A stretch of 40,311 bases of DNA from a virus. The notes under the pieces are model-generated. The model did not search any database, was not told where the DNA came from, and was given only the letters and a program-made list of their open reading frames with translations. Of this stretch, positions 1 through 40,311 are shown in pieces. The stretch lies in UHGV virus genome UHGV-1329780; one strand, given 5' to 3'. The position numbers and the translations under genes were made by a program. Numbering within the stretch: the stretch's first letter is position 1; each line of letters opens with the position of its first letter.

Positions 1-2184
1 CACGCCTTTTTTCGCCATCACACCAGCGTAATAATCCTTTGCGATCTCGTATGCCATTGATGCGCCCTGAGCGTCACCAGCAAATGCATCCTTCACCATG
101 TCAGAAAACTCAAGGCGAAGATCAGCATCTTTAGGCATCGGAATACCTTTCGCATCATCAGTACCTTTACGAGCCGCCGCGCCAGCAAGAATTGTCTGCG
201 CAGCGGTTTCAGGAGACACGGAAACATCCGGATTAAACCAGTTTTTTTCTGCCAAAATACCACCAGGCTTATCCATCAGTATCCCGGCAACGGCAGCAGA
301 TGGAGCGTTGGCACTGATCTGCTGTAGTGCTGACATATACACCTGCCCACCACCAGTGCTCTGCCTGATGGTATCGAGATATGCTGCCTGTTGGGAAACT
401 GGAGCATCACGAAAGAAAACACCGATCTGATTGGCCTCGTCTTTGGAAAAGAACGTCAGTGGAGTGCCATATGACTTAGCAAGGTCACTGACCTGAGCGG
501 CACGCAAGGCAACGCTCTGTCCAAAGTTATCCTTATTGCTCATGTCGATAGGCTTTGCCTGTCCGGAGGCAAGAGAGAACTGCACAGGATCCGACTGCCG
601 CTGCTTTATCACCTGATTTGCAGCCGAAACAACGTTGTCATAAAGAGTTGCGCGTGCCGCATACCCCTCCCCTGTATCACCAGTATCCGGGCGTAATTGC
701 TCAACATATGCTGTAATGCTGCTTGTCGGCATGTTGCGGAAAGAGCCTATATACTGTCCGGCGATCTGCGTATTCTTAAACTCGGTATATCGCAGGTTTC
801 CTTCTCTGACTCCATAAGCTGCAATAAAATCATCCTCACCAGGTGGGTTAGGAAATTCAATGCCACGCATATACGCAGCCGTCGCATCGCGAACCCGGCT
901 GTCGAGCATCGTTTTATATTCAGCCTGCTGTTGTCTGGCTAGTGCATCAGTCTGTCGCAACACGCTGGCCTGATCTGATTCACTTAAAGCATCGAACCAG
1001 GCTACACCGGTATAACGTTTATTTTTTGTCGGTAGCTGAGAAAGCCCCAGCGCAGCACTAACACCTGCAGTTAACTGCTGATCACTGTATGGCTGGCTAC
1101 CGTTTTCATGATGGATAATGGCTGCACAAAGCGCCTTCAGGGTATCAGGATTTGATGCATCGAGAGGCTCATCAGCAGAAACGCCAAGTTGTTCGCACAC
1201 TGCTTTGATATACGACATAGTGTCATTTTTATCAGTAGGCGGTGCCCAGCGATTAATTATCTCGCTGACGGTATCAATACCCTGCCGCTGATACGACATC
1301 AGGTTCCGCCCTAATGCACGAATACCGTGTTCAGGGGTTTCGAATTTGGCAAAGCGACCATCATCACCAGTCTGCCCAACCCACGGATTAGTTTTGCTGT
1401 ATTCAAGATTGCCGGGGTTATTGTTGCGTATACCGCGGGTACGATCGGAAGAGCCACTATCTGCTACAGCACGGCGAGAACCAGCAGCAGTATCGCTTAA
1501 CTCGCCGTTTTGCTGTCTTACCTGAAGATAGTTTGCTCCAATAGCATTTTGAGCAGTTGCTTTTGCTGTTGCTTCTTTAAACTCGATTTTCTTGGCCTGG
1601 ATTTGCTCGTCACTCCAGCCATGTGCAATGCCGTAATCCTCAATTTGCTGGAAAGTTTGCTTATTAGCCAATACGTATGCGGCGTTGTCGCCATACAATG
1701 CTGCGGCATTTTTACCATTGTTCAGCAGCGTAGCCTGAAACTGGCCTTCTTCGTAGGCATTTATTTGCCCTATCTCGTGCCGCCCGGCCTGCGTAGTGAA
1801 CTGAATGCGCTGCTGCTGCGCCTGCTGCATGAAAGCATTACGAGCCTGTTCATCCGGCAGCGACATAGCCAGTTGTTCGACCTGAGCATCAAACTGCTGC
1901 GTATACTCCTGACCTTTTCCAATAGCATTTTTCCCTTTCAGGTTAAGCAAACCTGTTTCAGGGTTATTCAGCAGATCGCTGCTTATCTGGCTTAAGCTAA
2001 GAGAAGCATCCTGAGCCATAGCAACATTCGCACGCTGTTTTGCCTGCGCAATAATACCTGCATATTGCTCTGCAACATCGCCAAGTACATCACCGACATT
2101 TGGTGTCTGAAACGATGAGAATCCCTGCGTCGAAATCCCTCTGCTCTGAACCTGACGGCCCGATGTTGTTGGTACAACTGGCAT
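1..2184 (-). CDS. Internal virion (ejection/core) protein, N-terminal ~728 codons; 3' end runs off the window start
   Basis: Uninterrupted minus-strand frame from ATG at 2182-2184 (AAGGGG RBS upstream) to position 1, not listed in the ORF track because it has no in-window stop. Conserved-looking block TRGIRNNNPGNLEYSKTNPW at about 1381-1440. Sits after two small internal proteins in a podovirus-like core module. Confidence 0.6.
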   Translation of the reverse strand, partial: MPVVPTTSGRQVQSRGISTQGFSSFQTPNVGDVLGDVAEQYAGIIAQAKQRANVAMAQDASLSLSQISSDLLNNPETGLLNLKGKNAIGKGQEYTQQFDAQVEQLAMSLPDEQARNAFMQQAQQQRIQFTTQAGRHEIGQINAYEEGQFQATLLNNGKNAAALYGDNAAYVLANKQTFQQIEDYGIAHGWSDEQIQAKKIEFKEATAKATAQNAIGANYLQVRQQNGELSDTAAGSRRAVADSGSSDRTRGIRNNNPGNLEYSKTNPWVGQTGDDGRFAKFETPEHGIRALGRNLMSYQRQGIDTVSEIINRWAPPTDKNDTMSYIKAVCEQLGVSADEPLDASNPDTLKALCAAIIHHENGSQPYSDQQLTAGVSAALGLSQLPTKNKRYTGVAWFDALSESDQASVLRQTDALARQQQAEYKTMLDSRVRDATAAYMRGIEFPNPPGEDDFIAAYGVREGNLRYTEFKNTQIAGQYIGSFRNMPTSSITAYVEQLRPDTGDTGEGYAARATLYDNVVSAANQVIKQRQSDPVQFSLASGQAKPIDMSNKDNFGQSVALRAAQVSDLAKSYGTPLTFFSKDEANQIGVFFRDAPVSQQAAYLDTIRQSTGGGQVYMSALQQISANAPSAAVAGILMDKPGGILAEKNWFNPDVSVSPETAAQTILAGAAARKGTDDAKGIPMPKDADLRLEFSDMVKDAFAGDAQGASMAYEIAKDYYAGVMAKKGV

Positions 2185-2196
2185 CTTATTATCCCC

Positions 2197-2736
2197 TTAT
2201 CGACCGGTTGGAGTGCCAACAGCAGCAGAAATCGGCGCAGCCTTCTGAGAGAACGGGCTCCACGTTCCGCCGCCCATCTGGTATGCGCCGTATGCTTTTA
2301 GTGGTGCCGTTAACAAAGTGCTGGTCATCGATGATTTAGCAGCCGACTGAGCAGCAGCCCCCTGTGCCTGAGCATTCATTCCCTGAACCTGATACCCATA
2401 TGCCTCACGCTGAGCATTATTCACTGTCGTTAACGCATCAAGAGTGCCGAACTGAGCATTATCCGCAAAAACGTCAAGAGCTGTTCCGCTACTTAATTCC
2501 GCACCGGTAGCCCCCATAGTGGCCGCCGCAGTGCCTGAGCGTTGACGCATTTCACGACGACGCTGATCCGCTTCAATATTCCCACGATTGATTGAATCCT
2601 GTGCCTGAGCTTCAGCAATTTCAGCATTCCGATCAGCTATGGCTGACTGGTATTTTGCCTGCTTGCTCTGGCTGTACATTGACGCGGCTGTGGATGCCAC
2701 TGTGACGGCAACCAAAGCGATGGCTGGGTTACACAT
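2197..2736 (-). CDS. Small internal virion protein with N-terminal hydrophobic segment
   Basis: 179 aa; GGAGAG RBS; TAATG overlap with the upstream gene; N-terminal AIALVAVTVASTAA hydrophobic stretch and Ala/Gln-rich body; position equivalent to T7 gp14. Confidence 0.45.
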   Translation of the reverse strand: MCNPAIALVAVTVASTAASMYSQSKQAKYQSAIADRNAEIAEAQAQDSINRGNIEADQRRREMRQRSGTAAATMGATGAELSSGTALDVFADNAQFGTLDALTTVNNAQREAYGYQVQGMNAQAQGAAAQSAAKSSMTSTLLTAPLKAYGAYQMGGGTWSPFSQKAAPISAAVGTPTGR

Positions 2737-3200
2737 TATTTTCTCTCCATGTGAAATCTGTGGAAATTAAGACCAAGAGCACCATAAGGCGCGGCTTCTT
2801 CAAGCCTGAATCCAAGCCAGTGCAGCCATGCTTTGGCAACATGGTTTCGCTCGTCGACGTAGTTTTCCAGGCGCGGATAAACTGCCAGCATCTGCTGCAA
2901 TACAGGGCGGCAGTGGCGAAGAAATGTCTTCTGATATTTTTCAATACGGCTGGTTCCTACCAGCCAGGGCGTACCATTGCCACCGATCATTGACGCCGGA
3001 GATACGCCAAACATGGTTACCAGTTCTCCGTTCGCAAATCCTGACCAGGCCATAGTCGCAGTACGCAGACCAACACGCAGCGCATCTTCGGTAGTCATCA
3101 GTGATACCGCATACAGTTCGTCAATATCAGCCTGACGAACATCCGGCAAAATCATCTGAAGATGCTCTTCGGTTGCGGGAATAATTTGAACATCAATCAT
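2736..3200 (-). CDS. Virion/assembly protein of unknown function
   Basis: 154 aa; start codon overlaps the stop of the 823-aa gene (translational coupling) inside the structural operon. Confidence 0.4.
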   Translation of the reverse strand: MIDVQIIPATEEHLQMILPDVRQADIDELYAVSLMTTEDALRVGLRTATMAWSGFANGELVTMFGVSPASMIGGNGTPWLVGTSRIEKYQKTFLRHCRPVLQQMLAVYPRLENYVDERNHVAKAWLHWLGFRLEEAAPYGALGLNFHRFHMERK

Positions 3201-5671
3201 CAGAACCCACCAACAGTAAGGCGAGGAATAACGGCAAGAACAGACAGCGGCAACGGATCAAGCTGACGGATTTTTACACGTCCGTTTTTGCCCCAGTTAC
3301 TGTCCAGTTTCACTTCTACTTTTCCGGTAGCATCATCAACAGGATCATCGTAGAACTCGAATTCACGCTGTGGATATTCGTACCATTTACCGCCGGGCGT
3401 AGTCGCCCAGATGCCGCGACTGGCATTCACAACCAGAGTAACGGACGGGATCACCTGTTTTTTGTCCAGCAGCGTTTCCTGTCCGTTAATGTTGATATCC
3501 AGTGTTTCGAATTCAGCAGTTATTGGCAGGCCGATGTGCACAACAGCCCCCGGTGATTCCAGCGTGACGGCACCTCCGGAAACCACTTTTTGTGGTTCCA
3601 CGTTCGCATCAGAGAGGATGTTTACGGTCTGGCCTTCAAGATGAGACAAGCCGCCAAATGTCCGGCGCGCCATCTGCCAGTTCGTGGTGGCCACATTCCT
3701 GAGGGATGGCGGGACGTTCCTGTTAGCACGAACCACTACTGCGGTATTGCTGGTTACAGAAATAATGTCGCAACGTAATTCTTTTGACACTTCATCGCCA
3801 GTATCAGGATCAGCTCCGGTATAAGGGAACTGTAGTTGCGCACCAACATCACTACTGGTGAAGTACGCACCACCAGAAACACTGATTGTATATTCCGCGT
3901 GGTAATCCCATTCACCAGAACCACCAGTGATGGTCATCGTTCTGTCAGACGTATTTCTTCCATCATAGCTAAGGCCAGAATCAACAAAGAAAGCATCTTC
4001 ATCGCTGGTAAATAAACGGCTGGACAGTCTCTCGATGTATCTCACTGTTTGCCCGTTAACGGTTCTGTTAACGACGAAATACACCGCATCTTCATTGCCT
4101 TCGCTGATACTGCATGTGCTTTCATATTTTCCGGTACTGGATTGTGGTGCCCATGCAAAAACCTGCTGATCACGCAAATAGGTCATCACCAGTAATTTAC
4201 CGTCATCACGAATGCAGAAGGCACTGGAGTAAGGGACAATCGAGAAGCACCAGTCAACAATGCTGTGCTTCTGAAAAAGATGATTGGCAAGGATAGTAAG
4301 GTCGTTCCCCTGATAGCCGTCAACATCGAATGAATAGGCCAGATCACGGACAACACTGCCTTTCTCCTGGACGAACAGAGCAATATTCGCCACGGCAATT
4401 GGTGGGACATTGCTCGAGCCATTTGATCCCTGAGAGCTGAATGCAAATGATGATGGGGTTAACACTTTGTTCTGGTCGCCGGTGATGACGTACTCACCTC
4501 CGGAAGTCAGCGCCACCAGAGAACCAACATCAATCAGGTGGCGGATCTCATTAACCTGACGCCCGGCATAGGTGTAGATAATTCTGTCGTCATCCTGCGT
4601 AGGATTGCTTTTGCCAAAATCCTTATAATCCCCGGTACGGCTGGCCCAGATAGTCTGAGGGAACGCAGTCGATGCGGCGAAGTAAAGACGCTGTTGATAA
4701 TAAACAACAGTGCCAGGATAACCATTAACACTGTTCCAGGCATATTTAGCCCATTTATAGCTGGCATTATCCTCGCCAACGACCTGCGAAGGGATATAGG
4801 AAATCACCTCAGCAGTTGCAGTAGTGCCATTTACAGCAGTTATACGGGCAATGCCAAAACCACTGTGCAGATACTCCCACTCAATACCAGTATCATCATC
4901 ACCGGAGCCGCCCCAGCCATCCCATGATGTGCCTTCTGTATGCGAAGGGCGCAAAGTGCCTGTTTTGCCTGCTGTAACGGCGCGATAGTAGTTACTGTCT
5001 GCACGGCGAATATCGCCAATCGACGTACTCTTACTGGTTTCCCATACCGGTACTGAATCCACTGCTGGCTGTTCCAGATAGAACAATTTGCCTACCTGCT
5101 CCGCGCCAAAAATAGAGGCGCTTGCCGTTAACGTAATTGTCCCGGTGCTGGCGCTGGCATAAACCGTCACTGACTCGTCAATATTGATATCTTCAAATGG
5201 CCCGTTCTTCGTTACCACATCAACCAGTTGCCAGTTGTCATGCGCATAGCGGCGCAACTCTTTCGGCGGGTATGCCGGATGAACCAGCGTAAGCACGTCT
5301 GCGCTTTGCGTGAATTTAATTCTGAACAGATCGGCTTCAGTATATGGCGTGGCAATTTCATAAATAACATTGCTGCTGTTCAGCACCAACGCACCATCTT
5401 TGATAACGCGCATGTACTGGTGTCCGAACTCCAGAGCATAAGTCTGAACCGTCGAGAACTGGAACGGGATCAGGCGGCATTTCCGATTTGGGTATTTGGC
5501 GGCACCGACAAAACGCGTACCAGGTCGATTCTCAACGCCGCCATACTGCCGCACGATAAAGTTATCGCACTTGCGCAATGCCACCTGGTACTTCGCCATG
5601 TCGATACGTCCGTACAACGACGGTCCAATCTCACCACCAGCAAAGCTGGGCTGGATCCAACTGATAGCCAT
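3200..5671 (-). CDS. Tail nozzle / tail tubular protein B-like protein
   Basis: 823 aa, directly downstream of the adaptor-like gene; size and position match the T7 gp12-class nozzle protein. Assignment is by synteny and size, not motif. Confidence 0.5.
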   Translation of the reverse strand: MAISWIQPSFAGGEIGPSLYGRIDMAKYQVALRKCDNFIVRQYGGVENRPGTRFVGAAKYPNRKCRLIPFQFSTVQTYALEFGHQYMRVIKDGALVLNSSNVIYEIATPYTEADLFRIKFTQSADVLTLVHPAYPPKELRRYAHDNWQLVDVVTKNGPFEDINIDESVTVYASASTGTITLTASASIFGAEQVGKLFYLEQPAVDSVPVWETSKSTSIGDIRRADSNYYRAVTAGKTGTLRPSHTEGTSWDGWGGSGDDDTGIEWEYLHSGFGIARITAVNGTTATAEVISYIPSQVVGEDNASYKWAKYAWNSVNGYPGTVVYYQQRLYFAASTAFPQTIWASRTGDYKDFGKSNPTQDDDRIIYTYAGRQVNEIRHLIDVGSLVALTSGGEYVITGDQNKVLTPSSFAFSSQGSNGSSNVPPIAVANIALFVQEKGSVVRDLAYSFDVDGYQGNDLTILANHLFQKHSIVDWCFSIVPYSSAFCIRDDGKLLVMTYLRDQQVFAWAPQSSTGKYESTCSISEGNEDAVYFVVNRTVNGQTVRYIERLSSRLFTSDEDAFFVDSGLSYDGRNTSDRTMTITGGSGEWDYHAEYTISVSGGAYFTSSDVGAQLQFPYTGADPDTGDEVSKELRCDIISVTSNTAVVVRANRNVPPSLRNVATTNWQMARRTFGGLSHLEGQTVNILSDANVEPQKVVSGGAVTLESPGAVVHIGLPITAEFETLDININGQETLLDKKQVIPSVTLVVNASRGIWATTPGGKWYEYPQREFEFYDDPVDDATGKVEVKLDSNWGKNGRVKIRQLDPLPLSVLAVIPRLTVGGF

Positions 5672-6276
5672 CAGGACAACCTCGCAATGGTAAACTCATC
5701 AACCGGTGGCTGAGGTTCCTGTGATTCATTCTGGCTATGCGAGCCAGCACTAAGAATCACGCGATTGTACATATTGAGGGCAAACGTACCGAGGTCTGCA
5801 TTCCCAGTCAGCGCCATGTTAATAGCTGCCGCAAGACGCCAGGCCAACGCCTCCATAAAAATGGCATCAAACATGTTCACATCTGAAACGCGAGAGACAT
5901 ACTTGAGCCATGCCTGCGGCTGGTCTGTGTAGATCAATTTTCCTGTTCCGTTGGTGTCTGCACCAACTTCGTACTGAACGCGCATTGCTGTTGTTGGATT
6001 GCGTACACCAGGAAGCATAATTTCAGTAATGCGCAGACAATCGGACGGGTACTGGTACGCATATTCCCAGTCAGGCGGTGGATTGTTCGTATCTGCAAGC
6101 ACCACGCGTTTGGTAGCAAAGTTCCAGTCAAAATCAGAAAGCACAGCATCACGGCAGGCCTCAAAGTGCAGTGAACATTCCCCCGCTTCCTTGCTGGCTT
6201 CCGTCAGGCTGTTAATGCTGCGGCTATTGCCAATATTGGACAGCGCACGATTGCAGATCTCTACTACAGAGGCCAT
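5671..6276 (-). CDS. Tail adaptor / tail tubular protein A-like protein
   Basis: 201 aa; N-terminal ICNRALSNIGNSRSINSLTE...DFDWNFATKR resembles by eye the T7 gp11 N-terminus ([23 protein letters not shown]...GWTFNIEE); correct position between head genes and nozzle. Confidence 0.5.
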   Translation of the reverse strand: MASVVEICNRALSNIGNSRSINSLTEASKEAGECSLHFEACRDAVLSDFDWNFATKRVVLADTNNPPPDWEYAYQYPSDCLRITEIMLPGVRNPTTAMRVQYEVGADTNGTGKLIYTDQPQAWLKYVSRVSDVNMFDAIFMEALAWRLAAAINMALTGNADLGTFALNMYNRVILSAGSHSQNESQEPQPPVDEFTIARLS

Positions 6277-6605
6277 TACTCACCCCCATTGCCGTACAGT
6301 GTTTCAGCCGCTGATTTTTCTACATCCCCGGAAACAGGAGCGATCGCCATATCAGTGATCTGCAGATCGGCGCTGCGATTAACACCATCGTCAGTTTCTC
6401 TGGCAGACAGGCCTCGAATAACAGCCTTTGCAGTTATCATCACTTCTGTTCCGACGCCCTGAGGTTGCGCCTTCAGCTTATTCAATGTGTCGTTATTAAG
6501 AGTGATGCACAGCCCCCACGGGTATTCATCGCGAGTTCTGGTTTCTCCGCTCTCATCCTGGTAGCTGTCAGTGCCGGTTTTGAGGTTTACGAGTTCCATA
6601 TACAC
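6276..6605 (-). CDS. Hypothetical structural protein
   Basis: 109 aa, coupled to the neighbouring head/tail genes. Confidence 0.4.
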   Translation of the reverse strand: MYMELVNLKTGTDSYQDESGETRTRDEYPWGLCITLNNDTLNKLKAQPQGVGTEVMITAKAVIRGLSARETDDGVNRSADLQITDMAIAPVSGDVEKSAAETLYGNGGE

Positions 6606-6649
6606 TCCTGCAATAAAGGGGCCGAAGCCCCTTGTCTGATCCGCGAGGC

Positions 6650-6994
6650 TTACACGCCCAGTTCTTTACGCTTATCTGCGATCTTCTCGCGGAGCGTTTC
6701 GGCTTTGGCGTTATGGTGTGGCTTCTCGTTAAAGAGCAATTCGTACTCTTCACGGAGCTTATCCAGTTCACCATCATCTGACACATCGTTGATGATTTTG
6801 GTGCTGGTTGCTGCCATAGACACCTTTCCTGCTACCTTTGCTTTTGCCTGTCTGGCTGCATCGTTAACAGGTTCCAGTGCGCTACCAGGCTCACCTTCGT
6901 ATTCGATTTCTGCCCCCTCCGGCCACAGTGTGTTATGGATATGAGAGAGGCGCAGAACGCGGTATCTTGGTTTCTCACCTGACATCGATATCAC
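6650..6994 (-). CDS. Hypothetical structural protein
   Basis: 114 aa, in the head module between capsid and adaptor genes. Confidence 0.4.
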   Translation of the reverse strand: MISMSGEKPRYRVLRLSHIHNTLWPEGAEIEYEGEPGSALEPVNDAARQAKAKVAGKVSMAATSTKIINDVSDDGELDKLREEYELLFNEKPHHNAKAETLREKIADKRKELGV

Positions 6995-6995
6995 C

Positions 6996-7433
6996 TTAAC
7001 CAGTTACTTTTGAGCGGATCGGGTACGGCGTATTGGCATCAACATCCAGACTGATACCCGCAGTGAATTTGCCGGCCGTTAGTGGGCCAGTTGCGACGGA
7101 GTAGTTAACACGCAGATATCGCTGAACACCGGCTGGCACCTTTGCAGAAACAACTCGCTTACCTGCTGTCAGGGTGGCCTTTGCCAACGCACCACTATCA
7201 TAAATAGTGGTCCAAGAGCTGTTATTCTCACTCGTCTGCAACTGGATGTTTACAGTTGCCTCACCACTTGCCGTGGCGGCTTCGTTAACCAGCCCCCAAA
7301 ACTCAAGCGGGTAACCCACACCGATATCGCGACGGTTTCCATCAATTGGACCGAGATCGATTACGTCAGTAGAAGCCGCGGTATCAGTTACCGCCTGAGC
7401 TTCGGAGAACATCAACAGTTTGTCGGTGATCAT
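6996..7433 (-). CDS. Putative capsid decoration / head accessory protein
   Basis: 145 aa, Thr/Ala/Gly-rich beta-like composition, immediately downstream of the major capsid gene. Confidence 0.4.
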   Translation of the reverse strand: MITDKLLMFSEAQAVTDTAASTDVIDLGPIDGNRRDIGVGYPLEFWGLVNEAATASGEATVNIQLQTSENNSSWTTIYDSGALAKATLTAGKRVVSAKVPAGVQRYLRVNYSVATGPLTAGKFTAGISLDVDANTPYPIRSKVTG

Positions 7434-7484
7434 CTTCTTTCTCCATTAGTGGGTCTGTTACGACCCACAGGTTAATAACAGGCG

Positions 7485-8477
7485 TTACACCACGCGGGCT
7501 TCTGTTTCCAGAAGCGCATCAGTTTCACGGATTGGTACACCACGGAATGAAGTCCACCACTCGCCTTCTGTCTCTTTTACGCTGATCGCCAGAGATGTTT
7601 TCTCCAGAGATTGCAGATCAAGAGCCTGTCCTACAGTGCGGTTCATGTAGAACACCGGGCGACCCATGCCACGATTTGGAATGCGATGCAGTGCTTTAAC
7701 CATCAACTTCGCAATATTTGCGGCAGAGGAAGGTTCTGAAAGATTGCTGACATCGATGTTTGCAATGCGAACAACATAACGCCAGTCACGCAGAGCAAGT
7801 CCGTTGTCCCATTTGTAATGGGTACGGTAGCCTTCGTACTTGCCGCCATTAGCATCTTCCAGTGTCACCTGGCCTTTATCTTCCATCTGAATGCCAGCCT
7901 TCTGCCCTTTCGGGAAGATGCCATGCACGGTGTTTTCGCCCCACACCACTAACCAGATTGAGGTGTTATCTGTACCCGTGCCACCAGCATCAATGATGTT
8001 CTGAGCATTACCTGCAGACAGGCTGGAATAGCGGGAGGACAGTCCCATAAACTGCTGAGGGTTAACGCTGGAATCACCATAAAACAGCGTCTGCGCCATC
8101 TGCTGATTCATCGCTTCAATAAATGCGCGGTCTTCAGACAGGCGGAATTCGGCGGTATTGCCGTTCAGATCAGCCAGTGACTTATCGACTTCAGCATAGG
8201 TTTCCAGCATGCCAACGGAATCGGTTACCTGCACTGTGGTTGATTTGCTTGGCTGTACGCCATAGTTCAGCAAACGCCAGGTAGCTGAAGGTAAACCAGA
8301 ACGAATGGTGGTTCGGTGTCCGGTAGGAAGGTTCCCTTCGACAAAAGGCATATCCTGAAGGATCGGGTTAGTTTGACCGAGAAGCTCGATAATCTTATCG
8401 ACTTTCCCGTTTGGATCGACGCGCTTACCCCAGTCAGCCAGCGTTAGCGCAGTTAAGCCTTTAACAGCCATTGTCAT
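7485..8477 (-). CDS. Major capsid protein
   Basis: 330 aa, directly downstream of the scaffold-like gene and upstream of the decoration-like gene; size typical of compact HK97-fold capsid proteins of small podoviruses. Confidence 0.6.
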   Translation of the reverse strand: MTMAVKGLTALTLADWGKRVDPNGKVDKIIELLGQTNPILQDMPFVEGNLPTGHRTTIRSGLPSATWRLLNYGVQPSKSTTVQVTDSVGMLETYAEVDKSLADLNGNTAEFRLSEDRAFIEAMNQQMAQTLFYGDSSVNPQQFMGLSSRYSSLSAGNAQNIIDAGGTGTDNTSIWLVVWGENTVHGIFPKGQKAGIQMEDKGQVTLEDANGGKYEGYRTHYKWDNGLALRDWRYVVRIANIDVSNLSEPSSAANIAKLMVKALHRIPNRGMGRPVFYMNRTVGQALDLQSLEKTSLAISVKETEGEWWTSFRGVPIRETDALLETEARVV

Positions 8478-8485
8478 TTCCTCTC

Positions 8486-9187
8486 TTATTTGCCATAGAG
8501 CACTTCGGCCGCACTACGCTGGCCTTCATTACCACCGGTGACCATGCCATCTTCAGACATCGCCTTTCCGATTTTCACGAACGTTTTGACCAGATCAGGG
8601 TGATTACCCAGCCCGGTGGTGTTCAGATATTCTTTGAGTTCAGGTGTCCCGAACTGGTCAAGCGCACGCTGTGCGGCGCTAAGGTTAGAAATCAACTTGT
8701 CGCCACCGATTTCTTTGTCAGCTTTTACATCAGCAGCCCACTGCTCGGTTGTTTTCTGCCAGGCTTCTGCCTGGCGCTGCTGCACACCTGCCAGAATCTT
8801 CGGATAAGCATCAACCAGCTTTTGCGCTTGCTCGTTGGTCAGGTTAAGTTCTCGCGCCACCGGCTCGAACTCCTTCAGCGCTTCTGTATCCAGCTCTACG
8901 CCTTCGGCAGCCTGAAACTCGTACTTCTCAGGCGCACCCTCTGGTTTATCGCCGTCCTTTTTTTCATCCTGCTTATCGTTTTCAGGATTTTTGTCATCAG
9001 CAGGTTTATCGCCATCAGCAACAGGTTGTGGCTTATCACCTTCCTGTTGTGATGGATCACCAACTGGAGCAGGGTTATCACCTGCAGGTGCTGACGGTTC
9101 TGACGCAGCCGGAGCTGCTCCACCATCGACTGGTTGCTCATTGCAAAGACGGCGATACAGCAAACGCTCAAATAAATTCATGATCAC
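8486..9187 (-). CDS. Scaffolding protein
   Basis: 233 aa, strongly acidic with a Pro/Ala/Asp/Lys-rich low-complexity N-terminal half and helical C-terminal half; lies between portal and capsid genes. Confidence 0.55.
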   Translation of the reverse strand: MIMNLFERLLYRRLCNEQPVDGGAAPAASEPSAPAGDNPAPVGDPSQQEGDKPQPVADGDKPADDKNPENDKQDEKKDGDKPEGAPEKYEFQAAEGVELDTEALKEFEPVARELNLTNEQAQKLVDAYPKILAGVQQRQAEAWQKTTEQWAADVKADKEIGGDKLISNLSAAQRALDQFGTPELKEYLNTTGLGNHPDLVKTFVKIGKAMSEDGMVTGGNEGQRSAAEVLYGK

Positions 9188-9480
9188 TCCTGTTCACTGG
9201 CCTCTTTGGCCATCTTCAAATACTGTTCAGGGCAATGCGCCATAACGCGCTGAAACAGTTCCAGCGCCAGATTGCGTTGCCCCTCATTAAATGCCATTGC
9301 CATAGCGTCCATCGGTGAGATAGCGGAAAACACCCGGCCTTTCTCCAGCACAGACCAGACAACGCGACGCCCCTGTTCACTGCTCATGACAAAGCGAATG
9401 TCATCAATTTCACGCTGGGCCATGTCACGTTGCTTACGGGCGTTTTCTTCTTTCAGTTGATCATCTTCGTAATCTGTCAT
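9184..9480 (-). CDS. Hypothetical head-module protein
   Basis: 98 aa, overlaps the portal stop and the scaffold start. Confidence 0.4.
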   Translation of the reverse strand: MTDYEDDQLKEENARKQRDMAQREIDDIRFVMSSEQGRRVVWSVLEKGRVFSAISPMDAMAMAFNEGQRNLALELFQRVMAHCPEQYLKMAKEASEQE

Positions 9481-11156
9481 TGTGATTGCCCACCCTGACC
9501 ACTAACTGCATTCGCCATAGCTGACAAAACACTCGGATCCGAAGTTTTAGCTTCGCTTAGCGTCTTGGCACCCTGTGCCGCCGCCATCCCCATCGCCATC
9601 ATTTGTTGCTGCTGTTGTTGCTGTGCCCGTTGCTGGCGAGCCTGCTCAACCTGTTCCTGCGGAACAATGACGGTTGGAGACACTCCGGACATATCAGCGA
9701 ATGCATCGATCGCCTGATCAACGTTGAGTTTGTCGAGAGCTTCTGGTTTCGCTTGCGCAAGTTGACCAATGAAGTTAACCGTGGACGCCAGACTGGACAG
9801 GCCGATAGACTTCTGCGCCTGAGCCATGACAGAAATGTATTCGACCTTCAGGGGCATACCTTCCATCGCGTCAGGCGGTGGCGGCAGCATGTTTTTACGC
9901 ACCATCATCGAGAAAGCGCGGTCAATGAGAGGATTAAGACATTCGTCGTTCAGACGCTCCAGAACCGGCCCCAACATCAGAAGTTTTTCTTCTTTCATTT
10001 CGATCACCGCTTCAACAGGCATCGAGCGGGTATTGATGTTCTGCAACATCATGAACAGATCGACAAAGTAGGCGCTGTTAATGATTTGGCGGGTGTCCTG
10101 AATGTCTGCTACCAGATCTGCTGTACTGGGGTTAACCAGATAAGCAGGCCTGAAACCATCCTGACCAGTAATCTGATCGATATACGTGATGTCGCCAGGA
10201 AGAAGGGAGGCGCGCTGATTCTTGAGGGAAGTCGGAGCAACCATCGGCGGATTGGTGGCTTTATCAATCAACTGCGACTTGCGCTTCTGGAGAAGCTGCA
10301 ATGCCTTAACAGGTCCAAGCGCCAGCATACCCGGGCATGATGATCCATAAACATCTTCGCCGTTAACTTCCCAGCGCGGAGCCATAATTGGAAACTCATC
10401 GAATCCGGACTCACGCAACAACTTGTCGTTATCGCCACCAACCTCGTAATAAACCGATTTGAATGGCTTGTTCTTGCTATCCAGCTTCGATGTATCGCGG
10501 TCAATGTTCGGGTAAACCGAATGCATCACTTCAATCCACTTCTCGTAGGTGCCGCTTTCCCACATGCTTTTTACGGATTCGCTGACGTTATTTAGCCCGA
10601 ACTCCTGAACAAGCTGACGAACAGTCATAGAGAACTTGCGGAAACAGGTGTCCACACTGCCACGAGGTGAGTTAGCCAGGTAGTAACTGCCTATCGGGAA
10701 TGGCATTGTGCGAATGATGTCCTCGTCATCCTCCAGCACCGCCATTGCACCAGTGCTGTATGTGCCGAGGCTTCCGTATAACTGCGGAAGAGACTGGTAG
10801 AGATTCGACTTATTGAACATATCGTTCATGCGGTTCTGCACCGCCTCAAGCCACAACTTAACAGGGCCATAATCCATCATTTCAGGATCTGGCGTAGCCA
10901 GGCGAAACCACGGACGCGCGGGGCTTGTGATGCCTGACATCATGCCGCTGGCGAGAGTGCGCGCCGCCATAGTCCCGGTCGAATCAATAATGCGTGTATT
11001 GCGTCGATCGTTACGGTTGACCTCAGAAGTCAGAAAGCGGGAACCACGCGGGTTGATGTAATCACTCAACTCGCGCCAGTGCGGCTCGAACGACTGACGC
11101 TCGCTTTCAAGTTGTGCGAACTGTTTGTTCAATCGCTCTTTAGTTGTTTCCGCCAT
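9477..11156 (-). CDS. Portal (head-to-tail connector) protein, T7 gp8-like
   Basis: 559 aa; GGAG RBS; the Gln/Met/Ala-rich C-terminal tail (QARQQRAQQQQQQQMMAMGMAAAQGA...) resembles the T7 gp8 C-terminus; follows the terminase genes. Confidence 0.7.
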   Translation of the reverse strand: MAETTKERLNKQFAQLESERQSFEPHWRELSDYINPRGSRFLTSEVNRNDRRNTRIIDSTGTMAARTLASGMMSGITSPARPWFRLATPDPEMMDYGPVKLWLEAVQNRMNDMFNKSNLYQSLPQLYGSLGTYSTGAMAVLEDDEDIIRTMPFPIGSYYLANSPRGSVDTCFRKFSMTVRQLVQEFGLNNVSESVKSMWESGTYEKWIEVMHSVYPNIDRDTSKLDSKNKPFKSVYYEVGGDNDKLLRESGFDEFPIMAPRWEVNGEDVYGSSCPGMLALGPVKALQLLQKRKSQLIDKATNPPMVAPTSLKNQRASLLPGDITYIDQITGQDGFRPAYLVNPSTADLVADIQDTRQIINSAYFVDLFMMLQNINTRSMPVEAVIEMKEEKLLMLGPVLERLNDECLNPLIDRAFSMMVRKNMLPPPPDAMEGMPLKVEYISVMAQAQKSIGLSSLASTVNFIGQLAQAKPEALDKLNVDQAIDAFADMSGVSPTVIVPQEQVEQARQQRAQQQQQQQMMAMGMAAAQGAKTLSEAKTSDPSVLSAMANAVSGQGGQSQ

Positions 11157-11170
11157 TTCAATGACTCCGG

Positions 11171-11377
11171 TTACTGACCAAGCAGCGTTTTACCGCTGGT
11201 ATTAGCGGTTGATGTGTCGCCCTGAGAACCGGTAAGCAGCGTAGAACTACGACCAGCAGCAGCGCGACGGCGACGAGTTTCTTCGTCGCGGGCATCAACA
11301 ACGGCGGCATCCTGCTCCTGTGGTGCTGCCTGAACTTCTGGTGTTGCAGGCACTGATGGTGAGCTACCCATGCACAT
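11171..11377 (-). CDS. Small Pro/Ala/Arg-rich hypothetical protein upstream of portal
   Basis: 68 aa; its start context CGGAGTCATTGATATG is nearly identical to the portal start context CGGAGTCATTGAAATG. Confidence 0.3.
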   Translation of the reverse strand: MCMGSSPSVPATPEVQAAPQEQDAAVVDARDEETRRRRAAAGRSSTLLTGSQGDTSTANTSGKTLLGQ

Positions 11378-11445
11378 ATCAATGACTCCGTACGCAATTA
11401 AATTATTACCAATTTAACCACATATGATTTATTTATCGTAGATAG

Positions 11446-11482
11446 TTGACATTTAACGCACTAATTATTACCTTTCAGGTAA
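11446..11482 (+). promoter_or_regulatory. Candidate promoter (-35 TTGACA) with TTACC-N5-GGTAA dyad over the -10 region, upstream of the tRNA cassette
   Basis: TTGACA at 11446-11451; dyad TTACCTTTCAGGTAA at 11468-11482; AT-rich context. Confidence 0.4.
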
Positions 11483-11804
11483 GCAAAGAGTTCATTCCGG
11501 TTATTAACCTGACTGGCTTGTCGTTAAATTGAACAGGTGGGGTGAGCTTTTATTTTGAGCAGTACGGTGTATGGCACATGCGCCGATAGCGGTCTGGATA
11601 CGTTTAAGGGGCACCCTCCCTTGCTCGGGCAAACGAACCAGGTAGCCGGAATGTGCAAGTCGAGCGGTTTTATTCCGCGCACGTGGATTCACCATCCCGG
11701 CGATTCGGTGTGACACCTCGGAAGAGACGAGGGTGCAACGATGAGAGCATTTATGGAGCCGCGACAAAGTGTGGTGCCTTAACAGGCTAAGTGCTCTCAG
11801 CGTT

Positions 11805-11881
11805 GTGGCATTAGCTCAGTTGGACAGAGCAACCGCCTTCTAAGCGGTTGGTCGCAGGTTCGAATCCTGCATGCCGCGCCA
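11805..11881 (+). tRNA. tRNA-Arg (anticodon TCT, reads AGA)
   Basis: Hand-folded cloverleaf: acceptor GTGGCAT/ATGCCGC (one G-U pair), D stem GCTC/GAGC with A20 in the D loop, anticodon stem ACCGC/GCGGT, loop CTTCTAA giving anticodon TCT, T stem GCAGG/CCTGC with TTCGAAT loop, discriminator G and encoded CCA. Confidence 0.9.
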
Positions 11882-12103
11882 GAATCACGCCTAAGGACCG
11901 TGATGCCAGAAGTTCCAGGGGCTTGGCGGTGATGGTTTCCCTTGAAGGACTATCACCGCCCTTTTTACAGCAGGACGCCATTGCGATGACTTCATGCTGT
12001 AAACCCGTACAGCCACGGAAGGCATAACTCATTGCTTCCAGTTCGCCCGGTTCGCCGGGCATTTTTTTGCTTGATGACCGCAAATTACCTTAAAGGTATA
12101 ATC

Positions 12104-12922
12104 ATGAAAAACTTCAAGGTAATTAGCATGTTTGAATCGTTCAAAGAGCTGTTTTTATCTACTGCCAATACTGCCGTGAATCGAGCCAAAAACCCTGTGC
12201 TTGGTGCTTTTGTTATGTCCTGGTGCGCCTTCAACTGGAAATCAATTCTTTATCTATTTTTTAGCAAATCAAACATAATAGATAAAATTTCATATATCTC
12301 AGATAACAGCACATGGAAAACTGTTATGTTTTATCCATGCTTATCTGTAATTGCTATCTGCTGCCTATTACCATGGGTAAACAATATCATTAACGTATGG
12401 CAAGCAAAGCCTCTTGATAATAATGACTCAATCGAAAATCACCTGAAGGCAAGAAAAATCCAGCGTGAAACCAGACTGCAGAGGTTATTAGCTAAAAAAG
12501 ATGTTACATACGACAAAGTTAAGACTGGCGCGGAAAAAGACATCCAAGAGATGAAAGAAGAGATTATTCGATCAAAGAATAGTATGGGGGAATTGACTGC
12601 CGAGTTGAAAGCTAAAGATGACGAATTGAGATCCGCCAGTGCTCAGTTAGCAGCTCTAAATCATTCATTAAAAGAGATATCGGAAACTCTGGGAAGAATG
12701 AATGAGGCATATAAGACCCTCCAAAATGATTTCGACGAATACAAACTCAAATACCCTGAAAAATCTCAAATAAAAAGCCTTGCACTTGGCAACGGCCAAA
12801 CAATTAGCAACTTTTTGGAGCAACACAACTTATCCGGATTAAAATCTGGTAAGCCAGACGTTTTTCATAACTTTGGTGTTCTATCTGGATTATCAGGTTT
12901 CGAGGATAAAAATAAAGACTAA
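12104..12922 (+). CDS. AT-rich moron protein: two predicted transmembrane helices plus C-terminal coiled coil (candidate superinfection exclusion / abortive infection protein)
   Basis: About 272 aa from ATG 12104 (alternative ATG 12128); hydrophobic segments PVLGAFVMSWCAFNW and VMFYPCLSVIAICCLLPWV followed by a Lys/Glu/Leu-rich heptad region; AT-rich with 5 of 8 Arg codons AGA/AGG and several ATA codons; opposite strand to the flanking late genes. Confidence 0.6.
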   Translation: MKNFKVISMFESFKELFLSTANTAVNRAKNPVLGAFVMSWCAFNWKSILYLFFSKSNIIDKISYISDNSTWKTVMFYPCLSVIAICCLLPWVNNIINVWQAKPLDNNDSIENHLKARKIQRETRLQRLLAKKDVTYDKVKTGAEKDIQEMKEEIIRSKNSMGELTAELKAKDDELRSASAQLAALNHSLKEISETLGRMNEAYKTLQNDFDEYKLKYPEKSQIKSLALGNGQTISNFLEQHNLSGLKSGKPDVFHNFGVLSGLSGFEDKNKD

Positions 12923-14394
12923 GCATATGGATCGTACTCGGTAAGCGCCTTGCCTTGCTGGTTCTGCTGCCCGGGAATTCGCAGACGCTTTGACACAGGG
13001 AAAGCAAACGTCAGCAGTAGCGCATCGCCTTTACCAGGCGAACGCCCAAGTCGTTCTTTGATATCTTCCTTCGGTTCGATAACGATTTTACCGTCCACGC
13101 GAACTTTGTACTCTGCCGCCGACAGATCGTCCGCTGTTTCCTGGTCATCCAGCATCCCGCCCAACCTCAGCCATGTCTTGCATGAGTTGAACATCTCCCC
13201 GCGCTTATTGAGCATCTGAGGGTCAGTTGACGCACCACCGAACGGAACAAGTTGCCATGTGCGCCCCCAGCCGTCACCGATTGACTTCAGACCGGTTCCG
13301 TAACCGAAGTCGATGAACACCGCGTCAGCCTGATACTGGTCTTCAAAGTCAGCGATACGCTTCGCCATAATCAGATCGTCAGTGGTCTTGTTGCCAGTCC
13401 ATAGCACCTTACTATGCAACCCCTGCCGCAGGTATATCACCGCGTCATCAACGCCTGAATATGCCGGGTCAACACCGATTATCACCGGAGCATGTGCCAC
13501 CTGCGCAGCGGTTACCACCCGTTTCATTGCCTCATCAGTAAGACCGGTAGGGATAAACTGCAATTCAGATGCATCAGGGAATATGCCGCGCACACGGATT
13601 TTAACGAAGTCGCTGTCTTCCCCGTAGTCATCAACCCATTTCTGCAACTGCTGTTTGTTAGTACCTTCCACCGTCCGGCTGTCAATCTGCGCAGTTTTCC
13701 AGCGGTGTTTGTATTTGCGGAAACATTCGCGAAAACGCCCGGTATTACGTGTAGGGTTTCCGAACGCCACCCAGATAATCTCAGTGTCTTCGTCCGTAAG
13801 CGCACCCTCAGCAACTTCCCACACCAGATCCGCAATGTTCGACGCTTCATCGAATACCACGATGATGCGTTTGCGCTCGTTGTGTAGTCCGGCGAATGCC
13901 TCAGTGTTGTGCTCAGACCAGGGGATTGCGTCAGCTCGCCACCGCTTGTCGTGCCCAGGGTCATTGCTGTACATCGCGGTAGCGGTACAGGTAAACCAGT
14001 CTTTCGTGATAGCAAGGTTCGACCACTTGATAATTTCCGGCCAGGTCTTCGTTCGTAGCTGGTTGTCGGTGTTGGCGGTCACCACGACCTTACAATCCTC
14101 GCAAGTGGACATGCCCCAGTTGATCAGCATTGAGATGAATGCGGATTTACCAATACCGTGACCAGAAGCGCGTGCCAGCATAAGCGGCTGATAGCGCGTC
14201 TCGGGATTCTGCAGGTGATCACGTATCTCTCGGAACGCATCGGCCTGCCACTGACGTGGGCCGGTAGCATGTGCCAGTTCAGTCCCCTCTTCCCCCCAAG
14301 GGAACGCATAGAGGGCATAACCAAGCGGATCGTGAGTGAACCCTGCAATATCCTCGATTAACTGCTCTTCAGGAGATAACACGGTATCTGTCAC
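12919..14394 (-). CDS. Terminase large subunit
   Basis: 491 aa; Walker A-like ARASGHGIGKS near the N-terminus, acidic nuclease-type C-terminal half; immediately downstream of the small subunit with overlapping stop/start. Confidence 0.8.
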   Translation of the reverse strand: MTDTVLSPEEQLIEDIAGFTHDPLGYALYAFPWGEEGTELAHATGPRQWQADAFREIRDHLQNPETRYQPLMLARASGHGIGKSAFISMLINWGMSTCEDCKVVVTANTDNQLRTKTWPEIIKWSNLAITKDWFTCTATAMYSNDPGHDKRWRADAIPWSEHNTEAFAGLHNERKRIIVVFDEASNIADLVWEVAEGALTDEDTEIIWVAFGNPTRNTGRFRECFRKYKHRWKTAQIDSRTVEGTNKQQLQKWVDDYGEDSDFVKIRVRGIFPDASELQFIPTGLTDEAMKRVVTAAQVAHAPVIIGVDPAYSGVDDAVIYLRQGLHSKVLWTGNKTTDDLIMAKRIADFEDQYQADAVFIDFGYGTGLKSIGDGWGRTWQLVPFGGASTDPQMLNKRGEMFNSCKTWLRLGGMLDDQETADDLSAAEYKVRVDGKIVIEPKEDIKERLGRSPGKGDALLLTFAFPVSKRLRIPGQQNQQGKALTEYDPYA

Positions 14395-14987
14395 TGATTA
14401 CCATCCTGACGTTCTTTGAGTCGCTTCCTGGCTGCTGCTATGCGATCAGCAATTGTCACATTCACATTAACATCCAGACGTTCTTTGAACGCGTTGACAT
14501 CAACATGCTTACCAATCAGCTCAAGGTTCTTCACCTTGTCAGGCCATTTAATTTTTTTGAGGATTGTCTCTATCGAATCCTCGTTCATGTTCATGATGGT
14601 CGATGACAGATCAAAGCCACTAAGCGTAGTGCGCCAGATTTTCGGCCACTCACGGATTGGTTTAAGGCTCCCATCGTCGTTGAGGATGTCGATCACGTCC
14701 ATCTGGTCGATCTCCACCAGACGCATGAGAACGTAATCAGCACTGACGCGCATTCGTTTGTTGCGCTCCTCCATCAGCTCGGCAATCCGTTTTTGAATGC
14801 GTTCATCGCGCATCATGACACTGGCTTTAACTGCCGCTGTATTTGGGGAGAATCCTGCGTTAATCGCTGCCTGAGTCTGGTTTTCAGGCGTTTTGATGTA
14901 TGACTGGCAATAAGCCTCCTGCATTGCTGTTAGTGGCTTAAATTGCGTTGATTTGCGTTTATAGGTTTTAGGTTCAGCAGGCATCAT
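14391..14987 (-). CDS. Terminase small subunit
   Basis: Probable start at tandem ATG 14987/14984 (MMPAEPKTYKRK...) rather than the upstream ORF-track start; helical, basic N-terminal DNA-binding-like region; overlaps the large subunit start. Confidence 0.65.
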   Translation of the reverse strand: MMPAEPKTYKRKSTQFKPLTAMQEAYCQSYIKTPENQTQAAINAGFSPNTAAVKASVMMRDERIQKRIAELMEERNKRMRVSADYVLMRLVEIDQMDVIDILNDDGSLKPIREWPKIWRTTLSGFDLSSTIMNMNEDSIETILKKIKWPDKVKNLELIGKHVDVNAFKERLDVNVNVTIADRIAAARKRLKERQDGNQ

Positions 14988-14994
14988 AACCACC

Positions 14995-15026
14995 GTGGTA
15001 ATAGTTACCGTTGTGGTAATAGTACC
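14995..15026 (-). repeat. Tandem direct repeat GTGGTAATAGT(T)ACC x2 just upstream of the terminase small subunit start
   Basis: Copies at 14995-15009 and 15013-15026, between an intrinsic terminator and the terS start; candidate late-promoter or regulator binding site. Confidence 0.4.
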
Positions 15027-15029
15027 ATG

Positions 15030-15056
15030 CAAAATAAAGCCGCCATAGTTGGCGGC
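15030..15056 (-). terminator. Intrinsic terminator (minus strand) between the nin-like block and the terminase genes
   Basis: Hairpin GCCGCCA-TAGT-TGGCGGC at 15039-15056, followed on the minus strand by TTTATTTTG. Confidence 0.5.
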
Positions 15057-15105
15057 AGTATTCAAACCCCATCAAATTCATCATGCATAATCTACTCGTG
15101 ACATG

Positions 15106-15447
15106 TCACACTATTAATTTCGTTTCATGCCAGCCTTTAGTCACCCAGCATTGCGAGTCACCATTACACGGGCATGAATTAACTGGAACTCTCTCGCCGC
15201 ACTTACCGCAACATTTTCTGCTGATCGATTTTATACGCCCGCGCACGCGTGCATCATCCTGGCGGATCAGTAACGCTATATACTCACCAAATTCGTAAGG
15301 CGCACGCCCGGGGCGACGCGTGGCACAGTTACGCTCCAGCATTTCAATTTCCTGAGCATCAAGCACAATCTCCAGTTTACGCACACCAGATGCAGCTTGT
15401 CTGGCTCTCTGAGCGGCTTTGCGCTCTGCTGCTGATTTAGCCATCAA
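15106..15447 (-). CDS. Small basic protein with C-terminal Cys-rich (zinc-ribbon-like) motif; candidate late-gene regulator
   Basis: 113 aa; N-terminal basic/helical region (KAAQRARQAASGVRKLEI) and C-terminal CCGKCG...CPCNGDSQC cluster; last gene before the terminator and terminase operon. Confidence 0.4.
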   Translation of the reverse strand: MMAKSAAERKAAQRARQAASGVRKLEIVLDAQEIEMLERNCATRRPGRAPYEFGEYIALLIRQDDARVRGRIKSISRKCCGKCGERVPVNSCPCNGDSQCWVTKGWHETKLIV

Positions 15448-15718
15448 TATTTACCTTTATCGCGAACACCTTTACCGGTTTATCTCCGAAGTGCGGATGT
15501 GTGATTGTCTTGATTTCATATCCGTCATACGGAACATCTATTCTGCGGCTGGAATCGTCGCTCCTCGGATATCCCTTTGTGATAATCAGGCGGTCATACT
15601 CCCGGAACATAATTCGCTTATTCCAGTAGTCATTACACAGGCGATACTCTTCCGTTTTCTCTCCAGACTTCATCTGGTCGAAATATTCACCGTTAACTGC
15701 CAGTTGAAGGTTAGCCAC
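15437..15718 (-). CDS. ASCH-like (PUA-fold) domain protein
   Basis: GTG start at 15718 preceded by AGGAGG at spacing 6; overlaps the upstream stop; N-terminal pattern NGEYFDQMKSGEKTEEYR typical of ASCH domains. Confidence 0.45.
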   Translation of the reverse strand: MANLQLAVNGEYFDQMKSGEKTEEYRLCNDYWNKRIMFREYDRLIITKGYPRSDDSSRRIDVPYDGYEIKTITHPHFGDKPVKVFAIKVNIDG

Positions 15719-16565
15719 GGTTAACCTCCTGCGGCGGTTCTGGTAGCCGCATCCAGTGTGACGGTTTCCACGACGCACCAGGAATTATCCACCCATCATT
15801 AGCGTCAGGATGACCCGGGATGTAAGTCGCCCATTTCATTCGCCAGTCACCTTTCCTGTCAAACTCCACGGCAACAAGAACGGCTGTTTTGGTATCCGGC
15901 ATTCGCTCACTACAGCTTATCCAACCATCCGGAGTTACCGGATAGTTGCGCATTGCGACCTTTAATGCCTCATAGAAGCACTCTTTCAAATTGTTGAACT
16001 GACACCCATTTAGAGGGCCGTGTTCAGTCAGCATGTTGTGTAATTTCCATGCCGCGTCGTTTACTTCTCTGGATGACAGGGGAGGCAACTTGTAAGTTTG
16101 GCTTACAGGTTCGGCACCATGAAGCATGGCAGCACGGCAGGCGTTCCAGCCAGCTGTTCGCCCAAGCGAGTAAACTTCAGATGGCTCAAGATAATCAATG
16201 TCATGCCCGTCCTCATCGTCGTTCTCAGGTAATGCAGCAGGTACTACTGGCACTGGAGGGGCGGCATAAACAGGAATAACGTCCGATTGATCTTTATTGC
16301 TTTCATCCGTTAAAGCCCAGAATAATTTCCCGGCCGGATGTTTGAAAATATAAGCAACAGGCTCTGCTTCCAGTGATGCCAGCACGATACGCGCCAGCTC
16401 ACGCACAACTTCCGGCGGCGCGTAACGGTCATTCAGGTCATCCCACAGACGTAGCATGTTATCGCTACCAGGGTGAACATCCTCGTTAGTTCCGGCAAGC
16501 GCACTAATAACCTCATCGGCTGCCTCAATAATTTTCAGCGCTTGTTCTCTGGTAATAGTGGTCAT
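15711..16565 (-). CDS. DUF551-type C-terminal domain protein with Ea22-like N-terminal region
   Basis: 284 aa; C-terminal DGWISCSERMPDTKTAVLVAV...HWMRLPEPP matches the DUF551 pattern; N-terminal region shares LEAEPV and AALPxxVVP motifs with the 158-aa neighbour at 17686-18162. Confidence 0.55.
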   Translation of the reverse strand: MTTITREQALKIIEAADEVISALAGTNEDVHPGSDNMLRLWDDLNDRYAPPEVVRELARIVLASLEAEPVAYIFKHPAGKLFWALTDESNKDQSDVIPVYAAPPVPVVPAALPENDDEDGHDIDYLEPSEVYSLGRTAGWNACRAAMLHGAEPVSQTYKLPPLSSREVNDAAWKLHNMLTEHGPLNGCQFNNLKECFYEALKVAMRNYPVTPDGWISCSERMPDTKTAVLVAVEFDRKGDWRMKWATYIPGHPDANDGWIIPGASWKPSHWMRLPEPPQEVNRG

Positions 16566-16771
16566 TTGTTAATCCTCAAAACTTTATGCCCGGGCGCAAA
16601 AGCACGTGTTTTGTCTTTGCTTATTCGCCAGCCATCCTTACGCGCCTCTTTTGCACAACCAGCCCATGACGTACCGATATACTCTCCGAAGTCTGGCACT
16701 GGATATACACCTTCCGTACACTGGCGGCAGTCACAATAGAGATGCATGGTGTAACTTGCGGCAATAGCCAT
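16562..16771 (-). CDS. Small Cys-rich hypothetical protein (nin-like region)
   Basis: About 69 aa from ATG 16771; ATG placed one nt after the upstream TGA in a conserved junction. Confidence 0.45.
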   Translation of the reverse strand: MAIAASYTMHLYCDCRQCTEGVYPVPDFGEYIGTSWAGCAKEARKDGWRISKDKTRAFAPGHKVLRINK

Positions 16772-16772
16772 A

Positions 16773-16994
16773 TCACTCTCCTTTACCCGCCTCTTTCGCC
16801 TGCTCTTTAGCAAGCCGCTCCGCTTCTCTGAAATCCCAATCCACTCGATGTGCTATATCAATTGCAGAACGCACGGTCCGTTCAATTAGCGTGTCCAGAT
16901 TATCAATTGTCATTGCCATATCTGGATTGCGAGATAAAATCTCCGCCCTCTGAATCTGCCAGTTGTTGCAGGTTTCAAGTAATGAGTTAGCCAT
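16773..16994 (-). CDS. Small hypothetical protein (nin-like region)
   Basis: About 73 aa from ATG 16994; ends in KGE-stop within the conserved junction sequence. Confidence 0.45.
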   Translation of the reverse strand: MANSLLETCNNWQIQRAEILSRNPDMAMTIDNLDTLIERTVRSAIDIAHRVDWDFREAERLAKEQAKEAGKGE

Positions 16995-16995
16995 A

Positions 16996-17190
16996 TCACT
17001 CTCCCTTAGTGCGCAAGTGGTTTTTCCAGCGGTTTTGCGCCGCGCTGGGCTTTTTGCAAAAACCACAATCCATCATCCCGTAATATTTCATCAACCCCAT
17101 CCGTCGGTTGCTGAGTCTCACCCACTGCCAGACGCCAGGAGCGTTTCTACGAACTAACAGAATCTTTGCTTTACGGTTGTTGGTTGCCAT
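16996..17190 (-). CDS. Small basic hypothetical protein (nin-like region)
   Basis: 64 aa; starts and ends at conserved junction repeats. Confidence 0.4.
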   Translation of the reverse strand: MATNNRKAKILLVRRNAPGVWQWVRLSNRRMGLMKYYGMMDCGFCKKPSAAQNRWKNHLRTKGE

Positions 17191-17191
17191 A

Positions 17192-17689
17192 TCACTCTCC
17201 TTTGATGCGAATGCCAGTGGTACTCATTCTCCTGATTTCCCAGAGCACACGAGGAACACCACCGTTTCCGACCGGATCGCGTTTACTCCGCAAGGCGACG
17301 CTTGATTCCGCCCAGCTTTTTCTTGGAGGAAGCTCTTTCACACGAACAAAACCAGCTGCGCGAAGAGATGCTCCTGATTCATCTGCCTGGGTGTACGTAA
17401 TACAACGTTGATAACCCATAGCTTTTGCTGCCCGCCAGACAGCACCATAAAGCGCGCTGTTAGCGTTGCGTTCTCCTGTGGTACATGTGCGATTTACTTC
17501 AAGCGTTAATCCATCGTCCAAATGTCGTGCAACAGGTCGACCAGCTGTCGCCACACCTATCAATTCTCCGGCATCATTTATCAGACCAATGCTGAATTTA
17601 TGCCCAACAGGTGGTTTATTGTGTCGGTGATGTCTGGATATAAACGCCTTCGCAACACGAAGAGTAACCGGTGAAATTTGCACTCTCAC
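17192..17689 (-). CDS. Hypothetical protein (nin-like region)
   Basis: About 165 aa from GTG 17689 directly after the upstream TGA with an AAAGGAG SD; no family recognised by eye. Confidence 0.45.
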   Translation of the reverse strand: MRVQISPVTLRVAKAFISRHHRHNKPPVGHKFSIGLINDAGELIGVATAGRPVARHLDDGLTLEVNRTCTTGERNANSALYGAVWRAAKAMGYQRCITYTQADESGASLRAAGFVRVKELPPRKSWAESSVALRSKRDPVGNGGVPRVLWEIRRMSTTGIRIKGE

Positions 17690-18162
17690 TCTCCTTTGAT
17701 GCCAATGTTTACAGCCTGGCAAGCTTCTTCGAGTACCCAGTCAACAGCGTCTTTCCACGCACCAGTCCCAACTGACGGATTCTCATTTTTTACCTGCTCA
17801 TAAAAACGCACCGCTTTAACCAGTCCTTCAGGCACTACAGGCGCTGGCAAGGCAGCGTGACAGTAGAGTGGCATAGTTTTGTACAGGGGGGCGCCAGGAC
17901 TTCCGTCAACCTGATTCCATTCTTCAACCCAGGCATCAACAATCGCTTTGCTGGTTGATACATGTTCTTCTGAATCTACATTTTGTCCTGATATACAGAA
18001 CATAACTGGCTCTGCTTCCAGTGATGCGTCCAATACATCAAGCAATGCCAGTACAACCTCCGGCGTAGCCGCAGCATGAAAAGCCTGTAGGTTCTGCCAC
18101 GTCGTCTTCTCCTTCGCGACCTCTGCCGCCTCTCGCAGTGCCTGGTAATTAATTTCGCTCAC
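17686..18162 (-). CDS. Hypothetical protein sharing an N-terminal region with the DUF551 protein
   Basis: 158 aa; shares LEAEPV and ALPAPVVPE motifs with the N-terminus of the 15711-16565 product. Confidence 0.45.
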   Translation of the reverse strand: MSEINYQALREAAEVAKEKTTWQNLQAFHAAATPEVVLALLDVLDASLEAEPVMFCISGQNVDSEEHVSTSKAIVDAWVEEWNQVDGSPGAPLYKTMPLYCHAALPAPVVPEGLVKAVRFYEQVKNENPSVGTGAWKDAVDWVLEEACQAVNIGIKGE

Positions 18163-18764
18163 TGGTTGCCTCCTTTGCGAAGCTGGGCAGCAAAGTCAAC
18201 TAACCACTCAGTCATTTCAACCTTCCCTACCAGGTCTGAACCAGGGTGCATACAGCAATCACTCTGCGCCGCTTTGAAATCCTTATACTCATATTCTTGG
18301 GCCACCAGATTTTTTGCAGCTCCTATAGCAGCATCCACCCCCTGCGCCCGAACTTCAGCCAGGAAAGCGTCGGTGGCTTGGGTTTCGATATCGTTAATTT
18401 CAGGAAGAATCTCTTCCCATGTAGCGATATCGCCATTCAAATGCCATCCGGCAATTCCACTGGAGTTATCCGCAACACTGCGAACGGCTTCAATAGTTTC
18501 ATGCATTGCCGCATTCTCCGCTGCCAGCGCCGAAAACTTCTCGTGTGCCAACTTAACAGCCGCATCAGCCTGCTTAATTGACTCAATCGCTTTCTGCTGG
18601 TCTTCGGCCAGCGCATTAGCACGCACCAGTTGCACTTCCAGTTGCGTTGCCAAATCGCTGATCAGCTTTGCCACACTGCGCATATCAACGGCACCACATT
18701 CTGCTTTCAGTTCCGAAGCCATCTCATGCCCGGCGGCAACTAACCCTTTGATATTACTTTCCAT
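18159..18764 (-). CDS. Ea22-like family protein
   Basis: About 201 aa from ATG 18764; Ala/Glu-rich helical composition and placement typical of lambdoid ea/nin-region proteins. Confidence 0.4.
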   Translation of the reverse strand: MESNIKGLVAAGHEMASELKAECGAVDMRSVAKLISDLATQLEVQLVRANALAEDQQKAIESIKQADAAVKLAHEKFSALAAENAAMHETIEAVRSVADNSSGIAGWHLNGDIATWEEILPEINDIETQATDAFLAEVRAQGVDAAIGAAKNLVAQEYEYKDFKAAQSDCCMHPGSDLVGKVEMTEWLVDFAAQLRKGGNQ

Positions 18765-18825
18765 CTTTACCCTCACTTATCCACATAACTTATTGATTAC
18801 ATTGATAACTAAAAAGATCGTCGAT

Positions 18826-19170
18826 TCAGAACTCTTCGATGTTCCAGCCACCACCTGCTTTCTTTGGTTTAACCGTTACCCCGATGATTCGGAACGGATA
18901 CTGATCTGCGGCGACTTTGGTTTTCACCCTGGCGTCGTCGGTCCAGAAACCTTTCACTTCGTGCAGTTCCATCTCTCCGGTGGCGAGCATCACAGCGAAA
19001 TCTGGCGTATAGAACGTGTTGTCAGCTAACCGCAGCTTGATACCCTCGAATCGATACCAGGCGATTTCCCCTGCACGTTTACGCAGCTCAAGGTGCTGGC
19101 AATACGCAGATTCAGTTTTGTTCATCTGGCCTGTTTTGAGTCGACCAAGAGCCTGTATCTGTTTTCTCAT
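18826..19170 (-). CDS. DUF1064-like phage protein
   Basis: 114 aa; first gene after a promoter/operator region; SD GAGGT lies inside a TTACC-N5-GGTAA dyad 3 nt upstream of the ATG. Confidence 0.4.
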   Translation of the reverse strand: MRKQIQALGRLKTGQMNKTESAYCQHLELRKRAGEIAWYRFEGIKLRLADNTFYTPDFAVMLATGEMELHEVKGFWTDDARVKTKVAADQYPFRIIGVTVKPKKAGGGWNIEEF

Positions 19171-19173
19171 GAT

Positions 19174-19250
19174 TTACCTCTGAGGTAATTAAAAACCACA
19201 TAAGACATGAAATCAATAGAGTTTATAATATTTTGTTACCTAACAGGTAA
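19174..19250 (-). promoter_or_regulatory. Promoter/operator region with two TTACC-N5-GGTAA dyads upstream of the nin-like operon
   Basis: Dyads at 19174-19188 (TTACCTCTGAGGTAA) and 19236-19250 (TTACCTAACAGGTAA) in an AT-rich intergenic gap. Confidence 0.45.
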
Positions 19251-19287
19251 TTATCGAGGCGTAAAAAAATGCGCTATCGCGCTGGTA

Positions 19288-20064
19288 TTACTTGATAAAT
19301 CCTGCCGCCTTTCCCCGCCTGTATTCCTCCATCAGCCACTGCGCCGGTGTTATTCCCCCAAGGGTGGCGGCGTTAGGCATGCACCCGAAACTTCGCCCTG
19401 GTGGATGGTAAACGTCTCTCCCTGTGTCCGGAGGTGTACTCATGGGCTCTGGCTTTGCCTGTATGCTGATCACCGGATCGGGTATCTGCTGTCCGGAAGC
19501 CACCTTTTTCGCCCAATCATCGAGCAGCCTGCGCGCGTGTTTCTCAACCTCACTCTCGCTAAGCTGGCGCTGATACATTGCACGACGGGTATCACATACG
19601 ACCCAGTACATAACCGGATGCCGCCACGGGAATCTTTCGGGACCACCAGGATATAAACTTTTTTCCTTGCTGTACCGGTGAAACTCCGCCATCACATCGT
19701 CAATGGTGACGCCAAGAACCATCTTGCTGTCTTTGCACCACTTGATGAATTGCCCTGGCGACGGCCAGAACGGAGATTCACTGGCGCGGGCGTGGCGCAT
19801 ACCAGCGTTAACCTGTTCCATTGTAGTGATCCCATTCTCCAGAAACGCAAGCATCCATTGCTTACGGAATTCATTAAGTTTGTTCTGCTCCCTTATGGTC
19901 GAAACGCTTGCAGGAAATGCAGCCTGTAACTGGACAAATAGTTCATTGAAAATTCTAGCAACCTGCTCCTTTTTGCCATTGCTGTCACGCCGCTCTTCAT
20001 GCACAGCAACACCATGCTCACGTAAGCGATCGTACTCATTGAGAAGTTCTGGAGTTGATTTCAT
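19288..20064 (-). CDS. Replication protein P-like helicase loader
   Basis: 258 aa; by-eye match to lambda P blocks FPAS, NGITTMEQVNAGMR and PSPGQF; downstream of the O-like gene. Confidence 0.8.
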   Translation of the reverse strand: MKSTPELLNEYDRLREHGVAVHEERRDSNGKKEQVARIFNELFVQLQAAFPASVSTIREQNKLNEFRKQWMLAFLENGITTMEQVNAGMRHARASESPFWPSPGQFIKWCKDSKMVLGVTIDDVMAEFHRYSKEKSLYPGGPERFPWRHPVMYWVVCDTRRAMYQRQLSESEVEKHARRLLDDWAKKVASGQQIPDPVISIQAKPEPMSTPPDTGRDVYHPPGRSFGCMPNAATLGGITPAQWLMEEYRRGKAAGFIK

Positions 20065-20866
20065 CCCACACCCCTTCTATCCAGTCAGTGTTATTCCAGT
20101 CAAGCTCATCGCTTTTCCCGGCATTTTTTGATTTTCCCCTGATATGATTTACGTGCCTGGCGAATTTTTGTTCCCACTGAACCTGCGTGAACACTTTGCC
20201 CTCAGCCATCCAGTAATCCCGGAATGCAGCAAGTTCAGCAGGTGTAAATTCCGGTTCCGGCAGGGCCGTTCCCCACAGCGCAGCACGCCGCCGAAAATCT
20301 GGCGACGGTAGCCAGCCATCTGTCATCGGAAATTTCCCGATGGGTTCACTCAGGCCATCCAGAAATTCAGGTTCTGCCACCTGCAACGGCGTACTGTTCG
20401 CTTCACTGGTCGGAGCACCCTCGCGCACGTGCGCTATGTGTGGGGTTTTATATATATCTTCCTCTTCCTCTTCCTCTGGTAACTCCTTTTGTAACGCTGT
20501 TGGCGTTACTTTTTGCGTTACTCGTTTTCTATGCTCTGCCACTCTTCTATTCGTAAGTGCACGTTTTTTCGATGATTCTCCATTATGTCGCTCAAAGTTT
20601 GGAAGAATTAGTTTGCCGTCATGATAAGCAAGCCATCCGACGCTAATGAGGGCGTCAGCAAATCCTGTAATAAAAGCGAGTCTATCAAGTACTCCTTTTG
20701 TAACGCTGCCAGCGTTACCGTCTATTGTTTGCTGGTCAGCCCATGCCCATATACGAACCAGCTTTCCAAGAACAGCATCTGGATCAATACCCAGAATTTC
20801 TGCTATCTGAAAAATTTCAGGTTTATCAGGAGTGATAACTTCAACCTTAATCCAGCTGCTTGCCAT
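20036..20866 (-). CDS. Replication initiation/organiser protein (O-like) with internal origin-like repeats
   Basis: About 276 aa from ATG 20866 (GAGGGG RBS); acidic Glu6 linker; two DNA-level 27-bp repeats and an AT-rich patch inside the gene; directly upstream of the P-like gene. Confidence 0.5.
   Translation of the reverse strand: MASSWIKVEVITPDKPEIFQIAEILGIDPDAVLGKLVRIWAWADQQTIDGNAGSVTKGVLDRLAFITGFADALISVGWLAYHDGKLILPNFERHNGESSKKRALTNRRVAEHRKRVTQKVTPTALQKELPEEEEEEDIYKTPHIAHVREGAPTSEANSTPLQVAEPEFLDGLSEPIGKFPMTDGWLPSPDFRRRAALWGTALPEPEFTPAELAAFRDYWMAEGKVFTQVQWEQKFARHVNHIRGKSKNAGKSDELDWNNTDWIEGVWDEINSRTSQ
20483..20738 (-). repeat. Candidate replication origin: two 27-bp iteron-like repeats plus AT-rich segment inside the O-like gene
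   Basis: CTCCTTTTGTAACGCTGTTGGCGTTAC at 20483-20509 and CTCCTTTTGTAACGCTGCCAGCGTTAC at 20712-20738, each with dyad arms GTAACGC/GCGTTAC; extra GCGTTAC half-site at 20515-20521; AT-rich TTTTATATATATC and (CTC)n tract at 20446-20478. The repeats are translated in different frames. Confidence 0.5.
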
Positions 20867-21059
20867 AGGTTTCCCCTCTTGCACTCTTTAGTGCACAAGC
20901 AAATTCATTACGATGGCGGTTGGCGCTATTCATTGCACATTCAACACATGTTCCGTTCAGAACATACCTTTCAGAGAGATGGCCGTGACGGCACCGCTTT
21001 CCTGTGAAATAGCGATTTAACCCGGCTTTTGCGGCCTCCATTCTGGTTACTATCTTCAA
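20847..21059 (-). CDS. Small Cys-containing (zinc-ribbon-like) protein
   Basis: 70 aa from a TTG start at 21059 with an AAAGGGG SD; CRHGH...CVEC pattern; between the cro-like and O-like genes. Confidence 0.4.
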   Translation of the reverse strand: MKIVTRMEAAKAGLNRYFTGKRCRHGHLSERYVLNGTCVECAMNSANRHRNEFACALKSARGETYGKQLD

Positions 21060-21207
21060 TTTTTCCGCCCCTTTTTGTTATTGATATTGGCTATTTTGCA
21101 CAATTGGAAAATTTGATCAACCAGATTTGGTTTTTTATTACCCTTAAGGTGCGAATAGATATGAAAAGACCGCCGGATGGCGGTCTACAGAGGGTTGTGG
21201 CTGGATA

Positions 21208-21438
21208 TCATGAGTAGAAGAAGTATGCCAGTTCTGCTTTTGAGCGCAGCCATTGTCTTGTTTTACAGGCTTTAAAAAGCCCATTCATCAATACTTTACC
21301 TGGCATTTTGCGCTTGCCTGTTAAGTGAGTCTGGATATAGTGACTCGTCGTTCCGGCTTCCTGTGCGAAGGCTTCACGCTCATCCGGAGTAAGTGCAAGC
21401 CAGTGCTTTTTGAAATCGAAATGTCCGTTATCGCTCAT
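21208..21438 (-). CDS. Cro/CII-like small HTH regulator
   Basis: 76 aa; helix-turn-helix-like segment; first gene leftward of the divergent operator region. Confidence 0.5.
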   Translation of the reverse strand: MSDNGHFDFKKHWLALTPDEREAFAQEAGTTSHYIQTHLTGKRKMPGKVLMNGLFKACKTRQWLRSKAELAYFFYS

Positions 21439-21474
21439 AGCTATTGCCTGATATTTATTTCAGATAATAAATAT

Positions 21475-21537
21475 TCACCCATAAGGTAACAAAAATCAAG
21501 GATAGTTACCTATGAGGTGCATTTACCTGTTGGGTAA
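21475..21537. promoter_or_regulatory. oR-like operator cluster: three TTACC-N5-GGTAA-type dyads in the divergent intergenic region
   Basis: 21475-21489 TCACCCATAAGGTAA (variant), 21506-21520 TTACCTATGAGGTGC (variant), 21523-21537 TTACCTGTTGGGTAA (full), between the minus-strand cro-like gene and the plus-strand repressor gene. Confidence 0.55.
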
Positions 21538-21592
21538 TATTGCTTTAAATTGAATCATCTACTGATTCATATATGAGGCGATTTTCCAGAAA

Positions 21593-22177
21593 ATGAAAAG
21601 TATCCAGGACGTCCGCAGGCAAAATCTCAACGACTTGATCGACCGTGAATTCAATGGTGTTCAGACGCGGATGGCAGAAAAACTTGGAACTCAGGCAAAT
21701 CTGGTAAACCGCTGGGCTCTTGGCAAGAAGGTTATCGGCGACCAGGTTGCACGAAAAATTGAAGCTGCCGCCAATAAACCCCGTAACTGGCTTGATATTG
21801 ATCGTTCGCTTTCTCAGGAGGGTTTTCAGCCTGTCGGCCCGAGCGATATAGGTCAGCTGGCGGCTCACAACCTGGAACGCTGGATGAGCGAAAGCCGCGA
21901 CCTTTCAACACAGGGAAAACTTCACCGCGCATCCGGCGTCGCCCAGGTGACAATCAGCCGCCTGTTAAACAATGAGGTCAGCGTTTCCATTTCCACCCTG
22001 GAGAATGTTGCATCCGCATTCGGGCGTCACGGATATGAACTACTGATTCACCCGCACGACCCTGCGACTATCAACTATGACCGCTCACGCTACGCATTGT
22101 TACCCGAAACCGAGAAAGCAAAGATCGAAAGTTACATTGAATTTGTCATCAACCAGAACGAAAAAAGCAAACAATAA
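21593..22177 (+). CDS. CI-like prophage repressor with two HTH domains and no S24 peptidase domain
   Basis: 194 aa; HTH-like segments (MAEKLGTQANLVNRWALGK and ASGVAQVTISRLLNNEVSVSISTLENVASAFG); no Ser/Lys autocleavage module evident; divergent from the cro-like gene and followed by a strong terminator. Confidence 0.6.
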   Translation: MKSIQDVRRQNLNDLIDREFNGVQTRMAEKLGTQANLVNRWALGKKVIGDQVARKIEAAANKPRNWLDIDRSLSQEGFQPVGPSDIGQLAAHNLERWMSESRDLSTQGKLHRASGVAQVTISRLLNNEVSVSISTLENVASAFGRHGYELLIHPHDPATINYDRSRYALLPETEKAKIESYIEFVINQNEKSKQ

Positions 22178-22199
22178 AACTATAGTTTTCAGTAAGTAA

Positions 22200-22221
22200 G
22201 CCGCCTCATGGCGGCTTTTTT
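22200..22221 (+). terminator. Intrinsic terminator after the repressor gene
   Basis: GCCGCC-TCAT-GGCGGC hairpin followed by TTTTTT. Confidence 0.75.
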
Positions 22222-22234
22222 ATTGCCAGATAGA

Positions 22235-22311
22235 TTACCTTACGGGTAATTTTTTTAACTCATATCTATTGACACCAAACCAAATAAGCATAATTATTAC
22301 CCCAACGGTAA
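22235..22311 (+). promoter_or_regulatory. pL-like promoter with two flanking TTACC-N5-GGTAA operators
   Basis: -35 TTGACA at 22269-22274, -10-like AATTAT 17 nt downstream; dyads at 22235-22249 (TTACCTTACGGGTAA) and 22297-22311 (TTACCCCAACGGTAA). Confidence 0.55.
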
Positions 22312-22330
22312 CAGACCGAGGTAACAAGTT

Positions 22331-22483
22331 ATGCAGTGGAAAATCATCAACGGTTGGTACTGCGTTACTGCATGCGGATTCATGAGCTGGAAGTTCCGCA
22401 CCTTACAGGAAGGCATTAAGTGGGCTTTCGTCAGCAAAGAAGCTCGCGATGTAGCCAACGATAACGAGATATGGGAGGGCTGA
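22331..22483 (+). CDS. Small protein, first gene of the early-left operon
   Basis: 50 aa (below the ORF-track cutoff); GAGG RBS; stop TGA at 22481-22483, 2 nt before the next start. Confidence 0.35.
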   Translation: MQWKIINGWYCVTACGFMSWKFRTLQEGIKWAFVSKEARDVANDNEIWEG

Positions 22484-22485
22484 TA

Positions 22486-22785
22486 ATGAACGTTAATCAG
22501 CAGAAAAATCTTCAAAAAATCATGCTGGCATTCGACAAGGACTACCGCCTGTCAGAACAGCTATATGACCGACAAGTTGAACTGATTGAGAGCATCCGAC
22601 TTCATCAACTGTCCTCAACTTTCGACGTTGTAACAGGCAAAGGCGTTCGTCAGGAAGTGCTGGAGGCTGCTAAAGACAGCCCTGAGTTCGAAGAACTGAT
22701 GGATGCCTACCGGCGCGAGGCAATGGCAATTATAGCGCGCTGGGATCTGGCGGATCAGCTTGATGGGCAGAGGGACGCGGCATGA
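22486..22785 (+). CDS. Hypothetical early protein
   Basis: 99 aa from ATG 22486; ATGA overlap with the downstream exonuclease gene. Confidence 0.45.
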   Translation: MNVNQQKNLQKIMLAFDKDYRLSEQLYDRQVELIESIRLHQLSSTFDVVTGKGVRQEVLEAAKDSPEFEELMDAYRREAMAIIARWDLADQLDGQRDAA

Positions 22786-23681
22786 TGCGGAACGCTGGAA
22801 TCATGGATAGAACAAAATACATCGGAGGAAGCGATGTTGCAGGGATTCTTGGAATTAGCCCATGGCGCACCCCGCTTGAGGTTTATCTGGATAAGGTCCA
22901 GCCACGTGTCAAACCAGTAGACCCAAGCAAGCAGAAAGTTTTCACGCGTGGCCAGCGTATGGAGCCATACGTAATAGACCTGCTTTCTGAGGAAACAGGG
23001 ATGGAAATCGTTCATCGCGGAAACCGCTATATCCACCGTGATTACGATTTTATTGCAGCTGAGATCGATGCAGAAGCAGCGTCAGGCGAGAACATTGAGA
23101 TCAAAACAGTTAGTCCGTTCAAAGCCAAAGAATGGGGAGAAATCCAGACAGATGCAATTCCTGTGCATTACACGGCCCAGGCCATGCACGGGTTGATGGT
23201 TACAAACAAACAGGTATGCGTTTTCGGTGTGCTTATCGGTGGCGACGACTTCCGAATCTATCGGGTTGAGCGTGATGAAGAAACTATCCAGGCGATCTTA
23301 GAAAAAGAAATCGCTTTCTGGGACCGAGTGAAAAATCTTAACCCGCCGGAAGCTACCAGCGTAAGCGATGTATCGCTGATGTTTGAGAAAGATGCCGGGA
23401 CAAGTATCGAGGCTGACGGAAAGGCACTCGCACTATTCAACGATCTACGAGACATGAAATCACGCAGAAAATCACTGGAAGAAGAAATAGCTATATCAGA
23501 AGAGAAGCTGAAGATGTACATGCAAGAGCACTCAGTCCTGACCCTGGACGGAAAGCCGCTCTGCACATGGAAATCTCAGATCAGCAACAGATTCGACCAG
23601 AAGCTATTCCAGTCAGTACACCCTGAGTTATTCGAAAAATTCAAAACAACAACGACACAACGCGTCTTCAGAATGAAGTAA
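22782..23681 (+). CDS. YqaJ-type viral recombinase exonuclease
   Basis: 299 aa; N-terminal YIGGSDVAGILGISPWRTPLEVY is characteristic of the YqaJ/lambda-Exo-like family; immediately upstream of RecT. Confidence 0.75.
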   Translation: MMRNAGIMDRTKYIGGSDVAGILGISPWRTPLEVYLDKVQPRVKPVDPSKQKVFTRGQRMEPYVIDLLSEETGMEIVHRGNRYIHRDYDFIAAEIDAEAASGENIEIKTVSPFKAKEWGEIQTDAIPVHYTAQAMHGLMVTNKQVCVFGVLIGGDDFRIYRVERDEETIQAILEKEIAFWDRVKNLNPPEATSVSDVSLMFEKDAGTSIEADGKALALFNDLRDMKSRRKSLEEEIAISEEKLKMYMQEHSVLTLDGKPLCTWKSQISNRFDQKLFQSVHPELFEKFKTTTTQRVFRMK

Positions 23682-23690
23682 GGAGAAAAA

Positions 23691-24713
23691 ATGTCTATCA
23701 ATGCACTTAAGGCAGCGGCTACCGGTAACCAAGTTGCACATCATAATGAGAAACCAACAACTCTGGCCGGACTTCTGGCAGACCCAAAAATTAAAGCTCA
23801 GATGGCTTTGGCACTTCCAAAGCACATGACAGCAGACCGTCTGGCGCGCATAGCAACCACAGAGATCAGAAAGGTTCCAAAACTTGCATCATGCGACCAA
23901 GCCAGCTTCCTGGGGGCAATTATGCAATGTGCCCAATTGGGTCTTGAACCAGGCGGAGCTCTTGGACACGCTTACCTGATACCGTTCGACAAACGCCAGA
24001 AAGTAAATGGAAGATGGGAAACCGTATCTACAGAAGCACAGCTGATTATCGGCTATCGCGGAATGATTGACCTTGCCCGCCGCTCTGGGCAGATCCTGAG
24101 TATCTCGGCTCGTACCGTACATACAAACGACAAATTCAGCTACTCATACGGCCTGGAAGAAACGCTCGAGCATTTACCTTGCGAAACAGGTGACCGCGGA
24201 GAATTAACGCACGTTTACGCCGTTGCACGACTGAAAGATGGCGGAGTCCAATTTGAAGTTATGAGCCGGGCAGACGTTGAGAAAGTTCGTGCACTGAGCA
24301 AAGCCGGTAGCAGTGGCCCATGGGTTGATCACTTCGATGAGATGGCTAAAAAAACAGTAATTCGCCGACTGTTCAAATATCTTCCTGTTTCTATTGAAAT
24401 GCAGAAGGCTGTTGTTATGGATGAGCGCGCTGAAGCTGGACTTAGCCAAGATAACGCAGCTGTTATCACTGGTGAATATTCCGTAGTTGACGATGAGCGT
24501 CAACACCTGTCGCCAATTTCAGATTCAGAACGAGAAGAAGCTCGAGAATATATCATCGCGATACTTAATAGCCTGGATCCATCTGCTGAAGATGCAAAAA
24601 CGATGTTCAAGCGCGCTGAAAATGAAATTAACACCATGGCTGAAAAGCTCGGTGATGAATATCACCAAAAATTCATGATGACGCTTAACGATATGCGTCC
24701 AGAATTCGAGTAA
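23691..24713 (+). CDS. recT: RecT-family single-strand annealing protein
   Basis: 340 aa; AAGGAG RBS; RecT-like core (GLEPGGALGHAYLIPF, IGYRGMIDLARRSG); paired with the YqaJ exonuclease. Confidence 0.8.
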   Translation: MSINALKAAATGNQVAHHNEKPTTLAGLLADPKIKAQMALALPKHMTADRLARIATTEIRKVPKLASCDQASFLGAIMQCAQLGLEPGGALGHAYLIPFDKRQKVNGRWETVSTEAQLIIGYRGMIDLARRSGQILSISARTVHTNDKFSYSYGLEETLEHLPCETGDRGELTHVYAVARLKDGGVQFEVMSRADVEKVRALSKAGSSGPWVDHFDEMAKKTVIRRLFKYLPVSIEMQKAVVMDERAEAGLSQDNAAVITGEYSVVDDERQHLSPISDSEREEAREYIIAILNSLDPSAEDAKTMFKRAENEINTMAEKLGDEYHQKFMMTLNDMRPEFE

Positions 24714-24762
24714 CCACCACCGCGGCGCCACGTGCGCCGCACTGCAACCAAGAGAGGTATTC

Positions 24763-25011
24763 ATGAAAGGTGCATTAGGTAAGAAAGAACTCCTGGCGGT
24801 GGTGCCACTGTCATGGAGCACTATCGACCGTATGGAGCGCGCAGGGGAATTTCCTAAACGCTGGTATATCACCGATAAACGCTGCGCATGGAACCGTGAT
24901 GAAGTTGAGCGTTGGCTTGATGAACGTCAGGCAGCAAGCCCGGCAGAGTTCCAGGGTAAAAAGCCTCCTGTTCAGCAACGTGTATATCGTCCCGTGAGCA
25001 ACGCTGCATGA
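24763..25011 (+). CDS. AlpA-like DNA-binding protein (candidate excisionase/regulator)
   Basis: 82 aa; LSWSTIDRMERAGEFPKRWYITDKRCAWNRDEVERWL resembles the AlpA phage regulatory HTH pattern. Confidence 0.55.
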   Translation: MKGALGKKELLAVVPLSWSTIDRMERAGEFPKRWYITDKRCAWNRDEVERWLDERQAASPAEFQGKKPPVQQRVYRPVSNAA

Positions 25012-25120
25012 GTGCGCTGCTAAGGCACTGGAGCAAATGGTCAGGATGGTACTTATTCCTGGCCTCTGTTTCAGCATGGCTTTATCTGCTGGCATTAATT
25101 TTCAGAGAGGGTTGGATTAA

Positions 25121-25420
25121 GTGAGAAAGTTAAGCCGACTTGAAAAATATCACATGAATAAGGTTTCAATGCGCAGTCCGTCAAAGATTGTCGCCGTTAC
25201 TCCTGCGGCGATAGAGATCGAAAAACGCGCGATTGAAAGAGAGAAAAAAGGGCAATTCCGCATTGCCGCTCACCTTTGGCTTCAGTGTATGGATGTTGCT
25301 TCTGGTGATGTTGAACGTGCAAGGATCGCGGTTCGCAGGGACCAATGTATCACAAAAGGTAACGGCCTTCGCCGTGGCGACTATAGCGGCATAGGATGTT
25401 GTGGGGTGGTTTATGACTAA
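25121..25420 (+). CDS. Hypothetical small protein (possibly PerC-like regulator)
   Basis: 99 aa, GTG start with GAGGG RBS; the PerC-like assignment is a weak guess by eye only. Confidence 0.35.
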   Translation: MRKLSRLEKYHMNKVSMRSPSKIVAVTPAAIEIEKRAIEREKKGQFRIAAHLWLQCMDVASGDVERARIAVRRDQCITKGNGLRRGDYSGIGCCGVVYD

Positions 25421-26063
25421 GAAATACACACTAATCTATGCAGATCCACCCTGGGTATACCGGGACAAAGCCGCAGATGGTAATCGCGGTGCCGGTTTTA
25501 AATATCCGGTTATGAGTGTGCTGGATATCTGCCGCCTTCCTGTGTGGGATTTGGCCGATGAAAACTGTCTGTTGGCCATGTGGTGGGTGCCAACACAACC
25601 ACTCGAAGCACTAAAAGTTGTTGAAGCCTGGGGATTCCGTCTGATGACGATGAAGGGCTTCACGTGGATAAAATGTGGTAGTCGACAACCAGATAAACTG
25701 GTTATGGGTATGGGACACATGACTCGCGCCAATAGTGAAGATTGCCTGTTTGCGGTAAAGGGAAAACTACCTACGCGCATTAATGCAGGGATCGTTCAGT
25801 CATTTACCGCACCGCGGCTTGAGCATTCAAGAAAGCCAGATATCGTTCGTGAAAAACTTGTGCAATTATTAGGCGATGTTTCTCGCATTGAACTGTTCGC
25901 CCGCCAGACGTCTCATGGCTTCGATGTTTGGGGTAATCAGTGCGAAGACCCGGCAGTGCAACTACACCCTGGATACGCGTTGGATATTGGCGGATTAACA
26001 AATGCATTCAGCAATGCTCCGCTGTCACCAACAGACATCCAGGGGCGGGAGCGTGCTGCATGA
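25413..26063 (+). CDS. MT-A70 family DNA N6-adenine methyltransferase
   Basis: About 216 aa from ATG 25413; catalytic LIYADPPW motif near the N-terminus; no adjacent restriction or specificity gene. Confidence 0.75.
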   Translation: MTKKYTLIYADPPWVYRDKAADGNRGAGFKYPVMSVLDICRLPVWDLADENCLLAMWWVPTQPLEALKVVEAWGFRLMTMKGFTWIKCGSRQPDKLVMGMGHMTRANSEDCLFAVKGKLPTRINAGIVQSFTAPRLEHSRKPDIVREKLVQLLGDVSRIELFARQTSHGFDVWGNQCEDPAVQLHPGYALDIGGLTNAFSNAPLSPTDIQGRERAA

Positions 26064-26254
26064 ACAGGGCATCACCAGCAGATTTAAGAAAATGCCTTGA
26101 AACTGCAAACATGCTTGCACACAGCGGGATCAGGTTTGTTCCAATTCCCGCTGTCACTGATGCTGAATTTGCAACACTGTCAGCAATATTCGAAAACAAA
26201 ATTGAATCACTGGCAGCAGAAGCAGAGATGGAAGAAAATCAGCAGAACTATTAA
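26060..26254 (+). CDS. Small hypothetical protein, last gene of the early-left operon
   Basis: 64 aa; ATGA overlap with the methyltransferase stop; ends 4 nt before the convergent integrase stop. Confidence 0.4.
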   Translation: MNRASPADLRKCLETANMLAHSGIRFVPIPAVTDAEFATLSAIFENKIESLAAEAEMEENQQNY

Positions 26255-26257
26255 ACG

Positions 26258-27508
26258 TTATTCCCCCGCCATCCACTTCTCAAACTTCGACGGGGAGAAC
26301 GGAATCAGATCCGTATGCTCCCCGTCAATCCATGAATCAATCATATCGGCCCACTGCTGCAACATGTAGGCGCGCTGTCTGGCGTATTCCGCTTTGTTAT
26401 ATACGGCGCGCACACCTTTCTGCTCATGTGCCAGAGCCTTTTCAATCCAGTCTGAAGGATAACCAGCCTCATGCAACAACGTACTGGCTGTACGGCGCAT
26501 ATCATGTACAGTGAAGTCCTGAATATGCTCACCATCTTCATTTATTATTTTCACCGTTCTGTCGATCAGAGAGTTCAGCGCGGCATTAGATAATGGCTTC
26601 CGGAAATTGTAACGACCAGGAACCAGATATTCACTTCCACCAGCGCACATCTGCAACCCGACCAATATATCCTGTGCCTGTTTGGGCAGGTAAATAACGT
26701 GCGCCCGGCTTCCCTTCATGCGGTCTGGAGGAATTGTCCATGTCCATTTTTTAAAATCTATTTCATCCCACGTTGCATTGGTGAATTCGCCCTTACGAAC
26801 CATAGTGATAAGCACCAGTTTTAAAGCCATTTTCATAGTGCCCATAGCACCAATGGCATCCAGCGTGCGGAAGAACAGGCCAATTTCTTCTGGTGTCAGT
26901 GTTCGCTCTCGTGGTTTAAATATGGCGATAGACGAAGGTTTAATGTCAGCCGCAGGATTAAACAAACCATGACCACGGTCATTGGCGTGACGGTATACGC
27001 TACTGATGATCTCCCTGGCCTGCACTGCTGTTGCCCGGCCACCGCGTTCGACAATCCGGTCACACAAATCACGAACCATCGATGTGGTAATTTCAGCCAT
27101 CATTTTGTTACCAAGAACAGGAAGTATGTCACGGTCGATCACCGCCTGCTTCATTGCGCGGGTACTGTCAGCCAGGATGACGTGTTTCATATAACTGTCG
27201 GTATGTACCGCAAACGTCTCGGCACCACGAATCTTTTTGATACCGTCACGTTTAGCCGCAGCCGGTGACTGGCCTGCTTTAAGCAGCTTCTTTGCAGCAA
27301 TCAGTTCTTCTCGCGCTTCTGCCAGGCTGATACCGTCACGCCCATACTGCCCGATTACCAGTGTTTCGCGGCGACCGTTGATACGGTAGTCATAGCGAAA
27401 CGAGACCGTGCCTGACGTAAGCACAGCTACATACAGCCCGTCACGATCGGAGACCTTGTACAGTTTGTCCTGCGGCTTGAGGTTTTTTAATTTTGTATCG
27501 GTAAGCAC
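26258..27508 (-). CDS. int: Tyrosine integrase, P4-type (N-terminal arm-binding domain)
   Basis: 416 aa; N-terminal LTDTKLKNLKPQDKLYKVSDRDGLYVAVLTSGTVSFRYDYRINGRRE matches the P4-integrase arm-binding domain; C-terminal catalytic region with HDMRRT and a tyrosine-containing tail. Confidence 0.85.
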   Translation of the reverse strand: MLTDTKLKNLKPQDKLYKVSDRDGLYVAVLTSGTVSFRYDYRINGRRETLVIGQYGRDGISLAEAREELIAAKKLLKAGQSPAAAKRDGIKKIRGAETFAVHTDSYMKHVILADSTRAMKQAVIDRDILPVLGNKMMAEITTSMVRDLCDRIVERGGRATAVQAREIISSVYRHANDRGHGLFNPAADIKPSSIAIFKPRERTLTPEEIGLFFRTLDAIGAMGTMKMALKLVLITMVRKGEFTNATWDEIDFKKWTWTIPPDRMKGSRAHVIYLPKQAQDILVGLQMCAGGSEYLVPGRYNFRKPLSNAALNSLIDRTVKIINEDGEHIQDFTVHDMRRTASTLLHEAGYPSDWIEKALAHEQKGVRAVYNKAEYARQRAYMLQQWADMIDSWIDGEHTDLIPFSPSKFEKWMAGE

Positions 27509-27825
27509 AATTCACCCGTATAGAAACCATTTTCATGACGGTATGAGAGTATACCTTTAAGGTAATACCGTCACCTGTACCGACGAAAAATATGGTGTAG
27601 AGTGAATAGAAATGAATACATAAAAACAAAAACCCTCTGTAAAAACAGAGGGTTGAGTTAGTATCTGAATAGGAATGATTTGCTATGAGTTAGCTGTTAA
27701 TCATTCCCACTCAATTATTTACGGCATGCATAACCAATTGGCTGGTAACAACTTTCTGTAACCTGATTTTCACCGTACCGTTTTATATACCGTCACCGGA
27801 AATCAGTACCATGAAAAATGCCATG
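27509..27825. other. Candidate attP region between integrase and the lysis cassette
   Basis: Noncoding; ATACCGTCACC at 27565-27575 and 27787-27797, with GATACCGTCACG twice more inside the int 5' coding region (27239-27250, 27329-27340); inverted repeat GGAATGATT/AATCATTCC at 27672-27707; variant dyad ATACCTTTAAGGTAA at 27551-27565. Core crossover site not identifiable. Confidence 0.4.
27620..27652 (-). terminator. Intrinsic terminator ending the late/lysis operon
   Basis: Hairpin CCCTCTG-TAAAAA-CAGAGGG at 27633-27652 followed on the minus strand by a T-rich run (complement of AAAAACAAAAA at 27621-27632). Confidence 0.6.
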
Positions 27826-28308
27826 CTATCTGGTCAAAGTGTCGTACTGTTTTTCGCAGACTCTTCCGGCTTCGGCTGCCCGGTCAGCATACTCTGCCAG
27901 TTGTCTATTTCTCTCGAGAGATTTGCTGAACACGTCGGCAAGCAAAACTCCGGTATCTGCGGCTGACGCCCCAGCGCCGACAATGGCGTTATACTGCCTG
28001 AGCTGCTCACGGATGGCAAAGAGTTGTTGCTGCAACCGGCCAGCGCTAGCGGCAGCATCAAGAGCATCATTGCGCGCCTGGTCGATCCTCTGCTGAGCTT
28101 CACGTTCATTGGTCACTTTCTCCTGTTCGTAGTACTGACGAACTTTGTCTTCTTCGGCTTTGCGGTCTTCTTCCGCCTGCGCATACCCGGCATCGTACTG
28201 ACGGATGCCGTGCACATTCCAGGCAACAACTCCTGATATGACCAGAACAGCAAGCATCGCCACGATAAGTAACTGTTTACGGTATGCTTTTACAAATGCC
28301 CAGATCAT
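27826..28308 (-). CDS. Rz: Rz-like i-spanin
   Basis: 160 aa; N-terminal transmembrane segment [18 protein letters not shown] then charged coiled-coil periplasmic domain; overlaps the endolysin stop. Confidence 0.7.
27834..28070 (-). CDS. Rz1: Rz1-like o-spanin lipoprotein, embedded in Rz in another frame
   Basis: Fully inside the Rz gene; signal peptide with lipobox LALAGCS; Pro/Ser-rich mature region. Confidence 0.6.
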   Translation of the reverse strand: MMLLMLPLALAGCSNNSLPSVSSSGSITPLSALGRQPQIPEFCLPTCSANLSREIDNWQSMLTGQPKPEESAKNSTTL

Positions 28309-28934
28309 ACCGCCAGTACCTTACTTGCTGTGATGTACCGCGCACGCCGGTCGTCGATACCGTTTCTGCCACCATTGATAATCAGAGTTACACGTACAAT
28401 ATCGCCGGTATACTTCATGCAGCCTTTGCTGACGAAGAACCACGCCGCGCTACGAGCCGCATATTCGTCCTGCGCCAGCAGTTCAGGGCTCTCCAGCAGG
28501 TCAACCTTCAGACCGTTTCCGCAATCACGATAGTTATTCAAACCGGTAATCTGGATAAGTCCGCGCCCTCGGTAATTCCAGCCATCACCAGGGGCATTGT
28601 TCCCCATGCGTTTGCTGTATACCAGATTTGCGATCGCGCGCTGGCGCTCAAGTGGCAATGGTGGTTCACCAGCACGGCGCCCCAGTGCATTAGCCTGCCC
28701 CTGAGTGAGACGCCCAGCCCGAACGAAGTTAGCCAGTCCGCTGACACTGTAGTTGAAATTCTCCTGCAACCTGGTGAAGCCCCCAGACTCATGCCCGACT
28801 TGAGCAATAAACATTGCCCGATCTTCTGCTTTGCTGATACCAAACTCTTTCATCGCAGAAGTTATATGCGAGAACCAGCGTGCGGCCAGTGCCTCGCTGA
28901 TACCAGCAGCTCGCTGGAATTGTTTAATCTCCAT
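28305..28934 (-). CDS. Endolysin, glycoside hydrolase family 19-like
   Basis: About 209 aa from ATG 28934 ([11 protein letters not shown]...); motif [12 protein letters not shown] and NFNYS resemble GH19 catalytic-core patterns; sits between holin-like genes and Rz. Confidence 0.65.
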
Positions 28935-29232
28935 GTTTAGACCTCGATACTTTAAAAATTTGAACGACGTTACCGCGCGTTTTAATAACCGCAGCCAGCA
29001 TGACAGCGTTGATAATGACCTCAGATAAATCCACAGCCATTGGCGTACGTAACCAGATTGCATAGGCGACTCGAACAGGAATACTGGCCGCAGCAACAAT
29101 CAGGAAATAAGCAAGCCATCCTCCCCACCTTCGATGTTGAGAGCCGTTACGCCGGAATGTGACAACGCGAATTGCTATGCCAGTGCAAATAACTGCATTG
29201 GTGATAAGCAAAAAAAACTCATGCGTTACCAT
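28924..29232 (-). CDS. Holin-like small membrane protein
   Basis: 102 aa with 2-3 hydrophobic helices and a charged C-terminus; immediately upstream of the endolysin. Confidence 0.5.
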
Positions 29233-29623
29233 CGTCCTTTCCCCCCGGAATTAACTCGCGTGGATTATCGGAACGGTGATAGAGCCATATACCAATACGC
29301 ACAGCGACAATTGCTGACACGAATGCGCCTGCAGAGAAAACAATCCCTTTTTCAAAAGAGTCCTGCGTGATGGTAGGGATCAGGCTGGCTATGCCGATAA
29401 GAATTGATGCTGCTGGTTTGTAAAAGAGAAGGCCGCAAAGAAAGCTGAGCATCGACAGGAGCACCCGGCGACGGATGGGGTACTCTACTGCAGAGGTAAC
29501 AAAAATTACCGCCCCAGCCAAAGCCCCTAAAGCAACCTCCGGAGGGACACCTGCAATAACCGCAGCAAGAGAACCAAAACTAAGCAACTGATTTAATTGC
29601 TCACTTGTTACTTGAGCAGACAT
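29219..29623 (-). CDS. Holin-like membrane protein
   Basis: 134 aa with 3-4 predicted transmembrane segments; first gene of the lysis cassette after the tailspike. Confidence 0.5.
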   Translation of the reverse strand: MSAQVTSEQLNQLLSFGSLAAVIAGVPPEVALGALAGAVIFVTSAVEYPIRRRVLLSMLSFLCGLLFYKPAASILIGIASLIPTITQDSFEKGIVFSAGAFVSAIVAVRIGIWLYHRSDNPRELIPGGKDDGNA

Positions 29624-29904
29624 ACTTTCTCCTGTTTACTATCTATAAGCCAGTCAATTATTGATGACTAAACCCGCATAGTAAACCATATATGAATCAT
29701 TATTGTTCCATATCATATATCTCAATAAAAGTACTAATGATTTTACAGAACGAGCCAGCAGAGTGGGGGCAGTTGTACAGGAACCATAGACTTAATTTTG
29801 TATTTAATAATGCTATGGTGTAATAAACCTGAACATGTATTTAAAATACGTACTGATTCATGATAGAATTCAAAGATAACTTTTCACAAACTCCGTTTTT
29901 GATA

Positions 29905-29931
29905 CCCGCAAAATATTGCGGGCTTTTTTTT
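29905..29931 (+). terminator. Hairpin plus T8 tract at the tailspike 3' end (terminator-like on the plus strand)
   Basis: CCCGCAA-AATA-TTGCGGG followed by C and T8 on the plus strand, overlapping the tailspike stop codon region; preceded by an AT-rich 280-bp intergenic segment. Confidence 0.45.
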
Positions 29932-32900
29932 AACGTTCTTCCAGAGACTGAATCCGCTCTTTTATCTTATCCATTTCTCTGCGCTGCCATGCTGCCTCGA
30001 TATAGAATAAGAGATCAGGTCTGACCCCCCATCTAGATCCTGCTGGCGTTATTTCAACGCGCTCAATGATGTCTTCCATTACCATCACTGGATTATCATC
30101 CTCATCAACAATGATGCTCCCGTCATTATCAGTCAGCGGCATTTCCCTTTGGCCAGTAATGACATCATCATATACTGCGGGATAATCGTCATAGCAAAGA
30201 AAGGCATAGCGGCATGTTGTGCTTTCTTCTTCCATGAGTCCGTGAGAAATAAGAACATCACGAAGTTGCTGCGCGATTACACCATGATGTATCCTCGCCC
30301 CTTCTTCCCCCTTTATAGCGACAGCGTTCAGCCATTTATAAGCGATATACCTGACGTCACCCCAGGCATCCAGCAATGCTTCGTCAGGAGAGACCGGCTC
30401 TGTCTTTAATGTTCCGTCACTGGTAACCACAGGATTGGAGCCAAGATAAACTGTCGAGAACCTGTTTCCCGGACCACCAAGAGCATTTACATTATCAAGA
30501 TAAGGTTTAACATCTCCGTTCTCAAAAAGATGTTCGAGTGCGTTATATACCGCGCGACGTGGAGTACTGCTTCCGGAACCATGCAACGTTATCATTGCAC
30601 CATCTGCTGAAGACGTTGTTTCACCGCCGCTAACGATTAATCTCTGAGCGGTAACATCATCAGACGGTACTTTCTTCGCAATAATGGCGTAATTACCCTC
30701 AAGTTTGACTTCCGCGCGAACTTGTCCTGATGTACCTGCATGGACAGTCAGTGACTGGACGGCAACATCATCTGTGAAATCAACGGGTACAGGAACCGTC
30801 CTCACGCCTGACGTCGACATAAAAGTAGGAAGCGTTCTGTTAGGAGTGGCTCCGTAGACAAAATCCCTTGAAACAAATTCTTCCTGTTTAATTTTCACCC
30901 TGAAACAATACAAATCAGCCGGGTGACCATCGTGAACATAAGGATATTTTCTGTTGTTATCCCCTATGCTCCATGGGTTTAGAAAGTCTTCCCCACCGAA
31001 AATGTAGTACAGCCAGTTGTCTTTGATACAAACTGAACCAACACCAACCGCAGAGTTAACTATTCCGCCCTGATAAATCTGATCAGTAACATTAACCCAC
31101 TCTACATTATCCAGACTCCACTCATTGACGTTAACTCTGGTCATAAATGTTCTTGGATAATTTCCTGCATAACGGTTATCAGGTTCTCCTCCTTCCCACT
31201 CACCAAATGCGCGCTCACTGCCAAAAATAATCAGCTCATCGCCAACTTTGGCAAAAGGAAGGTTTGAGTGATGAACATTATTTGGGAAGCGAAGAGAATT
31301 CCATGATGTACCTAAATCAGAGCTTCTGTGCAATGAACTACCGGGTTGAGTACTTAATGTCCCCCTGGTCGTCAGATACAGAATGCCATCATAATATTTT
31401 ACACATGGCTCAGATGCATTCGCCTCATATTCTGCAGGTATGCGTCTGCGAACAAAGCTACCAGGAGAACCGAAAGCATCAGAGAAATAGAGTATCCCAA
31501 GCTCGCGTGGACCAATATCACCATTATGGTAGCCAACAGCAAAACTGTTATCGCTAATCGTCGCAAAACTGTGAATCTCAGTAACAGGAGTGCTTCCGTC
31601 AACAAAAGAAGGAATAGTTCCAAGACTGGTTTTTCTCCATGGTGACGAGTGAAATGATGTACCAAAACTCCAGTATCTACCCTCGTTATTCTGATCCACA
31701 TCCTGGGTATTTTGCGTCGTAACTGTAAAAGTATTTTTATCAATAACAGTAGTCACCGTCATATTCCCGGTAACACCTGTAACACCAGAGTTTGAGAAGT
31801 TGACAAAATCACCAGCAAATAATCCGTGATCAGTAATGCGAATATAAGCGACTTGCTGATTTGCTGCTTTCGTTATACCACCATAAACGCGAAGGCTGCG
31901 ACTCATTGGGCGATCCCACAACTCTGCAACCTGCAGTTTATTTCCGCTCACGGTCCGCGTCTCAATTACAGCAAAAAGGCGATTTCTGACAACCCCCATA
32001 CTCATGCAGTGATAGTTAACTGTGGGATAGTTTTCATGTAAATCTGTAAGCCATTCCGGCGTTGTCCAGGTCTTCCCGTCATCTCCTGAGCGAACCCATG
32101 CAACATGGAGGTTATTTACACCATGGCGGTCTCCAGCCATAAAAGGCGCATAGATGACATTGTCATATACAAACGTTTTATCCTGCGTCCAGGCGTTGTA
32201 CCACGGTGTATCTGTAATTTTAAATAACTCTCCCTGGATAAAATCTTCAGAAGCATAAAAAAGAGGCTGGCCCGGTATTCTCTCAAATAAAAAACGAGCA
32301 TTTTTAAATCGACTGACATCCGGAAGAGTTGATACTTTAAAAGTAAGCCCTAATCCGTCAATTTTATAACCTGGAGATGAGGCTTCAAGGCACGCGCTTA
32401 TTGCAGTGGAATCGTCATTTATACCATCACCAACAGCTCCAAAATCTTTGGGGCTAATAGCATCACGCATTTTATCCTGGAACGTTCGGTACACAGCCCC
32501 AGAACCATACTGAATAAACCAACCAAAACCACCAACAACCCCGGCGATTGCAGCATCGACATAATTACGCATTGAGCGATTATTTACAGCGTCCTGCTCA
32601 AATGATGGATCTGCAAGGTTAGAAATTTTGTTTTGCTTTGCATCGTAATATTTTGCAAGCAAAGATGGTTTCATCAATGCACGTCTGAACCACCCAAAAC
32701 ATTGCTGGATCAGCATCGTCAGGTAGTCAAAGGCATCTTCATGCACTTCGGGGAAAAATTTTCCCTGATTGCGAAGGTCTGTCTCCTGCACTACATCAAG
32801 CACACGATCTATCGTAATTCGCCATCCAGTAGCAAGCGGAGACGGAAGAACCACAGAACCGCCACTATAAGTGCCCGCCCCAGTTACCGTATAACCGGTA

Positions 32901-33049
32901 TCCAGAACCAATTCTGTTACGTTTCCGTTCAGGTCAGACACCTGAACAACCAGGTCTGATTTTCTGAAAATTCGAAAAGTATACGGAAACGATGTCGTAA
33001 CGCCGTTACCGGTGTATTCGTTGTGGTCAACTTCGGTTGAGACCGTCAT
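29930..33049 (-). CDS. Tailspike protein with Asp-box (sialidase-like) motifs and C-terminal intramolecular-chaperone-like domain
   Basis: 1039 aa; GGAG RBS; N-terminal particle-binding-type domain; DFGAVGDGINDDSTAI motif; Asp-box-like SGDDGKTW and SSDLGTSW; C-terminal segment with HHGVIAQQLRDVL resembling self-cleaving chaperone domains of endosialidase-type tailspikes. Confidence 0.7.
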   Translation of the reverse strand: MTVSTEVDHNEYTGNGVTTSFPYTFRIFRKSDLVVQVSDLNGNVTELVLDTGYTVTGAGTYSGGSVVLPSPLATGWRITIDRVLDVVQETDLRNQGKFFPEVHEDAFDYLTMLIQQCFGWFRRALMKPSLLAKYYDAKQNKISNLADPSFEQDAVNNRSMRNYVDAAIAGVVGGFGWFIQYGSGAVYRTFQDKMRDAISPKDFGAVGDGINDDSTAISACLEASSPGYKIDGLGLTFKVSTLPDVSRFKNARFLFERIPGQPLFYASEDFIQGELFKITDTPWYNAWTQDKTFVYDNVIYAPFMAGDRHGVNNLHVAWVRSGDDGKTWTTPEWLTDLHENYPTVNYHCMSMGVVRNRLFAVIETRTVSGNKLQVAELWDRPMSRSLRVYGGITKAANQQVAYIRITDHGLFAGDFVNFSNSGVTGVTGNMTVTTVIDKNTFTVTTQNTQDVDQNNEGRYWSFGTSFHSSPWRKTSLGTIPSFVDGSTPVTEIHSFATISDNSFAVGYHNGDIGPRELGILYFSDAFGSPGSFVRRRIPAEYEANASEPCVKYYDGILYLTTRGTLSTQPGSSLHRSSDLGTSWNSLRFPNNVHHSNLPFAKVGDELIIFGSERAFGEWEGGEPDNRYAGNYPRTFMTRVNVNEWSLDNVEWVNVTDQIYQGGIVNSAVGVGSVCIKDNWLYYIFGGEDFLNPWSIGDNNRKYPYVHDGHPADLYCFRVKIKQEEFVSRDFVYGATPNRTLPTFMSTSGVRTVPVPVDFTDDVAVQSLTVHAGTSGQVRAEVKLEGNYAIIAKKVPSDDVTAQRLIVSGGETTSSADGAMITLHGSGSSTPRRAVYNALEHLFENGDVKPYLDNVNALGGPGNRFSTVYLGSNPVVTSDGTLKTEPVSPDEALLDAWGDVRYIAYKWLNAVAIKGEEGARIHHGVIAQQLRDVLISHGLMEEESTTCRYAFLCYDDYPAVYDDVITGQREMPLTDNDGSIIVDEDDNPVMVMEDIIERVEITPAGSRWGVRPDLLFYIEAAWQRREMDKIKERIQSLEER

Positions 33050-33153
33050 GTTAAATCTCCAGATAGTCGCAGCACCCGTTGCGCCGCATATCTGGTTATT
33101 CTATTACCTGGAAAACCACATATGGATAGAAAGGCTGTAAATACGAATAGATA

Positions 33154-33168
33154 TTACCTTTCAGGTAA
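33154..33168 (+). promoter_or_regulatory. TTACC-N5-GGTAA dyad upstream of the LexA-controlled gene
   Basis: TTACCTTTCAGGTAA, identical to the dyad at 11468-11482. Confidence 0.5.
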
Positions 33169-33205
33169 TTTGCAAAACGTGCTGGATAGCAAACAAATTA
33201 TTTGA

Positions 33206-33225
33206 TACTGTATAAATATACAGTT
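33206..33225 (+). promoter_or_regulatory. LexA (SOS) box
   Basis: TACTGTATAAATATACAGTT: CTGT-N8-ACAG core at 33208-33223, 18/20 identical to the consensus TACTGTATATATATACAGTA; 20 bp upstream of ATG 33245. Confidence 0.8.
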
Positions 33226-33244
33226 ATTGCATGGAGAAGATAAG

Positions 33245-33502
33245 ATGCAGCAGTATCACTATCCACTGGAAGACGGATTTACCGAAAGGATTCACACGCC
33301 GGGAGGCGTCAGGTCACTGGTGGAGGGATCGCACTTGATGAAATTACTCCGGGATCTCGATAAGGATGGATTTAATGTCGATGGCCCACTTGCCGAACTG
33401 ACTGCACTGATTAACTACGTCACCAGCTCACAGATGTCTATGCGGGATCTGCAAACACATCTCGACTATTGTGCCGAACAATTACGAAAACAAACCAGAT
33501 AA
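33245..33502 (+). CDS. Small LexA-controlled protein homologous to the antirepressor C-terminal domain (candidate SOS-inducible antirepressor)
   Basis: 85 aa; GGAGAAG RBS; about 50 percent identical by eye over about 75 aa to the C-terminal region of the 33818-34528 product (IHTPGGV...LMKLL...DG.NVDGPLAELTAL..RDLQTH). Confidence 0.6.
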   Translation: MQQYHYPLEDGFTERIHTPGGVRSLVEGSHLMKLLRDLDKDGFNVDGPLAELTALINYVTSSQMSMRDLQTHLDYCAEQLRKQTR

Positions 33503-33533
33503 GGTTTGCAATTACCAAGTGGAGTGCTTATAT

Positions 33534-33548
33534 TTACCTTTGCGGTAA
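33534..33548 (+). promoter_or_regulatory. TTACC-N5-GGTAA dyad flanked by a 7-bp inverted repeat, upstream of a candidate promoter
   Basis: TTACCTTTGCGGTAA flanked by GGAGTGC/GCACTCC; followed by TTTACA (-35-like) and TAGTAAT (-10-like). Confidence 0.45.
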
Positions 33549-33639
33549 ATTTACATCGCACTCCTCTTGTGCCATAGTAATCGGGCACTGGCAAAATCCA
33601 GTGCCGGGATTGGCGTCCCGGGTTACTAAGTGGCGCATA

Positions 33640-33661
33640 CCACGCCAGACGTGGTTTTTTT
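33640..33661 (+). terminator. Intrinsic terminator/attenuator between the two antirepressor-like genes
   Basis: CCACG-CCAGA-CGTGG hairpin followed by T7; preceded by two further hairpins. Confidence 0.6.
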
Positions 33662-33817
33662 ATGCGTTAAGCACAGCTATATCCGAATTATGGTGGGCTG
33701 GGCAGGGGTCCGAAAGGACGCCGGTACCACTTAGGCCGGTACGCCAACCTTGTCCAGTTCACCACCAGTAATTGGCGTTGCGGTGGTGATTAAAATCACT
33801 AAGTGGAGATAACCACC

Positions 33818-34528
33818 ATGGCTAATGCTCAAACTTCCATCTTCAAATTTGAATCTGTTAACCCTATCCGTTCCATCATTATCGATGGCCAACCATGGTT
33901 TGTAGCCCAAGACGTTTGTAGTGCGCTGCGTATCCAAAACGTCACCCAAGCACTTGAAAAACTGGATGATGATGAAAGGTCTATGTTCAACATAGGGCAT
34001 GAACATCGTGCAATTTTTGACAGCCGAGTAAAAGAGATCAACATCATCTCCGAGTCAGGCCTCTACACACTGATCCTCCGCTGCCGCGACGCAGTGACAC
34101 CAGGCACTATCCCCTACCGCTTTCGTAAATGGGTTACGGGTGAGGTTCTTCCTCAGATCCGCCGCACCGGAAGCTACATTAAAAACTCGCTCCCGCAGGA
34201 AGAACGCATAAAGATGGTTGCCGACCAGGTAGCCAACGCCACGGCGTCAGCAGTAATGCAGGCGATGAAGATAGAGAACAAAACCTACAGCGCCCCACTG
34301 AAGCCCGGCTACCGCAGCCTGATTCATTCGCCGTCTGGTGTTCTCGGCCTGACGGAGAACTCACTGCTGATGAATCTGCTGAACCAGTTACAGGACGACG
34401 GGCACGACGTATCGGGCGCGGCGGCGGAGCTGACCACCATGTTCTGCTACATCGTCGGTGTGAGCAAATGCCTGCGTGATATCCAGACCCACGCGGAATA
34501 CATCAACGACAAGGCAGGGTTCTTCTGA
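33818..34528 (+). CDS. Bro-N domain antirepressor-like protein
   Basis: About 236 aa from ATG 33818 (GGAG RBS); N-terminal FKFESVNPIRSIIIDGQPWFVAQDVCSAL...ESGLYTLIL is a typical Bro-N pattern; C-terminal domain paralogous to the small protein at 33245-33502. Confidence 0.7.
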   Translation: MANAQTSIFKFESVNPIRSIIIDGQPWFVAQDVCSALRIQNVTQALEKLDDDERSMFNIGHEHRAIFDSRVKEINIISESGLYTLILRCRDAVTPGTIPYRFRKWVTGEVLPQIRRTGSYIKNSLPQEERIKMVADQVANATASAVMQAMKIENKTYSAPLKPGYRSLIHSPSGVLGLTENSLLMNLLNQLQDDGHDVSGAAAELTTMFCYIVGVSKCLRDIQTHAEYINDKAGFF

Positions 34529-34571
34529 CGGGCGGTGGCACAGGGATGTGCCTTTAAATAATTCTGTACAG

Positions 34572-34615
34572 ATTGCAGACTGTGGGTGAATAGCGTACTA
34601 TTACCTTAAAGGTAA
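34572..34615 (+). promoter_or_regulatory. Candidate promoter (TTGCAG-N17-TACTAT) with TTACC-N5-GGTAA dyad at the transcript start
   Basis: Dyad TTACCTTAAAGGTAA at 34601-34615 immediately upstream of an AGGAGG RBS and ATG 34628. Confidence 0.45.
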
Positions 34616-34627
34616 AGGAGGCGCGAT

Positions 34628-34795
34628 ATGACAGCGTTGAAAAATCGTACTCAGCACAATGAACAAGCCAAGCAATGCTGGGATGTCATTGGAAAAGTTA
34701 TGCTTGGCCGCGCAAGCAAAGAGCGCGACAAGGATATGGTTTACCAGACAGGAACATCTTTCAGCGACTTCAAGGCGGCATTTCGCTCCAAATAG
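34628..34795 (+). CDS. Small protein, first gene of a two-gene moron
   Basis: 55 aa (below the ORF-track cutoff); strong AGGAGG RBS at spacing 7; stop 20 nt before the next start. Confidence 0.45.
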   Translation: MTALKNRTQHNEQAKQCWDVIGKVMLGRASKERDKDMVYQTGTSFSDFKAAFRSK

Positions 34796-34815
34796 AAGCA
34801 CATCAGGAGTTTTCC

Positions 34816-35256
34816 TTGAAGTTTAACATTAGAATATCTAATAGTTTTCTACATGGGGAAAGCAACACCCCTTTCGCTGTAGACGGACCTTTCCTTACTG
34901 ATGATGAAATAAAAATCATACAAAGTTTTTTAGAGGATGTTGCCAATGGAAGGGCGCTTGTTGGAAAAAACAAGCCCTCGTGGGTTGATGATAACCATGA
35001 TAAAATTCCCGGCTCAGACAATTATGAGCAAGAGAATTATTGGCATTATCATTGTGGGCCAACATGGTATCCAAACACATTTAAGAATTATACCATTAAC
35101 TTAAATTTCAACCCTGGCGGAAGGCATTCTAATGAATGCATTCATTATGCAAAAAATGATAATGAAATTGTCATTGTTGGATTTTCAAGAGAACACATAC
35201 CTTTCCTTTCATCAGATGGAAACAACAATCCGCTTTTTAATGATGAAGAAGAATAG
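34816..35256 (+). CDS. AT-rich moron protein of unknown function (Asn/Asp-rich, acidic C-terminus)
   Basis: About 146 aa from TTG 34816 (AGGAG at spacing 6); AT-rich relative to flanking late genes; followed immediately by an intrinsic terminator; no family recognised by eye. Confidence 0.5.
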   Translation: MKFNIRISNSFLHGESNTPFAVDGPFLTDDEIKIIQSFLEDVANGRALVGKNKPSWVDDNHDKIPGSDNYEQENYWHYHCGPTWYPNTFKNYTINLNFNPGGRHSNECIHYAKNDNEIVIVGFSREHIPFLSSDGNNNPLFNDEEE

Positions 35257-35276
35257 CCCGCGCTGCGGGCTTTTTT
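35256..35276 (+). terminator. Intrinsic terminator after the moron
   Basis: GCCCGC-GCT-GCGGGC hairpin followed by TTTTTT. Confidence 0.75.
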
Positions 35277-35348
35277 GTGGACGAAACAAAAGTCAGTGCT
35301 ACACTCATTGACGCCACATTGAGGTGGCTTATAGATGGAAATTTCACA

Positions 35349-35510
35349 ATGAAAAAAGCATTTGCTGCACTGTTCGTTTTGTTGTCTCTGGTAGCTTCAA
35401 CTCAGGCCTTTGCCGGTCGTTGTCAGCACGACAGCGACACTGCTGCTGACGGCTCCCGCTGCGGTGGGCGTTCTGCGGACTCCCGTCCGGGCGGCGGTGG
35501 CATTCGTTAA
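35349..35510 (+). CDS. Candidate small secreted peptide
   Basis: 53 aa; N-terminal signal-peptide-like MKKAFAALFVLLSLVASTQAFA then a Gly/Arg/Asp-rich segment with two Cys; weak RBS, so the call is tentative. Confidence 0.3.
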   Translation: MKKAFAALFVLLSLVASTQAFAGRCQHDSDTAADGSRCGGRSADSRPGGGGIR

Positions 35511-35552
35511 AAACAAGGCCGCGAAAGCGGCCTGTGACATGTCACGCTCACG

Positions 35553-35693
35553 TTATGACAAGCCTATGTACCCTGCTACACCAGATAATATCATAATAAC
35601 TGCAACAGCAAATTCGCCATCGTCAATGATACATTTACGGTTCATAACGCCAAGTGCAACAAGCGCAAACACAACAAGAATAAAAGCAATCAT
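35553..35693 (-). CDS. Candidate small hydrophobic membrane protein
   Basis: 46 aa (MIAFILVVFALVALGVMNRKCIIDDGEFAVAVIMILSGVAGYIGLS), two hydrophobic segments; ATG 9 nt downstream of the stop of the 824-aa gene; below the ORF-track cutoff. Confidence 0.3.
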   Translation of the reverse strand: MIAFILVVFALVALGVMNRKCIIDDGEFAVAVIMILSGVAGYIGLS

Positions 35694-35702
35694 TTCTCAT
35701 CC

Positions 35703-38177
35703 TTATTGCGGAGTGACATCCTGTGGTCGCCACCAGTATGTCTGGTTAAACTCTTTCTTCGAACGTTGCTCCATTTTACGCAAATAACCTGGTGAAAAAT
35801 ACTCCTGCATCTGGTTAAAGATCATGTGATCGAGAGCCGCCTTCAAGTACCAGAGATTCGCACCTGGCATCAGACCTTTCCCCAGCTTAACCAGATCACC
35901 ACCAGTCTGCTCACTCTTCCCTTCCACAGCATTTAACGGTATGCCCTGAGCAATCTTCACTACGTCATCAACCAGACCAGCTACCGGGCCAAGCATCGAC
36001 GCCAGCGCGCCGCTTCCGTACCTAGTGTGATCTGACAATAAAAAGTCACCGTAAAGGCCAAGACCACCACCTTTCAGTAGAGCACCAAGCCAAAATTTAG
36101 CAGCATCTTCTCCTGTCATCTCGCGAGGATTACGACCAGACGCAAGGTCGTTAAGTTGCTGCGACAAAGCGCCAAGAATGGTCGTACTGGCAATAAACGT
36201 CGCAATATATGCCGCACGCCCACCAGCAGACGGCATACCCATAGCGCGTGACCAGTGACGCATAACCACCGAGATAGGGAACGATTTAAACAGGAAAACA
36301 CTTCTCGTTAATTCACCTTTCCATGTTCCACGCTGAATACCAGAACCGGTTATCAGTTGCTCACGTGCTCCCGGTGTAATAACAGCCATATCAACTTCTT
36401 CAGTTACGGCACCGAGCAGTTTACGCATTGCCTCAAATTTCACGCGTTCAGGCTCACCAAGATGTTTAACTGCTGAATCAGGGATACGCATAATGCTTTC
36501 CGGTGTCAGCATCGTATTATTACCGTTCCCCCAGTCCTCCTGTTTCGCCAGCTTCCATACGCTCCAGTCTGTGTCAGTAATCCCTTTGCTTTTCAGGATA
36601 CGAAAATCAGAGTCATCGAGGCTACGAAGGTCTGGTGTACGTGACACTACTTCTCCCAGGCTTCCCATCATGGTTACGCCATAGGCGCGCTTGTGCGCAT
36701 CTGACCATGCTGTAAGCCCACTGGCACGCATTACCGCCGTTGCCGCCCAACGAGACACTGACGGCCCCATATTATCCATCGCCCAGCGGTTAACGCTGCC
36801 AAGTAGAGATTCCATCGCCAGACCAGCGCGGCGCGCCCGCGCAAGTTCTGTACGGTTCGTTGGGTCCATAGCTTCAAGCTGGTTGCGGAATAACTGGTTC
36901 ATTGGAAGGTTGGTAACCTTCGCAGACAGATACATGGTTCCAAGATCAGAGAACGATGACAGCAACGCGGATCCGAGTCTGCTGGCAACCAGCCAGTTGC
37001 GGATATTGTCAGACCATCGCGCGATGTGCGGATTCGCTACAGGCTGTGTCTTTCCGGAAATAAAGTTGTACAGATTCTCTGTGTTGTTCGCCAGCCGCTC
37101 GACTTTACCGGTTTTACTCGGGTTAGCTGTTGCCGTTTCTGCCTTCACCTGATCAAGAAGAGAGCGGAAAACATGATCGGGGTTTGGGCCATATGTTTCC
37201 ACCAGTGCAATATCTTTACTGATACCTTCCAGGTGACCGACCATGATTTCCCATAGAGAGCGATCGCCATAAAGTTGCTGATATTGCAGATAGGAATCTG
37301 CATCTTTGAAATGTATCTGTCGTGATGCATTACCACGGTTAGCACGTGCGCCGGAAATTCGCATTCCGGTATCAGTAAGCTTATTCAGCCCACCAGTAGC
37401 GATCGTGTTATAAGCCTCTCCAAGAAATGAAGACAACTCGGCATCGTTCATCAGTTGTCCATCGGCTCGGATATAATATTTGCGATCCAGCTTACCTATA
37501 ACATCGCTAACCCACTTATCCTTTGATACTGCCCCAACCTTTTCCATAGAATGATGTTGAGGGATCCCCCAGTTTTCGAGATAGCCAATGTCCCCACCAG
37601 CATCATTAAACCGGCGGCGCAGCAGCTCTGTAACTTCTCTCCACGCCTTAGCACCGTTTCTTGCTTTAGCATTGCCAGTATTTTGCCCCCGCATTTCATA
37701 TACCAGGTCACGTACGCCCGCTTCATCTTCAAACAGACCAAAAAAGCGAGGATCAACTGCTTCGAATGCCTCCTGCAATTGACTCAATGCATAATCACGG
37801 GTGGCTTTTGTTCTGGATTCAACAGAGAGGAAATTAGATTTACCGTCTGCATTAAAAGCTATAGTACGGTTAAGAGCGCCAAGTTTCCCATCAGCCCCTT
37901 GATAGCTATTGATAAATTTATCCAATCTCTGACGCGCGGCTATAGTGAGAGCCACACGACGTTTCTTTAATGCCGCTTCTCGCTGTAATTCTTCAGATGC
38001 CAATTGTGCTGCTCGATATAGCCGCTCTGATTCGGAAAGTTGTCTCCACGACATCGGGTCATCACGAGCAATGGAGCGCATATTTCGATAAATGCGGTCT
38101 TCAATGTTCTGTATTTCTCGCGCCGTTAACGTGCGCTGCGCCGCCTGCTGGACCGCTTGTATACATTCCTGTCTCAT
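35703..38177 (-). CDS. Large internal virion (ejection/core) protein
   Basis: 824 aa; last large gene of the core module, coupled to the upstream 600-aa gene; identity assigned by size and position. Confidence 0.5.
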   Translation of the reverse strand: MRQECIQAVQQAAQRTLTAREIQNIEDRIYRNMRSIARDDPMSWRQLSESERLYRAAQLASEELQREAALKKRRVALTIAARQRLDKFINSYQGADGKLGALNRTIAFNADGKSNFLSVESRTKATRDYALSQLQEAFEAVDPRFFGLFEDEAGVRDLVYEMRGQNTGNAKARNGAKAWREVTELLRRRFNDAGGDIGYLENWGIPQHHSMEKVGAVSKDKWVSDVIGKLDRKYYIRADGQLMNDAELSSFLGEAYNTIATGGLNKLTDTGMRISGARANRGNASRQIHFKDADSYLQYQQLYGDRSLWEIMVGHLEGISKDIALVETYGPNPDHVFRSLLDQVKAETATANPSKTGKVERLANNTENLYNFISGKTQPVANPHIARWSDNIRNWLVASRLGSALLSSFSDLGTMYLSAKVTNLPMNQLFRNQLEAMDPTNRTELARARRAGLAMESLLGSVNRWAMDNMGPSVSRWAATAVMRASGLTAWSDAHKRAYGVTMMGSLGEVVSRTPDLRSLDDSDFRILKSKGITDTDWSVWKLAKQEDWGNGNNTMLTPESIMRIPDSAVKHLGEPERVKFEAMRKLLGAVTEEVDMAVITPGAREQLITGSGIQRGTWKGELTRSVFLFKSFPISVVMRHWSRAMGMPSAGGRAAYIATFIASTTILGALSQQLNDLASGRNPREMTGEDAAKFWLGALLKGGGLGLYGDFLLSDHTRYGSGALASMLGPVAGLVDDVVKIAQGIPLNAVEGKSEQTGGDLVKLGKGLMPGANLWYLKAALDHMIFNQMQEYFSPGYLRKMEQRSKKEFNQTYWWRPQDVTPQ

Positions 38178-38182
38178 TTAAT

Positions 38183-39985
38183 TTAACCTCTCAAGAAACA
38201 CGCCACAGCGACATCAAACAGGCTGGAATCCTGTATTGCCTGCTCACTTTCCCTGTTCGCTTCATCCAGTACTTCACGCGCGCTGCGCGATTGTGGATTA
38301 CCATCATCATCCAGCACGGTGATTATCATGTCCGGATATTCAAGCAGCGAGTCTTCAGCTATACGCAGATCAATATCTCCTGCCGGATCTGCCATCATTT
38401 TTTGTTCTGTCTGTTGCAATATCTTACCGGGATCAAAAGGAGCTACTTCGTCTGGCGTCCTGACCTCTGCTGTTTTATAGAATGAAACAGCCTGAGCATT
38501 AAGTTCACTTTCTGCCTGCTGTCTCCGAGCCAGTTCTGCTCGAGCTTCAAAAAACTGACCGCCAGGCTCATGCGGTGCCAACGCGTTACGGGAAAATTCC
38601 AGGCGTTCTTGTGCCTGCCGGATTCGTTGGTCAATATCCCGAAGTCTGGCCTGTTTATCTGATCGAGCACGAGACAAAGCTTTACCGCTACCGGCTGGAT
38701 CTTCTGCAAGAATTTGTGCGCGCTGTTCAGTGAGATTTTCAATAATTCGTTGGCTATTAGCGATTTCAGACTGGTAAACCTGTCTATCGCCACGCGGCAA
38801 AAGCTGCGCGGCCTGTTCTTCAAGCAACCGATTTTCTATAGCGCGCGCCGTTACTCCATCATCTACAGATGACAGAGCCTCATTAACTGCCTGAGACAGC
38901 AGACTCTTGCGTCCAGGAATTTCACTGAAAGATGCAGACTCAACAATGCTGGCAACGTCTACAGGTCTCCCCTGGCTAACATCAGACATGGCTTTTCGCA
39001 GAGCCTGAATGTGCGAATTACGCGAAAGCACGTTGATCGGCACGCCGGGAGCAATATCAATTTCAGCATGATGAGCGGCATTCGCCGCCAGTGCAGCATC
39101 GATATCAACTGGTGAAAAATTTGGTGCGCTTGTAGACTCGCCGCGAGAGTTAATAAATCTGCCGACACCACCAAACGCCACCCCAAGAACAGCATCAATA
39201 GCAATTGCCTGTCGATCCAACACATCATACTGGTTAGCCATTTCGCTATAGCCACCATCACGAAGCGTTTTTGCAGTAAGCCCACGCTGTGCCATACCGA
39301 ACGCAATATTTGTACCTGCGGCATAGGCAATATCTGGCGTTGCACGTACTGCTGTTGCTGCGGCGCGTCGCACTGAACTTTCACCCGTCCGCGCAAGCTG
39401 AGCCGCCACACCTTCCGCCAGCGCACCACCAGCACGTAACCCGAGGCTCATAGGGATCAGTGTTCCGGCACCAGCAGTAATACCCTGCACTAATCCCGCT
39501 TCCTGCGCCGTCCTGAAATCAACACCCTGTGCTGTAAGCCGTTCAAACTCAGAAAAACCCTGTAGAGAAGTTACCGCCGCAGCACCTCCGACCGGACCAC
39601 CGAGCGTTGTACCGACAACAGCCTGCCCGCCCATATCGAACAACCCATAAAGGACCTGCCCGGCGGTTCCGGTTGTCGCGGCATCAGGCGTCAGCCGCTT
39701 AACCTGCTGCTCTGCTAGTTTTCTCTGCTCAGCAATGTATGAAACTGAAGTGTCATTGATCGAGGTGTTTTCGTTAACAAACTGAGCAATCGGGGATACG
39801 ATTTTATCCATCCCTGCCCATAGCAACTGATCTGGCTTTGCCACCAGCCCGGAGTACAAACCAGACAATGCCGCTCCTACAGCATTGTCGAAAAAACCAA
39901 CATCGCTGTTAAAGCCAGCTGGATTTGATGCTGCTTCGTCAAGCTGCTGATTCTGGTTTACTGGATTAAGGCCAAAGTAACTCAT
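38183..39985 (-). CDS. Internal virion (ejection/core) protein
   Basis: 600 aa; Ala/Gly-rich; ATGA overlap with the upstream gene. Confidence 0.5.
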   Translation of the reverse strand: MSYFGLNPVNQNQQLDEAASNPAGFNSDVGFFDNAVGAALSGLYSGLVAKPDQLLWAGMDKIVSPIAQFVNENTSINDTSVSYIAEQRKLAEQQVKRLTPDAATTGTAGQVLYGLFDMGGQAVVGTTLGGPVGGAAAVTSLQGFSEFERLTAQGVDFRTAQEAGLVQGITAGAGTLIPMSLGLRAGGALAEGVAAQLARTGESSVRRAAATAVRATPDIAYAAGTNIAFGMAQRGLTAKTLRDGGYSEMANQYDVLDRQAIAIDAVLGVAFGGVGRFINSRGESTSAPNFSPVDIDAALAANAAHHAEIDIAPGVPINVLSRNSHIQALRKAMSDVSQGRPVDVASIVESASFSEIPGRKSLLSQAVNEALSSVDDGVTARAIENRLLEEQAAQLLPRGDRQVYQSEIANSQRIIENLTEQRAQILAEDPAGSGKALSRARSDKQARLRDIDQRIRQAQERLEFSRNALAPHEPGGQFFEARAELARRQQAESELNAQAVSFYKTAEVRTPDEVAPFDPGKILQQTEQKMMADPAGDIDLRIAEDSLLEYPDMIITVLDDDGNPQSRSAREVLDEANRESEQAIQDSSLFDVAVACFLRG

Positions 39986-40311
39986 TGCGGAATATCTCCG
40001 GAGAATCTCTGACGCTTCTGTGTCAGATTAAGAACAACGGGAGAACCATCATCTTTCAGCAGATAACCAGTACCAAGTTTCACCAGGTACTGACTATCGC
40101 CGTAACTTTGCAAACCATACTGACCAGGCGGTGTTTTTATCCCGGAGCCGACAACTTGTTCATTCCAAGCCTGATTAACCTGCTTATCGAATTGCTCTGC
40201 AGACATTCCCCACGGCAAAAGGACATTCCCCATTCCGTTATAGTCATGCACGCCACCTGTAGCTACGTTAACAGCCTGTTTCCAGACATCATTGTCAATT
40301 TCGCCTGATAC
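39982..40311 (-). CDS. C-terminal part of an internal virion protein whose 5' end runs off the window end (probably the same gene as 1-2184)
   Basis: The frame of ORF 39982-40251 stays open from 40251 to 40311 (the M at 40251 is an in-frame GTG, not a real start); codon phase at 40309-40311 is continuous with the codon at 1-3. Confidence 0.55.
   Translation of the reverse strand, partial: VSGEIDNDVWKQAVNVATGGVHDYNGMGNVLLPWGMSAEQFDKQVNQAWNEQVVGSGIKTPPGQYGLQSYGDSQYLVKLGTGYLLKDDGSPVVLNLTQKRQRFSGDIPQ

Follow-up and report, generated by a model that had tools for sequence, protein, structure and literature searches.

The DNA analysed here, hereafter the window, is a 40,311-nucleotide stretch of the virus genome UHGV-1329780 and belongs to a Uetakevirus of the epsilon15/phiV10 type. 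Its top DNA match is Escherichia phage HEMP4 (97.7%), and phiV10, TL-2011b and ZX5 match it at 92-95%. Next to the tailspike gene, in the tailspike(-)/ant(+) order shared with phage SPC32H, lies a gene for an 85-aa protein, ant, followed by a spacer of 315 bp (put at about 300 bp by the first-pass annotation) and by bro-antC, which encodes a Bro-N protein; the immunity repressor gene, rep, completes the set (Table 1). Of the 5426 complete E. coli genomes, 534 matched the locus, and in 207 the match spanned 80% or more of its length. RefSeq annotation of E. coli lists ant as 'hypothetical protein' and the second gene as 'BRO-N domain-containing protein', and leaves both RNAs of the spacer unannotated. 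Two further genes downstream, orf55 and orf146, fall in phrog_8607 and phrog_5954, families without a known function, and are accessory cargo outside the switch proper. A weak Trp_leader match in this region (35172-35278, E = 0.34) was taken as chance.

Table 1. Features of the antirepressor region and of the repressor gene, with positions in the window.
Feature	Position	Strand	Details
Four dyads flanking rep	21475..22311	.	21475, 21523, 22235, 22297; likely Rep operators
rep	21593..22177	+	immunity repressor, SPC32H Rep ortholog; 5D50_A E=3.5e-42, residues 1-190
Dyad ATTACCTTTCAGGTAAT	33153..33169	.	between divergent tailspike and ant genes
Candidate ant promoter (inferred)	33183..33211	+	-35 TGGATA 33183-33188, 17 bp, -10 TACTGT 33206-33211
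LexA (SOS) box TACTGTATAAATATACAGTT	33206..33225	.	2/20 mismatches to TACTGTATATATATACAGTA
ant	33245..33502	+	85-aa antirepressor, SPC32H Ant ortholog; PDB 5D50_E E=1.4e-46; phrog_450
c4 operon promoter region	33506..33578	+	Pa TTGCAA 33506 / TATATT 33529-33534; Pb TTTACA 33550 / CATAGT 33573-33578 (promoter scan)
Dyad ATTTACC-TTTGC-GGTAAAT in c4 promoter region	33532-33550		arms invariant, centre variable, 9 phages
IsrK-like / c4-a1b1 RNA	33572..33662	+	a1 TTGGCGT 33610-33616 (hairpin loop), b1 CTAAGTGG 33626-33633, terminator 33639-33662
C4 antisense RNA	33686..33769	+	b' loop CCACTTAG 33727-33734; a' ACGCCAA 33741-33747
C4 targets	33772..33809	+	a2 TTGGCGT 33772-33778, b2 CTAAGTGG 33799-33806
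bro-antC	33818..34528	+	236 aa; Bro-N aa 17-112; Ant-like domain aa ~153-234 (nt 34274-34519)
Third dyad-bearing promoter	34573..35271	+	TTGCAG 34573 / TACTAT 34596; dyad 34600-34616
orf55, orf146	34628-34795, 34816-35256	+	driven by third dyad-bearing promoter; terminator 35255-35271

The product of ant is 86.7% identical to SPC32H Ant (tblastn), aligns over residues 2-84 to chain E of PDB 5D50, the solved 86-aa Ant, and is assigned to phrog_450 with E = 7e-48. No significant match was returned by Pfam or NCBIfam, the sole Pfam match being DUF724 at 17 bits, far under the cut-off. It belongs to a small family, amounting to 65 clusters (50% identity) among 1.84 billion proteins; those of its members seen with a name all come from Enterobacterales, and ant and rep co-occur in the same 35-36 phage records. 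Rep has 194 aa and is 99.5% identical to the Rep proteins of phiV10 and ZX5. It had been described as a repressor with two HTH domains and no visible S24 module, which Pfam bears out: HTH_3 is matched at residues 106-147 and a second HTH weakly at 21-61, only HTH families appear, and Peptidase_S24 is not matched at E ≤ 0.1. The C-terminal half of the protein aligns to the tetramerisation domain of 5D4Z (Rep 92-198). As Rep carries no autocleavage domain, Ant would provide the route of SOS induction.

The SPC32H Rep/Ant antirepression system, with PDB entries 5D4Z and 5D50, was reportedly described by Kim & Ryu (2013, J Virol) and by Kim et al. (2016, PNAS). For SPC32H the mechanism is established by experiment and by structure: Ant is SOS/LexA-controlled and inactivates Rep via protein-protein contact (PMC7380047), an Ant tetramer and two Rep dimers coming together and the Rep tetramer being broken (PMC9638917; PMC9986798). 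By homology, the Ant tetramer of the window would likewise bind two Rep dimers, breaking the DNA-binding Rep tetramer and taking it off its operators; since Rep is only 42.7% identical to SPC32H Rep, Ant-Rep binding in the window is a property transferred by homology. The prediction of the first-pass annotation, induction through release of an antirepressor gene from LexA, with a repressor unable to cleave itself as the target, is right by orthology to SPC32H Ant and Rep, and it is not new: the core LexA-Ant-Rep switch is already known from SPC32H, and what the window carries is its E. coli phage counterpart.

The near-consensus SOS box reported about 20 bp before the 85-aa gene was found as described, with both CTGT/ACAG arms perfect and 19 nt between its end and the ant ATG, which is preceded by a Shine-Dalgarno sequence GGAG at 33233-33236. 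It is the sole match in the window at three mismatches or fewer, where 100 shuffles give an expectation of zero. phiV10, SPC32H and Tyrion each have a box at this place before their ant homolog, the arms kept and the centre variable, and in SPC32H it is the sole LexA-like box. The exact motif ACTGT-N8-ACAGT occurs in six related phages and one E. coli prophage; two Klebsiella relatives have ATGT instead of CTGT in the left arm, and a search of the Klebsiella relative Kp4865-1 gave no exact match to the motif.

The box overlaps the pair TGGATA-17-TACTGT, which is the sole candidate conserved in both sequence and spacing (window, phiV10, SPC32H and Tyrion; TGGAAA-17-TATATG at this position in the Klebsiella relatives) and, judged from the letters, is likely the ant promoter. 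Its hexamers are weak, and a consensus promoter scan did not pick it up. Two other candidates were rejected, namely TTGATA (33202) with TATTGC, from which transcription would start past the Shine-Dalgarno sequence and whose -10 is not conserved, and TTGCAA (33170), which has no usable -10 at a 17-bp spacer. In a lysogen, host LexA would occupy the SOS box, covering the likely -10 and transcription start of ant; upon DNA damage LexA would cleave itself and Ant would be made. It could be objected that, in an AT-rich region where the ant -10/-35 hexamers are not clear, the box is a chance palindrome and ant is not SOS-regulated, or else that Rep cleaves itself with RecA stimulation. Both readings are highly improbable: the first is opposed by the zero chance expectation, by arms conserved around a variable centre across genera and by the box at the same place in SPC32H, where LexA control is reported (PMC7380047), and the second by the missing S24 domain and the homology of Rep to a repressor whose inactivation by Ant is structurally solved.

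The dyad TTACC-N5-GGTAA, which had also been pointed out at first pass, is real and far above chance, with 14 sites in the window at no more than one mismatch against 0.67 expected. From its placement the dyad is most likely the Rep operator. The copies flanking rep probably serve Rep as operators of the divergent and rightward early promoters, and dyads overlap the -10/+1 of promoter-like hexamers; SPC32H has 3+3 such dyads around rep and 18 sites in all. In phiV10, SPC32H and Tyrion the dyad at 33153 is kept and its centre varies. Some 50-65 bp separate it from the likely ant transcription start downstream, and no convincing promoter was found that would put it over the -10/+1 of either ant or the tailspike gene. 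The first-pass annotation had set the two antirepressor genes under different control, LexA plus dyad for one and dyad alone for the other. Different control stands, but the description is incomplete: control of ant by its upstream dyad is doubtful, and bro-antC is preceded not by a dyad alone but also by an IsrK-like RNA with its terminator and by a C4 antisense RNA.

The N-terminal part of the bro-antC product is a Bro-N domain (PF02498, E = 1e-19, 71.5 bits against a gathering score of 25.6), and the protein falls in phrog_450 and phrog_130. A GTG start at 33803 was rejected in favour of the ATG at 33818, which is invariant in nine phages and preceded by GGAGA. Paralogy of Ant with the C-terminal domain of this protein (AntC), estimated by eye at about 50% identity, holds as homology, the gapless pairwise alignment to residues 155-228 covering 74 aa with E = 3e-16; the identity itself, at 43%, is somewhat under that estimate. 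AntC matched 5D50_E with E = 2.2e-13 and phrog_450 with E = 6e-36, and it has 22 invariant columns in common with Ant. A word-indexed search with AntC gave fragments for the most part and overlooked the full-length Bro fusions, and an exhaustive HMM search was more informative: it found the Ant-type domain alone and also, in various prophages, following N-terminal domains of four kinds (Bro-N, AntA, Rha and ORF6N). One protein has an AntA N-domain before a near-identical C-domain. An AF2 model of Bro-AntC from a 14-row alignment reached a mean pLDDT of 52 and a pTM of 0.29, with values of 67-79 only in the last 50 residues.

Phage ZX5, whose Bro-AntC is 81% identical to that of the window, provides experimental background, as overexpression of its Bro-N homolog lowered lysogeny 1000-fold, the prophage titre falling from 1e9 to 1e6 (PMC9782041). 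Together with the occurrence of the domain on its own, its four N-domain partners and the AntA fusion, this lends indirect support to the earlier proposal that the C-terminal domain is a functional module. In the phage records searched, Bro-AntC is found only in phages that also carry Rep of this type and Ant. The bro-antC module is dispensable, being absent from SPC32H, and in the phiV10 record a frameshift breaks the AntC domain.

The Ant-like domain of the Bro-N protein could alternatively be no more than the oligomerisation (tetramer) core of Ant, the protein having a target other than this Rep (the repressor of another prophage, say, or a host protein) or forming mixed oligomers that modulate Ant. 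AntC and Ant are, after all, identical at only 43% of positions; Ant shows 87% conservation between phages with Reps at 43% identity; the same domain stands behind four kinds of N-terminal domain in various prophages; and antirepressors acting in trans between Gifsy and Fels prophages are documented (PMC3121763, summarised in PMC7380047). We nevertheless regard this as unlikely, given the restriction of Bro-AntC, in the phage records searched, to phages with this type of Rep and Ant, the lowered lysogeny of ZX5 itself when its homolog was overexpressed and the 22 columns invariant across both domains.

The 315-bp spacer holds an RNA module of the P1/P7 immI type, which the first reading missed. 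Two predicted promoters precede it; the Rep-type operator overlaps the Pa -10 and abuts the Pb -35, and the Pb -10 region TTGTGCCATAGT is invariant in nine phages. The first RNA scores 67.7 bits against the Rfam isrK model (gathering score 50) and 44.1 bits against c4-a1b1, just under the gathering score of 46.7, the isrK match taking in the same hairpins plus the terminator; the intrinsic terminator came from a terminator scan and the a1 hairpin from the fold. The second is a C4 RNA (Rfam RF01695, 66 bits; gathering score 45), which folds with an MFE of -43.6 kcal/mol (z = -5.0) and shows seven compensatory pairs in eight sequences. The a1 and b1 segments are exact complements of a' and b', and b2 overlaps the bro-antC Shine-Dalgarno sequence GGAGA (33805-33809), a position on the Shine-Dalgarno sequence that it holds in all nine phages. 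Both RNAs lie just upstream of the Bro-N::AntC gene in each of the eight relatives carrying that gene, two of which have it N-terminally truncated or frameshifted; SPC32H has neither the gene nor either RNA. A 100-aa ORF across the module (33469-33771) was taken as spurious, and no icd-like ORF was found between c4 and bro-antC (33769-33818).

These RNA elements and their co-variation suggest how bro-antC may be regulated by C4. The promoter under the Rep-type operator would give the IsrK-like RNA with its decoy sites a1/b1, and most of this transcript would probably stop at its terminator. Read-through would first produce C4 and, beyond it, the message of bro-antC. Pairing of C4 a'/b' with a2/b2 would bury the Shine-Dalgarno sequence, so that no Bro-AntC would be made while C4 is in excess. 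Once Ant had removed Rep, the operator-controlled promoter would fire, the a1/b1 and a2/b2 sites would come to outnumber C4, and Bro-AntC could then act as a second, LexA-independent wave of antirepressor.

Across the nine phages aligned, a1/a'/a2 co-vary in three types and b1/b'/b2 in four. Predicted b'-b2 duplexes are at -8.6 to -12.6 kcal/mol when cognate and at about -3 to -9 when non-cognate, and a'-a2 duplexes at -9 to -12.5 and -0.5 to -4.9 kcal/mol, respectively. Five E. coli phages with Rep 99-100% identical carry four a'/b' combinations (the window; phiV10/TL-2011b; phiv142-3; EC.W1-9). As C4 specificity thus differs among phages with one Rep, the module may confer a second, RNA-based immunity specificity in superinfection. 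It is possible, if on the doubtful side, that Bro-AntC is mainly an anti-immunity weapon in superinfection, as in the bipartite immunity of P1/P7 and P22, rather than a second SOS wave, a role compatible with the control proposed above. A resident C4 would then silence an incoming bro-antC only when the a'/b' types match, and a phage with the same Rep and another C4 type would express Bro-AntC, inactivate the resident Rep and grow. This would suit the four combinations under one Rep, the matching changes at the target sites and the stronger cognate duplexes; Citron & Schuster (1990) are said to have found that P1/P7 c4 types define heteroimmunity, which counts in the same direction. Also in its favour, lysogens transcribe IsrK of Gifsy-1 at a high level in every condition tested (PMC7067206). 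The comparison, however, covers nine sequences only, and an operator lying over the Pa -10 and abutting the Pb -35 makes the supply of C4 in a lysogen uncertain: if Rep shuts both c4-operon promoters, C4 would be absent from the lysogen and the RNA-immunity role would fail.

Taken together, the locus probably serves an epsilon15/phiV10-type temperate podophage as its antirepressor (anti-immunity) region, with two antirepressor genes that would share one Rep-binding domain and answer to two triggers. A wider proposal has, in our view, slightly less than an even chance of being correct: that Uetakeviruses of E. coli, Enterobacter and Klebsiella have a bipartite immunity undescribed for the group, in which the Rep-binding domain is deployed twice (Ant under LexA, Bro-AntC under C4), phages with identical Rep are heteroimmune, and the IsrK-like decoy and Bro-AntC lock the switch after SOS.

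The point of interest is that SOS-controlled and antisense-RNA-controlled antirepressors would share one effector domain and that C4 types differ under the same repressor. If this is confirmed, knowing the repressor would not be enough to predict superinfection immunity and cross-induction among such common prophages, several of which are serotype-converting phages of O157 and other pathogenic E. coli. The effector domain of the modular antirepressors built on Bro-N, AntA, Rha or ORF6N would, if the reading is true, be the one solved in SPC32H Ant, and on confirmation the Ant crystal structure could help to read the targets of this modular family. The locus also has annotation value for ant, bro-antC and both RNAs.

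Among known systems, SPC32H is the closest for the protein switch, sharing orthologous Ant (86.7%) and Rep (42.7%), ant beside the tailspike gene, the LexA box position, TTACC-N5-GGTAA dyads around rep and a repressor without a cleavage domain. Unlike the window, it has ant only, with a bidirectional terminator directly after it and without C4 or IsrK RNA or a Bro-N gene; the window has roughly 2 kb more, taken up by the RNA module, by bro-antC and by three small accessory genes. Tum of 186/Fels-2 and GfoA/GfhA/GftA of the Gifsy phages likewise combine an SOS box, a small antirepressor and a non-cleavable repressor (PMC7380047; PMC7067206). No sequence relationship of Ant to Tum/DinI or to the Gifsy antirepressors was detected with Pfam and NCBIfam, and Ant is Tum-like in action only.

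For the RNA module a close parallel is the P1/P7 immI operon (c4 - icd - ant1/2). Both have the RF01695 C4 fold with a1/b1 upstream and a2/b2 downstream, where b2 lies over a ribosome-binding site, together with a promoter under repressor control (in the window a probable one), an antirepressor gene downstream, and specificity types that shift by matched changes in RNA and target. The window differs from P1/P7 in having no icd-like ORF, so that b2 sits directly on the Shine-Dalgarno sequence of its antirepressor gene, and from P1 in that this antirepressor ends in a domain of the SPC32H Ant type, unrelated to P1 Ant, and that the master repressor is a Rep-type HTH protein, not P1 C1 (for a summary of the P1 operon see PMC8201110). 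The Bro-N domain of the window is 44% identical to gp30 Ant of phage N15, whose anti-immunity region is related to immI. The IsrK-orf45-AnrP system of the Salmonella prophage Gifsy-1 (Hershko-Shalev et al. 2016) resembles the window in its isrK match and in a short terminated sRNA with read-through into an antirepressor gene. In Gifsy-1, anrP is transcribed but untranslated, and IsrK activates its translation in trans by pairing with the stretch that separates isrK from anrP (PMC4825925), which fits a1/b1 as a decoy for a C4-like segment. Gifsy-1 differs in its translated orf45, which is coupled to anrP (PMC4825925), whereas the frame in the window closes after 14 codons, and in an AntQ link that has no counterpart here. 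The Ant/Rep switch and the RNA-controlled antirepressor are each of a known kind, and it is their combination that is modestly new.

Two genes of this phage match a known induction switch. The 85-aa product of ant matches the 'Anti-repressor protein' chain of PDB 5D50 over its whole length (E = 1.4e-46), and the 194-aa product of rep, the repressor gene, matches the 'Repressor' chain (E = 3.5e-42). PDB 5D50 is the Rep-Ant complex and 5D4Z the Rep C-terminal domain, both of Salmonella phage SPC32H, in whose record the homologues are annotated ant and rep (86.7% identity for Ant, 42.7% for Rep). Judged by sequence, the window genes are orthologs of that pair, and the two co-occur in an identical set of 35-36 phage records. 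Rep has two HTH matches, HTH_3 at residues 106-147 and a weak one at 21-61, and the domain search gave no S24 peptidase match in its 194 aa, as a first-pass annotation had described it.

Genetic, biochemical and structural work on the sister phage SPC32H has already characterised the LexA-Ant-Rep system. According to papers describing it, SOS induction leads to LexA self-cleavage and with it to synthesis of Ant, which contacts the repressor directly and inactivates it (PMC7380047), Rep is a tetramer on DNA which is split when an Ant tetramer takes two Rep dimers (PMC9638917), and the Rep C-terminal domain is the site of both tetramerisation and Ant binding (PMC9986798). By homology with the SPC32H experiments, LexA cleavage would here lead to Ant synthesis and the disassembly of Rep tetramers. 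The first-pass annotation had predicted induction by a LexA-derepressed antirepressor; the matches to 5D50, the conserved LexA box, the co-occurrence and the published mechanism bear this central inference out, and the mechanism is that known from SPC32H.

The LexA box seen earlier before the 85-aa gene is indeed near consensus: it departs from the E. coli consensus TACTGTATATATATACAGTA at two positions, both outside the CTGT/ACAG arms, and is the sole match in the window at ≤3 mismatches, window shuffles giving none. SPC32H, phiV10 and Tyrion have the box at the identical position before ant, its arms kept and its centre variable; an exact ACTGT-N8-ACAGT stands there in six related phages and one E. 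coli prophage, and two Klebsiella relatives have a box with one core mismatch. A consensus scan returned no ant promoter. The only hexamer pair with sequence and spacing kept across four genera is TGGATA-17 bp-TACTGT, a candidate ant promoter in which the LexA box would cover the -10 and the start site.

Positions of features in the window
Feature	Position	Strand	Detail
rep	21593-22177	+	
Dyads (≤1 mismatch)	11468, 12085, 14987, 15005, 19174, 19236, 21475, 21523, 22235, 22297, 27551, 33154, 33534, 34601		
Dyad between ant and the divergent tailspike gene	33153-33169		some 50-65 bp before the likely ant start
TGGATA / TACTGT	33183-33188 / 33206-33211		candidate ant promoter
LexA box TACTGTATAAATATACAGTT	33206-33225		motif match to consensus
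ant	33245-33502	+	start ATG 33245; GGAG 33233-33236 upstream
Dyad before RNA module	33532-33550		overlaps -10 of TTGCAA 33506 / TATATT 33529
c4-a1b1	33572-33624		Rfam 44.1 bits, gathering score 46.7
isrK	33585-33661		Rfam 67.7 bits, gathering score 50
a1 TTGGCGT	33610-33616		sequence reading
b1 CTAAGTGG	33626-33633		sequence reading
Intrinsic terminator	33639-33662		after a1/b1; terminator scan
C4 antisense RNA	33686-33769		Rfam 66 bits, gathering score 45
b' loop of C4 CCACTTAG	33727-33734		sequence reading
a' of C4 ACGCCAA	33741-33747		sequence reading
a2 TTGGCGT	33772-33778		sequence reading
b2 CTAAGTGG	33799-33806		sequence reading
Shine-Dalgarno GGAGA	33805-33809		Bro-N gene, ATG 33818
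bro-antC	33818-34528	+	
Third dyad	34600-34616		overlaps TTGCAG/TACTAT before two small accessory ORFs

Window positions 33100-34900 are 97.7% identical in DNA to Escherichia phage HEMP4 over the full length, and 92-95% identical over about 70% to phiV10, TL-2011b, ZX5 and O157 typing phages. The window phage and these relatives are Uetakeviruses, temperate podophages of epsilon15/phiV10 type, and have in common the order tailspike (-), small gene (+), structural operon (-). The Ant/Bro-AntC locus is common among E. coli prophages, with a match in 534 of 5426 complete E. coli genomes; in RefSeq (E. coli XH992 chromosome), ant is a 'hypothetical protein' and the IsrK-like and C4 RNAs are unannotated. 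The tailspike (29930-33049, minus strand, 1039 aa) is by its domain matches an endosialidase (End_N_terminal, End_beta_propel at E = 1e-233, End_beta_barrel, End_tail_spike and a Peptidase_S74 chaperone), so this Uetakevirus should target the K1 (polysialic acid) capsule; the tail fibres at this position are different in phiV10, SPC32H and Tyrion.

With ≤1 mismatch allowed, the dyad TTACC-N5-GGTAA has 14 sites in the window (0.67 expected) and 18 in SPC32H (0.75 expected). It flanks rep with two copies per side (three in SPC32H, which has another between ant and the tailspike gene), and most copies lie on or next to a -10-like hexamer. We infer that the dyad is the Rep operator. The copy before the RNA module also abuts the -35 of a second promoter-like site, TTTACA 33550 / CATAGT 33573, the -10 region of which is invariant in 9/9 phages. 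Dyads are scattered genome-wide at about ten promoter regions, including those before structural and terminase genes. As with C1 of phage P1, a single repressor seems to keep many separate operons under direct control, and there seems to be no one early-to-late cascade. Several dyads are paired, 18-62 bp apart, which may be related to Rep binding as a tetramer. A tRNA-Arg (anticodon TCT; 11805-11881, plus strand), opposite in strand to the surrounding structural genes and also present in SPC32H, lies downstream of a TTGACA promoter that carries a dyad (about 11440-11485).

The Bro-N gene, bro-antC, had been placed under the control of a dyad alone. The dyad is present, but an RNA module in the 315-bp spacer between ant and bro-antC had been missed, with Rfam matches to isrK, c4-a1b1 and C4 antisense RNA. 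The C4 segment folds at -43.6 kcal/mol (z = -5.0), with compensatory changes at seven pairs across eight homologs. Its a' is exactly complementary to a1 and a2 and its b' to b1 and b2, and b2 overlaps the Shine-Dalgarno of the Bro-N gene. Both isrK and C4 lie directly upstream of the Bro-N::AntC gene in 8/8 fetched relatives carrying it, including two in which it is N-terminally truncated or frameshifted; SPC32H, which lacks the gene, has neither. In a nine-sequence alignment the three a sites covary in three types (TTGGCGT/ACGCCAA, TTGGTCT/AGACCAA and TTGAGAC/GTCTCAA) and the three b sites in four, b2 lying on the Shine-Dalgarno in every case. Computed b'-b2 duplexes reach -8.6 to -12.6 kcal/mol for cognate and about -3 to -9 for non-cognate pairs, and a'-a2 duplexes -9 to -12.5 and -0.5 to -4.9, respectively. 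These matched changes and computed energies are strong comparative evidence that C4 targets the a/b sites, including the bro-antC ribosome-binding site and an upstream decoy.

Bro-AntC itself (236 aa) ends in a domain related to Ant. Ant aligns gaplessly with its residues 155-228 at 43% identity (E = 3e-16), somewhat below the 50% estimated by eye, and by this alignment the proposed paralogy is true. When 1.84 billion representatives were searched exhaustively with a profile, only 65 clusters came up; the family is therefore small, and Pfam has no model for it. The domain stands alone (85-95 aa) or C-terminally behind Bro-N, AntA, Phage_pRha or ORF6N; among the proteins found, P0158, P0167, P0212 and P0215 carry it behind AntA, Phage_pRha, ORF6N, or free, and free 95-aa forms occur in Klebsiella and Raoultella. 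It seems to move between modular antirepressors as their effector domain. In P0158 an AntA N-domain precedes a C-domain near-identical to that of the window; this indicates that the N-terminal part was swapped recently while the C-terminal part stayed, and fits an effector role for the C-domain, AntC. The AF2 model of Bro-AntC was of poor quality.

In phage ZX5, Rep is 99.5% and Bro-AntC 81% identical to the window protein. When the ZX5 Bro-AntC was overexpressed, the prophage titre fell from 1e9 to 1e6 and transcription of the repressor by 75%; the paper describing this mentions neither a small Ant nor a shared domain nor the RNAs (PMC9782041). Two observations count against an essential role: SPC32H lacks bro-antC and the RNA module, and in the phiV10 record (3716-4398 of locus L001) the Bro-N gene is frameshifted within the Ant-like domain, splitting it, so that ORFs p23 (194 aa) and p22 (29 aa) jointly correspond to the intact protein. 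The frameshift is either a true inactivation or a sequencing error.

The accessory region 3' of bro-antC (34573-35510, plus strand) encodes a 55-aa ORF (phrog_8607), a 146-aa ORF with a TTG start at 34816 (phrog_5954, no Pfam/NCBIfam match) with an intrinsic terminator behind it, and a signal-peptide protein of 53 aa (35349-35510; phrog_14503, 'moron, membrane associated'). Relatives have other genes here, e.g., a DUF2335 protein, and these ORFs are possibly lysogenic-conversion or defence genes.

In the working that we propose, loss of Rep would open the operator-controlled promoter, decoy and target sites would then exceed C4, and Bro-AntC would become a LexA-independent antirepressor supply. 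Since the terminator scan found none from the stop codon of ant up to the IsrK terminator, SOS-induced ant transcripts may carry a1/b1 and help to titrate C4. About 1.1 kb of minus-strand annotation lies between ant and the RNA module in TL-2011b (869-1957 of locus L004; one misc_feature 'similar to hypothetical protein') and EC.W1-9 (639-1554 of locus L008; two genes), so this read-through is not a conserved feature. The module could also, without excluding such a role, confer a bipartite immunity like that of P1/P7, in which C4 type decides whether a resident prophage silences an incoming Bro-AntC. This would require C4 production in lysogens; in Gifsy-1, IsrK is highly expressed in lysogens (PMC7067206). 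Five same-Rep E. coli phages carry four a'/b' combinations, the pattern expected under bipartite immunity.

Neither our literature search nor public annotation yielded a description of the two-module pairing, the shared effector domain or C4-type diversity among Rep-identical phages. The second module belongs to the known C4/IsrK class, and its addition is a useful refinement rather than a surprise. The anatomy of P1/P7 immI, a1/b1 followed by C4 with a'/b' and then a2/b2, is established, reportedly through Citron & Schuster in 1990 and Biere et al. in 1992, and the window spacer shows the same arrangement. Unlike P1, it has no icd-like ORF, and C4 targets the ribosome-binding site of the antirepressor gene itself (the P1/P7 system is summarised in PMC8201110). 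Gifsy-1 IsrK is the counterpart of the upstream, a1/b1 part of the module. Gifsy-1 makes a short, terminated sRNA as well as a read-through mRNA, on which the downstream AnrP is transcribed but untranslated until IsrK in trans pairs with the intervening region and turns translation on (PMC4825925), as would be expected if a1/b1 titrate a C4-like segment.

What the first reader, a model, noticed from the sequence alone, without database searches (positions are those of the whole stretch)
34572..35276. Self-contained two-gene moron (55-aa and 146-aa proteins) in the gap between core and tailspike genes
The unit has its own promoter with a dyad at the transcript start, a strong RBS, two tightly spaced genes, and a clean intrinsic terminator, and it runs opposite to the flanking late genes. 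The second gene is markedly AT-rich, suggesting horizontal acquisition. The small-then-larger gene arrangement resembles toxin-antitoxin or compact defence/anti-defence pairs. Neither protein shows a motif I can assign.
Basis: partly seen in the sequence, partly recalled or inferred. Interest (0 to 1): 0.55.

Follow-up and report, generated by a model that had tools for sequence, protein, structure and literature searches.

The report
Prophage toxin–antitoxin-like pair, RelE-fold toxin
The two small genes are real and look like a toxin–antitoxin pair whose larger protein has the fold of RelE-type RNA-cutting toxins but belongs to a family no database names; the pair sits in a swappable cargo slot of an E. 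coli prophage, behind a promoter that carries the phage repressor's likely binding site.

Summary
The + strand carries a 55-aa gene (34628-34795) and a 146-aa gene (TTG start, 34816-35256). Both have strong ribosome-binding sites, and a clean terminator follows (35255-35277). Both flanking genes run on the − strand, and gene 2 is AT-rich (GC 0.356 against 0.488 for the window).

In sister prophages the same slot holds a small gene plus a Pfam-recognised YafO-family toxin. The two genes co-occur in 77 of 77 E. coli genomes that carry either. Every relative examined has a small gene just upstream on the same strand. Contexts include a Rep3 plasmid, RnlAB and a type I restriction gene.

The unit is not self-contained. 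The promoter, dyad and terminator belong to the phage backbone and are shared by five different cargos. The dyad is one of 14 copies of a phage-wide TTACC-N5-GGTAA motif, which also marks the repressor/cro region.

Verdict: a probable type II toxin–antitoxin module from a new RelE-superfamily family.

The parts
34537..34552 (+). Short hairpin (GGCACA-GGGA-TGTGCC) just after the stop of the Bro-N anti-repressor gene, followed by a weak T/A run. It may be a leaky terminator separating ant from the cassette.
   Evidence: -9.9 kcal/mol, z -1.4. It was not picked by the terminator scan.
34573..34601 (+). Candidate sigma-70 promoter TTGCAG-17 nt-TACTAT. It is a backbone feature of the cargo slot.
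   Evidence: Read from the sequence. It matches 7 of 12 consensus positions, below the scan threshold. It is conserved base for base upstream of five different cargos. It has the same geometry as the promoters at 33506-33534 and 22297.
34601..34615 (.). Perfect palindrome TTACCTT-A-AAGGTAA overlapping the -10 hexamer and predicted start site. It is one of 14 TTACC-N5-GGTAA sites in the window and the likely operator of the phage immunity repressor.
   Evidence: 14 sites against 0.67 expected; arms invariant, centre variable across cargos. Folded as RNA it is weak (-5.2 kcal/mol, z -0.34).
34617..35232 (+). The exchangeable cargo segment. This stretch is replaced by other gene sets in sister prophages.
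   Evidence: In blastn against TL-2011b, homology ends at 34616 and resumes at 35233. The leader occurs in 435 E. coli genomes but the cassette in only 77.
34628..34795 (+). Gene 1, 55 aa (GGAGG ribosome-binding site at 34617-34621). It is the putative antitoxin or partner: a small helical protein with no recognisable DNA-binding domain.
   Evidence: phrog_8607, unknown function; all-helical, pLDDT 71; C-terminal motif.
34816..35256 (+). Gene 2, 146 aa, TTG start (AGGAG ribosome-binding site at 34805-34809). It is a RelE/ParE-fold putative endoribonuclease toxin. Motifs are GKNKPSW (residues 50-56), WHYH (76-79), IHY (109-111) and S..H.PF (124-130).
   Evidence: (phrog_5954).
35255..35277 (+). 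Intrinsic terminator: a 7-bp G+C-rich stem, 3-nt loop and T6. The stem overlaps the gene 2 stop codon. It is shared with other cargos of the slot.
   Evidence: -14.6 kcal/mol; homology with TL-2011b from 35233 onward.

Best explanation
The two genes form a type II toxin-antitoxin-like module carried as exchangeable cargo by an epsilon15/phiV10-like (Uetakevirus) E. coli prophage.

- **Gene 2 (146 aa)** is a RelE/ParE-superfamily (BECR-fold) protein from a family that no curated database names. Its invariant H77, H79 and H127, with near-invariant Y111 and F130, sit on the central strands and the C-terminal segment. RelE, YoeB and YafQ-type toxins carry their catalytic residues in the same places. 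Its most likely activity is therefore translation-linked cleavage of mRNA, as shown for YafO. This step is inferred.
- **Gene 1 (55 aa)** is the cognate neutralising partner. It probably binds the toxin through its C-terminal approximately 17 residues. This step is also inferred.
- **Transcription** starts at a backbone promoter (TTGCAG-17-TACTAT) whose -10 hexamer and start site are overlapped by a copy of the phage-wide palindrome TTACC-N5-GGTAA. The same palindrome occupies the repressor/cro intergenic region. Expression is therefore probably gated by the phage immunity repressor rather than by the antitoxin. Transcription ends at a shared intrinsic terminator.

What the module does for the phage cannot be decided from sequence. 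The candidates are prophage retention, abortive-infection defence, or a role during induction.

For: **Conservation.** A profile search found 118 representative proteins at the 50% identity level. In an alignment of 95 of them, H77, H79 and H127 are invariant. G50, N52, K53, S55, Y78, Y111 and F130 are at least 90% conserved.

**YafO link.** hhalign between the family profile and a YafO profile scores 19.9 (P 0.016). None of 129 column shuffles reached that score (mean 11.1, max 17.9). The extended alignment places H77/H79 on YafO H60/H62, Y111 on Y88 and H127 on H109. YafO is a RelE-superfamily toxin that depends on translation to cleave mRNA (PMC2814082; PMC11980606).

**Allelic slot.** In TL-2011b, KOr019 and an O102:H6 strain, exactly this segment is replaced by a small gene plus a toxin. 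The TL-2011b and KOr019 toxins pass the Pfam PF13957 (YafO) gathering score (26.3 and 26.1 bits against 25). The O102:H6 toxin falls below it (19.7 bits) and is named YafO-family only by RefSeq.

**Linkage.** Gene 1 and gene 2 each occur in 77 of 5426 complete E. coli genomes, at 80 places each, and never alone by these counts. The pair is also kept in Enterobacter and Erwinia.

**Upstream partner.** Of the 19 genome loci, the 18 that encode a true family member all have an upstream same-strand gene, as do the 5 further relatives whose upstream region could be read. The nineteenth locus (L021) has only a 73-residue match at 29% identity to an unrelated ORF and was set aside. The spacing runs from about -35 to +55 nt.

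**Contexts of relatives.** These include a Rep3 mini-plasmid, a position next to RnlA-RnlB, a position next to a type I restriction subunit, and the nin region of lambdoid prophages.

**Partner motif.** A 20-column profile was built only from the C-termini of unrelated partners (Pasteurellaceae, Neisseriaceae, Klebsiella). It scores gene 1 residues 37-53 at 11.1 bits. That is the best of 730 window ORFs, and none of 3000 shuffles reached it.

**Regulation.** See, and PMC9782041.
Against: - No toxicity, neutralisation or RNA cleavage was tested.
- No member of the family hits any of the 13 Pfam BECR toxin families, including YafO.
- HMM-to-sequence scores against YafO proteins are negligible.
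- The hhalign probability is only 2.8%.
- Foldseek E-values are not significant; the best is 0.23.
- Gene 1 has no detectable DNA-binding domain and only a low-confidence helical model. It is therefore not a classical autoregulating antitoxin.
- I anchored the C-terminal motif by eye. It fails on gene 1's own Erwinia homologue (1.2 bits), on the Aeromonas partner and on four independently sampled distant partners.
- A complex model could not be made.
- If the repressor really shuts the promoter in lysogens, an addiction or defence role in the resting prophage becomes harder to explain.
Confidence: 0.6

Rival explanations
1. The pair serves the lytic or induction programme rather than acting as a toxin-antitoxin module in the resting lysogen. 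Under this reading the immunity repressor keeps the pair silent. It is switched on together with the neighbouring anti-repressor at induction or on infection. It might then damp host translation, act against competing phages, or let gene 1 neutralise a host toxin.
For: The promoter carries the same TTACC-N5-GGTAA palindrome, in the same position relative to the -10 hexamer, as the promoter of the c4/ant module at 33506-33548. The palindrome also lies in the repressor/cro intergenic region. The promoter and operator are fixed while the cargo varies. The repressor homologue blocks the lytic cycle when overexpressed, and the Bro-N protein promotes it (PMC9782041).
Against: Binding of the repressor to these sites has not been shown. 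Operator occupancy could be partial. The contexts of relatives (plasmid, RnlAB, restriction genes, nin region) fit ordinary toxin-antitoxin or defence cargo. A toxin with a co-expressed inhibitor has no obvious use in a lytic programme.
Confidence: 0.2
2. Gene 2 has the RelE/ParE fold but is not an RNase. It could be a ParE-like gyrase poison, or a domesticated non-toxic RNA- or ribosome-binding protein.
Confidence: 0.12
3. The two ORFs are unrelated neighbours. Gene 1 would be an independent small protein, not a partner of gene 2.
For: Gene 1 homologues detectable by sequence are few and close, 80-98% identical. Distant relatives of gene 2 have upstream genes from other families.
Against: The counts match exactly, at 77 genomes and 80 places each. 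The pair is conserved in Enterobacter and Erwinia. A tightly coupled upstream gene is present at every examined locus that encodes a true family member. Exchange of antitoxin families is usual for type II modules; that point is my own knowledge.
Confidence: 0.06
4. The ORFs arise by chance or are decaying remnants with no function.
For: None beyond the lack of annotation.
Against: Protein-level conservation extends to Pasteurellaceae, Neisseriaceae and Aeromonas, with invariant motifs. The structure prediction is confident. PGAP calls the CDSs intact in the rows inspected. Both genes have strong ribosome-binding sites.
Confidence: 0.02

Closest known systems
YafN-YafO type II toxin-antitoxin system (Pfam PF13957 YafO_toxin)
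   Same: The gene order is small gene then toxin. The toxin is predicted to have the RelE-superfamily fold. The conserved motifs are colinear: G-(R/K)-(D/N), H-x-H, then (T/S)S...(H)xY, then a hydrophobic strand followed by x-x-H. The invariant histidines align. YafO-family cassettes occupy the very same slot in sister prophages.
   Different: No member reaches the Pfam model, even at a permissive E-value. The profile-profile score is weak (P 0.016). The protein is longer in the loop between the second and third core strands. The partner is a 55-aa helical protein with no Pfam or other family match, so nothing relates it to YafN.
RelE, YoeB, YafQ and HigB ribosome-dependent mRNA endonuclease toxins (RelE/ParE or BECR superfamily)
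   Different: At 146 aa it is about 50% larger than these toxins. There is no sequence-level match to any of the 13 Pfam families listed in PMC11980606. The partner has no recognisable RHH, HTH or Phd DNA-binding domain.
PaaR2-PaaA2-ParE2, a prophage toxin-antitoxin module with a short helical antitoxin and a separate transcriptional regulator
   Same: It has a short, largely helical antitoxin without a DNA-binding domain (compare). Transcription control is delegated to another protein, here presumably the phage repressor. It is carried on a prophage. This comparison rests on my own knowledge of that system.
   Different: There is no dedicated third gene in the cassette. The toxin here keeps RNase-type histidines, unlike ParE2. 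The resemblance was not tested.
Phage morons and cargo hotspots, as in lambdoid phages and the P2/P4 defence hotspots
   Same: Presence varies among close relatives: phiV10 lacks 34540-35487. Composition is atypical. The unit lies between a promoter and a terminator and faces against the late genes. The slot carries different cargos in different prophages.
   Different: The promoter and terminator are fixed backbone rather than imported with the gene. The promoter carries an immunity-operator-like site, so constitutive expression from the prophage is not expected.

Membership tests
RelE/ParE (BECR-fold) toxin superfamily | The RelE-type alpha/beta fold: N-terminal helices packed on an antiparallel sheet. 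| tested here: met
RelE/ParE (BECR-fold) toxin superfamily | Sequence membership in one of the 13 Pfam monodomain toxin families (RelE, ParE, HigB, HigB-like, YoeB, YafQ, YafO, YhaV, MqsR, BrnT, gp49, DUF4258, ParE-like). | tested here: not met
   There is no such hit for the protein, for 29 close relatives at E up to 10, or for 95 diverse relatives at E up to 0.1. The family list comes from PMC11980606.
RelE/ParE (BECR-fold) toxin superfamily | Conserved catalytic-type residues on the sheet and C-terminal segment (RNase branch). | tested here: inconclusive
   H77, H79 and H127 are invariant, and Y111 and F130 are at least 90% conserved. They lie on strands 75-79 and 108-113 and just after strand 117-124. 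No 3-D superposition on a known active site could be made.
RelE/ParE (BECR-fold) toxin superfamily | Growth arrest through mRNA cleavage or gyrase poisoning. | not testable with these tools
   This needs expression and biochemical assays.
YafO family (PF13957) | A match to the Pfam or NCBIfam YafO model at its gathering score. | tested here: not met
   Searches gave no hit. For comparison, the slot-mates in TL-2011b and KOr019 reach 26.3 and 26.1 bits against a cut-off of 25.
YafO family (PF13957) | Profile-level homology to YafO, with invariant residues aligned. | tested here: inconclusive
   The hhalign score is 19.9, with P 0.016 and probability 2.8%. None of 129 column shuffles reached it. 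H77/H79, Y111 and H127 align to YafO H60/H62, Y88 and H109 only in the extended low-confidence realignment.
YafO family (PF13957) | A YafN-type (Phd/YefM-fold) antitoxin upstream. | tested here: not met
   Gene 1 has no Pfam or NCBIfam match. It is predicted to be all-helical.
Type II toxin-antitoxin module | Two adjacent co-oriented genes, tightly spaced, that are inherited together. | tested here: met
   The gap is 20 nt. The counts are 77 genomes and 80 places for each gene. The pair is kept in Enterobacter and Erwinia. An upstream partner is present at every examined locus that encodes a true family member.
Type II toxin-antitoxin module | An antitoxin with a DNA-binding domain that autoregulates the operon through its own operator. 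| tested here: not met
   No DNA-binding domain was found in gene 1. The only dyad at the promoter is shared by unrelated cargos and by 13 other sites in the phage.
Type II toxin-antitoxin module | The toxin is toxic, and the antitoxin binds and neutralises it. | not testable with these tools
No experiment was possible.
Phage moron | Present in some close relatives and absent in others, with atypical base composition. | tested here: met
   phiV10 lacks 34540-35487. The cassette is in 77 genomes and the slot in 435. GC is 0.356 against 0.488, in the lowest 0.3% of windows.
Phage moron | Brings its own promoter and terminator, so that it is an autonomous unit. | tested here: not met
   The promoter, operator and terminator are conserved around five different cargos. 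The homology break points are 34616/34617 and 35232/35233.
Phage moron | Expressed from the repressed prophage. | not testable with these tools
   An operator-like site overlaps the -10 hexamer and start site, which argues against it. No expression data are available.
Known anti-phage defence systems (PADLOC-DB) | A match to a model of a known or candidate defence protein. | tested here: not met
   Neither protein matched at E up to 1.

The most novel reading that the evidence does not exclude
The phage keeps a fixed 'expression port', consisting of a promoter, an immunity-repressor operator and a terminator, directly downstream of its c4/anti-repressor switch. Interchangeable RelE-fold toxin pairs (this family or YafO-type) are plugged into that port. 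The toxin module would then be silent in the lysogen and released only when immunity collapses. It would act as part of the induction decision or as a weapon at the moment of induction or infection, not as a classical addiction or standing defence module. The membrane-anchored long partners of the same toxin family in Pasteurellaceae prophages would be a second, unexplained variation on this theme.
Probability: 0.15. Interest if true: 0.65.

Novelty: new member of a known kind. Interest (0 to 1): 0.4.

Why it matters
If confirmed, this would add a RelE/ParE-fold toxin family that none of the 13 Pfam families covers. The family has about 118 clusters at 50% identity. It occurs in prophages and plasmids of Enterobacterales, Pasteurellaceae, Neisseriaceae and Aeromonas, and in about 1.4% of complete E. 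coli genomes, including bloodstream isolates.

It would also give a function to two PHROG families of unknown function (8607 and 5954). It would help annotation pipelines that currently call both genes hypothetical.

The slot itself may matter more. A conserved promoter-operator-terminator port next to the anti-repressor switch carries alternative toxin cassettes. This offers a defined natural system for asking whether prophage toxin-antitoxin cargo is controlled by phage immunity, and what such cargo does at induction.

Tried and rejected
- **Sequence-family scans.** Pfam, NCBIfam and PADLOC gave nothing for either protein. PHROGs gave only unknown-function families. Scanning 29 and then 95 relatives individually against Pfam gave only scattered chance hits. 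A profile search against PDB sequences also gave only chance hits.
- **Direct comparison with YafO proteins.** BLASTP and hhalign of the family against single YafO-type sequences gave no signal. HMM-to-sequence scores against YafO proteins were negligible.
- **Structure libraries.** The AlphaFold-database libraries were not available. The viral structure library gave nothing significant. Foldseek against the PDB was not significant by E-value.
- **Frameshifted gene 1 variants (P0042, P0044-P0046).** I looked at these as a test of whether the toxin survives without its partner. The contigs carry scattered single-base deletions inside and outside genes, typical of error-prone assemblies, so they are uninformative.
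- **Partner C-terminal profiles.** A 39-column profile did not single out gene 1 (rank 5 of 730, E 3.6). The anchored 20-column version did. It failed on the Erwinia homologue, the Aeromonas and Enterobacter adelaidei partners, the TL-2011b 59-aa protein and four independently sampled distant partners. I therefore treat the motif as suggestive only.
- **The dyad as an RNA hairpin.** It is weak (-5.2 kcal/mol, z -0.34), so I read it as a DNA site.
- **Literature.** Searches found no paper describing this family or this slot.
Full report
**What the window is.** The stretch 33000-36000 is 98% identical to Escherichia phage HEMP4 and phiv142-3. It is related to phiV10, TL-2011b and Salmonella epsilon15-like phages of the genus Uetakevirus. 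An identical copy of the cassette lies in a prophage of the E. coli blood isolate MS20653, next to an endosialidase tailspike.

**The observation.** The sequence contains the two ORFs as described. One is 34628-34795 (+, ATG, 55 aa). The other is 34816-35256 (+, TTG, 146 aa). NCBI's pipeline calls the same two CDSs with the same TTG start, both as hypothetical proteins. Homologues of gene 2 start at the same aligned residue.

GGAGG lies 6 nt before the ATG and AGGAG lies 6 nt before the TTG. The genes are 20 nt apart. A 7-bp G+C-rich stem with a T6 tail follows at 35255-35277 and folds at -14.6 kcal/mol. Both large neighbours are on the − strand. Gene 2 has GC 0.356 and GC3 0.306 against 0.488 for the window, which is in the lowest 0.3% of equally sized windows. 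The dyad is a perfect 7+7 palindrome at 34601-34615.

The proposed promoter, TTGCAG-17-TACTAT, matches only 7 of 12 consensus positions and was not reported by the consensus scan. Its reality rests on conservation, described below.

**What gene 2 is.** Sequence libraries give nothing: Pfam, NCBIfam and PADLOC have no match, and PHROGs gives only the unknown-function family phrog_5954. The word-indexed search found 34 clusters, all hypothetical, in Enterobacterales and Pasteurellaceae. A genome scan added Aeromonas, Kingella and Neisseria. An exhaustive profile search found 118 representatives at the 50% level.

In an alignment of 95 of these, H77, H79 and H127 are invariant. G50, N52, K53, S55, Y78, Y111 and F130 are at least 90% conserved. 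None of the 95 hits any Pfam toxin family, and the profile finds no solved structure by sequence.

I therefore take the fold assignment as well supported. The conserved histidines lie on strands 75-79 and 108-113 and just after strand 117-124. From my own knowledge of RelE, YoeB and YafQ structures, those are the positions of their catalytic residues. I could not superpose coordinates, so this step is inferred.

**Relation to YafO.** By eye the family shares an ordered set of motifs with E. coli YafO:

| This family | YafO |
|---|---|
| GKNKPSW..DD | FGRDALYDD |
| WHYH | AHIH |
| TS..IHY | TSD.AHLVY |
| IVGFS..H | LIAILKP.PH |

A profile-profile comparison reproduces the first half of this alignment, with score 19.9, P 0.016 and probability only 2.8%. 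With relaxed realignment it extends colinearly. H77/H79 then fall on YafO H60/H62, Y111 on Y88 and H127 on H109. A null from 129 column-shuffled YafO alignments gave mean 11.1, sd 2.1 and maximum 17.9, so none reached 19.9. The reversed alignment gave 14.2. HMM-to-sequence scores are negligible.

This is a weak but consistent link. The protein is not a member of PF13957, but YafO is the nearest named family. YafO belongs to the RelE superfamily and cleaves only translated mRNA (PMC2814082). A recent review lists it among the 13 Pfam BECR-fold toxin families (PMC11980606).

**The slot.** Comparison with TL-2011b shows homology up to 34616 and again from 35233. Only 34617-35232 is replaced. In TL-2011b the replacement is a 59-aa gene overlapping a 181-aa toxin that passes the Pfam YafO gathering score. 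phiV10 lacks everything from 34540 to 35487.

Among 5426 complete E. coli genomes, the first approximately 77 nt of the leader occur in 435 but the cassette occurs in only 77. Sampling the others showed several different cargos:

| Strain | Cargo in the slot |
|---|---|
| KOr019 | the TL-2011b type (59-aa gene plus 181-aa YafO-family toxin) |
| O102:H6 | 108-aa gene overlapping a 170-aa toxin that RefSeq names YafO-family; its Pfam score is below the gathering score (19.7 against 25 bits) |
| AHB12 | two small membrane proteins |
| CE10 | a single 210-aa protein |

In all five cargo types the sequence AATTCTGTACAGATTGCAGACTG.GGGTGAATAG.GTACTATTACC.....GGTAAA is conserved, and similarity stops right after it. 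The arms of the palindrome are invariant, while its central five bases vary (TTAAA, TCAAG, CCAAA).

The promoter, the dyad and the terminator are therefore fixed parts of the phage, and coding cassettes are exchanged between them. The right-hand junction lies inside the last 24 nt of gene 2. This is why gene 2 and the TL-2011b toxin end in similar tails.

**The dyad is a phage-wide site.** TTACC-N5-GGTAA occurs 14 times in the window at one mismatch or fewer, against 0.67 expected, and none of 100 shuffles reached 14. The sites are intergenic. At least two, and by eye a third, lie between a divergent 76-aa gene (21208-21438, −) and a 194-aa helix-turn-helix protein (21593-22177, +). That protein is 99.5% identical to the putative repressor of phiV10. 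According to PMC9782041, the phiV10 repressor has the same sequence as the ZX5 repressor, which blocks the lytic cycle when overexpressed.

Three sites share one geometry: a -35 hexamer, 17 nt, then a -10 hexamer whose last base is the first base of the palindrome.

| Palindrome start | -35 hexamer | -10 hexamer |
|---|---|---|
| 22297 | TTGACA | AATTAT |
| 33534 | TTGCAA | TATATT |
| 34601 | TTGCAG | TACTAT |

The 33534 promoter was found independently by the scan. It heads a module that Rfam recognises as isrK (67.7 bits), C4 antisense RNA (66 bits) and its a1/b1 targets, followed by the Bro-N anti-repressor gene. This layout resembles the P1 immI region; that comparison is my own knowledge.

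I infer that the palindrome is the operator of the immunity repressor, and that the cassette's promoter is under its control. Binding has not been shown.

**What gene 1 is.** It has no family match except phrog_8607. Detectable homologues are close, at 80-98% identity, plus a diverged one upstream of the Erwinia toxin homologue. The AlphaFold model is one long helix plus a short one, at low confidence (pLDDT 71). No DNA-binding fold is evident.

- **Linkage.** Gene 1 and gene 2 are each found in 77 genomes and 80 places. In Enterobacter sp. NFR05 they carry consecutive locus tags.
- **Upstream gene in relatives.** One search returned 19 genome loci. Eighteen encode a true family member, and all of these have an upstream same-strand gene abutting or overlapping the toxin gene. 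The nineteenth (L021, Pyrinomonadaceae) has only a 73-residue match at 29% identity (E 2e-4) to an unrelated ORF and was set aside. Five further relatives whose upstream region could be read show the same arrangement.
- **Diverse partner families.** In Pasteurellaceae and Neisseriaceae prophages the upstream genes encode 160-210-aa proteins with a hydrophobic N-terminal segment. In Klebsiella lambdoid prophages the partner is 102 aa. Elsewhere the partners are 60 to 106 aa.
- **Shared C-terminus.** Several of these partners end in a similar short strand-turn-helix sequence, for example ...GYSFNAEHSFEDFRNAMRG, ...FVFDETHSRDDIRRMLFGDS and ...FIVDPSMSVDDILKAIGG, compared with gene 1 ...MVYQTGTSFSDFKAAFRSK.
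- **Statistical test of the motif.** A 20-column profile built only from the other partners scores gene 1 at 11.1 bits on residues 37-53. That is the best of 730 window ORFs (the next scores 4.0), and none of 3000 shuffles reached it.
- **Caveats.** I chose the register by eye. A broader 39-column profile was not significant. The anchored profile fails on the Erwinia homologue, the Aeromonas partner and four distant partners sampled afterwards.

The motif is therefore a lead for a toxin-binding segment, not a finding.

**Contexts of relatives.** These fit toxin-antitoxin cargo. One pair sits on a roughly 2-kb contig with a Rep3 replication gene. One is next to RnlA-RnlB. One is next to a type I restriction subunit. 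Others lie in the nin region of Klebsiella lambdoid prophages, and between the tape-measure and baseplate genes of Pasteurellaceae prophages.

**Most likely mechanism.** Gene 2 encodes a RelE/YafO-like endoribonuclease that arrests translation, and gene 1 encodes its inhibitor. Both are transcribed from a repressor-gated backbone promoter and stop at the shared terminator.

- Shown: the genes, their signals, the fold, the conservation, the linkage, the slot structure and the over-representation of the palindrome.
- Inferred: RNase activity, neutralisation, repressor binding and the biological role.

The main rival concerns the role, not the chemistry. If the operator keeps the promoter shut in lysogens, the pair would act at induction or infection rather than as a standing addiction or defence module.

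**Novelty.** This is a new family-level member of a well-known kind: type II toxin-antitoxin modules with RelE/ParE-fold toxins. I found no paper on it. The fixed, operator-bearing cargo port next to the anti-repressor switch is the more unusual aspect, and it is untested.

**What failed.** The AlphaFold-database libraries were unavailable. The frameshifted gene 1 variants came from error-prone assemblies and said nothing.

Noticed in passing
window 11468, 12085, 14987, 15005, 19174, 19236, 21475, 21523, 22235, 22297, 27551, 33154, 33534, 34601 (each 15 nt): The palindrome TTACC-N5-GGTAA occurs 14 times at one mismatch or fewer, against 0.67 expected. All sites are intergenic and often paired 48-62 bp apart. 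Two or three lie between the divergent cro-like and repressor genes. It is very likely the immunity operator of this phage group. I found no paper that defines it.
   Followed up: partly
window 33572-33769 (+): Rfam finds isrK (33585-33661, 67.7 bits), C4 antisense RNA (33686-33769, 66 bits) and the a1/b1 targets (33572-33624, 44.1 bits, just under the gathering score). These lie directly upstream of the Bro-N anti-repressor gene (33803-34528). The arrangement is a P1 immI-like antisense-controlled ant module in a Uetakevirus.
   Followed up: no
L025 2136-2768; L026 2291-2836; L027 2119-2944; L028 2103-2625; L002 3991-4690: The same slot carries other cargos in other E. coli prophages. There are two kinds of YafO-family toxin pairs (59+181 aa and 108+170 aa), a pair of small membrane proteins (62+110 aa), and a single 210-aa protein of unknown function.
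   Followed up: partly
window 35349-35510 (+): A 53-aa protein with a signal-peptide-like N-terminus and a Gly/Arg/Asp-rich tail (WP_000708858.1; phrog_14503 'membrane associated protein', moron category). It is conserved downstream of the slot whatever the cargo, and it is absent from phiV10.
   Followed up: no
window 33227-33502 (+) and 33803-34528 (+): The 91-aa ORF upstream of the c4 module matches the same PHROG families (phrog_450, phrog_15539) as the C-terminal third of the Bro-N anti-repressor. It looks like a free-standing copy of the Ant C-terminal domain.
   Followed up: no
L004-L016 (about 3415-3999) and L018/L019: In Pasteurellaceae and Neisseriaceae the gene upstream of the toxin homologue encodes a 160-210-aa helical protein with a hydrophobic N-terminal segment that resembles a signal peptide or membrane anchor. 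The pair sits between the tape-measure and baseplate-V genes of P2/Mu-like prophages. A membrane-anchored antitoxin would be unusual.
   Followed up: partly
L036 218-1889; L039 365-2564; L040 1-2756: Distant relatives of the pair lie on a roughly 2-kb contig with a Rep3 replication gene, immediately after an RnlA-RnlB module, and immediately after a type I restriction R subunit.
   Followed up: no
window 35233-35256 and L002 4664-4690: The right-hand recombination junction of the cargo lies inside the coding sequence. The last approximately 24 nt of gene 2 and of the TL-2011b YafO-family toxin are the same DNA, so two otherwise unrelated proteins share a C-terminal tail (...LF.D...E*).
   Followed up: no
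window 29930-33049 (−): The tailspike is an endosialidase-type protein, annotated in RefSeq as an endosialidase catalytic beta-propeller domain protein in MS20653, CE10 and AHB12. This suggests a K1-capsule-specific Uetakevirus found in bloodstream and meningitis isolates.
   Followed up: no
window 21593-22177 (+): The repressor has its HTH_3 domain in the C-terminal half (residues 106-147) and a second weak Cro/YdaS-like match at residues 21-61. No other Pfam family, peptidase families included, was reported at E up to 0.001. This is consistent with induction through an anti-repressor rather than self-cleavage (PMC9782041).
   Followed up: no
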